In this document: positions 1-35,513 of the stretch, one piece after another
Layout of the letters: every line of letters starts with the position of its first letter
Position numbering within the stretch: position 1 is the first letter of the stretch
From: an uncultured Pseudomonadota bacterium
GTDB lineage: Bacteria; Pseudomonadota; Alphaproteobacteria; RF32; CAG-239
Length of the DNA: 35,513 nt
Assembly: GCA_902795745.1 (NCBI GenBank)
Contig: CADBMG010000057.1
Span: 1 to 35,513 of the forward strand
Direction of reading: 5' to 3'
Notes under the pieces: generated by a model
What the model was told of the DNA's origin: nothing
What the model saw: the letters and a program-made list of their open reading frames with translations, nothing else
Database searches by the model: none
Program-made: the position numbers and the translations under genes

Positions 1-1
1 A

Positions 2-1135
2 ATCACAGACGATGTAATTTTTCACAATGTTTATTGCGACAGGGATATTGCCAAACAAAGAGTTTTGCAACGTTCTGCTAAAAACAAAGATGAATTATAC
101 ATTGGCGAAGATGAATTCAATACACTTTGCAAACAATATGAAGCCTGGTCAAACAATGATAAATATCCGGTCATTTTTCATTATAGTAAAAATGAAGATA
201 TTTATACCTCTCCCTTTAATCATAATATTACCAAAATGCACTTCGGCATATATGCAAGCATTATCAAAAACGGAAGTATTCTCCTCATCAAAAAAGCGCG
301 AGGACCATATACCGGACTTTACGATTTGCCGGGAGGAAGCCCAGAACAAGGAGAAAGCTATTCAGACACTTTAAAACGTGAAATTATGGAAGAAACGGGG
401 TGTACCGTTATCAATGCAAAAAATGAGCGTTTTAAATCAATCATTTTTTCTGATTTTACTAAAGAAAGCGGAGAAAAAGGAATATTGCAACACAATGCTG
501 TTTTATATGATGTTGAAATTGAAGGAAACCCAAAAATCACCGGAGATGGTCTTGATTCAAACGGTGCTGTTGGGGTTGACATGAAAAGCTTAAATGCAAA
601 TAATGCAACACCATACGCTTTAATGGCGGCCGGACTTCCTTTAATAAATGTGGCAAATGAAAATGATGAAATTATCGCCACTCACTTGCGGGGAAAAACC
701 TTGAAACAAAATCGCTATCCGATGATTGCAGCAGTTTTATTGTTTAATTCACGCGGTAATTTGATTATGCAAAAGATTGCCGCACATAAAAAGTGGGGCG
801 GATTGTGGACTTATTCGGCGGCCGGACATGTTGATGCAGGAGAAGATTATATAACTGCTTCTCAACGTGAATTAAAAGAAGAAATGGGTATAAATGCCGA
901 AATTGAAAGAGAAATCTCATCTTTTCCGATAATCAGAGAGGGAAGAAAATTTGCTTACCATCATGTTTTTGTCGCTCATTCTGATGATAAAATAACACCT
1001 GATAAATGCGAAGTTGCCGAAATTAGAGAAATTTCTCTATCTGATTTGAAACATGAGATTGCGCAAAATCCCGAGCAATTTTTTGATGGATTTTTGGTGG
1101 CAGTTCAATATTATTTTGAAAAATTCAGCTTGTAA
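2..1135 (+). CDS. Tandem two-domain Nudix hydrolase; 5' end uncertain and possibly cut by the window edge
   Basis: Two complete Nudix boxes (GX5EX7REUXEEXGU): GSPEQGESYSDTLKREIMEETGC and GHVDAGEDYITASQRELKEEMGI. The ORF track starts at TTG 65. The frame is stop-free back to nt 2 and has no early in-frame ATG. Confidence 0.75.
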   Translation: MTDDVIFHNVYCDRDIAKQRVLQRSAKNKDELYIGEDEFNTLCKQYEAWSNNDKYPVIFHYSKNEDIYTSPFNHNITKMHFGIYASIIKNGSILLIKKARGPYTGLYDLPGGSPEQGESYSDTLKREIMEETGCTVINAKNERFKSIIFSDFTKESGEKGILQHNAVLYDVEIEGNPKITGDGLDSNGAVGVDMKSLNANNATPYALMAAGLPLINVANENDEIIATHLRGKTLKQNRYPMIAAVLLFNSRGNLIMQKIAAHKKWGGLWTYSAAGHVDAGEDYITASQRELKEEMGINAEIEREISSFPIIREGRKFAYHHVFVAHSDDKITPDKCEVAEIREISLSDLKHEIAQNPEQFFDGFLVAVQYYFEKFSL

Positions 1136-1281
1136 TCCGCTTACATGGCATCATCAATATAAACATCAAGCGGCAATTTGCCTGCTTTTTCTTTTAAATA
1201 GCAAAGTCATGCCTCGTTTTCCGAGAGAAAAACGTCAAGGCATCTTCAAATTAATAAAATATAGCGCTACGCAAAGATAAG

Positions 1282-1358
1282 ATTCCTTGACGCACGGACA
1301 CGCCGTGCCGTGCGAGGAATGACACAAAAAATGATGCCTGCAAACCGCGAGGAATGAC
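1282..1358. repeat. GC-rich 13-bp interrupted hairpin plus a 12-nt direct repeat GCGAGGAATGAC (1312-1323 and 1347-1358) in a long non-coding gap
   Basis: ATTCCT(1282-1287)/AGGAAT(1315-1320) and CGCACGG(1291-1297)/CCGTGCG(1308-1314) pair. The 12-mer recurs 35 nt downstream. Read directly from the sequence. Confidence 0.4.
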
Positions 1359-1414
1359 GATAAAACAAAGGGAAATTTTACGAACCGACTGCGGCAAGTA
1401 TGTGGTAAAATCAA

Positions 1415-1486
1415 TCAGTTAAGCAGTAATCCGCCGAGTTTTTCATCAATAAATTTAAATCCGGTAAATTTTTTATTTTCAGACAT
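1415..1486 (-). CDS. Candidate 23-aa micro-ORF (MSENKKFTGFKFIDEKLGGLLLN)
   Basis: The ATG is preceded by GAGG with 7-nt spacing (GAGGAAATAGC-ATG). It is below the ORF-track cutoff and has no other support. Confidence 0.25.
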   Translation of the reverse strand: MSENKKFTGFKFIDEKLGGLLLN

Positions 1487-1715
1487 GCTATTTCCTCGCT
1501 TCATTTATAGTTAAGTATAAATTATCAAATTTACATTGTCTACTTTTTGGGCTTAGTTCTTAAATGAATTTTCGGCTCATCAGCAGAGGCTCTGTATTAC
1601 CAGTACAAGGAACGGGCATATGTTTGCGTTGATAACAGATTTTTTTGCATCATAGAATAATTGCACAAAAAAATATCAATATAATTAATTGATTTTTCTT
1701 GATTTTTTAATTTTA

Positions 1716-1741
1716 AATAAATATACATACCTGAATGTATA
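1716..1741 (+). promoter_or_regulatory. Operator-like element AATAAATATACATACCTGAATGTATA (inverted repeat TATACAT-N6-ATGTATA), copy A
   Basis: It is the exact reverse complement of 35021-35046. It sits just upstream of a TTGCAA -35-like hexamer (1751-1756) for the 1813 gene. The TATTGCA at 1749-1755 is also shared with the other copy at the same 7-nt distance. Confidence 0.6.
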
Positions 1742-1750
1742 TTTATTTTA

Positions 1751-1779
1751 TTGCAAAATATCTTTATCTATATTATGTT
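1751..1779 (+). promoter_or_regulatory. Candidate sigma70 promoter of the His-rich protein gene (TTGCAA-17 nt-TATGTT)
   Basis: Hexamers and spacing read from the sequence. The -10 is weak. Confidence 0.3.
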
Positions 1780-1812
1780 GATTTTAGAAACAAACTTAAA
1801 AGGAGAACAAAA

Positions 1813-2157
1813 ATGAAAAAAATTCTTTGTATGGTTTTGATGTTTTCGATGTGGGCAAGCACTGCCGGTGCAGAAACGATAATGATATTAGACAGTGCCG
1901 GACGTATGCAACAGCAAATTTATGCTTACCCAGCATCACAACAAGTAGTGGTGCAACAGCCGCAAGTGGTTGTGTCTCAGCCATATCAACCGCAGCAGGT
2001 TGTAGTGGTACGGCAAACACCGCAACCACGTAATTATTACTATGATTCTACGGCAACATCCTTTTTTGCCGGCTTAACCGGAGCTGTTATCGGGGCGGCA
2101 ATTTTCCACCCGCGTCATCACGGTCATCATGGTCATCACGGTCATCACCGCAGATAA
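1813..2157 (+). CDS. Small secreted protein (114 aa) with a Q/V/P-rich repeat core, a glycine-zipper-like hydrophobic segment and a C-terminal HHG repeat tail
   Basis: AAGGAG lies 8 nt upstream of ATG 1813, and the track ORF from 1735 is an upstream extension. Signal-peptide-like MKKILCMVLMFSMWASTAGA. QQVVVQQPQVVVSQPYQPQQVVVV repeats. FFAGLTGAVIGAAIF. HPRHHGHHGHHGHHRR terminus. Confidence 0.7.
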   Translation: MKKILCMVLMFSMWASTAGAETIMILDSAGRMQQQIYAYPASQQVVVQQPQVVVSQPYQPQQVVVVRQTPQPRNYYYDSTATSFFAGLTGAVIGAAIFHPRHHGHHGHHGHHRR

Positions 2158-2185
2158 AAATTAACGTATTGCAACAATATAAACT

Positions 2186-2220
2186 CCCTTGCAATGGTAC
2201 TGTTTTGCAAGGGATTTTTA
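2186..2220. terminator. Intrinsic terminator between convergent genes
   Basis: CCCTTGCAA(2186-2194)/TTGCAAGGG(2205-2213) form a 9-bp stem, followed by ATTTTTA. It abuts the stop of the minus-strand gene at 2218. Confidence 0.7.
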
Positions 2221-2754
2221 CATAACAATCGCCAAACAGAAAATCAATCCACCATAAAAAAATAATCCCAAAGGAGAACTGAGTGCAACCTTAAAATCGG
2301 TTGATGACGGAATAGCATTTTCAATAATCAATGTTTCAATCAGTACAAAAGCCAAATACCGCCATATAGTCGTAATCAAAAAGTATTTATCAAACCAAAA
2401 TGCTAATGGCAAAAGCAATAGGGGAGCCATTGCCGAAGGAAAAGCATTGTAGAACTTTATATTGCGAAAACCAACGCTGCCCATAACATAAGCATCATCG
2501 CGTTTTTTGGGGAACAAGTTAAAAGATGCCGGTTGTGCATTCAAAATAAATCCTACAAGAAAATGTGCCGTTTCATGCAGGACCGTTCCGGGAATGTTTA
2601 CCAGTGATGACATAAAAAGTCCTTGAAATGTATGACGCTTAACAAATGATAGGGATATAACCAAAAGTATAAGATAAAAACGGTTATGCAAAACAATGTT
2701 TAAGAACTCTTCCGAGTTCAAAAAGAGCCAAAAATTATTCATATATTCGCTCAT
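2218..2754 (-). CDS. Polytopic membrane protein with an HExxH motif (putative membrane zincin-type peptidase)
   Basis: LHETAHFLVG lies beside hydrophobic helices, and there are several predicted TM segments. The start overlaps the stop of the upstream TetR gene (ATGA). Confidence 0.5.
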   Translation of the reverse strand: MSEYMNNFWLFLNSEEFLNIVLHNRFYLILLVISLSFVKRHTFQGLFMSSLVNIPGTVLHETAHFLVGFILNAQPASFNLFPKKRDDAYVMGSVGFRNIKFYNAFPSAMAPLLLLPLAFWFDKYFLITTIWRYLAFVLIETLIIENAIPSSTDFKVALSSPLGLFFYGGLIFCLAIVM

Positions 2755-3347
2755 TCTTTGCTCTCAATGACCGTTAATCCGGCAATATATGTGTTGAGCA
2801 ATATTTGGCACAATGTTTTGCGGTTGATTTTAGAAAAAGAGTCTAACATTTCTTTGGTTAAAAACGAACTTAAACCGAACAACGTCAGCCACAAAACCTG
2901 CGAAGAAAGAATCCTTTCAGGACGTTCCATCTTCGGTACAATCTGCTGCATTAAAGCATTTAATCTGCTGGTAATTGCAGCTACTTTGCGTAAATACAAA
3001 AATGAATAGTTATGGGTTTCTTTGCGCAGATGAAAGTGATACAGCAAATACCACAAGTTTTTATTTTTCAGCACAAAATCAACAAAAACATCCAATAAAT
3101 TGTTCAAATCGAAATACGGATTTTGGGTTTGGGGAACCGTTGCCAGTTTCCTTCCCAAAGCATCCAACGTCATATAATTTTCGACCACTATGAAATTTTC
3201 CATATTGGCAAACTGATTATAAATCGCACCTACGGAACATCCCGAAGCCTCGGAAAGTTTGCGTACAGTCAGGGCTTCAGTTCCTTTTTCCTGTACAATT
3301 TTGCGGCCGATATTCAGTAGCATATTTTGAATATTGTCTTTTTCCAT
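2751..3347 (-). CDS. TetR/AcrR family transcriptional regulator
   Basis: N-terminal HTH: TVRKLSEASGCSVGAIYNQFANMENF. Length 198 aa. Confidence 0.85.
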   Translation of the reverse strand: MEKDNIQNMLLNIGRKIVQEKGTEALTVRKLSEASGCSVGAIYNQFANMENFIVVENYMTLDALGRKLATVPQTQNPYFDLNNLLDVFVDFVLKNKNLWYLLYHFHLRKETHNYSFLYLRKVAAITSRLNALMQQIVPKMERPERILSSQVLWLTLFGLSSFLTKEMLDSFSKINRKTLCQILLNTYIAGLTVIESKE

Positions 3348-3446
3348 TTTTTTTCGCCGATTAACAAAATATTTGTATTTGTCGTTTAATATAAATCATA
3401 ATATTAATCTGTTCAAATCATTTTTGCGGTTATGAAAGGAAAATTG

Positions 3447-4343
3447 ATGAAAACGTTCTCTAAAACATATCCTTTTTTATTTTTTTTACTGCTTATGCCA
3501 TTAACAACAGCCGCGGAAGAATCCGTTATTGAAGAATATATTGCTGATGTGGAGGCGGCGGGAAATGCCCAAACTTCGGCACGGAATTTGTTACAGCATC
3601 GACCGCAAAGATTGCATATTCGTCAGCCGGTAGAAAAAACTATGCAAAAGGCGGCAGAACGTGTTTTTAACAAAAGTAAAGATGATGAATTTGCCCCATC
3701 TGTGGAAAATGATAATTTTGAAGAAACTTCAGAGCTTAATGACGTAATTTCTTATGATTCGGCACCATTCAATCTGCTTTGGGGAACTTCTGTTGAATAT
3801 ATGCGCAGACAGGGATGGAAAATGCAAAAAGTTGAGCGTGAGGGATATCAAAATGTTTATGAGATGAGCCATGCCAAATATCCCAACACTCAGTTTACGC
3901 ATGTTGCTGCCGCTTTCGGGCAAAATAATCGACTGTGGTGTATTTTTGCCGAGGGGCAAGCTCTTGACGATGATGCTTCCGCCTCGAAAGTATTAGAATT
4001 ATACGGCAAGTATTATGATGCGCTGAGCGAAAAGTACGGCAATGCTGAGCTGCATTTTGAACCGGCAACGTATGTTAATGAAAATGTAGTTATGCAAAAA
4101 GGGCGTCGGGTTGTTCAACAAGAAACCACGCAAACACCGGTTGGCAATGAACATTTTTTGCAAGAACTTTATGAGGGGAGAGCCAAAATGATTTCTACGT
4201 TTTATAATGATGTGATCGGTGTAACTCTCGGCGTATATGTTGATGATAATGCAAAAAGTCACTTATTGTTGGATTATAAAAATTTGCTCCTTTTAGATAA
4301 AGAAGCACCTATAACAAAGAAAAAGGTTATGGAGGGACTATAA
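3447..4343 (+). CDS. Secreted protein of unknown function (about 298 aa)
   Basis: AAGGA lies 6 nt upstream of ATG 3447, and the track ATG 3432 lacks an SD. Signal-peptide-like MKTFSKTYPFLFFLLLMPLTTAAEES. No motif recognised. Confidence 0.6.
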   Translation: MKTFSKTYPFLFFLLLMPLTTAAEESVIEEYIADVEAAGNAQTSARNLLQHRPQRLHIRQPVEKTMQKAAERVFNKSKDDEFAPSVENDNFEETSELNDVISYDSAPFNLLWGTSVEYMRRQGWKMQKVEREGYQNVYEMSHAKYPNTQFTHVAAAFGQNNRLWCIFAEGQALDDDASASKVLELYGKYYDALSEKYGNAELHFEPATYVNENVVMQKGRRVVQQETTQTPVGNEHFLQELYEGRAKMISTFYNDVIGVTLGVYVDDNAKSHLLLDYKNLLLLDKEAPITKKKVMEGL

Positions 4344-5704
4344 TGAAAAAAGTTAGTTTTTGTGGCATTTCCGGTAGCGGAATGAGCTCTTTGGCTCAGA
4401 TTTTAGCTTTGTCGGGAGTTAAAGTACAAGGTTCGGATCGCAATTTTGATTTGGGACGCGATTTGCAAAATAAAGAGGCTCTTGAAAAGATGGGTATAAG
4501 CATTGTGCCGCAAGATGGTTCCGGCATCAGCGAAGACTTGGATTTTGTTTGCGTTTCGACAGCAGTGGAAGATACAATTGCCGATGTTAGAGTAGCCAAA
4601 GAAAAAAATATTCCGCTGAAAACCAGACCGGAGTTGCTGAGTGAAATTTTTCACAATTACTCCATCGGAGTTGCTGTCGGTGGTACCAGCGGCAAAACCA
4701 CAACTACGGCCATGATTGGCTATATTTTGGATAAAGCCGGCAAAAAACCGTGTATGATTAATGGTGGTTTGCTTCGTGATTATGAGAAAACGACGGCAAT
4801 TCCCAATATTATTTTCAACAAAGGAGACATTTGTGTGGTAGAAGCTGATGAAAGTAACGGCAGTATTGATTTGTATAAACCGACAATTTCCGTCATTACC
4901 AACATTTCTGCCGACCACAAATCTCTTGATGAATTGGTTACTTTGTTCCAAGCTTTTGCTGACCGTACTAAAAAATCTGTTGTGATAAATGATGACTATG
5001 AATTATGTCGGCAAATAAAATCGGCTAATTTGCTTTCTTTTTCTTTAAAAAATCCAAATGCAGATTTCTATGCTTCCGACATTAAACCTTTGCCGAACGG
5101 TACAGAATATAAGTTAGAGGGCAAACGTTTTACCTTAAAACTAATCGGCGCATTCAATGTGGCGAATGCTTTAGCGGCGATTGCCGTTTGTTCGCAGCTT
5201 GGTATTGATAAGTTCGTAGCTGCCAAATTGTTGCAGGATTTTAGCGGTACCAAACGCCGTTTGGAGGTCATCGGAAATAAAAATAGCATAACCGTAATTG
5301 ATGATTTTGCCCACAATCCTGATAAAGTCAAAGCTTCTGTTTCGGCATTGCGCCAATATCCCGGTCGATTGATTGTCATGTTTCAACCGCATGGGTTTGG
5401 TCCGATGCGCTCGTTGGGAAAAGAAATTATTGCTGAGTTTGTCAAGGGTTTGCAAGGCAAAGATTTATTTGTAATGCCTGAAATTTTCTTTGTCGGAGGT
5501 ACTGTTACCCGCAATATCTCTTCTGCCGATTTGATTGCCCATGCCAAAATTATGGGTAAGGCAAATGCGTACTACTATCCAACTAAAGAAGAGGCAGAAG
5601 CATTTATCTTACGCAATGCCCGCGCCGGAGACAGAATCGTGATTATGGGAGCTCGTGATAATTCGTTGACTGATTTGTGTTATGATATTTTGCAAAAATT
5701 ATGA
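4343..5704 (+). CDS. Mur ligase family protein, MurC-like (UDP-N-acetylmuramate--L-alanine ligase or Mpl-type paralogue)
   Basis: GISGSGMSSLA...GSD N-terminal fold. P-loop GGTSGKTTTTAM. EADESNGS, TNISADH, FSGTKRRLE, DDFAHNP and FQPHGF all align with MurC landmarks. The start overlaps the upstream stop (TAATG). Confidence 0.8.
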   Translation: MKKVSFCGISGSGMSSLAQILALSGVKVQGSDRNFDLGRDLQNKEALEKMGISIVPQDGSGISEDLDFVCVSTAVEDTIADVRVAKEKNIPLKTRPELLSEIFHNYSIGVAVGGTSGKTTTTAMIGYILDKAGKKPCMINGGLLRDYEKTTAIPNIIFNKGDICVVEADESNGSIDLYKPTISVITNISADHKSLDELVTLFQAFADRTKKSVVINDDYELCRQIKSANLLSFSLKNPNADFYASDIKPLPNGTEYKLEGKRFTLKLIGAFNVANALAAIAVCSQLGIDKFVAAKLLQDFSGTKRRLEVIGNKNSITVIDDFAHNPDKVKASVSALRQYPGRLIVMFQPHGFGPMRSLGKEIIAEFVKGLQGKDLFVMPEIFFVGGTVTRNISSADLIAHAKIMGKANAYYYPTKEEAEAFILRNARAGDRIVIMGARDNSLTDLCYDILQKL

Positions 5705-5771
5705 TGCGATTCAGAAAAAATTAACGGCTTATAGTATATAAGCAAAACAACGTAAGTACGAAAAAAGGATT

Positions 5772-6086
5772 ATGAAAATGAAAAAAATGCTAATTTTAAC
5801 AGCTTTGTTGGTTATGGTTGGATGCGCTGATTTGGCATCAAACCTTCCGTTCGGTTCAAATTCAAACAGCTCGGTTCGCGGCAGAATGCAAACTTGTATG
5901 CTGAATGAAGCTCAAAGTCGCTTGCAAGCAGGAACATTGTTTAATAATACCATAACAGCAACAGCACAAGATTTGGCATCAACTTGTACCAAAAGATTAG
6001 CACTGGAATCAATGGGTATCAGTCAGCAATCACAATCGGATGCCGTAAATATCATCAACAATTTGCGTAATTTGAGCAATAATTAA
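5772..6086 (+). CDS. Small lipoprotein (about 104 aa)
   Basis: MKMKKMLILTALLVMVGC is a lipobox-like signal. The alternative start ATG 5778 has better SD spacing. Confidence 0.6.
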   Translation: MKMKKMLILTALLVMVGCADLASNLPFGSNSNSSVRGRMQTCMLNEAQSRLQAGTLFNNTITATAQDLASTCTKRLALESMGISQQSQSDAVNIINNLRNLSNN

Positions 6087-6107
6087 ACAGTGCTAAACAA
6101 CTTAACA

Positions 6108-6146
6108 AAGAGCCATCGGATTAGCTCCTTTGGCTCTTGTAGTTTA
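6108..6146 (+). terminator. Possible intrinsic terminator
   Basis: AAGAGCCA/TGGCTCTT stem with an inner GGA/TCC pairing. The T-tract is weak. Confidence 0.35.
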
Positions 6147-6355
6147 AAATACTAATTTTTCTTTCTTAATAATTCAATTTTTCACCGATTTATTTAATAT
6201 ATATGCCAAATCAACCTATTGAGGAGTTTATTGATATAAAGAGTTGTAACATTCCGCCGCCGGTTTACCCATTAAAGTTTAACATTATATAAAACAACGA
6301 AAAAACAAGTGGATTTTTGCAAAAATATATCTTAAATTGAATGCCAGAGGTTAAA

Positions 6356-8095
6356 ATGTCTTACGATTTGATGTTTCAAAAAGCAGTTGAATTGCAACAA
6401 AACGGAGCCTTAAATGAAGCTGAAAAAATATATCGGCAGATTTTGGAGGTTTCACCGCAAAATGTAAATGTGTGGAATATGCTGGGTTTGATTGCACAAA
6501 CAAAAGGTTTGCACGATGGAGCCATTGACTGCTTTTATCAGGCAATTAAAGGTGCGCCGAATCACTTTCCGCTTTATTTTAACTTGGCAGTTTCTTATAG
6601 TGCGCTGGGTAAATATGCTGAAGCAATTGAGGCTTATAAAAAGGTTTTGCTGCTGCAACCTGACTTGGTCGAAGCTCACTATGGTTTAGGAAAAATCTAT
6701 TGGCAAACAGGTGAAAATGATAAGGCAATTGATGAGTTTAGTATGGCAAAACAATATTTGCCGGCGCAAATTGATTTAGCTGAATTGCGAGAAGATATAG
6801 AATCCTTGCAAAAATACGCTTTATCTGAAAATCCGACAGCACTGTTCTATTTGGGACGCAGATCTTTTGATAAAGGAAATTATGAAACAGCGGAAAATTA
6901 TTTAACAAAAGCGGATATACTGGCAGAATCCGCTGAAATTAAGGAACTGTTAGCTCAAACCAAAGATAAATTAGGTAAAAAAGGTGAGGCGTTAAAAATA
7001 TATTATCAGGCATTAACTTTGGATAATAATGATGCCGTTTTAACCAGAATTGCAGATTTAGAGGCAGACAATGATAACAAAAAAACGGCGGAAAAACTTT
7101 ATAAAAAGGCCTTAGAACATAATCCGCAAAATCTGGCGGCTCATACTAATTTGGCAAACTTATTATTTCGACAAAATCGTGTGGCAGAGGCGTTGGAGGA
7201 ATATCGCCAAGCGATTATTATTGCACCGGAAAAGCCGGAACTAACCTATAACTTGGGTGTTGTTTTAAAATCAACCGGCGATTATGAGCAGGCATTGACT
7301 TTGATGTTTCAGGCTTATTATGATTCTCCCGAATATGATGATTGGGCGTTGGGCATTGCCGAGACTTTGACTTTATTGGCAGAAAAAGAATCTCAAAAAG
7401 CACAGGTTATTTCTAAAAATTGGCTTGATAAAATGCCTCAAAACACGGTGGCTCGGCATATTAACGCGGTTTTAAATAACAGGTTAAGCGATTGTGAAAA
7501 AGAATATAATCGATTGTTGTTTGATTATTTTGCTGCCGATTATGAAAAAACACTTAGCAACATTAAATATTCTGCAGTTAATAAAATTGCTGATTTAGAT
7601 GCAGATTTCCGTGGTAAAATATTGGATTTAGGTTGCGGTAGCGGGTTGGTCGGTCAACGACTGAAATCGCCACAGAATTCTTTTACAGGTGTAGATATTT
7701 CTGCTCGGATGATAGCATTAGCACGGCAAAAAAATGTTTATGAGGAATTTTATGAAGGTGATATAGTTGAATATTTATCACGGCATAAAAATAATTTATC
7801 GCCGATAATTATCGCCGCTGACGTATTTTGTTATTTTGCGGATTTATGTTCGATTTTTGAACTTTGCTATCCGTCAAAACTTATTTTTTCAGTTGAGAGC
7901 GATACAAAGACAAAAGATTATAAAATTTATGCAACAGGTCGAGTAAAGCATAATCCGCGATGGATTAAAGAAAAATTGAAAAAGGTCGGATATAAAAATA
8001 TTTATACCGAAAATCTGGTTTTGCGCCAAGAAAACGGTGTAGATGTAGACGGGGTTTTATTTGTTGCCGACGTTCAAGTACCTAAAAATTCATAA
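6356..8095 (+). CDS. TPR-repeat protein fused to a C-terminal class I SAM-dependent methyltransferase
   Basis: Multiple TPR-like repeats (AEKIYRQILEVSPQN, AIEAYKKVLLLQPD, AEKLYKKALEHNPQN and others). SAM motif I is ILDLGCGSGLVG. AGAGG lies 5 nt upstream of ATG 6356 (the track start is 6341). Confidence 0.8.
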   Translation: MSYDLMFQKAVELQQNGALNEAEKIYRQILEVSPQNVNVWNMLGLIAQTKGLHDGAIDCFYQAIKGAPNHFPLYFNLAVSYSALGKYAEAIEAYKKVLLLQPDLVEAHYGLGKIYWQTGENDKAIDEFSMAKQYLPAQIDLAELREDIESLQKYALSENPTALFYLGRRSFDKGNYETAENYLTKADILAESAEIKELLAQTKDKLGKKGEALKIYYQALTLDNNDAVLTRIADLEADNDNKKTAEKLYKKALEHNPQNLAAHTNLANLLFRQNRVAEALEEYRQAIIIAPEKPELTYNLGVVLKSTGDYEQALTLMFQAYYDSPEYDDWALGIAETLTLLAEKESQKAQVISKNWLDKMPQNTVARHINAVLNNRLSDCEKEYNRLLFDYFAADYEKTLSNIKYSAVNKIADLDADFRGKILDLGCGSGLVGQRLKSPQNSFTGVDISARMIALARQKNVYEEFYEGDIVEYLSRHKNNLSPIIIAADVFCYFADLCSIFELCYPSKLIFSVESDTKTKDYKIYATGRVKHNPRWIKEKLKKVGYKNIYTENLVLRQENGVDVDGVLFVADVQVPKNS

Positions 8096-8109
8096 TCGGA
8101 AAAAAATAC

Positions 8110-8137
8110 TTGCTTTTAAATACAAAATGATTAAAGT
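8110..8137 (+). promoter_or_regulatory. Candidate promoter of the ferredoxin gene (TTGCTT-16 nt-TAAAGT)
   Basis: Hexamers read from the sequence. The upstream context AAAAAAATACTTG resembles the island promoter at 12426. Confidence 0.3.
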
Positions 8138-8170
8138 GTGAGTCAGTTCAATTTTATTAGGAGATAAAAC

Positions 8171-8410
8171 ATGCCTTCTGTTATTAATGATACTTGTATT
8201 AAATGCGGTTCGTGCGCAGCAATTTGTCCGGTTAGCGCAATGCATTTGTGCGACAGCCAAATGGTTATTGATCCGGATACTTGCATTGATTGTGGTGCTT
8301 GTATTGCCGAATGTCCGGTTAGTGCTATTGCTAATGATGCCGATGCAGATCCGGCGGCAATTAAGTTTAACGCCGAACAGTCAAAAATTTGTCCGAACGC
8401 AAACGACTAG
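8171..8410 (+). CDS. fdx: 2x[4Fe-4S] ferredoxin
   Basis: Two CxxCxxCxxxCP motifs (CIKCGSCAAICP and CIDCGACIAECP). AGGAG lies 7 nt upstream. Confidence 0.9.
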   Translation: MPSVINDTCIKCGSCAAICPVSAMHLCDSQMVIDPDTCIDCGACIAECPVSAIANDADADPAAIKFNAEQSKICPNAND

Positions 8411-8429
8411 AAAATATCAATCGTGGATA

Positions 8430-8457
8430 GCTCAGGTCTTGCGGCCTGAGTTTTTTT
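8430..8457 (+). terminator. Intrinsic terminator
   Basis: CTCAGGTC/GGCCTGAG stem with loop TTGC, followed by T7. Confidence 0.75.
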
Positions 8458-8472
8458 ATATGTGAGGTATTA

Positions 8473-9234
8473 ATGCCGATAGAATACAGCAATGACTATT
8501 TGTTGGATAAACAAGTTAAAATATTGCAACCGATAAACGGGTATCGAGCATCAAGTGATGCGGTGCTTTTATCGGCAATGGTGTGCTCTTGTGAGCATAA
8601 AGTGCGTATTTTAGATGTCGGTTCGGGTACGGGGGCAATTTCGCTTTGTTTGGCGCAACGATTGCAGAATAATACTGTTGATATATGCGGCATTGAGTTG
8701 CAACCCGAGCTTGTGGAGCTCTCGCAAATGAGTGCCAAAGCCAACAATTTTTCATTTTTACATTATTATCAAGGCGATATTCGGCAAAAATTAAAGGATG
8801 AAGCATTGCGTGCATGTAGTTTTGATATTGTAGTAACAAATCCTCCTTATGCTCATAAAGATATGCCGTCACCAAATGACAGCAAAGCGGCCGCACATAA
8901 TTTGCAACAAATGGATTTGTCGGATTGGATGGCTTTTTGCTTGAAAATGGCAAAACCTTTTGGAAAAATATATGTAATAAACCGAGCCGAAGCTTTACCG
9001 AAAATATGCGTCTCTTTGAGCGGTAAAGCAGGGGGAATTACGGTGTTGCCCATATATTCAAAATCTGCACAATCGGCAAAACGGGTTATTGTGACGGCAC
9101 AGAAAGATTCTAAAGCTCCCTGCAAAATTTTACCTCCTTTTATGGTGCATGATAATGATGGAAAGTATACAGCGCAGGCACAACAAATACTGCGTCAAGG
9201 GACGGATTTTTCCGAAGTACTTGAAATGATTTAA
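8473..9234 (+). CDS. N6-adenine methyltransferase, tRNA1(Val) m6A37 methyltransferase (TrmN6/YfiC)-like
   Basis: SAM motif LDVGSGTGAISL and catalytic VVTNPPY. Confidence 0.75.
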   Translation: MPIEYSNDYLLDKQVKILQPINGYRASSDAVLLSAMVCSCEHKVRILDVGSGTGAISLCLAQRLQNNTVDICGIELQPELVELSQMSAKANNFSFLHYYQGDIRQKLKDEALRACSFDIVVTNPPYAHKDMPSPNDSKAAAHNLQQMDLSDWMAFCLKMAKPFGKIYVINRAEALPKICVSLSGKAGGITVLPIYSKSAQSAKRVIVTAQKDSKAPCKILPPFMVHDNDGKYTAQAQQILRQGTDFSEVLEMI

Positions 9235-9286
9235 TTTTGTTTTTACTTTTTTGCGGCAGAATATAATTACAATAACGGAGAGATAG

Positions 9287-10279
9287 ATGATGAAAAAGTT
9301 TTGTTTTATCGTTTTGAGTTTGAGTTTTGTTGCCACTGCGGTACATTCGCGATTACCGGAATATGACGATGATGCGGAATTTGATTATTGTTTGCGCTTA
9401 TCAAACGATATAGATCAATGTGTACAAGAAGAAACACAACGAGTACTTAACAGCGTTAAGCAAAACTATCGTGATATATTGGGTAATCGCAAGTTGTTAG
9501 CGTGGAATGGTTCAATGGAGGCCAATACCTCTATGTTGCGTGATATGTATGAGGGTTGGACCGCATATCGCAATCGTTTATGTTCGCTTTCCGAAGCGGC
9601 AGCCGTTAACTTGGAAGCAATTATCACAACCAAATATTCTTGTACTTTGTATCATACTTTACATCATAATGCTCATTTGAATGGCATTTTAGAGTTACTC
9701 AATTATAAAGGGGCAAAGCATAATCAAGATTTTACATTGTTTAAAGTTTATGAGCATGACAAGGAATATATAAATTGTCGTCAACAAGAGAAAAAAACTA
9801 AAAATGAATGTGTGAATGCTGAATTAGAGCGTTCTACTCAAAAAGTCAAAAATTTATACAATACATTTTTGAAAGATGAAAATGTTGGTAATTGGAACAA
9901 TGGTCCGGATTTGAAAAATGGTAATTATCGTGATATGTTTGATAGCTGGATTGCTTATCGCAACAGGATTTGTAATTTGGCGGCGTGGGCTTATAGAAAT
10001 GCCGATATTGAACCGAAAGTAGATGTGAAGGAATGTATTTTGTTTTTAACTGACGAGCATGCGGAAGTATTAGGTAATATTCTGTTTGCGGCGCACAGTT
10101 CTTTGGATGTCGGATTTGAGGATGGTTCCGATTGGGAAACTGATGGCGGATTAGCTGAAGGTAAGACCGTAACGCCTCTCAAAAGGAGAATTGAAAATGA
10201 CACACCGCTGATTGACGAAACGAAATCGGCGGAAAAACCAACTGATACCGGCAGAAAAACACCGGCATGGGCAATGTAA
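9287..10279 (+). CDS. Secreted protein with two LprI/DUF1311-like repeats
   Basis: Signal peptide MMKKFCFIVLSLSFVATAVHS. Duplicated motif MYEGWTAYRNRLCSL / MFDSWIAYRNRICNL. GGAG lies 6 nt upstream. Confidence 0.55.
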   Translation: MMKKFCFIVLSLSFVATAVHSRLPEYDDDAEFDYCLRLSNDIDQCVQEETQRVLNSVKQNYRDILGNRKLLAWNGSMEANTSMLRDMYEGWTAYRNRLCSLSEAAAVNLEAIITTKYSCTLYHTLHHNAHLNGILELLNYKGAKHNQDFTLFKVYEHDKEYINCRQQEKKTKNECVNAELERSTQKVKNLYNTFLKDENVGNWNNGPDLKNGNYRDMFDSWIAYRNRICNLAAWAYRNADIEPKVDVKECILFLTDEHAEVLGNILFAAHSSLDVGFEDGSDWETDGGLAEGKTVTPLKRRIENDTPLIDETKSAEKPTDTGRKTPAWAM

Positions 10280-10339
10280 AAGGCAGCTTTACCGATTTGC
10301 CGAGACAAAGACTTATAAGCTCAAAACTCTACTTTACCG

Positions 10340-11242
10340 TTAATGTTTGATAAGTTCGCTTTTATCGAATGTATAGCTTTGTCCACAGAAATTGCAGGTT
10401 GCGGTAATTTTTCCGTTTTCCGCCAATGCTTCAATATCTTCGTGTTTCATCGCGCTTAATGTGGCAAACAGCTTATCCTTGCTGCAACGGCATTCAAAAT
10501 GATATTCGGTTTCTTTAATAACAGATACTTTATGCTCGTGGTATAAGCGATACAAAATATCTTCCAGCGGCAGATGCGAATCAAATATTTCTTCATCACG
10601 CAAACTGTCGGTCAAGATTTTATCTTCATTCCAAACTTCGGTTATATTTGTTTCATCCGTGGTTTTTTTGCCTCCGTTTGAAGGCATTTTTTGAATCAGT
10701 ATGCCGGCGGCCGACCAATTTCCATTGCTTTTTTGCTGCACAAACAATCGTAAATGGGTATCTATTTGTTCTGATTGCTTGAAATAGCGTTCGGCACATT
10801 CTGCCAAATTTTTACCTTGTAAATCGACAATTCCTTGATATAAATCGGTATTTTTACCTTGATCTACCGTAAAAATCAAACTGCCTCGTCCCAACCAATG
10901 CGGAGTTGCTTCCAATTCTCCTTCGGTTTTGCGCAATTCCTGCGCTTTGAGCATTTTTTGCTCATCAAACTTAGCGGCGGTACGTACTGCACCTTTGGAG
11001 GTTACATCTGTTACCAACACCGAAATCGGTCCATCACCTTGCATTTGTAATGTAAAATATCCATCGTATTTCATCAAATCTGCCAACATAACACCCAGTG
11101 CCGTAGTTTCAGCAATAGCTGCGGCAACATTTTCTGGATATTGGCGCGGAGCAAAAATATCGGCAATAACATTATCAAGTCTCACGATGCGACCACGGAA
11201 AGAATTGTCATCCAAACTGAAAGAAATACACTTATCGTTCAT
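10340..11242 (-). CDS. hslO: Hsp33 redox-regulated chaperone
   Basis: C-terminal zinc centre CRCSKDKL...CNFCGQ (CxC...CxxC). Length 300 aa. Confidence 0.85.
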   Translation of the reverse strand: MNDKCISFSLDDNSFRGRIVRLDNVIADIFAPRQYPENVAAAIAETTALGVMLADLMKYDGYFTLQMQGDGPISVLVTDVTSKGAVRTAAKFDEQKMLKAQELRKTEGELEATPHWLGRGSLIFTVDQGKNTDLYQGIVDLQGKNLAECAERYFKQSEQIDTHLRLFVQQKSNGNWSAAGILIQKMPSNGGKKTTDETNITEVWNEDKILTDSLRDEEIFDSHLPLEDILYRLYHEHKVSVIKETEYHFECRCSKDKLFATLSAMKHEDIEALAENGKITATCNFCGQSYTFDKSELIKH

Positions 11243-11313
11243 CTTTTAATAACCTCTTTTGTTCTAAACTTTACACATGTTGCTAACTTAATTTATTTAA
11301 GGAGATTTTTCAA

Positions 11314-11886
11314 GTGTTTGATGAAGATAATCTGTCAGATACATCACAAAAAAGTTCTTATAAGCGCAAGCCGCAGAAAAAAATTACACTGCAGCGGCTG
11401 AAAAATATCGCGTTATATTATCTTAAACGCTACGAATCTTCGGTTGAAAATCTGCGCGGCGTTTTGATGAGACGAGTTGACGCTTACTCTCGCGAAAATC
11501 CGCAGTGGAATAAAGCAGAGGCTTATCAATGGATTGAAGAGATTTTAGAAAATTTTGAGCGATTACATTACTTAGATGACAATCGGTTTACTCAAATAAA
11601 AGTTCGCAGTTATTTGAATGCCGGAAAACCGGCTCGCTACATTCAAGAAAAATTGCGACAAAAAGGAATAGATGCTGCCGCAATAGAGGCTGTTTTGCAA
11701 GAACAGGATTATAATCCCTTACAAATGGCTTTGAAGTTGGCTAAGCGTAAGAAAATAGGGCCATATCGCGAACAAAATTTACGTCGCGAGTATTGGCAAA
11801 AAGATATGGGAACGCTGATTCGTGCCGGATTTGATTATGATGTGGTGTGTCAAGTTTTGAATATGGATAAGGCAGAAGAGAAATAG
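11314..11886 (+). CDS. recX: RecX-like regulatory protein
   Basis: Helical-repeat protein of 190 aa with RecX-like segments (ALYYLKRYESSVENLRGVLMRR, RYIQEKLRQKGI). GTG start with AAGGAG 9 nt upstream. Confidence 0.65.
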   Translation: MFDEDNLSDTSQKSSYKRKPQKKITLQRLKNIALYYLKRYESSVENLRGVLMRRVDAYSRENPQWNKAEAYQWIEEILENFERLHYLDDNRFTQIKVRSYLNAGKPARYIQEKLRQKGIDAAAIEAVLQEQDYNPLQMALKLAKRKKIGPYREQNLRREYWQKDMGTLIRAGFDYDVVCQVLNMDKAEEK

Positions 11887-11929
11887 TTTTAAACAGACTT
11901 GTGTCTTAGCGCGATAACATTTATGATAC

Positions 11930-11958
11930 TTGACTTTAAAAGATTTTTTATTTAATCT
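11930..11958 (+). promoter_or_regulatory. Island promoter P1 (TTGACT-17 nt-TAATCT), with a perfect TATAAT further downstream at 11974-11979
   Basis: Hexamers read from the sequence. It is homologous to P2 at 12426. Confidence 0.5.
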
Positions 11959-12010
11959 CTGCCTCAGAAAATCTATAATTATAAAACATTAAACTTAATA
12001 TTATTAGAGT

Positions 12011-12355
12011 ATGGAAAAAACAAAACTTTTCAACTTGGCGGGAAAACCGGTAGAGTATGAAAGCTGGAAATTTGATGAAGCGGAAGTTCTTAAAGCCGCA
12101 GAGAAATTTTTCGGGTTTGCGGTAACGGCTTATCCCTGCTTTTTATCAAAAGACAGTGTTTGGAGAGAGTACGAATTAGGATGGACATTTGACCAGCCCG
12201 ATAACCCGAAAGGGAAAAGGTTTATGGTCGGTTTTCTGGGTTTTGATACGGGATTTAAAAAGTATGGTTTTTCCAAATCCGTTCGACCTTGCAACGGCTT
12301 AACCTTTATGGGATGTACCATTGCTCTTGAAAAAGGAAAAATTGTTTTAAAGTAA
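12011..12355 (+). CDS. Hypothetical protein (114 aa), no recognisable motif
   Basis: ORF with a balanced, globular-looking composition. It is bracketed by P1 and terminator T1, which begins 6 nt after the stop. Confidence 0.6.
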   Translation: MEKTKLFNLAGKPVEYESWKFDEAEVLKAAEKFFGFAVTAYPCFLSKDSVWREYELGWTFDQPDNPKGKRFMVGFLGFDTGFKKYGFSKSVRPCNGLTFMGCTIALEKGKIVLK

Positions 12356-12360
12356 CCTTG

Positions 12361-12398
12361 TCCCCCGCCGCTTAACCGCCGCGAGGGATTTTTGTTGT
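12361..12398 (+). terminator. Intrinsic terminator T1
   Basis: GC-rich imperfect hairpin TCCCCCGCCGC-TTAACC-GCCGCGAGGGA, followed by TTTTTGTTG. Confidence 0.65.
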
Positions 12399-12425
12399 CA
12401 TGAAATTTTTTTTGTAAAAAAATAC

Positions 12426-12455
12426 TTGACTTTTGTCTATGGGGGGGGGTAAACT
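12426..12455 (+). promoter_or_regulatory. Island promoter P2 (TTGACT-18 nt-TAAACT) with a G9 homopolymer (12441-12449) inside the spacer
   Basis: Read directly from the sequence. It is paralogous to P1, where the spacer is 17 nt and has no G tract. Confidence 0.55.
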
Positions 12456-12520
12456 CTGAGCATAAAATCAAATTATAATGTTTTTTATTATTTTTATTAT
12501 TAAGAACCTCACGACAAGGC

Positions 12521-13426
12521 GTGAGTAAATGTTTGCTTATGAATATAAAAGGACAGCTTGATTCGGTGAGCCTCAAACAGTTTGGAGTTCCCGAAAATTT
12601 TGAGCATTTGTTTGACGATGTTTATCAGGGGGAAGACGGTGGTATTTACATTGCTCAGGCAAATATAGTCTCTGTTCCGTCGATGCATCTGCTCTCGAAA
12701 GGTGGCAAAGCCTACCCCATTCGCAATGCGCCGGAAATTACTGCAGAGATAGTCGAATTGCACAAGCAACTCTACACTCCGACACAAGCCGGCGAAAGAC
12801 TGAAAATTGCTGTGGGTGCCGCTTATCACCAAAATGAGAATGCTCGTTTCAAATTTCTCATTGAAAAGCAGTATCACCTTGCCATACCGGGAATTGTACC
12901 TGACGATTATTCGTTTGAGAAAGCTTACGAATATTTGGTGTTTGCTCCAAACTTCAACACCGTTTGCTCCGATGCGATTTCTGTTGAGAAAGGCGGTGCT
13001 TCCATCAAGGCCTTGTTTGCTAGCGGCCGTCTGTTGGTTGCAAGTAAAGATTGTTACGAGGCTATCGACTTTGTACCGATTTTCGAAACCACTGACGGTA
13101 AGACTATCTTCTGGGTCGGAGGCAAAGAACTTGCTCTGGCTTCTATAGTTTTCAACCGGCTGTGTTTCAGCCATTTGGGAACTTTCAAGAAGTTCACGCA
13201 AACAGCTGTAAACAATCTCATTGAAGTGAGGAATAAAGATCATTTTAACTTGTATCATCTGGGATCAACCATTGAATTTGTGGCGTGCGCGCCCTTTGAA
13301 TACGGGTTTGAAATTGATGTTGCTACCGGCAAGGTGGTTTGTTACTCTGCATATAGCTGTGACGGAATGAATGAATTCAGCAGAACCTTCCTCTTTGAAG
13401 GCGGAGAATATAAAATGAGCCTATGA
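12521..13426 (+). CDS. Hypothetical protein (301 aa from GTG 12521, or 295 aa from ATG 12539), no recognisable motif
   Basis: Long ORF downstream of P2 with a globular composition. Sampled lines are G+C-richer than sampled housekeeping genes. The plus strand is favoured over the antisense ORF by the promoter/terminator orientation. Confidence 0.65.
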   Translation: MSKCLLMNIKGQLDSVSLKQFGVPENFEHLFDDVYQGEDGGIYIAQANIVSVPSMHLLSKGGKAYPIRNAPEITAEIVELHKQLYTPTQAGERLKIAVGAAYHQNENARFKFLIEKQYHLAIPGIVPDDYSFEKAYEYLVFAPNFNTVCSDAISVEKGGASIKALFASGRLLVASKDCYEAIDFVPIFETTDGKTIFWVGGKELALASIVFNRLCFSHLGTFKKFTQTAVNNLIEVRNKDHFNLYHLGSTIEFVACAPFEYGFEIDVATGKVVCYSAYSCDGMNEFSRTFLFEGGEYKMSL

Positions 13427-13551
13427 GTAATGAAATTACCATCAAGCAAATGTGCAATAATCTGGATACATTGAGCGATTGTGGTTACGCGCTTTTGACT
13501 GAAAAGTCCAATGTTGTCAGAGCTGACAATTATTTGAAGTTATACTTCTAA
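13423..13551 (+). CDS. Untracked 42-aa ORF (MSNEITIKQMCNNLDTLSDCGYALLTEKSNVVRADNYLKLYF), translationally coupled
   Basis: Its ATG overlaps the upstream TGA (ATGA at 13423-13426). The ORF exactly fills the gap to terminator T2 and ends 26 nt before the hairpin. Confidence 0.4.
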   Translation: MSNEITIKQMCNNLDTLSDCGYALLTEKSNVVRADNYLKLYF

Positions 13552-13576
13552 TCTACGGCTTTATCAGCATTTATGC

Positions 13577-13616
13577 TCCCCTTACAGCCTAACCGCTGTA
13601 GGGGATTTTTTGTTGC
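13577..13616 (+). terminator. Intrinsic terminator T2 (paralogue of T1)
   Basis: CCCCT(T)ACAGC-CTAACC-GCTGTAGGGG is a 10-bp stem with one bulge, followed by T6 and GTTG. Confidence 0.75.
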
Positions 13617-13812
13617 TATAAATAAAAATAATTGAAATTTAAGGGATTCAATGTTATAGCTGGCTAAAATAAATCAAAAGAGCAATTTTAACATGGAAAA
13701 GAACGTAAAATATCTGCATTGGCACAGTTTTTGGGATAGTTTCATTTTATTTTATATTTATTAATTTGAGGACCCGGTCAAAATAAGCCTCGTTAAATAT
13801 TCCGGTTGTAGT

Positions 13813-14241
13813 ATGAATAAGTATGATGCGTTAGATTATGCTATGCAGAAGAATAAAGTATGGTGGAATGGCATGCTGGTTGCAACATTTTTATCTATGG
13901 TTTTTCTTACTCTGGCCTTTTTTTCCGGAGCAGGAACTGCGGCTAGCGATATATATGCCGGAAGACAGCCTGAAATATCTATGTTCACTGATGTGTGCTT
14001 TTTCGTCGGTGCATTGGATGCCATTTGTGCACTCATATACTTTGTTATATGGTGTAAGAGGATAACTTCTGACATGTCTTGCAAAGATACAGAGGACTTT
14101 GAAAGATACAAAGAAGATGTTCGCAAAGGTAAATACGGCAAAAGCGCAATTGTATATGAAGAGTCTACTATGGATGAGATCTTAGATCCAGAACGTTTCA
14201 AGCCTCATAATTGGAAAGAACGTTGGTTCGGATTTTTGTAA
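13813..14241 (+). CDS. Hypothetical 2-TM membrane protein (142 aa) with a charged C-terminal tail
   Basis: Two hydrophobic helices (MLVATFLSMVFLTLAFFSGAG and VCFFVGALDAICALIYFVIW), then a K/E/D-rich tail. No clear SD. Confidence 0.5.
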   Translation: MNKYDALDYAMQKNKVWWNGMLVATFLSMVFLTLAFFSGAGTAASDIYAGRQPEISMFTDVCFFVGALDAICALIYFVIWCKRITSDMSCKDTEDFERYKEDVRKGKYGKSAIVYEESTMDEILDPERFKPHNWKERWFGFL

Positions 14242-14252
14242 TATGGCAAATT

Positions 14253-14284
14253 AAAAGCTCTGATTTTATATCAGAGCTTTTTGT
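14253..14284. terminator. Bidirectional intrinsic terminator
   Basis: AAAAGCTCTGA/TCAGAGCTTTT is a perfect 11-bp stem flanked by an A-run and a T-run, between convergent genes. Confidence 0.8.
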
Positions 14285-14322
14285 ATATGTTTTTAGTTTT
14301 ATTGCCATTATTTGATTATTTT

Positions 14323-14727
14323 TTAAAGAATTGTGCGAATGCCAAGCAGGCATAAAATCAAAATTCCTGCTGTTGCTCCCCAAACCCATACTCCGGAGCC
14401 TTTGTAGGATTTAGCAGTTTTATACAATCCTCTCAAAACAATAACCATATAGGCACCAAAACAACCGCTCACAATCAAGTGCAACATTAGCATGGTAGCG
14501 ATTCTTCCGCCGCGAATCAGTAAATTGATAAAATGCGAACCGATATAATAAATTACATTTAAGTTCTGTACACAATATCCGCTGGAGCGCGCCTTTGCAC
14601 ATACGGCTTGGGCAAAAGAACCATGGGTTATACTGACAATCAGTATGAAAAGTAAAAATCCTAAAACACCGAATCCGAAAAAAACTTTAGCAAGTGAATA
14701 TTCTCCGGCAATTAGTTTTTTCAGCAT
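14323..14727 (-). CDS. Small polytopic membrane protein (134 aa), unknown function
   Basis: Three to four hydrophobic helices. It is the last gene of a long minus-strand string. Confidence 0.55.
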   Translation of the reverse strand: MLKKLIAGEYSLAKVFFGFGVLGFLLFILIVSITHGSFAQAVCAKARSSGYCVQNLNVIYYIGSHFINLLIRGGRIATMLMLHLIVSGCFGAYMVIVLRGLYKTAKSYKGSGVWVWGATAGILILCLLGIRTIL

Positions 14728-14749
14728 TTTGCAGTCTCCGTTTGCTTAG

Positions 14750-16465
14750 TTAAAAATGCGATACAATATTAATATACGGTCTGATACCTAAATTTTTCTT
14801 AAAATTGGCTATATATTCATTCATTTCTTTCCATGCAGTCCAACGATCAACAAAAACTTTGGCCGTTTCCGGTGATTTAGAAAGTTGAACTTTAATTATT
14901 TCTTTTAACAATTCTTGACATCCTGACTGCATTTTATCGAAATCTATGTGCAATTTTTTATTGTCATCAAACCAAAATGCACCGTATTCGCTCAAGAAAT
15001 TATATTCAATCAAATCAGCCACTCGGTGTGCTTCCATATCTGCCGGAAAAGCAATCATAAAGTGGCGACGAATAATCCATGTGGTATAGATTTTTTTAAG
15101 CAGTTCGTCGTTGATAATACCATTTTTAACGTACTGTGGCATCATTGCAGCGGAAATAACGTCAGCCTTGTGTTCTTCAATAATATGTTGATAAACTCCG
15201 AGAGCAGTTTGATAACTGCTGTCCGGTCCGAGCGAATGTCCGTTTTCGTGCCCTATGGTAAACAAATGATCTGCCTCTTCATCATAGTATTTATGCAAAT
15301 CAGCAGAAACGAGACCATCAAGAATCTTTTTAATTTTTTCTTTATCGGAACCGGCTCTTACCTGACGATGATAAACATTACGTCGTCCACCGCCGTGTGA
15401 CAATGCCGGTTTGTCGTTGTTAGGCAGATTTTGCGCTGTGGTAATACCTCCGCGACACAAAGCATAATCACCGGTTAGTGCAACAATATCGGCATCTACC
15501 ATAGTCTGCTTTAATCCCTTTTTCCCTCCTACGTTTTGTGCATACGTGTTCGAGAAAGGCATTAAATCGGCTAATTTAATCATTTCATCTTTAAATTTTA
15601 ACAGTAATTCTGTTCCTTTTTTATTAACAATTCCGACACGAATGCCAAGCATATCTTTGGGCACAGGTTTAATGTTGAGTTTGTTCAAACGCGCACAAAG
15701 TTCTTTATTGGTAAATATTTTAGGCGTCAGCTTATCGTCATAGTTTTCACGACTGATTGTAAATTCCAAAGGCGTGTCTTGCATTTGCGCCCAATGTTTA
15801 TCAGCCAAAATATCCATTTCTTCATTGTTTTGCAACAATGCTTGCGCCTGCCAACCAAGGTAATCTTTAAACAATTCATCTGTCGTAAAATGAGCGGCAC
15901 ATTCCAATTCATTAGCTATTTCTGAGAATTCATCAGCAAAATATTCTGTATAATCAATAGCTTTTAATTCATTGCCTTCGCGACGAACCATTGTTCTGGC
16001 ACTTAAAATTTTCTGTACTTGTTCCGTTTTTCCAGCATCAAGCATTTGACCTATAATGGTAAAAAGTTCTTGCTCGTCTAAATCGGTGGGGTAAAAATTG
16101 CGACCTTCATAAGCATGAATACCTTCAAATATTTCTACCGGTTCCTTATCCAATCCGTTATATCCGACTACACCGTTGAGAGAATTAAATAACTTTAAGG
16201 CATCCGCGGCATAAGAACTATCGGCAGCAGCAACTTCCAAGGCCTGTTTTTGCGTTAAATTGAGAGGATGATCCATTTCCAAAGCAACATCATTCATAAT
16301 TTTTGCGGCATTTACTAAGTATCTCAAAGCTTTTTTATCTCCATCACTGAGTTCCAAATAACTTTGATTGTTCTCATCTATCAGCTCAATTTTTCGCATT
16401 TGGTTTTCAATGCGATTATGTAAATCTGCTTCGTCGATATTAATTTTAAATCCGTTAATTTTCAT
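14750..16465 (-). CDS. Zinc hydrolase of the M49/DPP3-like family (NUDT3 C-terminal-domain type)
   Basis: HENGHSLGP (HExxH variant) followed by EEHKAD, matching the two zinc-binding motifs of DPP3-like enzymes. Length 571 aa. Confidence 0.6.
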   Translation of the reverse strand: MKINGFKINIDEADLHNRIENQMRKIELIDENNQSYLELSDGDKKALRYLVNAAKIMNDVALEMDHPLNLTQKQALEVAAADSSYAADALKLFNSLNGVVGYNGLDKEPVEIFEGIHAYEGRNFYPTDLDEQELFTIIGQMLDAGKTEQVQKILSARTMVRREGNELKAIDYTEYFADEFSEIANELECAAHFTTDELFKDYLGWQAQALLQNNEEMDILADKHWAQMQDTPLEFTISRENYDDKLTPKIFTNKELCARLNKLNIKPVPKDMLGIRVGIVNKKGTELLLKFKDEMIKLADLMPFSNTYAQNVGGKKGLKQTMVDADIVALTGDYALCRGGITTAQNLPNNDKPALSHGGGRRNVYHRQVRAGSDKEKIKKILDGLVSADLHKYYDEEADHLFTIGHENGHSLGPDSSYQTALGVYQHIIEEHKADVISAAMMPQYVKNGIINDELLKKIYTTWIIRRHFMIAFPADMEAHRVADLIEYNFLSEYGAFWFDDNKKLHIDFDKMQSGCQELLKEIIKVQLSKSPETAKVFVDRWTAWKEMNEYIANFKKNLGIRPYINIVSHF

Positions 16466-17684
16466 TTTTTATCTCCACTGCCTTAAATTTGTAATATTTA
16501 AATTCCGATTCATTCAATTTACCAATAATTCCTGCTTTTGATTTTAGGCGACTGATAATTTCAGTCCATTCCGTCGGTCTTTCATTTGCTAAAATCAGTG
16601 ATTTGTATCCTTTATAGAACAAATAAACACCGTCATCAACATCTAAATCTGCCACTTGCGGTATAATTTCTTCCTTATCGGTTAATAAGTAAAGTTTGAC
16701 ATTTTTTGCATCAATATTTTTGTGTACAAAACGTTGCGCCATACGAACCAAAGCAACAACAATGCCTGTATTATCAGCCACTTTTTCAAAAGTATCGCTC
16801 TTGGCATAAAGTGTACCGCGATCATATAGCCGATATGTGTCTTCTGATTTCAGCGGCCACATAGGAGGGAGATTATCTTTGCTGCGAGCTAAATTTATGT
16901 TGAACCAATACCATAAAGAAACTCCATAACGTTGAACATATTGTTGCAAATTGTATTTTTGCTTTATAGGTAAAGGTTGTTCTTGGTTGTTTTGCATAGC
17001 AAATAATGCCGAATAATCTTTTTCCAATGCCTGAGCAATTTGTGTATCAATCACATCAAATACATTCATATTAAAGTGATATTTCTGCGCAAAATTAATT
17101 GCCTTATCAACTAAAATGTCATTTTTATCTGTCAGATTTGTCAGCATAACAACCATATTTTGCGGTTGTTGCAAATAGCTTTCTATTGCCTTTTCAATAT
17201 GCTCTTCGTTCTTGTTAAGCTCTAATGTAACGATATCAGTCGGTTTTATCACACTATCCAGAAGAGTTGCATGACCTGACAAGTCACTACGGCCAGCGTG
17301 AACCAGTGCAATTTTGGTAATTTTATTATATTTACGTATTTCTCGGTAAAGTCGTTCGACAACTTCTATACTGTCCTGATTTAAAAATTTGGGAACAATA
17401 ACTATTTTAACATGTTTTTTTTTGTAATTTGCCGAATGATTCAAATACATAGAAACATTATCTTGCAGCATGTTTTTATCAGAATAGAAAATAGCTGCTA
17501 TAACGGGTTTTATTTCGTTTTTTGTTTCGCGTACACGACCATATTCAACGGCTTTTTCATAGTTGGCAAAAATATTGTGATTAAAGCGTTGCCAATTGAT
17601 GTGTCCAATCATTGCGGCAAAGATTAATAATGTGCCCCAAAAACAGATTTTCTTTATTAAAATACCGGTTTTGCGCTTGGCCAT
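16455..17684 (-). CDS. N-terminally membrane-anchored protein (409 aa), unknown function
   Basis: GGAGAA lies 5 nt upstream of the ATG. One N-terminal TM helix (ICFWGTLLIFAAMIG). No catalytic motif recognised. The stop overlaps the downstream start by 11 nt. Confidence 0.55.
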   Translation of the reverse strand: MAKRKTGILIKKICFWGTLLIFAAMIGHINWQRFNHNIFANYEKAVEYGRVRETKNEIKPVIAAIFYSDKNMLQDNVSMYLNHSANYKKKHVKIVIVPKFLNQDSIEVVERLYREIRKYNKITKIALVHAGRSDLSGHATLLDSVIKPTDIVTLELNKNEEHIEKAIESYLQQPQNMVVMLTNLTDKNDILVDKAINFAQKYHFNMNVFDVIDTQIAQALEKDYSALFAMQNNQEQPLPIKQKYNLQQYVQRYGVSLWYWFNINLARSKDNLPPMWPLKSEDTYRLYDRGTLYAKSDTFEKVADNTGIVVALVRMAQRFVHKNIDAKNVKLYLLTDKEEIIPQVADLDVDDGVYLFYKGYKSLILANERPTEWTEIISRLKSKAGIIGKLNESEFKYYKFKAVEIKNEN

Positions 17685-17697
17685 TAATTTCTCCGCT

Positions 17698-18324
17698 CTA
17701 TATTTTTACGCCGATTTTTTTCATATTGGTTAAGGCCAAATTTATTGTTCCGTTTTCCAGTGCCTCAACAATAGGTTCGTCCAAAACGGCAACAACAGCT
17801 TTTTTTTCGGTATTTATACGATAATACTGCTCACCGTCTTCATATTCGGTCCAATAACGAATATCTCCGTCATGGTAGAAATTAGCCTGCATATTGGCAT
17901 CAACTTTGTCAAGTGCGGTAATCAGTTTTGCTTCCGGTGTTTGTTTTTTTTCATATTCTTGATACAAATCCCATATTTTTTGCTTCATTGGTTCATCTAA
18001 TATGGCACAATATTTTTGCATTGCCGCTAATTCTTCGGCGTCCTTTTTAGCCTTAATTTCCGGATGAGCTCGCTGCATTGCTTTCGGATAATCTCCTGTT
18101 TCCGCCTCAGCTATATCATGTACCAATGCTAATTCCAAAAGGCGCGAATAATTATATTCATGCCTTAAATACGGATATATCAGCATGACCATAAATGCCA
18201 GTTTAAAGCTATGGGACGAATCGGTTTCAATCGTACCGTCAGAGAGCAAAGTGGCGCGCTTGACCAAGCAAACTTTATCAAGCACGCGCATAAAATCAAA
18301 TATTCTCTCAACTTTACTTTGCAT
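17698..18324 (-). CDS. HD-domain phosphohydrolase (YfbR-like 5'-nucleotidase family)
   Basis: H...HD...D signature: SHSFKLA ... LALVHDIAEAETGD. Confidence 0.75.
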   Translation of the reverse strand: MQSKVERIFDFMRVLDKVCLVKRATLLSDGTIETDSSHSFKLAFMVMLIYPYLRHEYNYSRLLELALVHDIAEAETGDYPKAMQRAHPEIKAKKDAEELAAMQKYCAILDEPMKQKIWDLYQEYEKKQTPEAKLITALDKVDANMQANFYHDGDIRYWTEYEDGEQYYRINTEKKAVVAVLDEPIVEALENGTINLALTNMKKIGVKI

Positions 18325-19594
18325 TTTTACCGATAAACTTCTTTCCGCCTAAATATGGTTGTAACTTGGCAGGAATTCTTACCGTGCCGTCAGCTTGCTG
18401 ATGATTTTCAATGAACGGAACTAACGCGCGCGGAGTAGCAATACCGGTGTTGTTTAAGGTATGACAATATTGCATCTTGCCATCGTTGCCGCGATAGCGC
18501 AGATTGGTGCGACGAGCCTGCCAATCGGTGATATTGGAGCAAGAATGAGTTTCACGATAGCAATTTTGCGACGGTACCCATGCTTCCAAGTCATATTGGC
18601 GGTATTTCGGTGCACCCATATCTCCGGTGCATACTTCCAAAACTTGATACGGTAATTCCAAATCTTGCAGAATTTCTTCAGAAATCTGCAATAATTTTTT
18701 ATGCCATTTTTCGCTTTCCTCAATATCATTTTTGCAAATAACAAATTGCTCGGTTTTGAAAAATTGATGAACGCGAACCAAACCGCGAGTATCTTTACCG
18801 GCGGCACCTGCCTCGCGACGGAAACAAGGTGAAAATCCGGCATACAAAATCGGTAATTCATTTTCAGTAAGCATTTCATCGGCTCGTAAAGAGTTTAAAA
18901 TCAGTTCAGCTGTTCCGGAAAGATAAATATCATCAGCCGGCATATAATAAATTTCATCACGAGCAAAAGGTAAATAGCCCTGATTATATAAAGGTTTTTC
19001 TTTAGATAAAGCCGGTACGGTAATCAGCGTAAAACCATTTTCGCGCAATTTATCCATAACTAACATATGAATGGCTAATTCTAACTGAGCCAAATCGTTT
19101 TTAATAGCATAAGTACGCGAACCAGATACTTTGGCAATGCGCTCCATTTCACTCCAATCGTTCATTTCCATAAGTTCGACATGATCTTTAGGTTCAAAAT
19201 CAAAATGAGGAATTTCGCCTACCTTGCGACGGACAACATTTGCACTGTCATCAGGACCGTCAGGACTTTCGGCACTCGGGTAATTCGGCATTCTGAGCAT
19301 CATATCTTCGAATTTGGTTTGTATGACGGCTAATTGCTCCTGTTCGGCCTTTAATTGTTCACCGACTTCACGGCTTTTAGCAATAATCGTCGGACGTTCT
19401 TCGGCACTTGCAGATTTAATAGAGTTGCTCAGCTTGTTTTTTTCTTCAGCTAATGCTTGTGATGAAGTTTTAAGTTTATTCATCTCTAAATATGTTTTCA
19501 ATAGCTCATCAACTTTATCTGTCTCAAAACCTTTTCGTTTCAAGCTGTTTTTTACCCAATCGGTATTGTCTGCAATAAATTTAATATCTAACAT
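18314..19594 (-). CDS. serS: Seryl-tRNA synthetase
   Basis: N-terminal MLDIKFI... coiled-coil arm. Class II motif 2 is FSPCFRREAGAAGKDTRGLVRVHQF. The start was moved to ATG 19594 because the track start 19648 adds a non-conserved extension. Confidence 0.9.
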   Translation of the reverse strand: MLDIKFIADNTDWVKNSLKRKGFETDKVDELLKTYLEMNKLKTSSQALAEEKNKLSNSIKSASAEERPTIIAKSREVGEQLKAEQEQLAVIQTKFEDMMLRMPNYPSAESPDGPDDSANVVRRKVGEIPHFDFEPKDHVELMEMNDWSEMERIAKVSGSRTYAIKNDLAQLELAIHMLVMDKLRENGFTLITVPALSKEKPLYNQGYLPFARDEIYYMPADDIYLSGTAELILNSLRADEMLTENELPILYAGFSPCFRREAGAAGKDTRGLVRVHQFFKTEQFVICKNDIEESEKWHKKLLQISEEILQDLELPYQVLEVCTGDMGAPKYRQYDLEAWVPSQNCYRETHSCSNITDWQARRTNLRYRGNDGKMQYCHTLNNTGIATPRALVPFIENHQQADGTVRIPAKLQPYLGGKKFIGKNAK

Positions 19595-19690
19595 TATTTT
19601 AGCCTTATAAAAAATTAAACCTGCCAAATTATATGACATTTGGCACAAATTACAACAAATTTAATCTGTTTTTCTACCGTTTACCGCTTA

Positions 19691-19852
19691 TTACTTACTT
19701 AGCATCGGAAGTAAATAATAAAATGCGAACCATCCTAATCCGCAAAGTACGGCAATACCAAATAAATAAAATGGAATTTTAATTAAAAAACGTAAAATGT
19801 AGAGTCCGATAATTGCAGCTACGGCAAAGATCAAAATTGTTGACATACTCAT
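19691..19852 (-). CDS. Untracked 53-aa two-helix membrane protein (MSMSTILIFAVAAIIGLYILRFLIKIPFYLFGIAVLCGLGWFAFYYLLPMLSK)
   Basis: AAGGAG lies 7 nt upstream of the ATG. Two hydrophobic stretches. It fills the gap between lptF/G and serS. Confidence 0.55.
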   Translation of the reverse strand: MSMSTILIFAVAAIIGLYILRFLIKIPFYLFGIAVLCGLGWFAFYYLLPMLSK

Positions 19853-19873
19853 TTTTATTCTCCTTGTTAAATA

Positions 19874-20983
19874 TTATACTTCATCTGTTCTAATCAATAA
19901 AGAGATGCTTGTCAGTAAAATAATAATTGTCGGTACTGAAACAGCGAGCCATACCGGAATGTATCCGTTAACCCCGAAAGCATAAACTACCTGCGATAAA
20001 AAGTAGATGGAAAATCCGGTGGCGACACTGATGACAACACGCCAAATTATAGCTGAGCCACGTAAAGTATTTTGTAGCATAAACACAGCGGCCATCAAGA
20101 GCATTCCTACTAATAAGAAGGGTGATAAAAGTAAATTTAAGTAACGCATCCAATGCATTCTTGCCGAAAAACCTGAACTTTCATAAAAGGCAATGGTATC
20201 GGGTAACTGCCAAAAAGAAATAGTATCCGGTTCAATGAAATTTTCTTTTATCCGTTGCGAATCTATACTTGTTTTATAGGTATAATCAGTCATTTTTTCT
20301 ACCGGTTTACCCTCGGTCATTTTTTTGACATCTTTCAAGTGAAAAGTCTTACCCTTTAGGGTTGCAAAATATGCTTCATAAGATTCGGTAATTTGCGAAG
20401 CACTGTTAATTTCAGTAATGCTTATATCTCGCATCCAAAGTAAATTGTCTTTTTCTTGGCGAACAGTCTTAGCCTGAATAAGTAAAACGTGTTCATCATC
20501 AATAGCTTCTCTAATCCATAAACCTTTACTCGAAAAAAGTACGGCATTCGGATTATGCGATGTAAGTTGATAGCTCAATATTTGATGCCATTCAAACAGT
20601 TTTGAAGTAATCGGATTAAGAATCGTGATATTTATTAAGCCGAGAATAAAAATAGCAATAATCAGTGGTCGCAAAAAGCCGAAAATAGAAACTCCCGAAG
20701 TACGAATTACCACAAATTCATTGTTTTTGCTCAATTTCCAAAATGTTATCATTGCGGCTACCATTACTACAAATGGAATTACAATTTCAACTGTTTTAGC
20801 GATGCGTGTAACGGCATACTGGGCCGTAAACCACAAATTCACATCTTCTCGACCGGAAACGCGACGTAATGCTTCAATAGAATCAAAAAGCAAAATTATG
20901 CCCAAAATGGCCAAAAATACCATTAAAAAGTTACCAATCAATTGCTTTGTTATGTAGCGGCTGAGAATATCAAAAAACTTCAT
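19874..20983 (-). CDS. lptG: LptF/LptG family LPS export permease
   Basis: YjgP/YjgQ-like N-terminus (FFDILSRYITKQLIGNFLMVF), six TM helices and a large periplasmic loop. ATG 20983 was chosen over 21016. Confidence 0.7.
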   Translation of the reverse strand: MKFFDILSRYITKQLIGNFLMVFLAILGIILLFDSIEALRRVSGREDVNLWFTAQYAVTRIAKTVEIVIPFVVMVAAMITFWKLSKNNEFVVIRTSGVSIFGFLRPLIIAIFILGLINITILNPITSKLFEWHQILSYQLTSHNPNAVLFSSKGLWIREAIDDEHVLLIQAKTVRQEKDNLLWMRDISITEINSASQITESYEAYFATLKGKTFHLKDVKKMTEGKPVEKMTDYTYKTSIDSQRIKENFIEPDTISFWQLPDTIAFYESSGFSARMHWMRYLNLLLSPFLLVGMLLMAAVFMLQNTLRGSAIIWRVVISVATGFSIYFLSQVVYAFGVNGYIPVWLAVSVPTIIILLTSISLLIRTDEV

Positions 20984-21926
20984 TAAAATCTTCCTCCGCT
21001 GTGTTGAAAAACTCATCGGTTAAATAGCGTTCGATACTGTCAGGCAGAACAACAACCACTGTTTTTTCGCTCATTTCATCTCTTTGTGCTAAATTGATTG
21101 CACCGCATAAAGCCGCTGCCGCCGAAACTCCGACCGGCAAACCCTCATTGCGGGCGATAAATCGGCTCATTTTGAATGCTTCATTGGTAGAAACGGTATA
21201 TATTTCATCAACCAGCTTTTTATCATAAAGCGGAGGAATAAATCCTGCTCCGATACCTCCTATTCGGTGTGTTCCTTTGGGCTTTCCGCTCAAAACGGCA
21301 CTTTCTGCCGGTTCAACCGCCATTACGTATAAATCTGGAATGCACGATTTTAAGGTTGAGGCAACACCGGTCAGGGTACCGGAAGTACCTACACCGCAAA
21401 CAAAAGCGTCAACATTGCCTCCGGTATCTTGTAAAATTTCGGCACCGGTAGTCAATTTATGCGCTTCGACATTGGCTTGATTTTCAAATTGACGGAATTC
21501 TATTAAATTCGGAGAGCGTTCTTTTAATATTTCTACCTTTTTGATTGCGCCGGCCATGCCTTCGCTTGCCGGAGTAAGCATAACCTCTGCTCCAAAGTGG
21601 CGAATAAGCGCAATTTTTTCCGGAGCCATATTTTCCGGCATAACGATAACCAGCTTATAACCTCGTGCTGCGCAAAAAGCAGCCAAACCAATTCCCGTAT
21701 TGCCGGAAGTCGCTTCGATAAATACCGTATCTGCGTTAATTTTACTGAACGGTGCTTTGTTTATCATATTGAGAGCAACACGATCTTTGATTGAAAATAT
21801 CGGATTATAAAATTCGCATTTTGCCAATAAATCCGCTTTTAATGAACACTTACGCATTACGTTGTTCAGTCGCAAAAGCGGTGTTTTACCCACCATCTCT
21901 TCCAGCGAATCGTATATCTTTGACAT
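20970..21926 (-). CDS. cysK: Cysteine synthase A (O-acetylserine sulfhydrylase)
   Basis: PLP lysine motif NPIFSIKDR. TSGNTGIGLA. AGGAG lies 6 nt upstream. Confidence 0.9.
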   Translation of the reverse strand: MSKIYDSLEEMVGKTPLLRLNNVMRKCSLKADLLAKCEFYNPIFSIKDRVALNMINKAPFSKINADTVFIEATSGNTGIGLAAFCAARGYKLVIVMPENMAPEKIALIRHFGAEVMLTPASEGMAGAIKKVEILKERSPNLIEFRQFENQANVEAHKLTTGAEILQDTGGNVDAFVCGVGTSGTLTGVASTLKSCIPDLYVMAVEPAESAVLSGKPKGTHRIGGIGAGFIPPLYDKKLVDEIYTVSTNEAFKMSRFIARNEGLPVGVSAAAALCGAINLAQRDEMSEKTVVVVLPDSIERYLTDEFFNTAEEDFNEVF

Positions 21927-21947
21927 ATTGCTCTCCTGCCTTAAAAA

Positions 21948-22616
21948 CTATTTTGGGGCGTTTTTTACTTCGTCAATTAAACTCTGAGTAAAATCTTTCA
22001 GACCGGTTTGACGTACACGCTTCAAGCGTTCGGCGAAAAAGATTTTTTTAATGGTTTCGGCAGCCTGTTCCGGATTAAGGCAGATTACAACGTAATCGTA
22101 TTCGGTCCAATGTTCCATTTTTTCCAAAACCAAATTCATACGTTTATTAATAGTTTCAATACTGTCGGTATGGCGTCCTTCCAAACGACGGCGTAATTCT
22201 TTGATTGATGGCGGCAACATATAAATGGAAACGACATCTTTCGGTGCTTTTTCTTTAACTTGGCGCATACCAAGCCAATCCATATCAAAAATAACGTCTT
22301 GTCCCACATTCAAAAAACTGTCGACTTCCGAACGCAACGTTCCGTAGCGGTGGCCGTATTGTGAATTAACCGTTTCATAAAAGGCATCTTGCGCTAAAAG
22401 TTTATCATATTCGGCGTCGGTAACATATTTATAATCTACACCGTTTACTTCGCCTTCGCGACGTTCACGCGTAGTAACCGATACTGAGAATTTTAAATTT
22501 TTATCTTCTTCCAATAATTTTTTTATAACCGTTGTTTTACCTGTTCCCGACGGTGCTTCAATAACAAACATAACACCGCGACGAACTTTATCCAATTGTT
22601 CTAAAATATCAGTCAT
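21948..22616 (-). CDS. gmk: Guanylate kinase
   Basis: P-loop EAPSGTGKTT. The start is set at ATG 22616 (GAGGAAG upstream), because the track start 22793 would run across the divergent promoter. Confidence 0.85.
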   Translation of the reverse strand: MTDILEQLDKVRRGVMFVIEAPSGTGKTTVIKKLLEEDKNLKFSVSVTTRERREGEVNGVDYKYVTDAEYDKLLAQDAFYETVNSQYGHRYGTLRSEVDSFLNVGQDVIFDMDWLGMRQVKEKAPKDVVSIYMLPPSIKELRRRLEGRHTDSIETINKRMNLVLEKMEHWTEYDYVVICLNPEQAAETIKKIFFAERLKRVRQTGLKDFTQSLIDEVKNAPK

Positions 22617-22703
22617 ATCTTCCTCTTGCAAAATAAATCGTCTTGCATTATAAAACAAATAGTATTGATATTGCAACATTAAATTTGGCGGAAAGGACAG
22701 ATT

Positions 22704-23462
22704 ATGACGATTTTTTCCAATATTCTTATTACCGGAGCATCTTCCGGCATCGGCGAAGCGTTGGCAATATATTATGCCGAACATGGTGCGCATTACTTAT
22801 TTTTAGGGGGACGTAATGCTGAACGCTTGGCTCAGGTTAAGGAAAAATGCGAATCGTACGGAGCTGTTGTGCAAACGGCGCAAATAGATGTTACAAATCG
22901 CGAACAAATGGCAAAATGGTTGGCTGCTTGTAATGAGCTTGCTCCTATTGATGCTGTGTTTGCCAATGCGGGTATTTCTACCGGCGAAGAGACAACAGAT
23001 AATATTTACCGCACATTTGATACTAATGTTATAGGGGTATTAAATACGATTATTCCGGCTGTGGAAATCTATCGCAATCAAAAAATAGGCATGAAAACAA
23101 TTGTTCTCACATCATCTATTGCCGGTTATCACGGTTTGGCGACTTGTCCGTCATATAGTGCAACAAAGGCTTGCATAAAAGCATACGGAGAAGCACTTCG
23201 TAATCAATTAAGACCGGAAGGCATACAGGTAAATGTGGTGTGTCCCGGGTTTGTGAAATCTCGAATTACCGATAAAAACACTTGTCCGATGCCGTTTTTT
23301 ATGAGTGCTGAGAAAGCAGCACAAATTATTGCCGAACGTGTAGCCGCAGATGTGGGATTAATTGCCTTTCCATGGCCTATGCGTTTTGCGGCATGGCTGA
23401 TTTCCATTTTGCCGAATCGCATCAGTGACTGTATTTATGCATCATTACCACATAAAGTGTAA
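22704..23462 (+). CDS. Short-chain dehydrogenase/reductase (SDR)
   Basis: TGASSGIG cofactor motif and catalytic YSATKA (YxxxK). Confidence 0.85.
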   Translation: MTIFSNILITGASSGIGEALAIYYAEHGAHYLFLGGRNAERLAQVKEKCESYGAVVQTAQIDVTNREQMAKWLAACNELAPIDAVFANAGISTGEETTDNIYRTFDTNVIGVLNTIIPAVEIYRNQKIGMKTIVLTSSIAGYHGLATCPSYSATKACIKAYGEALRNQLRPEGIQVNVVCPGFVKSRITDKNTCPMPFFMSAEKAAQIIAERVAADVGLIAFPWPMRFAAWLISILPNRISDCIYASLPHKV

Positions 23463-25574
<2,112 letters not shown>

Positions 25575-25676
25575 GCAAAAAAGCGGCGTGTCGTGCAAAG
25601 CAAAACTCTTGTTGCTATATCAGTATAAACCTCAGTCATAGCAATATCTTGACACTATGGAAATTTACCAGTCTTT

Positions 25677-26267
25677 TTACCACAAAACTTTCAGACGATT
25701 TTCCAATGGTTCAAAAGTTTTTTCAGTAGCCGGCTCTTTTATTTTTCCGAAAGGCATTTGTGCCATAATTTTCCATGTTTGCGGCAAATTAAATTGCTTA
25801 TATAATTCATCTTCTACCAAATTGCCGTAATGTTGCAACGATGCCCCGATATTATTTTCCGCCAACACTTGCCAAATCATATATTGTAAAATAGCGTTAG
25901 ATTGCTGATTCCAATCCCACATCGATTTGGCATAAAGAGCAAATTTTTGCTGCATTTGTGTCAAAACGGCTTGATCCTCAAAAAACAGTATTGTCCCTTT
26001 ACCGTTTGCAAAATTATTAAGGCGTTTTACGGCTGCTTCAAGTCTATCCGACGGCGAAACTTTTTCTATTGCGGCTTTTACCATTTGCCAGAATTGTTTA
26101 TGCTTTTCGGCAAATAAGATAACTACACGTGCCGATTGCGAATTAAATGCTGTAGGACAATGTTTTATACATTGTTCTACCTGTTTAATAATATCTTCGT
26201 CAGACAGAACAGTGTCTGCATCCAAGGCATAAATAGAACGTCTTAACGATAATGAATCTTTCAGCAT
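25677..26267 (-). CDS. Nitroreductase family protein
   Basis: N-terminus LRRSIYALD...CPTAFNSQSARVVILF is typical of the family. Length 196 aa. Confidence 0.7.
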   Translation of the reverse strand: MLKDSLSLRRSIYALDADTVLSDEDIIKQVEQCIKHCPTAFNSQSARVVILFAEKHKQFWQMVKAAIEKVSPSDRLEAAVKRLNNFANGKGTILFFEDQAVLTQMQQKFALYAKSMWDWNQQSNAILQYMIWQVLAENNIGASLQHYGNLVEDELYKQFNLPQTWKIMAQMPFGKIKEPATEKTFEPLENRLKVLW

Positions 26268-26313
26268 ATTTTTTTCTCCTGTGGCTTAAAAAATAATTTT
26301 CCGGTACAGAATT

Positions 26314-27624
26314 TCAACTCAAATAGTCATTAATTTTGCTCAATATTTTTTTAGCTTCGTTAATTTGTGCTTTCATATTCAAATCGGAATAAACGGAAAT
26401 GGCGGAATTATAGTAGTTTTTTGCTTCTAAGAAAAATTTTTCATCATCGTTTTGTTTACCGAGCAAATAATAAATCTTGCCTATTTTTTCCTGAATATCT
26501 GCCCATTCTGACGGGTATGTTGTTTGGTCATAAATTCTTTGCTGATTTTTATAACTGTCAATCGCCAATTGCATAATTGTTGCACTTTTAGTGCTCATAC
26601 CGAGCGAAGCTAAATAGTAACCGAGAAGACCTTCAACATGACACCAAGACTGTGGAAACTGTGCCAAAGAATATACTTTTTCGGCATCACGCAACTGAGA
26701 AACTGCATCACGCAAAGCTTGTAAGTCAAGAGTATGTTTCCACAATTCAAAATGCAAAAGTGCCAAATGATACGAAAGCATGCCGTAATCATAAGGATAG
26801 TTGCGATTAAGATATTTTTGTGCTTCTTGAAAATTAGCTATGGCAATTTTGAGATATTCAAAGCTGTTATCTTTGCCGGAGGAATAGGCTTTGGCGTACA
26901 ATTGTCCCAAGTTTGCATATACGCAACCGTAATAAATAGGTAATCGCATATATTGACGGTTATTTAATGCTTCATCGAATAAATTGGAAATAATTTTAAT
27001 ATCTTTATCGCTTAAGTTTTCTACGGTATTACATAAATATATTTTACCTAGCATATTCATAATATATGGCATAAACTCGCGGGAAATATCTTTGGGAGCC
27101 GCATCTTTGGCTAAAATAGCAATAATCTCGCTTAAAATATGCGGTTGATGTCGACGCTGTTCTTCGGTTACGGGGACTATTGCCGCGACAATAATCGCAT
27201 ATATCAACATTAATACGGAATTGGAAAATTTTTCCGGATTTGCAAAATAACTTAATGGTAAAAACAGACTGTCCAGCAGTGAAAAGGTCCATTGATTAGG
27301 AATAACATATTGATTTTTTACCTGAAAATTGAGGCGGATTTTACCGTCTTCTTCGTATCCCCAAACTAAAATATCAGAGTGAGTACTACTGAGAATTTTA
27401 TTGCCACGGTCAATAAAATCGAAGAAATTACGTCCTTGCAAATTGAGAAAACTTTTAGAAAAAGGCTCATTAAAAAAGTTTACATCAAACAATTCATTTT
27501 GTTTCAATACTTCGGCAAAACGCAATCCGCAATTCAAGTTGCACTTATCTTCAAATGCCACTACCGTTATTCTGAATAGTCCGTTCAGTGATGCTGCGGG
27601 AGTTGAAGTTCTAAACAGTTTCAT
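26314..27624 (-). CDS. Uncharacterised 436-aa protein: unknown N-terminal domain, central hydrophobic segment, C-terminal TPR-like helical repeats
   Basis: Hydrophobic stretch SVLMLIYAIIVAAIVPV. Repeated Y/A/L-rich helical pairs (YANLGQLYAKAY, AIANFQEAQKY, YHLALLHFEL, IGKIYYLLGK, AKNYYNSAISVY). Confidence 0.5.
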   Translation of the reverse strand: MKLFRTSTPAASLNGLFRITVVAFEDKCNLNCGLRFAEVLKQNELFDVNFFNEPFSKSFLNLQGRNFFDFIDRGNKILSSTHSDILVWGYEEDGKIRLNFQVKNQYVIPNQWTFSLLDSLFLPLSYFANPEKFSNSVLMLIYAIIVAAIVPVTEEQRRHQPHILSEIIAILAKDAAPKDISREFMPYIMNMLGKIYLCNTVENLSDKDIKIISNLFDEALNNRQYMRLPIYYGCVYANLGQLYAKAYSSGKDNSFEYLKIAIANFQEAQKYLNRNYPYDYGMLSYHLALLHFELWKHTLDLQALRDAVSQLRDAEKVYSLAQFPQSWCHVEGLLGYYLASLGMSTKSATIMQLAIDSYKNQQRIYDQTTYPSEWADIQEKIGKIYYLLGKQNDDEKFFLEAKNYYNSAISVYSDLNMKAQINEAKKILSKINDYLS

Positions 27625-27628
27625 ATTG

Positions 27629-28702
27629 TTATTTATCCTCTTTTGATATTTTCAGAGCATCTTTTGCAGCCTGAATGTTTTGCTTTAAATCTTTTACAAA
27701 CGCCTGATTAATTTCTTTTAGGTTTTTAGGCTCGTTTTTATCGGAACGACCGAAGGAACTATTGAGCCACAAAATAATCAATAACGTAATCAGCGGCATT
27801 GAAAATGTATTGACTGAAAAAAGCTGGAACCATGCCAAAAATACATTAACTGTACAGATTTTTGCAATATTGATAGCTAGGATGTGGTGTGAATATTTGG
27901 TAGCAGCCTCATAATAACAAGTGTTTTCAAGCAAGTTTCCCGAATGAGTGACAAAATAGCGATACCATAATGCCGAGAGCAATTCTGCCCAAAATACACC
28001 GGTTAAAACAGCGCAAGACATAAAACTAAACTCGCCTATTTGCAAAATCAATAAATAAAAAACCAAAAAAGCAACAGCAGCACATGAACCGCAATCCATG
28101 TTAATTTTTGCTCCATAATAATTGATATTGAGAAATGCCATCAGTATACCGAGAAGAATCGTGGCACATAAAGCACTAAACATCGGGATTGCTCCGATTA
28201 TGCCCAAAACTATCAACCCGAAAAGTATTGCCAATAAAGGAATGGCAAAGGCCTGAGTTGTACTGTTCATCAACCTGTATAACAAACAAAAAATTACGCC
28301 GAATACAACAATGGCACAACGTACAATATTTACATCCAACTTCGGAAACGGCGAACCGTCGCCTATCGGCTGCATCCAAACCGCCAGCCCTACAGCCACA
28401 ACTGTCGTAAGCATGAAACCGATACGCGATTCGATAAGCGAGGCTATATAAATTATCAATGCCAAGCCAATTGGTAAAATGGCTCTGGAAAAAGTTAACG
28501 GTTCAATAAAATCATGGTTATCGAGCAAAAAATAAGCTGCAACACTGCCTACTGTATAAAATGTTAAGACATACCATAACGGCAACATCCAAATCTTAAA
28601 TTGCAACGTTTGCATATATTTTTTTACCACCGGAGCAAATGATATATACATTGCTATAAAACCGCAAATTGCAAACAACAAAATCATTAATGCCGCATTC
28701 AT
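27629..28702 (-). CDS. Polytopic inner-membrane protein (about 357 aa, about 10 TM), unknown function; faint resemblance to MraY/WecA-type transferases
   Basis: AAGGAG lies 6 nt upstream of ATG 28702 (the track GTG 28708 abuts the SD). It is hydrophobic throughout. The NINYYGAKINMDCG segment only loosely recalls the NxxNxxDGxDG loop. Confidence 0.5.
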   Translation of the reverse strand: MNAALMILLFAICGFIAMYISFAPVVKKYMQTLQFKIWMLPLWYVLTFYTVGSVAAYFLLDNHDFIEPLTFSRAILPIGLALIIYIASLIESRIGFMLTTVVAVGLAVWMQPIGDGSPFPKLDVNIVRCAIVVFGVIFCLLYRLMNSTTQAFAIPLLAILFGLIVLGIIGAIPMFSALCATILLGILMAFLNINYYGAKINMDCGSCAAVAFLVFYLLILQIGEFSFMSCAVLTGVFWAELLSALWYRYFVTHSGNLLENTCYYEAATKYSHHILAINIAKICTVNVFLAWFQLFSVNTFSMPLITLLIILWLNSSFGRSDKNEPKNLKEINQAFVKDLKQNIQAAKDALKISKEDK

Positions 28703-28747
28703 TGTCACCTCCTTGCTATCAATTTAATATACTCTAACACTAATTTA

Positions 28748-30028
28748 TTAAATTATTCTTTGCATTTTGCAAATAAAGAAGGAATCCATACCGCCGCTGA
28801 TTTTATGGTAAAAAGGCATCGTTCTTATCCATCCCTTATCGGTGATAAGCTTGTCGTCCCAAGTTCCGTATGAGCTTATAGTTTCGGTTTTAATCGGTAC
28901 AATTTTAAAATTCGGATGCATTTTTAAGAAGTTATTTATTTGTCTTTCTCCTTCATCTTGGGCAATTGAGCAAACGCTATAAACCAAAATTCCGCCAACG
29001 GTAATTATATTTTCGCATACATTTAACAATTTTTCTTGTAGGGTAGTGGCTTTAGCTACGTCTTCGCTATTCTTGATATGCAAAACTTCCGGATGACGAC
29101 GAAAAGTTCCACTGGCCGAGCATGGAGCATCCAGAAGAACAACATCGTATTTTTCAGTGGAATTTTGCATAAAATCAATTGCATCAATAACTTGGGTTTG
29201 AACATTATTAATCTTTAATCTTTGCAGATTACTGCGCAATTTTTCCAATCGCTCAGCAGATACATCAAGTGCGGTGACATTTGCTCCACCTGTCGCAAGT
29301 TGTGCGGTTTTACCCCCCGGAGCTGCACACAAATCAATCACCTTTTTTCCTTTAATGCTGTCCAGTGTTAGTACGGGTAATGACGCGGCGACATCCTGTA
29401 TCCACCATTTGCCTTCCGAAAATCCTTCCAAATAGGTAATTTTGGTGTTGCCCGACAATCGCAAACTGCCGTTCGGCAAAATCTCAGCGTTGAGCTTTTC
29501 GGCCCAAACATCCGGATTGTCTTTTACCGTAATATCCAGTGGAGGAATATTATTTACACTGCGATTAATTTGTTCAATTTGCATGTCGCTATATCCGCGG
29601 AGGAGCTGTAAAAAGTCCGTCGGTAAATAACAGGATTGTTGCAACTTTTGTTGCCAAATACTTTTTTCTGCGGCAATTTTACGTAAAACAGCATTTGCTA
29701 ATCCGCTCAAAAATTTATCACTGACCTTGCGAACATTTTGTACCGTATCGTTAATTACGGCATATTGCGCCGTATCCATAAGTAAAAGTTCGGCAATTGC
29801 CATCAGTAATAAATATTCGGCAGGACGATGCTTATGCGGAATTTTCTTTTTTAAGAAAAAACGTAAAACATTCTTTAATCCTGCCCAATTGCGCAAACTT
29901 GTCAAAATCAGCATATTGGCAAACGGTAACTCATCTTTGCTGAAATTATCTTTGAGTTCGGCAAAAAATACTTTATTCTCTAAAATAGTTTGCAGAACTT
30001 GTGCGCATTTAATTCTGAGGTTGGGCAT
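28748..30028 (-). CDS. rsmB: 16S rRNA (cytosine-C5)-methyltransferase RsmB/Sun
   Basis: DLCAAPGGKT (SAM), LLDAPCSASGT and YSVCS catalytic cysteines, and a NusB-like N-terminal region. Confidence 0.85.
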   Translation of the reverse strand: MPNLRIKCAQVLQTILENKVFFAELKDNFSKDELPFANMLILTSLRNWAGLKNVLRFFLKKKIPHKHRPAEYLLLMAIAELLLMDTAQYAVINDTVQNVRKVSDKFLSGLANAVLRKIAAEKSIWQQKLQQSCYLPTDFLQLLRGYSDMQIEQINRSVNNIPPLDITVKDNPDVWAEKLNAEILPNGSLRLSGNTKITYLEGFSEGKWWIQDVAASLPVLTLDSIKGKKVIDLCAAPGGKTAQLATGGANVTALDVSAERLEKLRSNLQRLKINNVQTQVIDAIDFMQNSTEKYDVVLLDAPCSASGTFRRHPEVLHIKNSEDVAKATTLQEKLLNVCENIITVGGILVYSVCSIAQDEGERQINNFLKMHPNFKIVPIKTETISSYGTWDDKLITDKGWIRTMPFYHKISGGMDSFFICKMQRII

Positions 30029-33000
30029 TTGTTTCTTTCTTTTGATAATCTGTCATTGTTTGAATCAGAATATACATCAGAGGAATTAAAACCAACCCTG
30101 CCGCCGTACCGATAATCATTCCGGCAAACACCGGTACACCTACGGCAACACGGCTTCCTGCCGATGCCCCACTTGCCCAGACCAGCGGTGCCACACCCAA
30201 GATGAAGGTCATAGCCGTCATTAACACAGCACGGAAACGTTCCTTGGTTCCATATAGGGCGGCGTGCAGTACGGTTGCTCCGCGTTTATGTGCTTCACTG
30301 GCAAATTCTACAATCAAAATAGCATTTTTTGCCGCTAATCCGACCAGCAATACCAAACCAAGTTGGGCGTAGATGCTAAGTGACATTTTTGTGATAAACA
30401 GACCAATTAAAGCTCCGAGCATTGCTCCGGTAACCGACAACATAACCGCAAGCGGAATGGTCCAGCTCTCGTATTGCGCTACCATGAACAGATAGGCAAA
30501 TAAAACAGCAAAGGCGATAATGTAGAAAATCTGACCTTGGTTATTTTTTTCTTGCAGGCTTGCACCTGACCAAGCATAAGTATATCCTTTAGGTAGAGTT
30601 TTAACAGCCAAATCTTCCAATGCTTTCATTGCTTCACCGGTGGAGAACCCGATATTAGCCATAGCATTAACCGTTGCACTCGGATATTGATTATAGCGTT
30701 CAATACCACGCGGCAGCAACACGGTTTTAATCTTGATTAAACTGCCCAACGGAACCATAACACCTTTGCTGCTGTGGACATATATTTTATCCAAACTGCT
30801 CAGGTCTTTACGATATTTCCAATCCGCTTGAATTTTTACCTTATTAACCTGTGTTCCAATATTAATATCATTTACATAGCTTGAACCGATATAAGTTTGT
30901 AACGAAGAATAAATCGTACCGATAGCAACACCTATTGATTCGGCCTTTTCTCGGTCAATTTCAATATAAGCATGAGGTGTTTGCGCATTGTAAGTAGAAT
31001 AAGCCAACATAATTTGCGGCATAGCCATAGCAGCGCGCGTAAAGTTGTTGACAACCGTTTCAAGCTCATTCATATCCGTTGATTCAACAGATTGAATTTT
31101 GAAATCCATGGCATTTGTTGAACCTAATCCCGGAATCGCCGGCATTTCGAAGAATTGAATTTTAGCTTCGGAAAATGTAGAAGTAACAGCTTGCAAACGT
31201 TTTAATATATTGGTTGAAAAATCTTTATCATCCTTTCGTTCATTCCAATTTTTCAAACTCAAAACACCAAAACCGACATTTTCTCCTTGTCCGGCCATAA
31301 TGCTGAAACCTTCCAAATTCATTATTGATTTAACAGCTGATTCGGTCTTTGCTGTTTCCATAATTTTCTGATTAACCGCCTCAGTTCGTACATTTGATGC
31401 ACCTTCCGGCAATTGTACATTTATCATAATTATACCTTGATCTTCATTCGGCAAAAACGAAGTAGCCGTAACTTTAAGGAAAAAGCCGATGCAAATAGCT
31501 ATTATTCCCAAAATAAATACAATTACACTGATTTTGCGTCCCAAATAACTGACCGCCACTAAATATTTATTGGTAATACCGGAGATAAAACGGTTAAACC
31601 AGCCGAGAGGTCCGCTCTTTTTTTCTTCAAACGGTCGTAAAAATGTTGCAGCTAATGCCGGAGACAAAGTCAGCGCATTAACCGACGAAAATAGAATGGC
31701 AAAACTTATAGTTATGGCAAATTGTTGATAGATTTTTCCGGTAATTCCGCCCATAAAGGCAATCGGCACGAAAATCGCAAGCAAAACCAATGTCGTGGCA
31801 ACTACTGCACTTGAAACTTGCTCCATAGCCTTGGTTGCAGCCTTTTTTGGTGAAAGGTTTTCTTCTTGCATCAGGAATAATGAACGTTCCACTACTACAA
31901 TGGCATCATCAACCACCAAACCTATGGCCAAAACTAAACCGAACAACGTCAAAATGTTCAGGTTAAATCCTAATGCTTTCATCACGGCAAAAGTGGCTAA
32001 AATTGAAACCGGAATAGCAATCGACGGTACCAATGTCGCACGCCAATCTTGTAAAAAGATGTAGCAAACAAATACCACTAAGCCGAAAGTCAAAAACAGG
32101 GTAAAGAAGACTTCTTCAATTGATGCCAAAATAAAGTCCGTGGTATCTACGAAGATTTTAACTTCAAAATCTTTCGGATAAAAACGCTCTAATTTTGCTA
32201 ACTCGGCTCTGACGGCTTTCATAGCATTAACGGCATTTGCGCCAGATGATTTGTTAATCATAATTGAAACGGAAGGTTGTCCGTCCACCGTAGAGTTCAG
32301 CAAATAGTTTTCCGAGCCGAGTTCGACACGCGCAATATCTTTAAGACGCACCAGTCCACCTTCTTCAGCCGTGCGTACGATGATATTTTCAAAATCCTTC
32401 GGATCATTTAAACGTCCTTTTGTTTCCAAAGAATACACTAATACCTGCTTACCATCTCCCGGAGCGGAACCTACCGAACCGAGGGACGGCTGAACATTCT
32501 GACTGCGAATAGCTGCCTTAATCGTATCGAGAGGAATGTTTAAGGCGGTGGCTTTATCGGCATCAATCCATACTCGCATACTGATAGCCGAACCCATAAC
32601 GTTAACTTCGCCTACGCCATAAGCGCGACTGATGGCAATTTTAATATTGTTTTCTACATAGTTGTTTAAAAAATTACTGTCATAAGTGCCATTCGGTGAG
32701 GTCACTTGCAAAAATGCCAAAATATCGGACGAACGCCGCTGCACCGTAACACCCATATCTTGCACTTCTTTTGGCAATGTTGCCACAACTTGCTGAATAC
32801 GGTTTTGCACTTTTACTTGGTCAATATCCGGATCGGTACCGGTCTCAAAAGCTACGGAAAGCTGATATGCACCTGAGTTATACGAATTTGATGACATATA
32901 AAGCATATTTTCGATACCGTTAATGGCTTTTTCAATCGGAATTCCGACATTATTTGCCACCGTTTCGGCACTTGCTCCCGGATAAGTGGTTGAAACGCGG

Positions 33001-33131
33001 ATTTCCGGCGGAGCAATTTCCGGATACATGCCGATAGGCATGGTCATAACGGAAACAACACCGGCGAGAGCCATTACAATAGCAATTACGACGGCAAAGC
33101 GAGGTCTGTCAATAAAGAACTTTGAAAACAT
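30009..33131 (-). CDS. RND multidrug efflux transporter, AcrB/HAE1 family
   Basis: MFSKFFIDRPRFAVVIAIV N-terminus, 12-TM architecture with two large periplasmic loops. Length 1040 aa. Confidence 0.95.
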   Translation of the reverse strand: MFSKFFIDRPRFAVVIAIVMALAGVVSVMTMPIGMYPEIAPPEIRVSTTYPGASAETVANNVGIPIEKAINGIENMLYMSSNSYNSGAYQLSVAFETGTDPDIDQVKVQNRIQQVVATLPKEVQDMGVTVQRRSSDILAFLQVTSPNGTYDSNFLNNYVENNIKIAISRAYGVGEVNVMGSAISMRVWIDADKATALNIPLDTIKAAIRSQNVQPSLGSVGSAPGDGKQVLVYSLETKGRLNDPKDFENIIVRTAEEGGLVRLKDIARVELGSENYLLNSTVDGQPSVSIMINKSSGANAVNAMKAVRAELAKLERFYPKDFEVKIFVDTTDFILASIEEVFFTLFLTFGLVVFVCYIFLQDWRATLVPSIAIPVSILATFAVMKALGFNLNILTLFGLVLAIGLVVDDAIVVVERSLFLMQEENLSPKKAATKAMEQVSSAVVATTLVLLAIFVPIAFMGGITGKIYQQFAITISFAILFSSVNALTLSPALAATFLRPFEEKKSGPLGWFNRFISGITNKYLVAVSYLGRKISVIVFILGIIAICIGFFLKVTATSFLPNEDQGIIMINVQLPEGASNVRTEAVNQKIMETAKTESAVKSIMNLEGFSIMAGQGENVGFGVLSLKNWNERKDDKDFSTNILKRLQAVTSTFSEAKIQFFEMPAIPGLGSTNAMDFKIQSVESTDMNELETVVNNFTRAAMAMPQIMLAYSTYNAQTPHAYIEIDREKAESIGVAIGTIYSSLQTYIGSSYVNDINIGTQVNKVKIQADWKYRKDLSSLDKIYVHSSKGVMVPLGSLIKIKTVLLPRGIERYNQYPSATVNAMANIGFSTGEAMKALEDLAVKTLPKGYTYAWSGASLQEKNNQGQIFYIIAFAVLFAYLFMVAQYESWTIPLAVMLSVTGAMLGALIGLFITKMSLSIYAQLGLVLLVGLAAKNAILIVEFASEAHKRGATVLHAALYGTKERFRAVLMTAMTFILGVAPLVWASGASAGSRVAVGVPVFAGMIIGTAAGLVLIPLMYILIQTMTDYQKKETNAQPQN

Positions 33132-33142
33132 TTCTCTTCCCC

Positions 33143-34327
33143 CTATTTATCGGCTAAAATACCGATTTTAATCGGTGAATTATTTTGGATTTTTACATTA
33201 CCTTGCACAATGACTTTTTCGCCTTCATTAAGTCCGCTCAAAACGGCTTGTTCGTTACCGTTAATAGCATCGCCCAGCACCACGCGTCGTTGTTCGGCAA
33301 CTCCGTGCCAGTCATTTTCTTTGCTTGTCTCTTCATTGATTTTGGCAATATAAACAAATGCACCATCCTTGTCGTAGTTTACGGCAGTCTGCGGTATAAC
33401 AACTTTATAATTCGGCTCATTATCTGTTATCGCTGTCTGCACATAATTACCGGGAATTAGACGACCGGAGGAATTAGCTACATCGGTATATACAGTTATG
33501 GTAGCGGTATTGGTGTTTACGGCATTATCTATAAATTTGTTTACCACTTTTTCATTTACGGTTTCTCCTGTTGCCAAAGTAATACGTGCCTGCAAATCTT
33601 TGTCGGCATAATCTTTTTGCATCAATGAAGCAACTTCTTTGTCAGTCAGTGAAAAACTGATGCGCACCGGATCAACCTGAACAATGCGTGCCAACACAAC
33701 GCTCGAAGCCACCACATAGTTGCCTTTTGTTACCAAAACCTTACCGATTTTACCGCTAATAGGTGCGGTAACTTTGGTTTCATCCAAATCCTTTTTGGCA
33801 ACGTCCAAATTGGCTTTGGCTTCTTCAACAGCAGCTTTTGCTTGCAAGTAGGCACTTTCTGATGTATCAAAAGTTGCTTTTGAGGCATATTTTTCTTGGC
33901 TCAATTTAACTTGGCGGTTGTAATCGCGTTCTGCTTTAACTAAATTAGCCTTTGCGCTGTCCAAACGAGCTGTTGCCAAATCGTATGCTGCTTCGTATTT
34001 TGAAGAATCAATTTCAAATAAAACCTGTCCTTCAGTCACAAGACTTCCTTCATCAAACAAAACTTTTTCTACCGTACCGGTAACTTGCGGTAGAATACTC
34101 ACTTCATTAATTGCTTCAATGTAAGAAATTTTATCATTGAAGGAAGAAATATCTTTTTTATCTGCTCCTTGTGCCAAAACGTAAACTTCTCCGCCATAGC
34201 CCATCATATTGGCACTTGGTGAAAGACGCCCTTTCAAATACCAGCCAATGGCAACACAAAATATAAATAAGGCAATTTTTTTCGATATTTCTTTTAAATT
34301 AGGATAATTAATCTTCATCTTTTTCAC
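33143..34327 (-). CDS. RND efflux periplasmic adaptor (membrane fusion protein, AcrA family)
   Basis: N-terminal anchor, coiled-coil hairpin (AYDLATARLDSAKANL...AKAAVEEAKANLDVAKKDL), then lipoyl and beta-barrel segments. Confidence 0.9.
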   Translation of the reverse strand: MKKMKINYPNLKEISKKIALFIFCVAIGWYLKGRLSPSANMMGYGGEVYVLAQGADKKDISSFNDKISYIEAINEVSILPQVTGTVEKVLFDEGSLVTEGQVLFEIDSSKYEAAYDLATARLDSAKANLVKAERDYNRQVKLSQEKYASKATFDTSESAYLQAKAAVEEAKANLDVAKKDLDETKVTAPISGKIGKVLVTKGNYVVASSVVLARIVQVDPVRISFSLTDKEVASLMQKDYADKDLQARITLATGETVNEKVVNKFIDNAVNTNTATITVYTDVANSSGRLIPGNYVQTAITDNEPNYKVVIPQTAVNYDKDGAFVYIAKINEETSKENDWHGVAEQRRVVLGDAINGNEQAVLSGLNEGEKVIVQGNVKIQNNSPIKIGILADK

Positions 34328-34943
34328 TCTCTGTTTTAATACTGTTGAAAATCAAATTGAAACCGGTACGTACCGCATCATCAAAATCATACGTTAGTCG
34401 TTTAGAAAAATAGCCTTCAAGCAAACCGCTGTACATCATTCTGAGCAATTCTGCAATCATAACCACATCAACATCATCACGAATCTTGCCGCGTTTTTGT
34501 AAACCTAACAGGCTCTCATACATCAAACTGCGACCAATATTTTGCGTTTTTTCAATTGAAGGACGGACTTTACTGATAATACTTTCGCTCCACTCCATCT
34601 GACTGGTAATGAAAAACAAAAATTTTGAAAATTTTTCATCTTCTCTGATGTGTTTATTAATTAGAAGCTCCATATCAATAATGTCGGTGAATTCCAACTC
34701 ATTACGTGCTTCCATAAAGTTACGAATAAGCACCAAATGCTTTTCGGCAAAATCATTAATCAGGGCGGCCACAATATCAGGTTTATTTCTGAAATTCCAA
34801 TAAACTGCACCTTTAGTTAAGTTTATACGCTTGGCAATTTCATCAAAGGTAGTTTTGGAATAGCCTTTTTCACAGAAAATATCCATAGCCGAAGCTAAAA
34901 TATCTTGGCGAGTTTGCTCGGCATCAGCCTTTGTTCGTCGCAT
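34308..34943 (-). CDS. TetR/AcrR family regulator of the efflux cluster
   Basis: HTH TTFDEIAKRINLTKGAVYWNFRNK. The start is set at ATG 34943 (AAGGA 8 nt upstream). The track start 35027 would read through the promoter and operators. Confidence 0.85.
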   Translation of the reverse strand: MRRTKADAEQTRQDILASAMDIFCEKGYSKTTFDEIAKRINLTKGAVYWNFRNKPDIVAALINDFAEKHLVLIRNFMEARNELEFTDIIDMELLINKHIREDEKFSKFLFFITSQMEWSESIISKVRPSIEKTQNIGRSLMYESLLGLQKRGKIRDDVDVVMIAELLRMMYSGLLEGYFSKRLTYDFDDAVRTGFNLIFNSIKTESEKDED

Positions 34944-34964
34944 CGTATTAATCCTTTGCAAAAT

Positions 34965-34986
34965 ATTCATACTAAGCAGTATGTAT
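34965..34986 (-). promoter_or_regulatory. Operator-like palindrome O2 (ATTCATACT-AAGC-AGTATGTAT) overlapping the candidate -10
   Basis: 9-bp inverted repeat with one mismatch. In gene orientation it shares TATACATAC..TG with the 26-bp element. Confidence 0.45.
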
Positions 34987-35011
34987 ATAGCAATTTTGAC
35001 TAGAAATGCAA
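34984..35011 (-). promoter_or_regulatory. Candidate promoter of the efflux TetR-MFP-RND operon (TTGCAT-16 nt-TATATA)
   Basis: Hexamers read on the minus strand. The -35 lies inside the conserved TATTGCA. Confidence 0.4.
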
Positions 35012-35020
35012 TATTTTTTT

Positions 35021-35046
35021 TATACATTCAGGTATGTATATTTATT
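35021..35046 (-). promoter_or_regulatory. Operator-like element TATACATTCAGGTATGTATATTTATT (inverted repeat TATACAT-N6-ATGTATA), copy B
   Basis: It is the exact reverse complement of 1716-1741. It has the same orientation and similar distance relative to its downstream gene as copy A. Confidence 0.6.
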
Positions 35047-35149
35047 AAAAATTATTTAAAATTAACCCGAAATATTTTCCAATAGCAAAAAAATGAAATT
35101 TTATATTTAGCGGTCATATTTCAGTGCTTATCTCGCAATTTAATAATCA

Positions 35150-35513
35150 TCAATTTACCGGAGCGGCAACAGCTTTATAAAAGGCTGTTAAGCTTTGCAA
35201 AACCTGTGTATTAATTGCCACAAAATCTTGTTCGGCGGCGATAAGATTTTGTTGAGTATGAACAACTTGGGAAAATTCAATCAAGCCGTTTTCATATTTT
35301 TTTTGCGTCAATTGTGCTGCTTTGCGCATATTTTGCAGGGCTCTTGCTCTATTTTGTAGTGCCGAAAGGTTTTCATAATATGCAGTTTGTGCATTTTTAA
35401 TTTCGGTAACCGCATCTAAAACGGTTTGCTTATAATTTGCTAAAGCTTCCGCTTTTATATATTTTTGCAGACGTACATTATTTTGCAAACGGTTCCAATC
35501 TAGCAGCGGCAAA
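35150..35513 (-). CDS. Outer-membrane efflux factor (TolC/OprM family), C-terminal fragment; the gene continues beyond the right edge
   Basis: Coiled-coil C-terminal repeat typical of OMFs (YENGLIEFSQVVHTQQNLIAAEQDFVAINTQVLQSLTAFYKAV). The frame is open to the window end. Confidence 0.75.
   Translation of the reverse strand, partial: LPLLDWNRLQNNVRLQKYIKAEALANYKQTVLDAVTEIKNAQTAYYENLSALQNRARALQNMRKAAQLTQKKYENGLIEFSQVVHTQQNLIAAEQDFVAINTQVLQSLTAFYKAVAAPVN

What the first reader, a model, noticed from the sequence alone, without database searches (positions are those of the whole stretch)
1716..1755. Identical 26-bp palindromic element shared with the efflux regulator promoter 33 kb away (copy A)
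1716-1741 (AATAAATATACATACCTGAATGTATA) is the exact reverse complement of 35021-35046. In both places TATTGCA follows after exactly 7 nt and contains a -35-like TTGCA. Both copies have the same orientation relative to the downstream gene, at 59 and 65 nt from the end of the conserved block to the ATG. The core is an inverted repeat (TATACAT-N6-ATGTATA), as expected for a dimeric TetR-type operator. This implies that the small His-rich secreted protein and the TetR-MFP-RND operon belong to one regulon.
Basis: partly seen in the sequence, partly recalled or inferred. Interest (0 to 1): 0.62.

Follow-up and report, generated by a model that had tools for sequence, protein, structure and literature searches.

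The report
AcrR-type operator shared by two promoters
The repeated 26-base element is the conserved binding site of the efflux pump's own AcrR-like repressor, and a second copy places an unlinked gene for a small histidine-rich membrane protein under the same control in many related gut bacteria.

Summary
1716-1741 (+) is the exact reverse complement of 35021-35046, and 0 of 100 shuffles gave a match. The core ATACAT-N6-ATGTAT has the same half-sites and spacing as the experimentally defined E. coli AcrR operator.

In 80 orthologous TetR-MFP-RND loci from uncultured gut and rumen Alphaproteobacteria, the motif lies just upstream of the TetR gene and almost nowhere else. Matches with at most 1 mismatch number 75 inside the 130 nt upstream and 1 in the remaining 892 kb.

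Close relatives carry two sites.

The distal-type module (operator, AT-rich spacer, TTGCA, 17 nt, TAnnnn) also precedes the His-rich gene in 13 of 14 homologue loci, in differing gene neighbourhoods. An exact-pattern scan of metagenomes found only these two contexts, one analogous His-rich lipoprotein and one chance hit.

The regulator is most likely the adjacent AcrR/MtrR-like TetR (34308-34943), not the second TetR (2751-3347). Binding, the sign of regulation at the His-rich promoter and the protein's function remain inferred. This is a new member of a known kind and of moderate interest.

The parts
1716..1741 (+).
1716..1747 (.). Full palindrome at the His-rich promoter: AATAAATATACAT-ACCTGA-ATGTATATTTATT (13+6+13). 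The 10+6+10 part, AAATATACAT-N6-ATGTATATTT (1719-1744), is conserved in His-rich promoters of other species.
   Evidence: (I7)
1723..1740 (.). Core operator ATACATACCTGAATGTAT (ATACAT-N6-ATGTAT)
   Evidence: match to the E. coli AcrR site
1751..1756 (+). Inferred -35 hexamer TTGCAA. It starts 28 nt after the first base of the core operator, an offset kept in the homologous promoters (one nt less in L109).
   Evidence: alignment of 12 His-rich-type promoters; inference
1774..1779 (+). Inferred -10 hexamer TATGTT, 17 nt after the -35. TA occupies its first two positions in 11 of the 12 aligned promoters (not in L100).
   Evidence: inference, no TSS data
1813..2157 (+). Gene for a 114-aa exported, His-rich small membrane protein. 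It has a signal peptide, a beta-hairpin, a Q/P/V-rich linker, a YYYD motif, a Gly-rich TM helix (79-97) and a GHH-repeat tail ending in RR. The family is an orphan.
35021..35046 (-).
35006..35011 (-). Inferred -35 hexamer TTGCAT of the TetR operon promoter, preceded by an A8 tract
   Evidence: consensus GTATAAAAAAaaT.TTGcA across 46 promoters; inference
34984..34989 (-). Inferred -10 hexamer TATATA, 16 nt after the -35
   Evidence: inference
34969..34986 (-). Proximal operator ATACATACTGCTTAGTAT (2 mismatches). It overlaps the -10 and the expected start site, and begins 53 bp downstream of the distal operator.
34308..34943 (-). AcrR/MtrR-like TetR-family regulator (211 aa), the proposed binder. 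The true start is MRRTK. The 239-aa ORF beginning at 35027 is an over-extension into the operator.
33143..34327 (-). RND periplasmic adaptor (MFP)
30009..33131 (-). HAE1-type RND multidrug efflux permease

Best explanation
The element is the cognate operator of the AcrR/MtrR-like TetR repressor encoded at 34308-34943. A dimer, or a pair of dimers, recognises ATACAT-N6-ATGTAT with AT-rich palindromic flanks.

At its own operon (TetR-MFP-RND) there are two operators about five helical turns apart. One is a high-affinity distal site just upstream of the -35 (35022-39). The other is a weaker proximal site over the -10 and start site (34969-86). Together they give autorepression.

The distal module (operator, 7-8 nt AT spacer, TTGCA -35) is also the promoter of the unlinked His-rich small membrane protein gene at 1813-2157. 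That gene is therefore a second member of the regulon.

Bound repressor is centred near -54 and spans roughly -41 to -68. Most likely it blocks RNA polymerase alpha-CTD and sigma region 4 docking on the AT-rich upstream region. Pump substrates that release the TetR from DNA would then co-induce the pump and the His-rich protein.

What is shown: the sequence identity, the conservation and specificity of the motif in both contexts, and the match to the E. coli AcrR site. What is inferred: binding by this TetR (probability about 0.85-0.9), promoter and start-site positions, repression rather than activation at the His-rich promoter (about 0.6), ligand-induced release, and any role for the His-rich protein.
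For: - Exact 26-nt identity, with 0 of 100 shuffles matching.
- Across 80 orthologous TetR loci (37-83% identity), perfect matches to ATACAT-N6-ATGTAT number 35 within 130 nt upstream of the TetR start and 0 elsewhere. One-mismatch matches number 40 inside and 1 outside. The compared spans are 10.4 kb and 892 kb.
- TetR-MFP-RND order and strand are kept in all 80 loci (RND found in 79).
- The helix-turn-helix GYSKTTFDEIAKRINLTKGAVYWxFRNKPD is nearly invariant across these species.
- The published E. coli AcrR site, TACATACATTTGTGAATGTATGTA (PMC10597343), has identical half-sites and spacing. I read it in MG1655, 27 nt upstream of the acrR ATG. The N-terminal DNA-binding domain is 46% identical to AcrR.
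- The closest solved relatives are all RND-pump repressors: SmeT, TtgR, NalD, MtrR and AcrR.
- The two-site architecture and the -35/-10 elements are conserved in 46 aligned promoters.
- The operator and promoter module is present upstream of His-rich homologues in L091-L096, L099, L104, L106, L107, L109, L113, L114, L116 and L117, with different flanking genes.
- In a second species both targets lie on one contig and both carry the core, although the two copies are not identical there.
- An exact-pattern scan of metagenomes gave 8 TetR contexts, 8 His-rich-family contexts, 1 analogous His-rich lipoprotein and 1 intragenic hit in an unrelated gene. One metagenome (Ga0247611) holds exactly the two window loci.
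Against: - There is no binding or expression data, and no RNA runs hold the locus.
- A site centred near -54, upstream of the -35, is not where TetR-family pump repressors usually act. The His-rich promoter has no recognisable proximal site, so the sign of regulation there is uncertain.
- Promoter hexamers are inferred from conservation only. The strict consensus scan did not call them. Several inferred -10 hexamers lack the usual final T.
- The most distant His-rich homologue, in L118, has no site.
- Whole genomes could not be scanned, so weaker regulon members may exist.
Confidence: 0.8

Rival explanations
1. The same TetR binds, but from the distal position it activates or acts dually. It would contact RNA polymerase from about -54 at the His-rich promoter and repress only through the proximal site at its own operon. 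The His-rich protein would then be made when the pump is off and shut down on induction, giving reciprocal regulation.
For: - The operator is held at a fixed offset of 27-28 nt to the -35 in 12 of 12 aligned His-rich-type promoters and in the TetR promoters. Fixed spacing is typical of activators.
- The inferred -10 hexamers are weak.
- There is no promoter-overlapping site at the His-rich gene.
- From general knowledge, some TetR-family proteins such as LuxR/HapR, PsrA and FasR activate transcription. NCBIfam models named for HapR and FasR hit this protein weakly.
Against: - All closest characterised and solved relatives (AcrR, MtrR, TtgR, SmeT, NalD) are repressors.
- -54.5 is not a canonical class I or class II activator position (general knowledge).
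- The fixed spacing may simply be inherited, because these promoters are homologous.
- The AT-rich tract between operator and -35 looks like an UP-element that a bound protein would occlude.
Confidence: 0.15
2. The element is bound by a different regulator, either the second TetR at 2751-3347 or a global factor. Its presence at the TetR operon would then reflect cross-regulation rather than autoregulation.
For: TetR2 lies 600 bp from the His-rich gene in the window.
Against: - TetR2 is only 22% identical, with a different recognition helix.
- TetR2 is absent from all 80 efflux loci and from the His-rich loci of the other species with sequenced flanks.
- The motif tracks the AcrR-like gene in 80 species and equals the E. 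coli AcrR site.
Confidence: 0.03
3. The repeat has no regulatory role. It would be a recent promoter duplication, a small dispersed repeat, or an AU-rich hairpin acting as a terminator.
For: - Copy A can form a 14-bp hairpin of -11.3 kcal/mol (z = -4.75) followed by a U-rich stretch.
- The two window copies are identical well beyond the core half-sites.
Against: - Copy B folds weakly (-4.5 kcal/mol, z = -1.35) and is followed by A8.
- Proximal sites vary in one arm without compensating changes in the other. That fits protein recognition, not RNA pairing.
- Only two copies exist in the window, and there are only two contexts in the metagenomes.
- The core is conserved across species whose flanks have diverged, and the two copies within one other genome are not identical.
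Confidence: 0.02

Closest known systems
E. coli AcrR and its 24-bp operator in the acrR-acrAB intergenic region
   Same: - The half-sites ATACAT/ATGTAT and the 6-bp spacing are identical, and 15 of 18 core positions match.
- The flanks are palindromic, giving a total length of about 24-26 bp.
- The regulator is a TetR-family protein encoded next to an MFP-RND pair, and its HTH domain is 46% identical.
- The proximal site here sits about 40 nt upstream of the regulator's ATG. The E. coli site starts 51 nt and ends 27 nt upstream of the acrR ATG.
   Different: - Here the regulator is co-directional and apparently co-transcribed with the pump genes, not divergent from them.
- There is a second, stronger distal operator upstream of the -35.
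- The flanking bases are AAT/ATT, whereas E. coli has TAC/GTA.
- Outside the HTH the proteins are not alignable by BLASTP.
- NCBIfam scores are far below the AcrR and MtrR cut-offs.
Neisseria gonorrhoeae MtrR (and E. coli AcrR) as local pump repressors with extra, unlinked targets
   Same: A pump-adjacent TetR also controls genes elsewhere. AcrR on flhDC is documented in PMC10597343. The MtrR regulon is from general knowledge. MtrR is the best NCBIfam hit and has solved DNA complexes.
   Different: - Here the extra target appears to be single.
- It carries a perfect operator.
- It is conserved across many species.
- It encodes an orphan His-rich membrane protein.
AcrZ, the small membrane protein co-regulated with acrAB that binds AcrB
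   Same: The logic is shared. A small single-pass membrane protein is encoded away from the pump genes but transcribed under the same control (PMC7267776).
   Different: - AcrZ is co-regulated through MarA/Rob/SoxS (general knowledge), not through the local TetR.
- AcrZ has 49 aa and lacks a signal peptide and a His-rich tail (general knowledge).
- No sequence relationship was tested, and no interaction between the His-rich protein and the pump has been shown.
TtgR, SmeT and NalD, the nearest solved structures
   Same: They are RND-pump TetR repressors with palindromic operators overlapping promoters, like the proximal site here (operator positions from general knowledge).
   Different: From general knowledge, no conserved operator upstream of the -35 and no unlinked small-protein target is described for them.

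Membership tests
TetR/AcrR-family efflux repressor operator | Inverted repeat with two half-sites at a fixed spacing | tested here: met
   TATACAT-N6-ATGTATA in both copies
TetR/AcrR-family efflux repressor operator | Located in the promoter region of the regulator's own gene or operon, and conserved there among orthologues | tested here: met
   80 of 80 loci carry a match with up to 2 mismatches within 130 nt upstream. Matches with up to 1 mismatch number 75 inside and 1 outside.
TetR/AcrR-family efflux repressor operator | Adjacent regulator has a TetR_N helix-turn-helix and is related to known pump repressors | tested here: met
   PF00440 at E = 4e-14. Best NCBIfam hits are MtrR, EnvR and AcrR, all below their curated cut-offs. 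PDB neighbours are SmeT, TtgR, NalD, MtrR and AcrR.
TetR/AcrR-family efflux repressor operator | Sequence agreement with an experimentally defined operator of the subfamily | tested here: met
   E. coli AcrR site TACATACATTTGTGAATGTATGTA has identical half-sites and spacing.
TetR/AcrR-family efflux repressor operator | Specific binding by the protein, and release by a ligand | not testable with these tools
   Needs EMSA or footprinting and ligand assays.
Regulon membership of the His-rich gene | Operator conserved upstream of orthologues in other species | tested here: met
   13 of 14 homologue loci carry it, in different gene neighbourhoods.
Regulon membership of the His-rich gene | Regulator-dependent co-expression | not testable with these tools
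   No RNA runs hold the locus.
Dispersed repeat (REP or MITE-like) | Many copies at unrelated loci | tested here: not met
   There are 2 copies in the window. There is 1 stray match in 892 kb of related genomes. The metagenome scan gave only two gene contexts plus one chance intragenic hit.
Intrinsic terminator | Stable G+C-rich stem followed by a U-run in both copies | tested here: not met
   Copy B folds at -4.5 kcal/mol and is followed by A8. The terminator scans did not call either copy.
AcrZ-like pump accessory protein | Physical association with the RND permease that alters substrate profile | not tested
   Only the regulatory logic is analogous. The monomer model has low confidence.

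The most novel reading that the evidence does not exclude
The orphan His-rich, single-pass membrane protein is a dedicated partner of the RND pump. It would resemble AcrZ in logic, be unrelated to it in sequence, and possibly link efflux to metal or proton chemistry through its GHH-repeat tail. It would be controlled through an unusual TetR operator fixed at about -54. That operator would work either by occluding the UP-element or by activation, neither of which is the described mode for pump-associated TetR repressors.
Probability: 0.2. Interest if true: 0.65.

Novelty: new member of a known kind. Interest (0 to 1): 0.45.

Why it matters
- It gives a specific, testable two-target regulon for an RND efflux system in an uncultured, poorly studied clade of gut and rumen Alphaproteobacteria.
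- It shows that the AcrR half-site code (ATACAT-N6-ATGTAT) is shared between Gamma- and Alphaproteobacteria.
- It attaches a first functional lead, co-control with a multidrug-type pump, to an orphan family of small His-rich membrane proteins.
- The conserved operator upstream of the -35 is a simple natural system for asking how a TetR protein regulates from outside the core promoter.
- It also flags a practical annotation problem. The ATG inside the operator half-site makes gene callers over-extend both downstream ORFs.

Tried and rejected
- **Exact-protein look-up of the 211-aa TetR.** It found nothing, because the database holds the over-extended 239-aa call.
- **Ten contigs carrying the identical His-rich protein.** They were near-identical strains, so they were uninformative for footprinting.
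- **Strict sigma-70 consensus scan.** It did not call either promoter. Promoter elements were inferred from cross-species conservation instead.
- **RNA-seq evidence for start sites or co-expression.** None was available.
- **Pfam and NCBIfam searches.** They gave nothing for the His-rich protein, the 178-aa and 303-aa neighbours, or the small ORF that precedes the His-rich gene in other species.
- **AlphaFold model of the His-rich protein.** Confidence was low (pLDDT 55.7), so no fold search was run.
- **Rfam scan of the window.** No RNA family reached the gathering score, so there is no riboswitch upstream of the His-rich gene.
- **Sigma-54 reading of the conserved TTGCA.** Rejected by eye, because there is no GG 12 nt upstream.
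- **An alternative promoter using the operator's right arm (TATATT or TATAAA) as -10.** Rejected, because the matching -35 position holds only AATAAA-like sequence.
- **HTH-operator covariation.** It could not be used, because both are essentially invariant.
- **Synteny search for the neighbours seen in other species (M50B peptidase, small ORF, S66 peptidase).** tblastn against the window found nothing.

Full report
**Observation**

I read both sites directly. 1716-1741 (+), AATAAATATACATACCTGAATGTATA, is the exact reverse complement of 35021-35046. With up to three mismatches allowed these are the only two matches in the 35.5-kb window, and none of 100 dinucleotide-preserving shuffles gave any. 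The similarity extends to 48 nt at 85% (I1).

TATTGCA follows 7 nt after the block in both copies, and both copies face their downstream gene in the same orientation. The core is TATACAT-N6-ATGTATA. In copy A the symmetry extends to 13+6+13 (1716-1747).

Two small corrections apply. The distances from TATTGCA to the ATG are 58 and 64 nt by my count. The 26-mer as a whole is not a palindrome.

**Genes**

- 34308-34943 (-) encodes a 211-aa TetR-family protein. Its best family matches are MtrR, EnvR and AcrR, all below the curated cut-offs.
- It is followed by an RND adaptor (33143-34327) and an HAE1-type RND permease (30009-33131).
- The end of an outer-membrane efflux protein gene lies upstream on the same strand.
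- 1813-2157 (+) encodes a 114-aa protein with no family match. It has a signal peptide ending AGA|E, a short beta-hairpin, a Q/P/V-rich low-confidence linker, a YYYD motif, a Gly-rich hydrophobic helix (residues 79-97) and a GHH-repeat tail ending in RR.
- Its family is tiny. There are 19 homologues in 5.8 billion clusters, and 41 representatives in 1.84 billion proteins.
- The source is an uncultured low-GC (about 38%) gut or rumen alphaproteobacterium.

**The element is the conserved operator of the AcrR-like TetR**

I fetched 80 orthologous TetR loci, one per species, at 37-83% identity. TetR-MFP-RND order and strand are kept in all 80 loci, with the RND gene found in 79.

| Match to ATACAT-N6-ATGTAT | Within 130 nt upstream of the TetR start (10.4 kb) | Elsewhere (892 kb) |
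|---|---|---|
| Perfect | 35 | 0 |
| One mismatch | 40 | 1 |

66 of 80 loci have a site with at most 1 mismatch, and 80 of 80 have one with at most 2. The helix-turn-helix GYSKTTFDEIAKRINLTKGAVYWxFRNKPD is almost invariant across the same species.

The published E. coli AcrR site in the acrAB promoter is TACATACATTTGTGAATGTATGTA (PMC10597343). I read it in MG1655, 27 nt upstream of the acrR ATG. Its half-sites and 6-bp spacing are identical to the element here, and 15 of 18 core positions match. The DNA-binding domain of the window protein is 46% identical to that of AcrR. The nearest solved structures are SmeT, TtgR, NalD, MtrR and AcrR, all RND-pump repressors.

**Architecture of the TetR promoter**

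I aligned 46 promoters on the distal site. The consensus is aatAAATATACATACCtgAAtGTATAAAAAAaaT.TTGcA, then 16-17 nt, then TATAcatAc....gtaT.

- A distal operator is followed by an A-tract and a TTGCA/TTGAA -35.
- The -10 overlaps a second, proximal operator (ATACATAC-N6-GTAT).
- The two operators start 50-53 bp apart.
- In the window the proximal site is 34969-34986. The inferred hexamers are TTGCAT (35011-35006) and TATATA (34989-34984).
- More distant relatives (L056-L090) mostly carry only one site, 39-62 nt upstream of the start codon; three of them (L058, L061, L064) carry two.

**The His-rich gene is a conserved second target**

- Five further species reached through protein homologues at 41-73% identity carry a perfect core operator about 90 nt upstream of the His-rich start. 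Four match the window's core exactly apart from one spacer base in L091, and L117 has a different spacer.
- Their neighbouring genes differ from those in the window. An M50B-type peptidase and a small ORF lie upstream in those species, none of which is present in the window.
- An exact scan of JGI metagenomes for ATATACATACCNGAATGTATA returned 18 loci:
  - 8 are upstream of the TetR gene.
  - 8 are upstream of His-rich family genes.
  - 1 (L100) is upstream of an unrelated 123-aa lipoprotein that also has a His-rich C-terminus.
  - 1 lies inside a 450-aa ORF of an unrelated organism, which is a chance hit.
- One metagenome (Ga0247611) yielded exactly the two window loci.
- Only the most distant homologue, in L118, lacks the site.
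- In all 12 aligned His-rich-type promoters the -35 starts 27-28 nt after the first base of the core operator. In all but L100, which has TTTACA, the -35 begins TTG. TA starts the hexamer 17 nt beyond the -35 in 11 of the 12 (TATGTT in the window, 1774-1779).
- In one other species both targets lie about 40 kb apart on one contig. Both carry the core, but the two copies differ in the spacer, one half-site base and the flanks.

The perfect 26-nt identity in the window therefore reflects strong constraint on an extended operator, not a general rule or a recent duplication.

**Which regulator**

TetR2 (2751-3347) is 22% identical to the AcrR-like protein and has a different recognition helix. It is absent from all 80 efflux loci and from the His-rich loci of the other species with sequenced flanks. 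The AcrR-like TetR is the obvious binder.

**Mechanism**

If transcription starts about 7 nt after the inferred -10, the operator centre is near -54 in both promoters. A 24-28-bp footprint would cover roughly -41 to -68. That is the UP-element and alpha-CTD region, ending a few bases from the -35.

At the TetR operon the proximal site provides ordinary occlusion. The distal site probably adds affinity or cooperativity. The constant spacing of about five turns may also just follow from both sites being anchored to promoter elements.

At the His-rich promoter only the distal-type site exists. I judge repression by blocking alpha-CTD and sigma-4 docking most likely (about 0.6), with co-induction by pump substrates. 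Activation or dual control from -54 is the main rival (about 0.15-0.2). It would be favoured by the strict spacing and the weak -10 hexamers. It is disfavoured because every close characterised relative is a repressor.

No start-site or expression data could be obtained. The promoter hexamers are inferred from conservation, because the strict consensus scan did not call them.

**Rivals rejected**

- *Dispersed repeat.* The copy numbers and contexts above rule it out.
- *RNA hairpin or terminator.* Copy A can form a -11.3 kcal/mol hairpin followed by a U-rich stretch. Copy B folds at only -4.5 kcal/mol and is followed by A8. Proximal sites vary in one arm without compensation.
- *Known RNA family.* None is present in the window.

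**Comparison with known systems**

This is an AcrR-type operator and a local pump repressor with an extra target. That pattern is known for AcrR (flhDC; PMC10597343) and, from general knowledge, for MtrR. A small membrane protein co-regulated with an RND pump has a precedent in AcrZ (PMC7267776). AcrZ, however, is controlled by other regulators and is unrelated in form.

New here are three things: the conserved operator upstream of the -35, the reuse of that half-promoter at a second gene, and the identity of the target, an orphan His-rich membrane protein.

**Verdict**

It is a new member of a known kind. Interest is moderate at 0.45.

Noticed in passing
window 1735-2157 (+) and 34308-35027 (-): The right half-site of the operator contains an in-frame ATG. 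Mechanical ORFs, and the database gene call P0001 (239 aa), therefore start inside the operator. Alignment with homologues shows the true starts are 1813 (MKK...) and 34943 (MRRTK...), each with a good AGGAG or AAGGA ribosome-binding site.
   Followed up: yes
window 2114-2147: The His-rich tail is encoded by three tandem 9-nt units (GTCATCA[C/T]G), shown as family D5. Homologues differ in the length and pattern of the His tail, which is consistent with slippage-prone repeats.
   Followed up: partly
L100:1565-2015: The same operator, with a TTTACA -35, precedes a 123-aa lipoprotein (LGGC lipobox). It is unrelated in sequence to the window protein but is also Q/P/Y-rich with a His-rich C-terminus and no TM helix. 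The His-rich exported feature, rather than the fold, may be what is selected.
   Followed up: partly
L016:5882-5980; L106:3040-3095: L016 has a third operator-like site between the proximal site and the TetR ATG. L106 has an extra copy of the left half, ATATACATACCTG, 30 nt upstream of the full operator at the His-rich gene.
   Followed up: no
window about 1141-1346 (upstream of the His-rich gene): Independent assemblies of near-identical strains end at a few recurring points, 467, 541, 579 and 672 nt upstream of the ATG. The region holds short repeats (cgaggaatgac occurs twice at about 1314-1358) and a hairpin at 1168-1187. It may be a strain-variable or rearranged junction. In other species the His-rich gene has different upstream neighbours.
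   Followed up: no
window 65-1135 (+); L001:602-2323: The ORF at the left edge carries two NUDIX domains. On a longer contig the gene call is a 573-aa fusion with Zeta_toxin/AAA, pyrophosphatase and NUDIX hits, an unusual domain combination.
   Followed up: no
window 28748-30028 (-) and L011-L079: An RsmB-like 16S rRNA methyltransferase gene overlaps the 3' end of the RND gene by 20 nt. It follows the RND gene on the same strand in 40 of the 80 related loci, so it may be co-transcribed with the pump.
   Followed up: partly
window 2218-3347 (-): TetR2 (198 aa) overlaps by 4 nt a 178-aa protein with no family match. The pair looks like a separate small operon, divergent from the 303-aa ORF at 3432-4343. 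Its target is unknown, and the 3348-3431 intergenic region has no copy of the AcrR-type motif.
   Followed up: partly
L091-L096, L116 (upstream of His-rich homologues): In five other species the His-rich gene is preceded on the same strand by a conserved 95-133-aa acidic ORF with no family match. Beyond that lies a divergent PF13398 (Peptidase_M50B) membrane protein with an HExxH motif. The operator sits between the small ORF's stop codon and the His-rich gene.
   Followed up: partly

Follow-up and report, generated by a model that had tools for sequence, protein, structure and literature searches.

Homopolymer tracts within promoters are an established means of phase variation, as exemplified by the poly-G tract of porA and the poly-C tracts of opc and fetA in Neisseria meningitidis, and by the poly-A tract of vlp in Mycoplasma hyorhinis. 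Such simple-sequence-repeat switches are best known from host-adapted pathogens. Variable islets at fixed chromosomal sites are likewise familiar from the plasticity zones of Helicobacter and the integration hotspots of Enterobacteria, and repeated terminator-forming elements are found as the DUS inverted repeats of Neisseria and the REP sequences of enterobacteria. An uncultured rumen alphaproteobacterium, its relatives being MAGs from the uncultured orders Rs-D84/RF32, carries the locus described here, an accessory islet that differs between strains and occupies a fixed place in the chromosome. On balance, the reading that best accommodates its features is probably that of an islet with a phase-variable promoter and a gene content reshuffled through repeated modules. 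The host is described as genome-reduced.

The site lies between recX-p114 on one side and the conserved gene for a 134-aa membrane protein, p134, on the other. Table 1 lists its features by position in the window, meaning the whole 35.5-kb stretch of DNA that was analysed.

Table 1. Features of the islet and its flanks (window coordinates).
Feature	Position	Strand	Description
M2 promoter/5'-UTR module	11930-11995	+	Ahead of p114; TTGACT 11930-11935, AGAAAATCTATAATTATAA, TATAAT 11974-11979
p114	12011-12355	+	114 aa; conserved left flank, outside variable segment
Terminator T	12362-12395	+	CCCCCGCCGCTTAACCGCCGCGAGGG plus T-run; imperfect stem 12362-12387
Direct repeat GGATTTTTGT, left copy	12386-12395	+	10 bp; one of two copies in window
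Strain-variable segment	12396-14239	+	About 1.84 kb: promoter, p301, p42, T2, MFS relic, p142
Sigma-70-like promoter	12426-12455	+	TTGACT-18 nt-TAAACT, -10 beginning at 12450; promoter scan, 9/12 matches; ahead of p301
G9 tract	12441-12449	+	In -35/-10 spacer; candidate phase-variation switch
M1 promoter/leader, distal part	12463-12541	+	TAAAAT 12463-12468, TATAAT 12474-12479, hairpin, ATG 12539
M1 leader hairpin	12508-12525	+	CTCACG-acaagg-CGTGAG; 6-bp stem
p301	12539-13426	+	295 aa from conserved ATG; 301 aa from 12521
p42	13423-13551	+	C-terminal remnant, 42 residues, of the 99-aa gene found behind p301 in relatives
Terminator T2	13578-13610	+	T variant; CCCCTTACAGC-ctaacc-GCTGTAGGGG plus T-run
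MFS transporter relic	13693-13764	+	23 codons, MEKNVKYLHWHSFWDSFILFYIY, then stop; upstream intergenic from 13587
p142	13813-14241	+	142 aa; two-TM membrane orphan
Direct repeat GGATTTTTGT, right copy	14230-14239	+	10 bp; overlaps last four codons of p142
Bidirectional terminator Tbi	14253-14281		Perfect 12-bp; between p142 and convergent 134-aa gene
p134	14323-14727	-	134-aa membrane protein; conserved right flank

A first-pass annotation had drawn an accessory island of four genes from 11887 to 14290. Comparison of the recX flank among same-species contigs bears out the accessory character, revealing absence or replacement, but moves the limits: p114 adjoins recX in every haplotype, including contig L025, which lacks the variable segment altogether, and only 12396-14239 varies. 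In L019-21, L026, L029 and L030 an M3 peptidase gene and further small genes stand in place of this segment or alongside it; the M3 gene occupies the site in L019-21 and L029/30, and in L026 it is found there along with other small genes. A further arrangement, p142 without p301, is seen in L026-L028. At this one site, conspecific strains thus have no gene at all, a gene for an M3 oligoendopeptidase, only p142 or, in the present strain, p301-p42 together with p142. Despite this differing content, the flanks of the compared contigs are 98.5-99.7% identical, and p134, whose pN/pS is low, is present in 9/9 same-species contigs whatever adjoins it.

The breakpoints between haplotypes are sharply placed. 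The segment is bordered by GGATTTTTGT, which occurs exactly twice in the window, and in L025, L029 and L030 the left copy is joined exactly to 14230-14239. The annotation had seen no flanking direct repeat, whereas this repeat marks a deletion junction in another strain. Haplotypes diverge at 12393-12398, and the points of divergence fall either directly after terminator T or directly after the -10 hexamer. Furthermore, the terminator-plus-promoter unit is duplicated in L026, where it follows both p114 and the M3 gene. Divergence is also raised beside the locus (recX pS 0.28 in L026; Hsp33 pS 0.10 in L025), which fits imports by recombination. No integrase, transposase or recombinase domain was found in the window by Pfam search, nor any tRNA by tRNA scan, and the genes called in the related loci examined include no IntI or other recombinase. 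The islet is flanked by a 10-bp direct repeat but has no mobility gene, in agreement with the earlier view that it is not an obvious prophage or IS; no PHROGs match was obtained either.

Base composition gives little indication of foreign origin. The G+C counts from which the annotation had argued are exact (29, 29, 20 and 22 in its four lines), but the contrast arose from the choice of lines: housekeeping stretches reach 0.45-0.47, and the variable segment has a G+C content of 0.394 vs 0.384 for the window. Only p301 is mildly G+C-rich, at 0.44 (top 5% of 888-bp windows; GC3 0.45), and composition is thus a weak argument for horizontal transfer.

The G9 tract ahead of p301 is the sole G/C run of seven or more bases in the 35.5 kb. 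Among five assemblies its length is G9 in the window and in L022, G10 in L026, G11 in L028 and G12 in L027, and L027 and L028 differ by no other indel over 11,070 bp. A repeat lying between -35 and -10 elements is polymorphic among close strains in otherwise stable surrounding DNA, the promoter itself being a consensus match only. These four lengths, 9, 10, 11 and 12, in near-identical strains lend real support to the earlier suggestion that the locus is contingency-expressed. In L026-L028 the same unit of terminator and promoter is found ahead of p142, and the shared sequence stops right after TAAACT; the tract promoter directly precedes p142 in those strains and p301 here.

Several observations temper this assignment. 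The promoter ahead of p301 is a consensus match, and promoter-like matches in the region are no commoner than chance would give, with 11 vs 12.0 +/- 3.8 in shuffles. The optimal -35/-10 spacer is 17 nt. Tracts of 9-12 yield spacers of 18-21 nt, and G8 would be needed for 17, so that no observed length gives the optimum. The tract lengths come from short-read assemblies and could partly reflect homopolymer errors, and length follows haplotype, with G9 accompanying p301 and G10-12 accompanying p142, so that switching within a population is no more than putative. A search for the tract promoter in JGI metagenomes returned no match. Taken together, the tract data suggest that the islet promoter is probably phase-variable.

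Every p301 homologue has the conserved M1 leader in front of it, and M1 also stands ahead of an 88-aa gene of the p99 family, a 128-145-aa gene and the M3 peptidase gene. All 6/6 pairs of its hairpin are 100% paired, two of them with double changes in three sequences, and the distance from hairpin to ATG is a fixed, gap-free 13 nt in 14/14 sequences; no slid register pairs. Compensatory changes and conserved position are together characteristic of a structured 5'-leader RNA, although the hairpin may alternatively be a palindromic DNA operator. The whole window gave no Rfam match at gathering thresholds. The GTG at 12521 was rejected as the start of p301, since it is lost in the loci with the variant hairpin, whereas the ATG at 12539 is invariant.

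All three terminators that the annotation had proposed, the perfect bidirectional one included, were recovered by scanning and folding, and T, T2 and Tbi each have the features of Rho-independent terminators. T folds at -14.8 kcal/mol (z -2.9), T2 (13578-13604) at -17.7 kcal/mol (z -4.7) and Tbi at -15.6/-15.7 kcal/mol. Tbi is kept in all haplotypes, and T2 is orthologous to the terminators behind the 99-aa gene in L001 and L014. T is 95-100% identical across loci whose proteins share just 40-66%, and an exact 20-mer of it is present in 27 rumen metagenome stretches, always right after a stop codon. T is thus a repeated element and, by the haplotype junctions, also a putative recombination breakpoint. 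M2, a module of about 100 nt, similarly recurs at related rumen loci from MAGs and metagenomes, in front of many small ORFs that are unrelated to one another, and has one copy in the window, ahead of p114. Within the window M1, M2 and T are confined to 11966-12525, and in relatives they cluster in small-gene arrays. Near-fixed promoter/leader hairpins and terminators thus bracket unrelated small genes across the clade and coincide with rearrangement breakpoints.

The four ORFs of the annotation, on the + strand, were upheld by a codon model trained on the window, in which each scores best in its own frame, and none of p114, p301, p42 and p142 matched Pfam, NCBIfam, PHROGs or PADLOC. The lack of a recognisable family does not set them apart as had been supposed: the 571-, 409-, 436- and 359-aa CDSs of the window are also without a Pfam match.

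Intact, cytoplasmic and mostly beta in structure, p301 belongs to a rare family of uncharacterised proteins. A word-indexed search recovered six homologues, and an exhaustive HMM search of 1.84 billion representative proteins found 29 clusters. The protein is full-length and 63-66% identical to its orthologues, with purifying conservation and a retained leader. Pfam, NCBIfam, PHROGs and PADLOC searches of 33 family members yielded no defence, phage or curated-family match, save one PADLOC methyltransferase match (E = 0.002) in a single member, and a PDB sequence-profile search with p301 yielded none. The AlphaFold model from the 33-sequence alignment (pLDDT 85.8, pTM 0.78) is mostly beta with an N-terminal alpha/beta part; an earlier model from six sequences (pLDDT 63) was too weak to use. 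When the model was compared by Foldseek with PDB and BFVD, as the annotation had proposed, only propellers matched, at TM ~0.2, and no confident structural relative emerged; the best TMq was 0.23, vs the TM of ~0.5 or more required of a beta-propeller. No signal peptide or TM segment is present in p301, making it unusual cargo for a classical contingency locus. T222 is the only invariant residue of the family, a few Gly and Tyr are nearly invariant, and there is no conserved catalytic motif; the role of p301 is most likely binding and not catalysis.

The other genes of the locus have narrower distributions. Homologues of p114 were found only as same-species copies, 96-97% identical, and of p142 only as same-species copies at least 90% identical, with none outside the species for either. 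p114 appears in these searches as a species-restricted orphan, and its pN/pS is ~1 (3-4 nonsynonymous vs 0-1 synonymous differences), compared with <=0.1 for neighbouring genes. The gene that precedes p301 in L001 and L015, also of 114 aa, was considered as kin of p114 and rejected, as it encodes an unrelated multi-TM protein. The translation of p142 has two hydrophobic stretches. p42 is 71% identical to residues 57-98 of the 99-aa protein of L001 and 50% identical to that of L014, and alignment of the DNA reveals that ~190 nt are missing relative to the 99-aa gene, which stands intact beside p301 in L001 and L014; p42 is evidently a truncated remnant. A tblastn search with the 384-aa MFS_1 protein of L005 located the MFS relic (71% identity over the first 25 residues), and 13587-13755 shares ~73% identity with the stretch in L002, L005 and L009 that runs from the terminator through the intergenic region into the MFS start. 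p42 and the MFS stub, by these alignments, are relics and decay products. p142 was considered as a diverged piece of the MFS gene, but no similarity extends beyond the upstream 23-codon stub.

These features can be brought together in one mechanism. The locus would consist of small transcription units, each bracketed by near-fixed promoter/leader and terminator modules; homologous recombination between the repeated modules may add, remove or swap units, and microhomology-mediated deletion at GGATTTTTGT may remove them as well. With no recombinase nearby, the proposed cassette exchange rests only on the breakpoint positions. In this strain, the unit would be read from the sigma-70-type promoter with its hypermutable poly-G spacer, and slipped-strand changes in tract length could switch the transcription of the gene that happens to follow, or adjust its level. 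The M1 hairpin, common to p301, p99, the 128-145-aa families and the M3 peptidase, may add post-transcriptional control.

Three other explanations were weighed against this one. That the region is an intergenic zone in decay, littered with pieces of genes and with ORFs that are spurious or neutral, its G-tract differences being assembly noise, is unlikely but carries a real minority chance: p42 and the MFS stub are remnants, p114 and p142 lack homologues beyond the species, homopolymers are error-prone in short-read assemblies, and the p114 pN/pS together with the two relics would fit decay as well as they fit a selected islet. Decay does not account, however, for a full-length p301 with well-conserved orthologues, a confident fold and a conserved leader, for ORFs that all score best in frame, for a tract that comes in four different lengths and supplies the single indel of an 11-kb comparison, or for modules that are far more conserved between species than neutral DNA would be. 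The annotation had itself offered a single undescribed system, for defence/anti-defence or host interaction, and this was taken as four genes moving as a unit. All four are orphans that have promoters and terminators of their own, the locus is strain-variable as defence hotspots are, and p301 adjoins its 99-aa partner in L001 and L014. Yet p114 persists in L025, which lacks the others, L026-28 have p142 but not p301, the p301 family comes without p114 or p142 in every other genome that has it, in many contexts, and p42 is a remnant; p301 and the 99-aa gene, truncated here, are the only pair that co-occurs. Neither the four proteins nor the 33 p301-family members matched a defence-type family model, p134 also lacks a PADLOC match, the searches revealed no domain of effector type such as an ATPase or nuclease, and p301-family neighbourhoods are not defence islands. 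The single system is therefore largely refuted by the co-occurrence data and very unlikely. Of the annotation's interpretation, what persists is the accessory, probably contingency-expressed locus; the one system and its role in defence are unsupported.

In gut Bacteroidales, acquired interbacterial defence clusters gather orphan immunity genes in variable arrays. By analogy, the p301 family and its neighbouring small genes might be orphan immunity or similar antagonism-related genes, a reading consistent with the frequent tandem arrangement of family members (divergent p301 paralogues in L001, L006 and L008), a small cytoplasmic binding-type beta fold devoid of a conserved catalytic motif, the strain variability of the locus and the occurrence of arrays of unrelated small genes. 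It is nevertheless quite improbable, given that neither a toxin gene nor a marker of a secretion system nor a known immunity domain was seen across ~50 loci, that no recombinase is associated, and that a distant family member in L017 is solitary amid housekeeping genes.

The variable islet with a probable phase-variable promoter remains the preferred reading. If it holds, an uncultured genome-reduced rumen alphaproteobacterium keeps a strain-level gene-content hotspot with an apparent simple-sequence-repeat switch. A bolder extension, which is speculative and has a small chance of being correct, is an integrase-free cassette system of rumen Rs-D84/RF32-type alphaproteobacteria, in which unrelated small genes, with M1 or M2 before them and the nearly invariant terminator hairpin after them, would be shuffled by recombination between these modules via hotspots, the recX site among them, and so come under a hypermutable poly-G promoter, with the M1 hairpin as the site of an RNA-binding regulator. 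Were this so, gene-content variation would be combined with phase variation, and one regulator would coordinate the whole cassette set. For follow-up, p301 offers a rare family whose fold is confidently modelled and which lacks relatives in structure and sequence, the M1 hairpin a candidate new 5'-leader RNA motif common to unrelated genes, and near-fixed T a mark of accessory-gene clusters in the clade; all three are handles for mining rumen metagenomes and targets for work on accessory-gene variation.

Comparison with described systems brings out both likenesses and differences. The p301 model shares a blade-like beta-meander geometry with the beta-propellers (WD40, Kelch, sortilin Vps10, S9-peptidase), but its TM of 0.16-0.23, rmsd of 13-25 Å and lack of a profile match place it outside that group. 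Like DUS and REP, T is near-identical at many unrelated genes and across species; unlike them, it is sparse (one exact copy per 35 kb), confined to small accessory-gene clusters, and without a visible link to DNA uptake or a RAYT transposase.

The islet resembles integron arrays in several ways: its genes are small and mostly orphans, an imperfect hairpin repeat lies behind each, content varies between strains, and one upstream promoter serves whichever cassette adjoins. A heptamer similar to RYYYAAC (GCTTAAC) is present in T. It lies in the loop and not at the paired end, no GTTRRRY partner is seen, and the hairpin, a GC stem with a terminator-like T-run, looks unlike an attC, in which R''/R' core sites pair; furthermore, IntI is absent from the window and the related loci examined, and units of the islet mostly have their own promoter. 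With plasticity zones and integration hotspots it shares conserved flanks, alternative content in conspecifics and divergent flanks fitting recombination imports, yet it is very small (0-4 kb), lacks integrase, tRNA and mobile-element genes, and has its breakpoints on short repeated regulatory modules and a 10-bp microhomology.

A close parallel is with porA, opc, fetA and vlp. As in those genes, a homopolymer occupies the spacer of a sigma-70-type promoter, here a predicted one, differs in length between very close strains and is unique in its surroundings, and the downstream genes are accessory. The differences are that the organism is an uncultured rumen alphaproteobacterium, that the p301 product is no obvious surface protein, and that the tract promoter precedes different genes in different strains, p301 in this one and p142 elsewhere.

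The region between recX and the convergent 134-aa gene is probably a small strain-variable accessory islet of self-contained transcription units, which is read from a promoter that is itself probably phase-variable. Same-species contigs were gathered by exact-sequence look-ups with p114 and the 134-aa gene as queries, and 16 further contigs (L numbers denote related contigs and metagenome stretches) were retrieved from other rumen samples, with flanks 98.5-99.9% identical to the window. At least five arrangements are found between recX-p114 and the 134-aa gene. The window, L012, L013 and L022 carry p301-p42-p142; L025 has no gene between the flanks; L019-L021 (left side) and L029, L030 and L035 (right side) carry an M3 oligoendopeptidase (592 aa, Peptidase_M3) directly followed by the right flank; L026 carries a 140-aa gene, a 114-aa lipoprotein-like gene, the M3 peptidase and p142; and L027 and L028, the left sides of which are unassembled, carry terminator, promoter and p142.

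In L025, L029 and L030, window position 12395 is joined to 14230 across a 10-bp direct repeat, GGATTTTTGT, of which the window holds only two copies; the first-pass annotation was thus wrong in reporting no flanking direct repeat. Since p114 is kept in every arrangement, it is part of the conserved flank, and this in turn sets the bounds of the variable segment (see table). Beside this segment, recX reaches a pS of 0.28 in L026 and Hsp33 one of 0.10 in L025, as against approximately 0.01-0.03 for other genes on the same contigs, which suggests that these tracts were imported by homologous recombination. Several short-read contigs (L010 and L011, which both end at window 12390, L019-L021 and L023) break or diverge a few bases from T, the terminator hairpin after p114, as would be expected if T were a repeat of at least approximately 31 nt, or if haplotypes branched there in the assembly graph. 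A family of 135-165 aa, with a conserved N-terminal C-x-x-E-C-D-V-E-like motif and no Pfam match, accompanies p301-family genes in several loci, and one member sits at the recX site in strain L026.

Coordinates of the features discussed, in the window and in related contigs
Feature	Window position (strand)	Related contigs
Palindromic element	1206-1324	L001 1023-1141; L005 15579-15640
LprI-repeat protein	9287-10279 (+)	
Hsp33	10340-11242	L025 2881-3783
recX	11314-11886	L026 5392-5964
M2, ahead of p114	11930-11995	
All M1/M2/T modules	11966-12525	
p114	12011-12355 (+)	
Terminator-plus-promoter unit	12361-12458	L026, L027, L028
T, after p114	12362-12395	
Direct repeat copies	12386-12395; 14230-14239	
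Variable segment	12396-14239	
TTGACT hexamer	12426	
G tract	12441-12449	
TAAACT hexamer	12450	
p301 (ATG 12539)	12539-13426 (+)	
p42	13423-13551 (+)	
MFS_1 remnant	13693-13764	
p142	13813-14241 (+)	
571-aa CDS	14750-16465 (-)	
409-aa CDS	16455-17684 (-)	
436-aa CDS	26314-27624 (-)	
359-aa CDS	27629-28708 (-)	
135-165-aa family		L003 4418-4912; L015 3-449; L026 4339-4761; L054
M1 promoter of M3 gene		L019 480-612; L026 reverse strand, upstream of 3846

Upstream of p301, a promoter scan identified TTGACT, an 18-nt spacer and TAAACT, and the spacer is closed by a tract of nine guanines; no other G or C run in the 35.5 kb reaches a length of 7. The terminator-plus-promoter unit also lies directly upstream of p142 in L026, L027 and L028, where the sequence shared with the window ends immediately past TAAACT. 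The tract is G9 in the window and L022, G10 in L026, G11 in L028 and G12 in L027. An 11,070-bp comparison of L027 with L028 shows 28 substitutions, and the one indel in it is the G tract itself. Such a pattern is the hallmark of a hypermutable simple-sequence repeat, here within a predicted promoter spacer. The tract may switch within populations, and its length may set transcription; the spacers seen are 18-21 nt, every one above the optimal 17.

Three repeated modules are associated with the locus. T, which consists of AATCCCCCGCCGCTTAACCGCCGCGAGGGA and a T-run, is a near-fixed repeat spread through the clade and is 95-100% identical across species and loci whose proteins share only 40-66% identity. 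Its 20-mer core is matched exactly by 27 rumen metagenome stretches from JGI (L032-L058), each time a few bases past a stop codon, and the genes ahead of these copies are unrelated to one another. M1 is a promoter/leader of approximately 100 nt (TTGCTT-17-TAAAAT ... TATAAT ...) ending in a hairpin, CTCACG-N6-CGTGAG, that lies exactly 13 nt upstream of the ATG in 14/14. All six pairs are formed in every sequence, two are changed on both sides (CTCGTG/CACGAG) in three loci, and shifted registers give no pairing. M1 is found ahead of p301-family genes, of an 88-aa gene (L005) belonging to the 99-aa family, of a 128-145-aa family (L006, L008) and, hairpin included, of the M3 peptidase gene in a related species (L042, L047); in the window's own species, this peptidase gene carries the M1 promoter but not the hairpin. 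M2 (TTGACT ... TTTAAGG ... AGAAAATCTATAATTATAA ... TATTATTGCGT-ATG) is a near-fixed sequence of approximately 100 nt, conserved up to the ATG and with no Shine-Dalgarno sequence, and outside the window it stands ahead of more than 10 unrelated small ORFs (L036, L040, L041, L044, L046, L048, L050, L052, L054-L056), of which many encode membrane proteins. In the window the modules occur at a single place, and in relatives they are clustered in arrays of 2-7 kb. All haplotype breakpoints found lie at module edges (just past T, just past the -10 hexamer, or inside the T-run repeat), and the repeated modules are therefore inferred to be rearrangement substrates. A further possibility, a system of cassette shuffling mediated by the modules and coupled to a phase-variable promoter, has these breakpoint positions as its only basis, and we consider it unlikely. 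Elsewhere in the window, an intergenic palindromic element (…ATTCCTTGACGCACGGACACGCCGTGCCGTGCGAGGAATGAC…), 77-87% identical to its counterparts in L001 and L005, resembles a cross-species repeat of REP or MITE type; similar sequence follows T in L037 and L043.

Alignment of 13 homologues with their upstream DNA gives p301 a conserved ATG start and 295 aa; the GTG at 12521 was rejected as a start, being inside the conserved leader hairpin and lost in some relatives. A word-indexed search of 5.8 billion proteins returned 6 relatives, and an exhaustive profile search of 1.84 billion representatives returned 29, of 260-340 aa and with identity down to 18%. Within the family T222 alone is invariant, a few glycines, one valine and one tyrosine being nearly so, and thus no catalytic motif is evident. 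The protein has no signal peptide and no transmembrane segment. Its AlphaFold model (33-sequence alignment; pLDDT 85.8, pTM 0.78) comprises a small N-terminal sheet, followed by two helices and, after these, approximately 20 beta strands. Foldseek comparison with the PDB and BFVD returned propeller proteins only, at TM 0.16-0.23, a PDB sequence-profile search returned no match, and the 33 members have no consistent match in Pfam, NCBIfam, PADLOC or PHROGs. Tandem duplication is frequent (L001, L006, L008), and in relatives the family occupies a different, conserved site beside a PF15891-type gene and yceG, or behind an MFS gene; a distant member stands alone amid housekeeping genes. The relatives in species-representative genomes are all from rumen MAGs labelled Alphaproteobacteria or proteobacterium (RGIG5018, RGIG3536, RUG10918, RUG13901 and MAG-R073). 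MAG-R073 and a second alphaproteobacterial MAG were placed by their authors in the uncultured orders Rs-D84 and RF32, with reduced metabolic repertoires (PMC8992543). The window itself is an entire 35,513-bp contig in NCBI and ENA.

Part of the cargo has decayed. In L001 the p301 orthologue is followed by a 99-aa gene, and p42 matches its residues 57-98 at 71% identity; with these residues of the L014 counterpart the identity is 50%. In the DNA alignment, approximately 190 nt are missing from the window. Judged by these alignments, p42 is a remnant of the 99-aa gene. A second stretch, encoding MEKNVKYLHWHSFWDSFILFYIY and then a stop, matches, with its upstream region, the start of the 384-aa MFS_1 transporter preceding p301 in L002, L005 and L009; by the same comparison, it is a remnant of the MFS_1 gene. 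p142, which has two hydrophobic segments, has homologues only in same-species copies (at least 90% identical), as has p114 (96-97%). Between strains, p114 shows 3-4 nonsynonymous and 0-1 synonymous differences, a pattern that, on these small numbers, is therefore neutral or diversifying; pN/pS in neighbouring genes is 0.1 or less.

The four plus-strand ORFs were all found as first described, with no match in Pfam, NCBIfam, PHROGs or PADLOC, and their three terminators are real; shuffled sequence yields at least as many promoter-like matches. With codon usage modelled on the long genes of the window, all four score best in their own frame, at 0.10-0.23 versus 0.31-0.43 for housekeeping genes. 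The four G+C line counts in the first-pass annotation are exact, but the contrast they implied rests on selected lines: p301, at 0.44, is in the top 5% among windows of equal size, housekeeping stretches reach 0.45-0.47, and the variable segment has 0.394 overall versus 0.384 for the window. A tRNA scan and domain search of the whole window found no tRNA, integrase or transposase; no Rfam family matched either. The statement that nearly all other sizeable CDSs carry a family motif is overstated, as four further large CDSs lack a Pfam match, so that orphans are not peculiar to the island. The 571-aa protein among them contains a GHENGH (HExxH-like) motif, and upstream of Hsp33 is encoded a secreted protein of 330 aa that contains two LprI (lysozyme-inhibitor-like) repeats.

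That the four genes constitute one system is highly improbable, since it fails on co-occurrence, and the defence role once proposed drew neither a supporting model match nor support from the neighbourhood. The tandem paralogy, the strain variability and the binding-type fold of the predicted model would all suit an array of immunity genes, a reading by analogy that we nevertheless regard as quite unlikely. Pure decay of the region is likewise unlikely, as three observations contradict it: p301 has stayed intact and conserved, module conservation goes far past neutral expectation, and indel variation is restricted to the G tract. The best-supported reading is the accessory islet, with a cargo that is partly decayed. 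It would have been assembled from self-contained transcription units, and transcription in the window strain would start at a promoter that is probably phase-variable.

Both islets that vary between strains and promoters with simple-sequence repeats are already known kinds; what is new is an example in an uncultured lineage, together with three unnamed components, namely the p301 family, the M1 leader hairpin and the T terminator repeat. Comparable promoter-spacer repeats are those of porA, opc and fetA of Neisseria, which resemble the G tract described here in placing a simple-sequence repeat within the promoter spacer.

Follow-up and report, generated by a model that had tools for sequence, protein, structure and literature searches.

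Promoter-plus-leader modules reused before unrelated orphan genes in an uncultured genus of Alphaproteobacteria

The two intergenic modules that we call m1 and m2 belong to different families of promoter-plus-5′UTR sequence, each reused in front of unrelated cargo genes across one bacterial genus. m2 is a mosaic of two such families, and the class as a whole is associated with orphan genes and with the lack of a Shine-Dalgarno (SD) site. Promoter and 5′UTR reuse on orphan-gene cassettes is supported by these observations, and we consider it likely that m1 and m2 each form a complete unit for expressing a single accessory gene, drawn from genus-wide families that are reused before unrelated, mostly Pfam-less genes.

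The window, meaning the whole stretch of 35,513 nucleotides that we analyzed, is contig C57 of a metagenome-assembled genome (MAG) of 1.19 Mb with 38.8% G+C. Since this MAG is 87% complete and lies in 152 contigs, all copy numbers given here are lower bounds. Judged by Hsp33, its nearest relatives are MAGs of uncultured Alphaproteobacteria that were sampled in rumen and gut (RUG, RGIG and similar). The m1/m2 region sits directly 3′ of recX, where two orphan genes lie on the same strand, each unit closed by a hairpin terminator; m1 (before the 114-aa gene) and m2 (before the 301-aa gene) are 496 bp apart. The features are as follows.

11314-11886: recX.
11926..11937, + strand: extended −35 region of m1, ATACTTGACTTT, with the −35 hexamer TTGACT at 11930-11935.
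11936..11958, + strand: m1 spacer of 17 nt with a T6 tract, then the −10 box TAATCT (11953-11958).
11966..12010, + strand: predicted 5′UTR of m1, starting AGAAAATCTATAATTATAAA, AU-rich, with no SD.
12011..12355, + strand: cargo 1, a 114-aa orphan protein.
12362..12393, + strand: terminator hairpin T1, CCCCCGCCGC-TTAACC-GCCGCGAGGG followed by a T-run, closing cassette 1.
12405..12455, + strand: m2 promoter, consisting of an A/T tract, TACTTGACT, an 18-nt spacer with G9, and the −10 box.
12426-12431, 12441-12449 and 12450-12455, + strand: m2 −35 box TTGACT, G9 run and −10 box TAAACT, respectively.
12462..12538, + strand: predicted 5′UTR of m2, starting AUAAAAUCAAAUUAUAAU, AU-rich, with a hairpin inside.
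12508..12525, + strand: conserved hairpin of the m2 5′UTR, CTCACG / ACAAGG / CGTGAG.
12539..13426, + strand: cargo 2, an orphan protein of 295 aa if read from ATG 12539 (the 301-aa frame of the earlier note, which began at GTG 12521).
13423-13551: a 42-aa open reading frame overlapping cargo 2.
13578..13611, + strand: terminator hairpin T2, found by a terminator scan, closing cassette 2 downstream of the 42-aa frame.

Both promoters look to be of the sigma-70 type, each having a −35 box near TTGACA, a spacer of 16-18 nt and a TAnnnT −10 box (m1, TTGACT-17-TAATCT; m2, TTGACT-18-TAAACT). Transcripts from promoters of this type begin 6-9 nt past the −10 box. We place the probable m1 start site at A11966, in a CA dinucleotide 8 nt past the −10 box, and the probable m2 start site at A12462, in the CA at 12461-12462. 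The CTCTG string pointed out in the earlier note shares its first bases with the end of the −10 box; the CA follows 7-8 nt past that box. Because the CA is the likely −1/+1 dinucleotide, the AAAATC and TATAAT strings would be the first 8-18 nt of the transcript and not a −10 box.

Neighboring modules with different relatives

In the earlier note, m1 and m2 were two paralogous modules with about 55 nt of collinear similarity. The strings on which that description was built are all present: in m1, ATACTTGACTTT (11926-11937), CTCTG (11957-11961), CA (11965-11966), AAAATC (11968-11973) and TATAAT (11974-11979); in m2, ATACTTGACTTT (12422-12433), CTCTG (12454-12458), CA (12461-12462), AAAATC (12464-12469) and TATAAT (12474-12479). 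The collinear similarity, however, did not rise above chance outside ATACTTGACTTT, a 12-mer that is the sole exact repeat shared by the two. A blastn-short comparison of m1 with m2 returned the 12-nt word alone (E=6.4). Global pairwise alignment gave about 39 identities in 67 columns (about 58%) and lent homology no support; with the −35 box removed, a shuffle test gave p=0.095. The modules of this class in the genome make 171 pairs, and by similarity m1-m2 is only an average one, 69th in rank and 99th when the −35 box is left out. With one mismatch or fewer, the 12-mer matches the window twice against 0.28 expected, a count reached by 5 of 100 shuffles, and its three exact copies in the genome all lie at promoters of this class. 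With the similarity outside the 12-mer at the level of chance, we read the pattern as genuine but as the signature of a class; it is no evidence that one module was copied from the other.

It is therefore highly improbable, and already largely refuted, that either module was recently copied from its neighbor or that both derive from a local ancestor. That history would account for the exact 12-mer and for the short distance between its copies. When the comparison is confined to the short segment separating the −10 box from the leader core, moreover, the pair ranks 7th of 171, and the −35 flank of m1 could reflect local gene conversion: T-tract relatives of m1 (see below) read TTGACTCYGA there, and the m1 flank, ATACTTGACTTT, is closer to that of the G-tract family to which the m2 promoter belongs. 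Against it, besides the pair ranks, the shuffle test and the blastn result, stands the finding that each module is far closer to relatives in other genomes than to the module beside it. The two are thus members of different families and not a paralogous pair.

Homology searches put m1 in a family of promoter-plus-5′UTR modules of about 100 nt, which we call the T-tract family. We built an nhmmer profile of this family from nine copies found in five other genomes only (alignment A1). The best match of the profile in the present genome was m1 itself at full length, −35 box through ATG (11924-12015, E=5e-7), and m2 was not matched in the same search; within this genome, contigs C26 and C66 carry the closest relatives of m1. 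By BLAST, other genomes hold full-length copies of m1 at 72-80% identity (79.8% over 84 nt in genome G050), and m1 found matches at E≤0.01 in 33 of the 49 other genomes of the genus. TAnnnT at a spacing of 17 nt is constant in all family members (alignment A1) and its middle bases vary; a functional −10 hexamer would be expected to show just this, with TA...T alone kept constant. The homology continues through the start context GCTTATG and sometimes into the first codons (MEKT, MERT). The m1 leader RNA is predicted to be unstructured (minimum free energy −2.5 kcal/mol, z=+0.33). Sixteen T-tract modules precede nine protein families that are unrelated by BLASTP.

m2, by the same kind of comparison, is a mosaic: its promoter belongs to a "G-tract" family and its leader to a "hairpin leader" family. 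Profiles made from relatives only, with six copies of the G-tract promoter and 13 of the leader plus hairpin, matched m2 at 12406-12458 (E=6e-14) and 12451-12541 (E=9e-13), respectively, and neither had another comparable match in this genome. Copies of the m2 promoter occur at 91-96% identity in G011, G034 and G010, reaching 96% over 45-47 nt, and G005 has a full-length homologue of m2 (76% identity over about 155 nt, E=4e-25). The spacer tract differs between species (G9, CG9, G8, G3AG4, G5 or interrupted). The leader has no SD and is unstructured apart from its one hairpin. Across 12 copies of that hairpin, 98.6% of cells are paired and three of the six pairs show compensatory changes, a result equaled by none of 500 shuffles.

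The homologues of cargo 2 keep the leader and its hairpin yet carry three promoter types: the G-tract promoter here, CTTGCT..TCTAAAAT in G003, G009, G018 and G034, and TTGACA-N17-TATAGT in G051. The G-tract promoter in relatives, for its part, also precedes other leaders and other cargo. With three promoters on one leader and one promoter on several leaders, the promoter and leader parts combine independently of each other, and the break between them lies close to the start site.

The architecture common to the class is a TTGAC-type −35 box, a spacer of 17-18 nt, TAnnnT, a CA start and an AU-rich, SD-less leader that opens AGAAAAT..TATAAT. In this genome CTTGAC and AAGGAG are both enriched in sense-oriented upstream regions. 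Downstream of TTGAC boxes, the leader motif (ATTATAAT or ATTATTAA type) is concentrated 40-44 nt from where the −35 box begins; it lies a median of 14 nt past the −10 box (interquartile range 13-16), yet its distance to the start codon ranges from 1 to 120 nt. A genome-wide search for further copies of the module, which the earlier note had proposed, bore it out as a recurrent element: TTGACN-N16-18-TANNNT-N8-22-ATTATWAW occurs at 18 sites in this genome, mostly before Pfam-less genes. When 18 genomes of the same genus were searched with the full pattern, every one had 2-20 sites (reversed control, 0-4), against 0-2 sites in 11 genomes from other families of the class, so the architecture is essentially absent from those other families.

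Cargo genes, terminators and the spread of cassettes

The products of the two genes, as had been noticed earlier, share no similarity. Cargo 1 has no Pfam, PHROGs, PADLOC or NCBIfam family. It formed a single cluster, 97% identical to the query, among 5.8 billion proteins; otherwise it has weak relatives only, including a weak paralogue on contig C17, and its single-sequence AF2 model is poor (pLDDT 44). Cargo 2 likewise has no family in any of these four libraries. Its homologues, at 32-47% identity, occur in eight of the 49 other genus genomes, and its family has 18 representatives among 1.84 billion proteins. The AF2 model of cargo 2 is confident (pLDDT 80.9) and mostly beta, and comparison with the PDB found no neighbor with a TM above 0.23. 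The cassette-like reuse suggested in the earlier note holds at the level of families: many genomes of the genus contain significant homologues of m1 and of m2, and the genes that follow these are unrelated.

T1 folds at −14.8 kcal/mol (z=−2.9) and T2 at −17.7 kcal/mol (z=−4.7), and the two are 79% identical over 24 nt. The stretch containing T1 was matched in all 50 genus genomes; most of the matches listed are T1 copies, and among these matches the copies are 95-100% identical and many per genome. Tandem cassettes are seen in some relatives, where the T-run that ends a T1-like terminator directly adjoins the TTGACT of the following cassette. This junction occurs 16 times in eight of the 50 genomes, always in the same orientation. 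An array holds no more than 1-4 cassettes, and the arrays lie dispersed among housekeeping genes. In a synteny check, none of 35 relatives had the island genes beside recX-hsp33, and no empty site was found; the region downstream of recX was different in every relative read.

Multicopy, strongly conserved intergenic sequences of this kind, with T1 identical in places across species, a recurrent T1-to-TTGACT junction of one orientation and MAG contigs that break near such repeats, could be parts of a miniature mobile element, whether a MITE or a Correia or REP/RAYT-type repeat with promoter and terminator. We think this very unlikely. There are no terminal inverted repeats (TIRs) or target duplications around the modules, the repeats within 11860-13660 being short AT-rich chance pairs, and for want of TIRs the MITE reading fails. 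Homology that runs up to the cargo and a few codons into it fits an insertion element poorly. The REP/RAYT reading of T1 fails because the Y1 transposase (PF01797) is absent from most T1-bearing genomes: it is missing here and from 31 of the 50 genus genomes, although the T1 stretch was matched in all of them, and most genomes holding the T1-TTGACT junction lack it as well. Spread by a transposon-like element is accordingly unlikely.

A phage origin was also considered and found no support. T1 had no exact match in IMG/VR, the m1-m2 stretch (11890-12545) had a single weak Microviridae match in the phage collection, and none of ten cargo proteins has a PHROGs family. No defense-system (PADLOC) or NCBIfam family was found among the island proteins, and the window has no Rfam match at gathering score. 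As they are Rfam-negative and TIR-negative and their cargo is without phage-family matches, m1 and m2 belong to no known family of RNAs and are no known insertion sequence.

Leader class, housekeeping promoters and the leader core

The earlier note had allowed that the shared pattern might be generic, that is, common to every strong promoter of the organism, housekeeping promoters included. For the upstream part this holds. The A-tract and TAC-TTGMYT −35 region recurs in the promoters of the ferredoxin gene (AAAAAAATACTTGCTT) and of a tRNA gene on contig C98 (AAAAAAATACTTGACC), and CTTGAC is an oriented −35 signal genome-wide. The leader behaves differently. We took 51 genes with a good TTGAC[AT]-N16-18-TAnnnT promoter and sorted them by leader motif and SD. 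Seventeen had the leader motif and no SD, 12 had an SD and no leader motif, 21 had neither, and a single gene had both, so that leader motif and SD site are nearly mutually exclusive.

The genes themselves also differ. Of the 19 genes in the leader class, two had a Pfam family above the cutoff (a C26 peptidase and an endonuclease I), versus six of 10 SD-class genes (MnmE, FabD, GrpE, L21, a porin and a MORN protein; Fisher p=0.009), in sets that are small and were selected with ad hoc regular expressions and rough ORF calls. The SD-type promoters of MnmE, FabD, GrpE, L21 and the porin are without the leader motif, and the ferredoxin leader has a GGAG Shine-Dalgarno sequence and no TATAAT core. 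Profile E-values of 1e-7 to 1e-14 over 50-90 nt, moreover, are far past the reach of a −35/−10 consensus. That the whole pattern is the generic consensus of this organism is therefore very improbable. We looked for the 3′ end of 16S rRNA for an anti-SD comparison, and this MAG contains no 16S gene.

The preferred reading, an accessory-gene expression module, would work as follows. An upstream A/T-rich tract, the TTGACT −35 box, a spacer of 17 nt (m1) or 18 nt (m2) and a TAnnnT −10 box (TAATCT or TAAACT) would form a promoter used by sigma-70 holoenzyme, with transcription probably starting at the conserved CA about 7-8 nt past the −10 box. The resulting 5′UTR would be AU-rich, essentially unstructured and SD-less, opening A(G/U)AAAAUC..UAUAAU and ending GCUUAUG or AGUAUG, and such a leader may recruit ribosomes without an SD, by S1 or from a standby site. 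The module families are spread through a single genus, where their cargo stands in cassettes of one or a few genes with conserved terminator hairpins at the end, and the modules themselves perhaps moved by recombination at short conserved segments.

Other roles are conceivable for the conserved TATAAT or TATAATTATA of the leader, which might act as an operator, signal a pause or serve as a second −10 box. Sequences resembling a −10 box are known to make RNA polymerase pause in a sigma-dependent way when they lie in the early transcribed region (PMC3326312). The core might thus define a regulon, either as an operator for a genus-specific repressor or silencer of accessory genes or as a −10-like sigma-70 pause near +25; we consider this possible but doubtful, and it is compatible with the module reading. 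The other suggestion of the earlier note, co-regulation through one factor that recognizes the leader, is possible. Its attraction is that the core is placed relative to the promoter and not to the start codon, that it is nearly invariant in the T-tract family, and that it is a perfect 10-bp palindrome in m1 (TATAATTATA) and an 8-bp palindrome in m2 (ATTATAAT). The commoner variant of the class, ATTATTAA, is nevertheless nonpalindromic, AT-only sequence is often palindromic by chance, and no candidate regulator was identified. Promoter spacing and palindromes would fit an operator or a sigma-dependent pause (PMC3326312), and the AU-rich, unstructured, SD-less character of the leader would fit S1 or standby ribosome loading (PMC5934652; 10.1101/808485); the two readings of the leader core are not exclusive.

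A broader idea, which we rate as about as doubtful as the operator or pause, is a genus-wide accessory-gene expression code. Lineage-specific orphan genes would each be flanked by one of a few interchangeable 5′ modules (made up of the promoter families, a shared SD-less AU-rich leader whose palindromic TATAAT core lies near +10, and in some cases a structured hairpin) and, on the 3′ side, by a conserved terminator hairpin. These conserved ends would act as handles for integrase-free recombination that moves cassettes among genomes, and they would also be what a single regulator or mode of translation particular to the genus acts on, setting accessory genes apart from SD-bearing housekeeping genes.

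Relation to known systems

Integron gene cassettes and the recombinase-associated orphan-immunity arrays (rAID-1) of gut Bacteroidales are tandem, same-strand, one-gene orphan cassettes with repeated intergenic sequence, and an integron array has an adjacent integrase and promoterless cassettes ending in attC. The cassettes described here resemble them in standing in tandem on one strand, in holding one gene each, in carrying unrelated orphans separated by repeated intergenic sequence and in occurring in gut bacteria. They differ in that each has its own promoter and terminator and in that the arrays are short and scattered. No recombinase-sized frame was noticed among the cassettes in the regions and arrays read, and no attC-like site was recognized.

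Phase-variable gene families such as vlp of Mycoplasma hyorhinis have a conserved promoter-leader with a homopolymer tract in the −35/−10 spacer; in a phase-variable promoter of this kind, the tract changes length within a population and thereby switches expression. A conserved 5′ region before divergent genes, a spacer homopolymer (G9 in m2, T6 in m1) and a G-tract whose length differs between species, the level at which we compared it, are found here too, but the cargo consists of many unrelated proteins and not of one surface-protein family.

The closest precedent is the promoter reuse, or putative mobile promoters, of Matus-Garcia, Nijveen and van Passel (2012; commentary PMC3575422), for which upstream regions must be 80% identical or more across 50 nt or more. 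As there, similar upstream sequences that are not insertion sequences, tRNAs or Rfam members stand before nonhomologous genes within and across genomes. The m1-m2 pair falls short of that identity, with about 58% over 67 columns, whereas the module families reach or nearly reach it across genomes, and the downstream genes are nonhomologous both for the pair (114 aa versus 301 aa) and for the 16 modules and nine protein families. Unlike the putative mobile promoters, the modules span the whole 5′UTR up to or slightly into the start codon, are mosaics whose promoter and leader parts assort independently, and are tied to Pfam-less, SD-less genes and a conserved terminator; these features, the whole-5′UTR extent, the mosaicism, the link to SD-less orphans and the terminator, are what is new.

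Correia elements, ERIC and REPIN are promoter-bearing intergenic repeats (PMC3575422). The modules are like them in being multicopy intergenic repeats that give promoters, terminators or both to neighboring genes, and unlike them in lacking TIRs, target duplications and a consistent Y1/RAYT transposase. With AU-rich S1-dependent enhancers and ribosome standby sites (PMC5934652; bioRxiv 10.1101/808485), the leaders share an unstructured AU-rich sequence in place of an SD; here, though, the function is predicted, and the AU-rich core is conserved in sequence and placed relative to the promoter.

Promoter reuse is known in outline, and well-resolved cases are rare. In this uncultured genus the modules can be traced across about 50 species, and mosaic breakpoints near the start site can be identified in whole promoter-plus-5′UTR modules. 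The split between SD-bearing housekeeping genes and orphan genes with AU-rich leaders offers a testable handle on the expression signals of newly acquired or newly born genes and on whether bacteria regulate or translate accessory genes as a class. For annotation, a module predicts start codons and flags real genes among the orphan frames of MAGs. Cargo 2 is an example: the family-wide start context GCTTATGAA, conserved in alignments A1 and A3, points to ATG 12539 as the favored start over GTG 12521.

A conserved hairpin and a variable G-tract in m2

The m2 module, the promoter-leader upstream of the 301-aa gene, has a run of G residues in its promoter spacer and a hairpin in its 5′UTR.

Window 12441-12449: G9 run in the spacer of the m2 promoter
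Window 12508-12525: 5′UTR hairpin CTCACG/ACAAGG/CGTGAG in the m2 leader

The hairpin is conserved, with compensatory changes, across 12 copies in 9 genomes, and these copies precede several distinct genes. The AAGG is part of the loop and so is exposed, not sequestered; at 17-19 nt upstream of the ATG, it is too distant from the start codon to act at the normal Shine-Dalgarno spacing. Between species, m2-type promoters that are near-identical elsewhere differ in their G-run (G9, CG9, G8, G3AG4, G5 and GGAGGATGG). G7-type spacer tracts were found in four more promoters of the same genome, on contigs C1, C15, C80 and C108.

We also observed another recurrent leader, which has no Shine-Dalgarno site and lies downstream of consensus TTGACA promoters. 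No Pfam family was found in any of the three cargo proteins tested.

C41:4485, C78:18326, C125:966 and C37:2103 (same genome): leader ending ‘..AATTATTTAAATAT-ATG’

Terminator hairpins of the two cassettes

The cassettes of the 114-aa and 301-aa genes are closed by the hairpins T1 and T2, respectively.

Window 12362-12393: T1 terminator hairpin, CCCCCGCCGC-TTAACC-GCCGCGAGGG followed by a T-run
Window 13578-13611: T2 hairpin

T1 is a genus-wide, multicopy hairpin, with many copies per genome at 95-100% identity, and the queried stretch that contains it was matched in all 50 genus genomes. The loop varies among copies, while the stem, including two fixed mismatches, is conserved. T1 also terminates housekeeping genes, ssb among them. 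No matching RAYT (REP-system Y1) transposase was found, PF01797 being absent from this genome and from 31 of the 50 genus genomes.

The 114-aa protein has a distant paralogue. The upstream region of the paralogue's gene differs and lacks the module, and the gene is followed by a hairpin terminator of its own.

C17:6001-6345 (same genome): paralogue, 30% identity over 91 aa

Sequence downstream of recX

Comparison of window 11887-14290 with loci L001-L035 revealed no conserved synteny downstream of recX in 15 relatives, and at L004 recX-hsp33 has the opposite orientation with respect to the P134/DPP3-like genes. The region resembles a variable hotspot.

An 11-nt inverted repeat, GCGATAACATT/AATGTTATAGC, flanks the cassette pair (window 11911-11921 and 13650-13660) and is probably a chance occurrence in AT-rich DNA. 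The m2 upstream region (window 12389-12440) gave a weak blastn match to a cattle Microviridae genome, MG945518 (82% over 52 nt, E=4e-3). A different repeat family, often in tandem and about 60-120 nt long, occupies intergenic space of the relatives.

L002 and L004 (3′ of recX in relatives), also L058 and L059: repeats of the type GTCATCCC...GGGAT

Follow-up and report, generated by a model that had tools for sequence, protein, structure and literature searches.

A length-variable poly-G tract in the spacer of a putative promoter at a hypervariable islet of an uncultured rumen alphaproteobacterium

A contig from an uncultured rumen alphaproteobacterium (GenBank CADBMG010000057.1; the whole 35,513-nucleotide stretch that we analysed is referred to as the window) carries a run of nine guanines that differs in length between strains of the species. 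Each of four distinct strains has a tract of its own length, and elsewhere in their common 4.5 kb they are separated by 0-19 substitutions and 0 indels; the tract is therefore hypermutable, that is, a genuine mutational hot spot and a simple-sequence repeat prone to slippage. The spacer of a putative sigma-70-type promoter, derived from a conserved promoter module, contains this tract, and whether it serves there as a mutational volume or ON/OFF control of the kind known from the Neisseria porA gene we consider about evenly balanced. As we read the locus, the tract probably tunes or silences the genes downstream.

Re-reading the sequence at 12426-12455 gives TTGACT TTTGTCTATGGGGGGGGG TAAACT, in agreement with a preliminary description that had placed TTGACT at 12426-12431 and TAAACT at 12450-12455, with an 18-nt spacer between them. 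That description had also seen no further G or C run above 6 nt in length, and a homopolymer count of the window bears this out: the runners-up are C6 at 29313-29318 and then several G5. The G+C content of the window is 38%, and a first-order Markov model of the window predicts, at a length of at least 9, 0.016 G runs and 0.009 C runs. Approximately 85 kb of related loci likewise lack G or C runs of at least 7 nt, apart from the copy of the same tract in one contig (L013). The sister promoter P1 has, as claimed, a 17-nt spacer that is free of G runs; a T6 run occupies the place where the G-tract promoter (P2) has its guanines, and the two have ATACTTGACTTT and TAAnCTCTG in common. The A/T-rich block directly upstream of P2 occupies the position of an UP element, as which it may act. 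The features of the locus are as follows:

11930-11958, + strand: sister promoter P1, putative (TTGACT 11930-11935, 17 nt, TAATCT 11953-11958), upstream of the 114-aa ORF
12361-12393, + strand: imperfect hairpin resembling a terminator (TCCCCCGCCGC / GCCGCGAGGGA), with T5 behind it, downstream of the 114-aa gene
12402-12423, + strand: A/T-rich block (T8 at 12406-12413, A7 at 12416-12422), directly 5' of the -35-like hexamer
12426-12431, + strand: -35-like hexamer TTGACT
12441-12449, + strand: G9 homopolymer, filling the 3' half of the spacer (18 nt, 12432-12449)
12450-12455, + strand: -10-like hexamer TAAACT; its homologue in the promoter module is TAAAAT/TAAACT
12459-13743, + strand: strain-specific cassette, beginning 3 nt after the -10-like hexamer and replacing 45 nt of other strains
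12464-12483, + strand: conserved module box AAAATCAAATTATAATGTTT, with a TATAAT-like hexamer inside it (12474-12479)
12508-12525, + strand: 5'-UTR hairpin CTCACG-ACAAGG-CGTGAG, 6 bp, about 14 nt upstream of the start codon
12539-13426, + strand: gene of an orphan protein of 295 aa (301 aa in the ORF list, counted from GTG 12521)
13423-13551, + strand: 42-aa ORF, overlapping the stop codon of the 295-aa gene
13579-13604, + strand: intrinsic-terminator-like hairpin with T run, ending the captured operon
13813-14241, + strand: gene of a 142-aa species-specific orphan with two hydrophobic segments
14230-14239, + strand: direct repeat GGATTTTTGT (10 bp), other copy at 12386-12395, marking the islet borders

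In a consensus scan, hexamer pairs of such quality number 11 in 10000-15000, compared with 13.8 ± 4.1 in shuffles; since they are no commoner than in shuffled sequence, the assignment of a promoter rests on homology. The homology is to a module of which there are more than 20 copies in the fetched loci of related rumen alphaproteobacterial MAGs. The module opens with an A/T-rich region, after which come TTGC[A/T]T, a spacer with AATTTTCGTC at its end, TAAAAT, 13 or 14 nt and AAATTATAAT; some 14 nt ahead of the start codon there is often a hairpin (CCTCACG-ACAAGG-CGTGAG). TAAACT, TAATAT and TAGAAT occur beside TAAAAT as variants of the -10, and written as a pattern the module reads TTGC[A/T]T-spacer-TA(A/G/T)A(A/C)T-13/14 nt-AAATTATA. 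Of the 20 canonical copies listed, 18 have a spacer of 17 nt and two a spacer of 16 nt, and none of them has a G tract. Sequence varies in the first half of the spacer but length does not, a pattern that is the signature of a real -35/-10 pair. The genes behind the module comprise homologues of the 295-aa protein (39% protein identity), an unrelated M3 peptidase (pepF-like) and small orphans, and the conservation of the module far exceeds that of the proteins it precedes. P1 and P2 both align with it hexamer for hexamer, and we accept TTGACT/TAAACT as a putative promoter derived from this module. In P2 the G run stands in place of the conserved T-rich half of the module's spacer, the conserved spacer motif ATTTTCGTC is missing and the spacer is 1 nt above the family standard. 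A search with nhmmer gives no further copy in the window; the module is therefore not a general housekeeping promoter.

Copies of the module lie at L001:1195-1290 and 2613-2715, L004:5445 and 5887, L005:3080 and 5892, L006:1732, L008:537, L010:534, in L016-L020 and at 12464-12525 of the window. With its 5'-UTR the module spans about 90-110 nt, and a conserved terminator motif (..CCCCCGCCGC..GCCGCGAGGGATTTTTT) usually precedes it. The TATAAT that lies about 18 nt past the module's real -10 recalls, speculatively, sigma-dependent promoter-proximal pause elements. The 5'-UTR hairpin is 100% paired in 10 copies (for example L002:190-207, L003:1002-1019 and L007:5253-5270); in L003 and L007 there are two adjacent compensatory pair changes (AU to GC and CG to UA), and its loop ends in AAGG in every copy. 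The hairpin has no Rfam match, and in the window as a whole Rfam gives nothing at gathering score, with only a chance-level match near the locus. A leader peptide over the hairpin was considered and rejected: the in-frame ATG...TAA present in the window and in L005-type copies is absent from L002 and L004.

Exact-protein look-up with the 114-aa and 134-aa proteins found 15 same-species contigs, five of which cover the promoter. Look-ups with the 297-, 295- and 301-aa protein versions gave no match, those with RecX and the 42-aa ORF reached only contigs that stop short of the tract, and protein-profile scans of genome and metagenome contigs returned distant relatives only, none with a G tract. 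The five promoter-bearing contigs are 99.4-99.9% identical and form one species with the window. The tract lengths are:

Window: G9; carries the cassette
L013 (ERR2027896): G9; 1 SNP in 884 nt compared with the window
L027 (SRR33675018): G10; cassette-free
L029 (SRR27608066): G11; cassette-free
L028 (SRR33675034): G12; cassette-free
L030 (SRR33675028): at least G11; the contig ends inside the tract

The preliminary description had named an invariant G9 across related strains as an observation that would speak against it; the lengths found are 9, 9, 10, 11, at least 11 and 12. In all six assemblies the flanks, TACTTGACTTTTGTCTAT[Gn]TAAACT, are identical, and the polymorphism is thus that of a tract on conserved flanks among closely related strains. 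The indel-free 4.5 kb holds seven A/T runs of 7-9 nt. Pairs of near-identical contigs show no difference in the tract: the window and L013 both have G9, and L028 and L030 have G12 and at least G11. Deep sequencing of N. meningitidis has found homopolymers of 8 nt or more to be predominantly variable, and the tract, with 9 nt in the window and 10-12 nt in other strains, lies above this slippage length of about 8 nt (PMC5084427).

Two of the contigs end in the tract itself. Logan contigs are built from a de Bruijn graph with k = 31, singleton k-mers having been removed first (PMC12424806). The terminal 31-mer of L029 is exactly 20 nt plus G11, and that of L030 is exactly G11 plus 20 nt (the contig-end positions are L029:4539-4569 and L030:4539-4549). 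Were tract lengths mixed within one sample, the graph would have to branch at just these two 31-mers. The contig ends suggest mixed lengths within a sample, a hint only, which slippage of poly-G during sequencing could mimic. Contig ends that span a tract could also serve as a general screen of Logan assemblies for hypermutable repeats.

The tract had been described as a feature of the promoter of a 301-aa operon. This has to be revised: the cassette with that operon is strain-specific, and elsewhere the same promoter precedes the 142-aa gene, which in cassette-free strains begins about 115 nt downstream of it. When L027-L030 are compared with the window, homology runs over 12361-12458, is followed by 45 nt that the window lacks, and resumes at 13744. 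In the cassette (1.3 kb) the 5'-UTR part of the module and the 295-aa ORF are accompanied by the truncated partner ORF and a terminator, with some 140 nt in addition; the cassette is shared by the window and L013, and the 3' side of the insertion is confirmed by L023, L024 and L025. The upstream joint falls inside TAAACT(C/T)TG, which is common to the G-tract promoter and to module copies such as that of L004 (TAAACTCT). A joint within sequence common to promoter copies suggests recombination between such copies. The exchange also affects what lies next to the tract. In cassette-free strains there are two downstream candidate promoters, TTGCTT-17-TATATT (L034 1324-1352) and TTAAAA-17-TATATT, the former beginning immediately after TAAACT in L027-L030; at the cassette joint of the window this TTGCTT is replaced by CTGAGC, and the downstream candidate there is the TATAAT box at 12474-12479.

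The cassette is one of several alternatives at this position. The islet between the 114-aa and 134-aa genes (window 12386-14239; compared across L010-L014 and L026-L032) has at least five structural variants within the one species: it is empty, or holds the M3 peptidase only, the M3 peptidase with the G-tract promoter and the 142-aa gene, the G-tract promoter with the 295-aa cassette and the 142-aa gene, or the variant seen in L014, whose continuation is absent from the window. L026, L031 and L032 are without everything that lies between the two GGATTTTTGT copies in the window: in L026 the terminator of the 114-aa gene is joined directly to 14230, and in L031 and L032 the M3 peptidase comes first, followed by a terminator and then 14230. 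In L010-L012 the M3 peptidase follows the 114-aa gene. The hairpin at 12361-12393 is a copy of the terminator motif that is repeated between cassettes in related genomes, and strains of the species diverge structurally right past it, at about 12394. Many assemblies break around the islet. We put forward, as a doubtful proposal, that the islet is a plug-in contingency locus in which the conserved terminator and promoter modules would be substrates for recombination that moves orphan cassettes in and out, and the poly-G promoter would set the expression of any cassette that arrives behind its -10.

The genes that this promoter precedes are orphans. For the 295-aa ORF the most likely start codon is ATG 12539, in line with all the homologues, rather than GTG 12521. 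It has 6 relatives among 5.8 billion clustered proteins, and a profile search retrieves 29 cluster representatives among 1.84 billion proteins, all of them unannotated; relatives in genome records all come from rumen MAGs ('Alphaproteobacteria bacterium' or 'uncultured proteobacterium'). We found no family match for it in Pfam, NCBIfam, PADLOC or PHROGs, no hydrophobic segment and, with tblastn, no match in phages and plasmids. The AlphaFold2 model is poor (pLDDT 59), and Foldseek against PDB gave meaningless beta-propeller-like matches with a TM of about 0.2. The 42-aa ORF is the remnant of a 99-aa partner gene (L001:2209-2508, L002:1134-1433) from which about 57 internal codons have been deleted in frame; because of this loss, the partner gene may be decaying in the window strain. 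For the 142-aa protein the homologue search gave none.

The window belongs to the core chromosome of a Gram-negative bacterium; among its other products are a NUDIX protein, a Mur ligase, HslO, RecX, SerRS, LptF/G, Gmk, LigA and RsmB. Near both ends of the contig lies one arm of an inverted repeat pair (1708-1755 and 35007-35054; 48 nt, 85% complementary), each arm being palindromic around TATACAT-N6-ATGTATA. The arm at 1708-1755 is upstream of an ORF at 1735-2157 and near a TetR-family gene (2751-3347); the arm at 35007-35054 is upstream of an operon containing a 1040-aa ORF (30009-33131). The pair may be a shared operator site. Downstream of the islet, a 571-aa protein (14750-16465, - strand) has an HExxH-like motif, HENGH, and no Pfam, NCBIfam, PADLOC or PHROG match; its 409-aa neighbour (16455-17684, - strand) is likewise unannotated, and the two are conserved in all same-species contigs.

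How might the tract act? We infer four things: the TTGACT/TAAACT pair is in use, expression depends on tract length, switching occurs often and is reversible, and it is selected. Each G gained or lost would alter the distance between the -35 and the -10, with 17 nt at G8, 18 nt at G9 and 19-21 nt at G10-G12. Since spacing changes with each G, promoter output should change stepwise, with full output expected at G8, less at G9 and practically none from G10 upwards. In the porA spacer, one G more or less changes transcription (PMC3899988). In most strains the switch would head the gene of the 142-aa orphan, a putative membrane protein, and in the window strain, where the 1.3-kb cassette would have recombined in 3 nt after the -10, it would head the 295-aa orphan operon; this captured operon appears to have no other good upstream promoter, and P2 is the best upstream candidate. 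Among the sampled alleles the spacers measure 18-21 nt, and 19-21 nt in all alleles other than G9, the window strain (with L013) having the shortest tract and the one nearest to the 17-nt optimum; the sampled populations would accordingly sit in low or off states. The preliminary description had proposed that the loss of one G would restore the optimal spacing of the sister promoter. A spacer of 17 nt is indeed the family standard, as in P1, but it occurs in none of the six alleles. Against control by the tract, alleles with 19-21 nt would be off, which also fits a dead promoter with a neutrally drifting tract, and the truncated partner gene could mean that the operon is decaying. Also against it count the chance-level frequency of such hexamer pairs, the candidate promoters further downstream, the absence of a tract difference within the near-identical pairs and the lack of a second repeat locus in the DNA available.

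It is very improbable that the G run, or the differences in its length, are errors of assembly or sequencing. All data are metagenome consensus contigs and poly-G is error-prone on Illumina platforms, but the tract with its identical flanks comes from six contigs of six different runs and from at least three assembly pipelines, and at 9-12 nt it is easily contained in one read and in k = 31; recurrence of this kind, in a tract shorter than both k and the read, makes an artefact unlikely. The junctions of the cassette have independent support of their own, from L013 and from L023/L024/L025. What such a tract does is a separate matter. It is possible, though on the whole rather improbable, that TTGACT/TAAACT is a disabled relic, that the genes are read from promoters further downstream and that the hypermutable tract varies neutrally, with little or no effect of its length. 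The range of spacers, all at 18-21 nt and none at 17, would fit such a relic, as would the loss of ATTTTCGTC from P2, the truncation of the partner gene and the presence, directly downstream in cassette-free strains, of better-spaced candidates (TTGCTT-17-TATATT and TTAAAA-17-TATATT). No second long repeat locus was found in the window and the other fetched loci, which together are a small part of the genome; this, too, would fit such a relic. However, the run persists at 9-12 nt in every strain that has the unit, and long G runs are normally purged unless they are tolerated or selected. The -35, the -10 and the UP-like A/T block are likewise intact and in the correct register in all strains, and the cassette joint of the window destroys the downstream TTGCTT; of the upstream candidates for the operon there, the G-tract promoter is then the best.

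The same downstream hexamers allow a different role, which we hold to be distinctly unlikely: the tract could lie upstream of another core promoter and set the distance, or the helical phase, between it and the A/T block or an activator site. In cassette-free strains the G run would then lie at about -42 to -53 of TTGCTT-17-TATATT, which starts immediately after TAAACT in L027-L030 and whose TTGCTT is the module's own -35 variant; tract lengths of 10-12 would pose no problem. But this candidate promoter is known by its hexamers, in AT-rich DNA, and the activator site is hypothetical. In the window, moreover, the cassette joint has replaced that -35 by CTGAGC, which makes action from upstream inapplicable to the 295-aa operon.

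Returning to control through the spacer, the tract plausibly belongs with those of porA, opc and fetA, a class that it resembles in length and in polymorphism between strains. As in porA of Neisseria meningitidis, a poly-G (about 9-11 nt there) lies inside the spacer, here that of a putative promoter, and strains differ in its length. Unlike porA, whose spacers range over 15-17 nt, the spacers here are 18-21 nt and thus on the long side of the optimum; the effect on expression is a predicted one, the host is an uncultured rumen alphaproteobacterium, and the genes are orphans instead of a known surface antigen. In Neisseria opc and fetA, transcription volume is set by the length of a homopolymer, a poly-C in or overlapping the spacer, and many strains are low or off; control by length is proposed here by analogy, the tract being of the other strand and base, and the opc and fetA genes, unlike ours, have a documented surface-protein function. 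In hifA/hifB of Haemophilus influenzae the number of TA repeats alters the -10/-35 spacing (PMC3899988). That repeat differs from ours in being a dinucleotide within overlapping divergent promoters, whereas here a mononucleotide lies in a unidirectional promoter. G/C runs of 8 or more are hypermutable sites in the low-GC genomes of Campylobacter and Helicobacter (PMC2823697, PMC5084427). Tracts in those genera are mostly intragenic; they work by shifting the reading frame, and a genome has dozens of them, whereas the DNA available here shows one tract, which lies between genes. In the small part of the genome sampled, the several long repeat loci that mark a contingency-locus genome were not seen. 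For action from upstream of a core promoter the model is the poly-C of Bordetella fim2/fim3, which sets the distance to it. The TAAA repeats of Neisseria nadA are a second model, the length of the upstream repeat setting the distance to the core promoter (PMC3899988); the corresponding upstream site is hypothetical here.

What is documented here is the capture of a mutable, putative promoter by a cassette, 3 nt after its -10. Repeat-driven phase variation has been documented mainly in culturable, host-adapted pathogens, and to our knowledge no repeat-based phase variation is known in this clade and habitat, the uncultured alphaproteobacteria of the rumen. If confirmed, control by the tract would mean that the same mechanism operates in an uncultured rumen commensal, and that public metagenome assemblies alone can reveal such switches, as tract-length series on identical flanks. 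It would also provide a handle on two orphan gene families, the expression of which the cell appears to benefit from varying. And if the plug-in reading of the islet were true, payload and dosage would both vary within a rumen alphaproteobacterial population.
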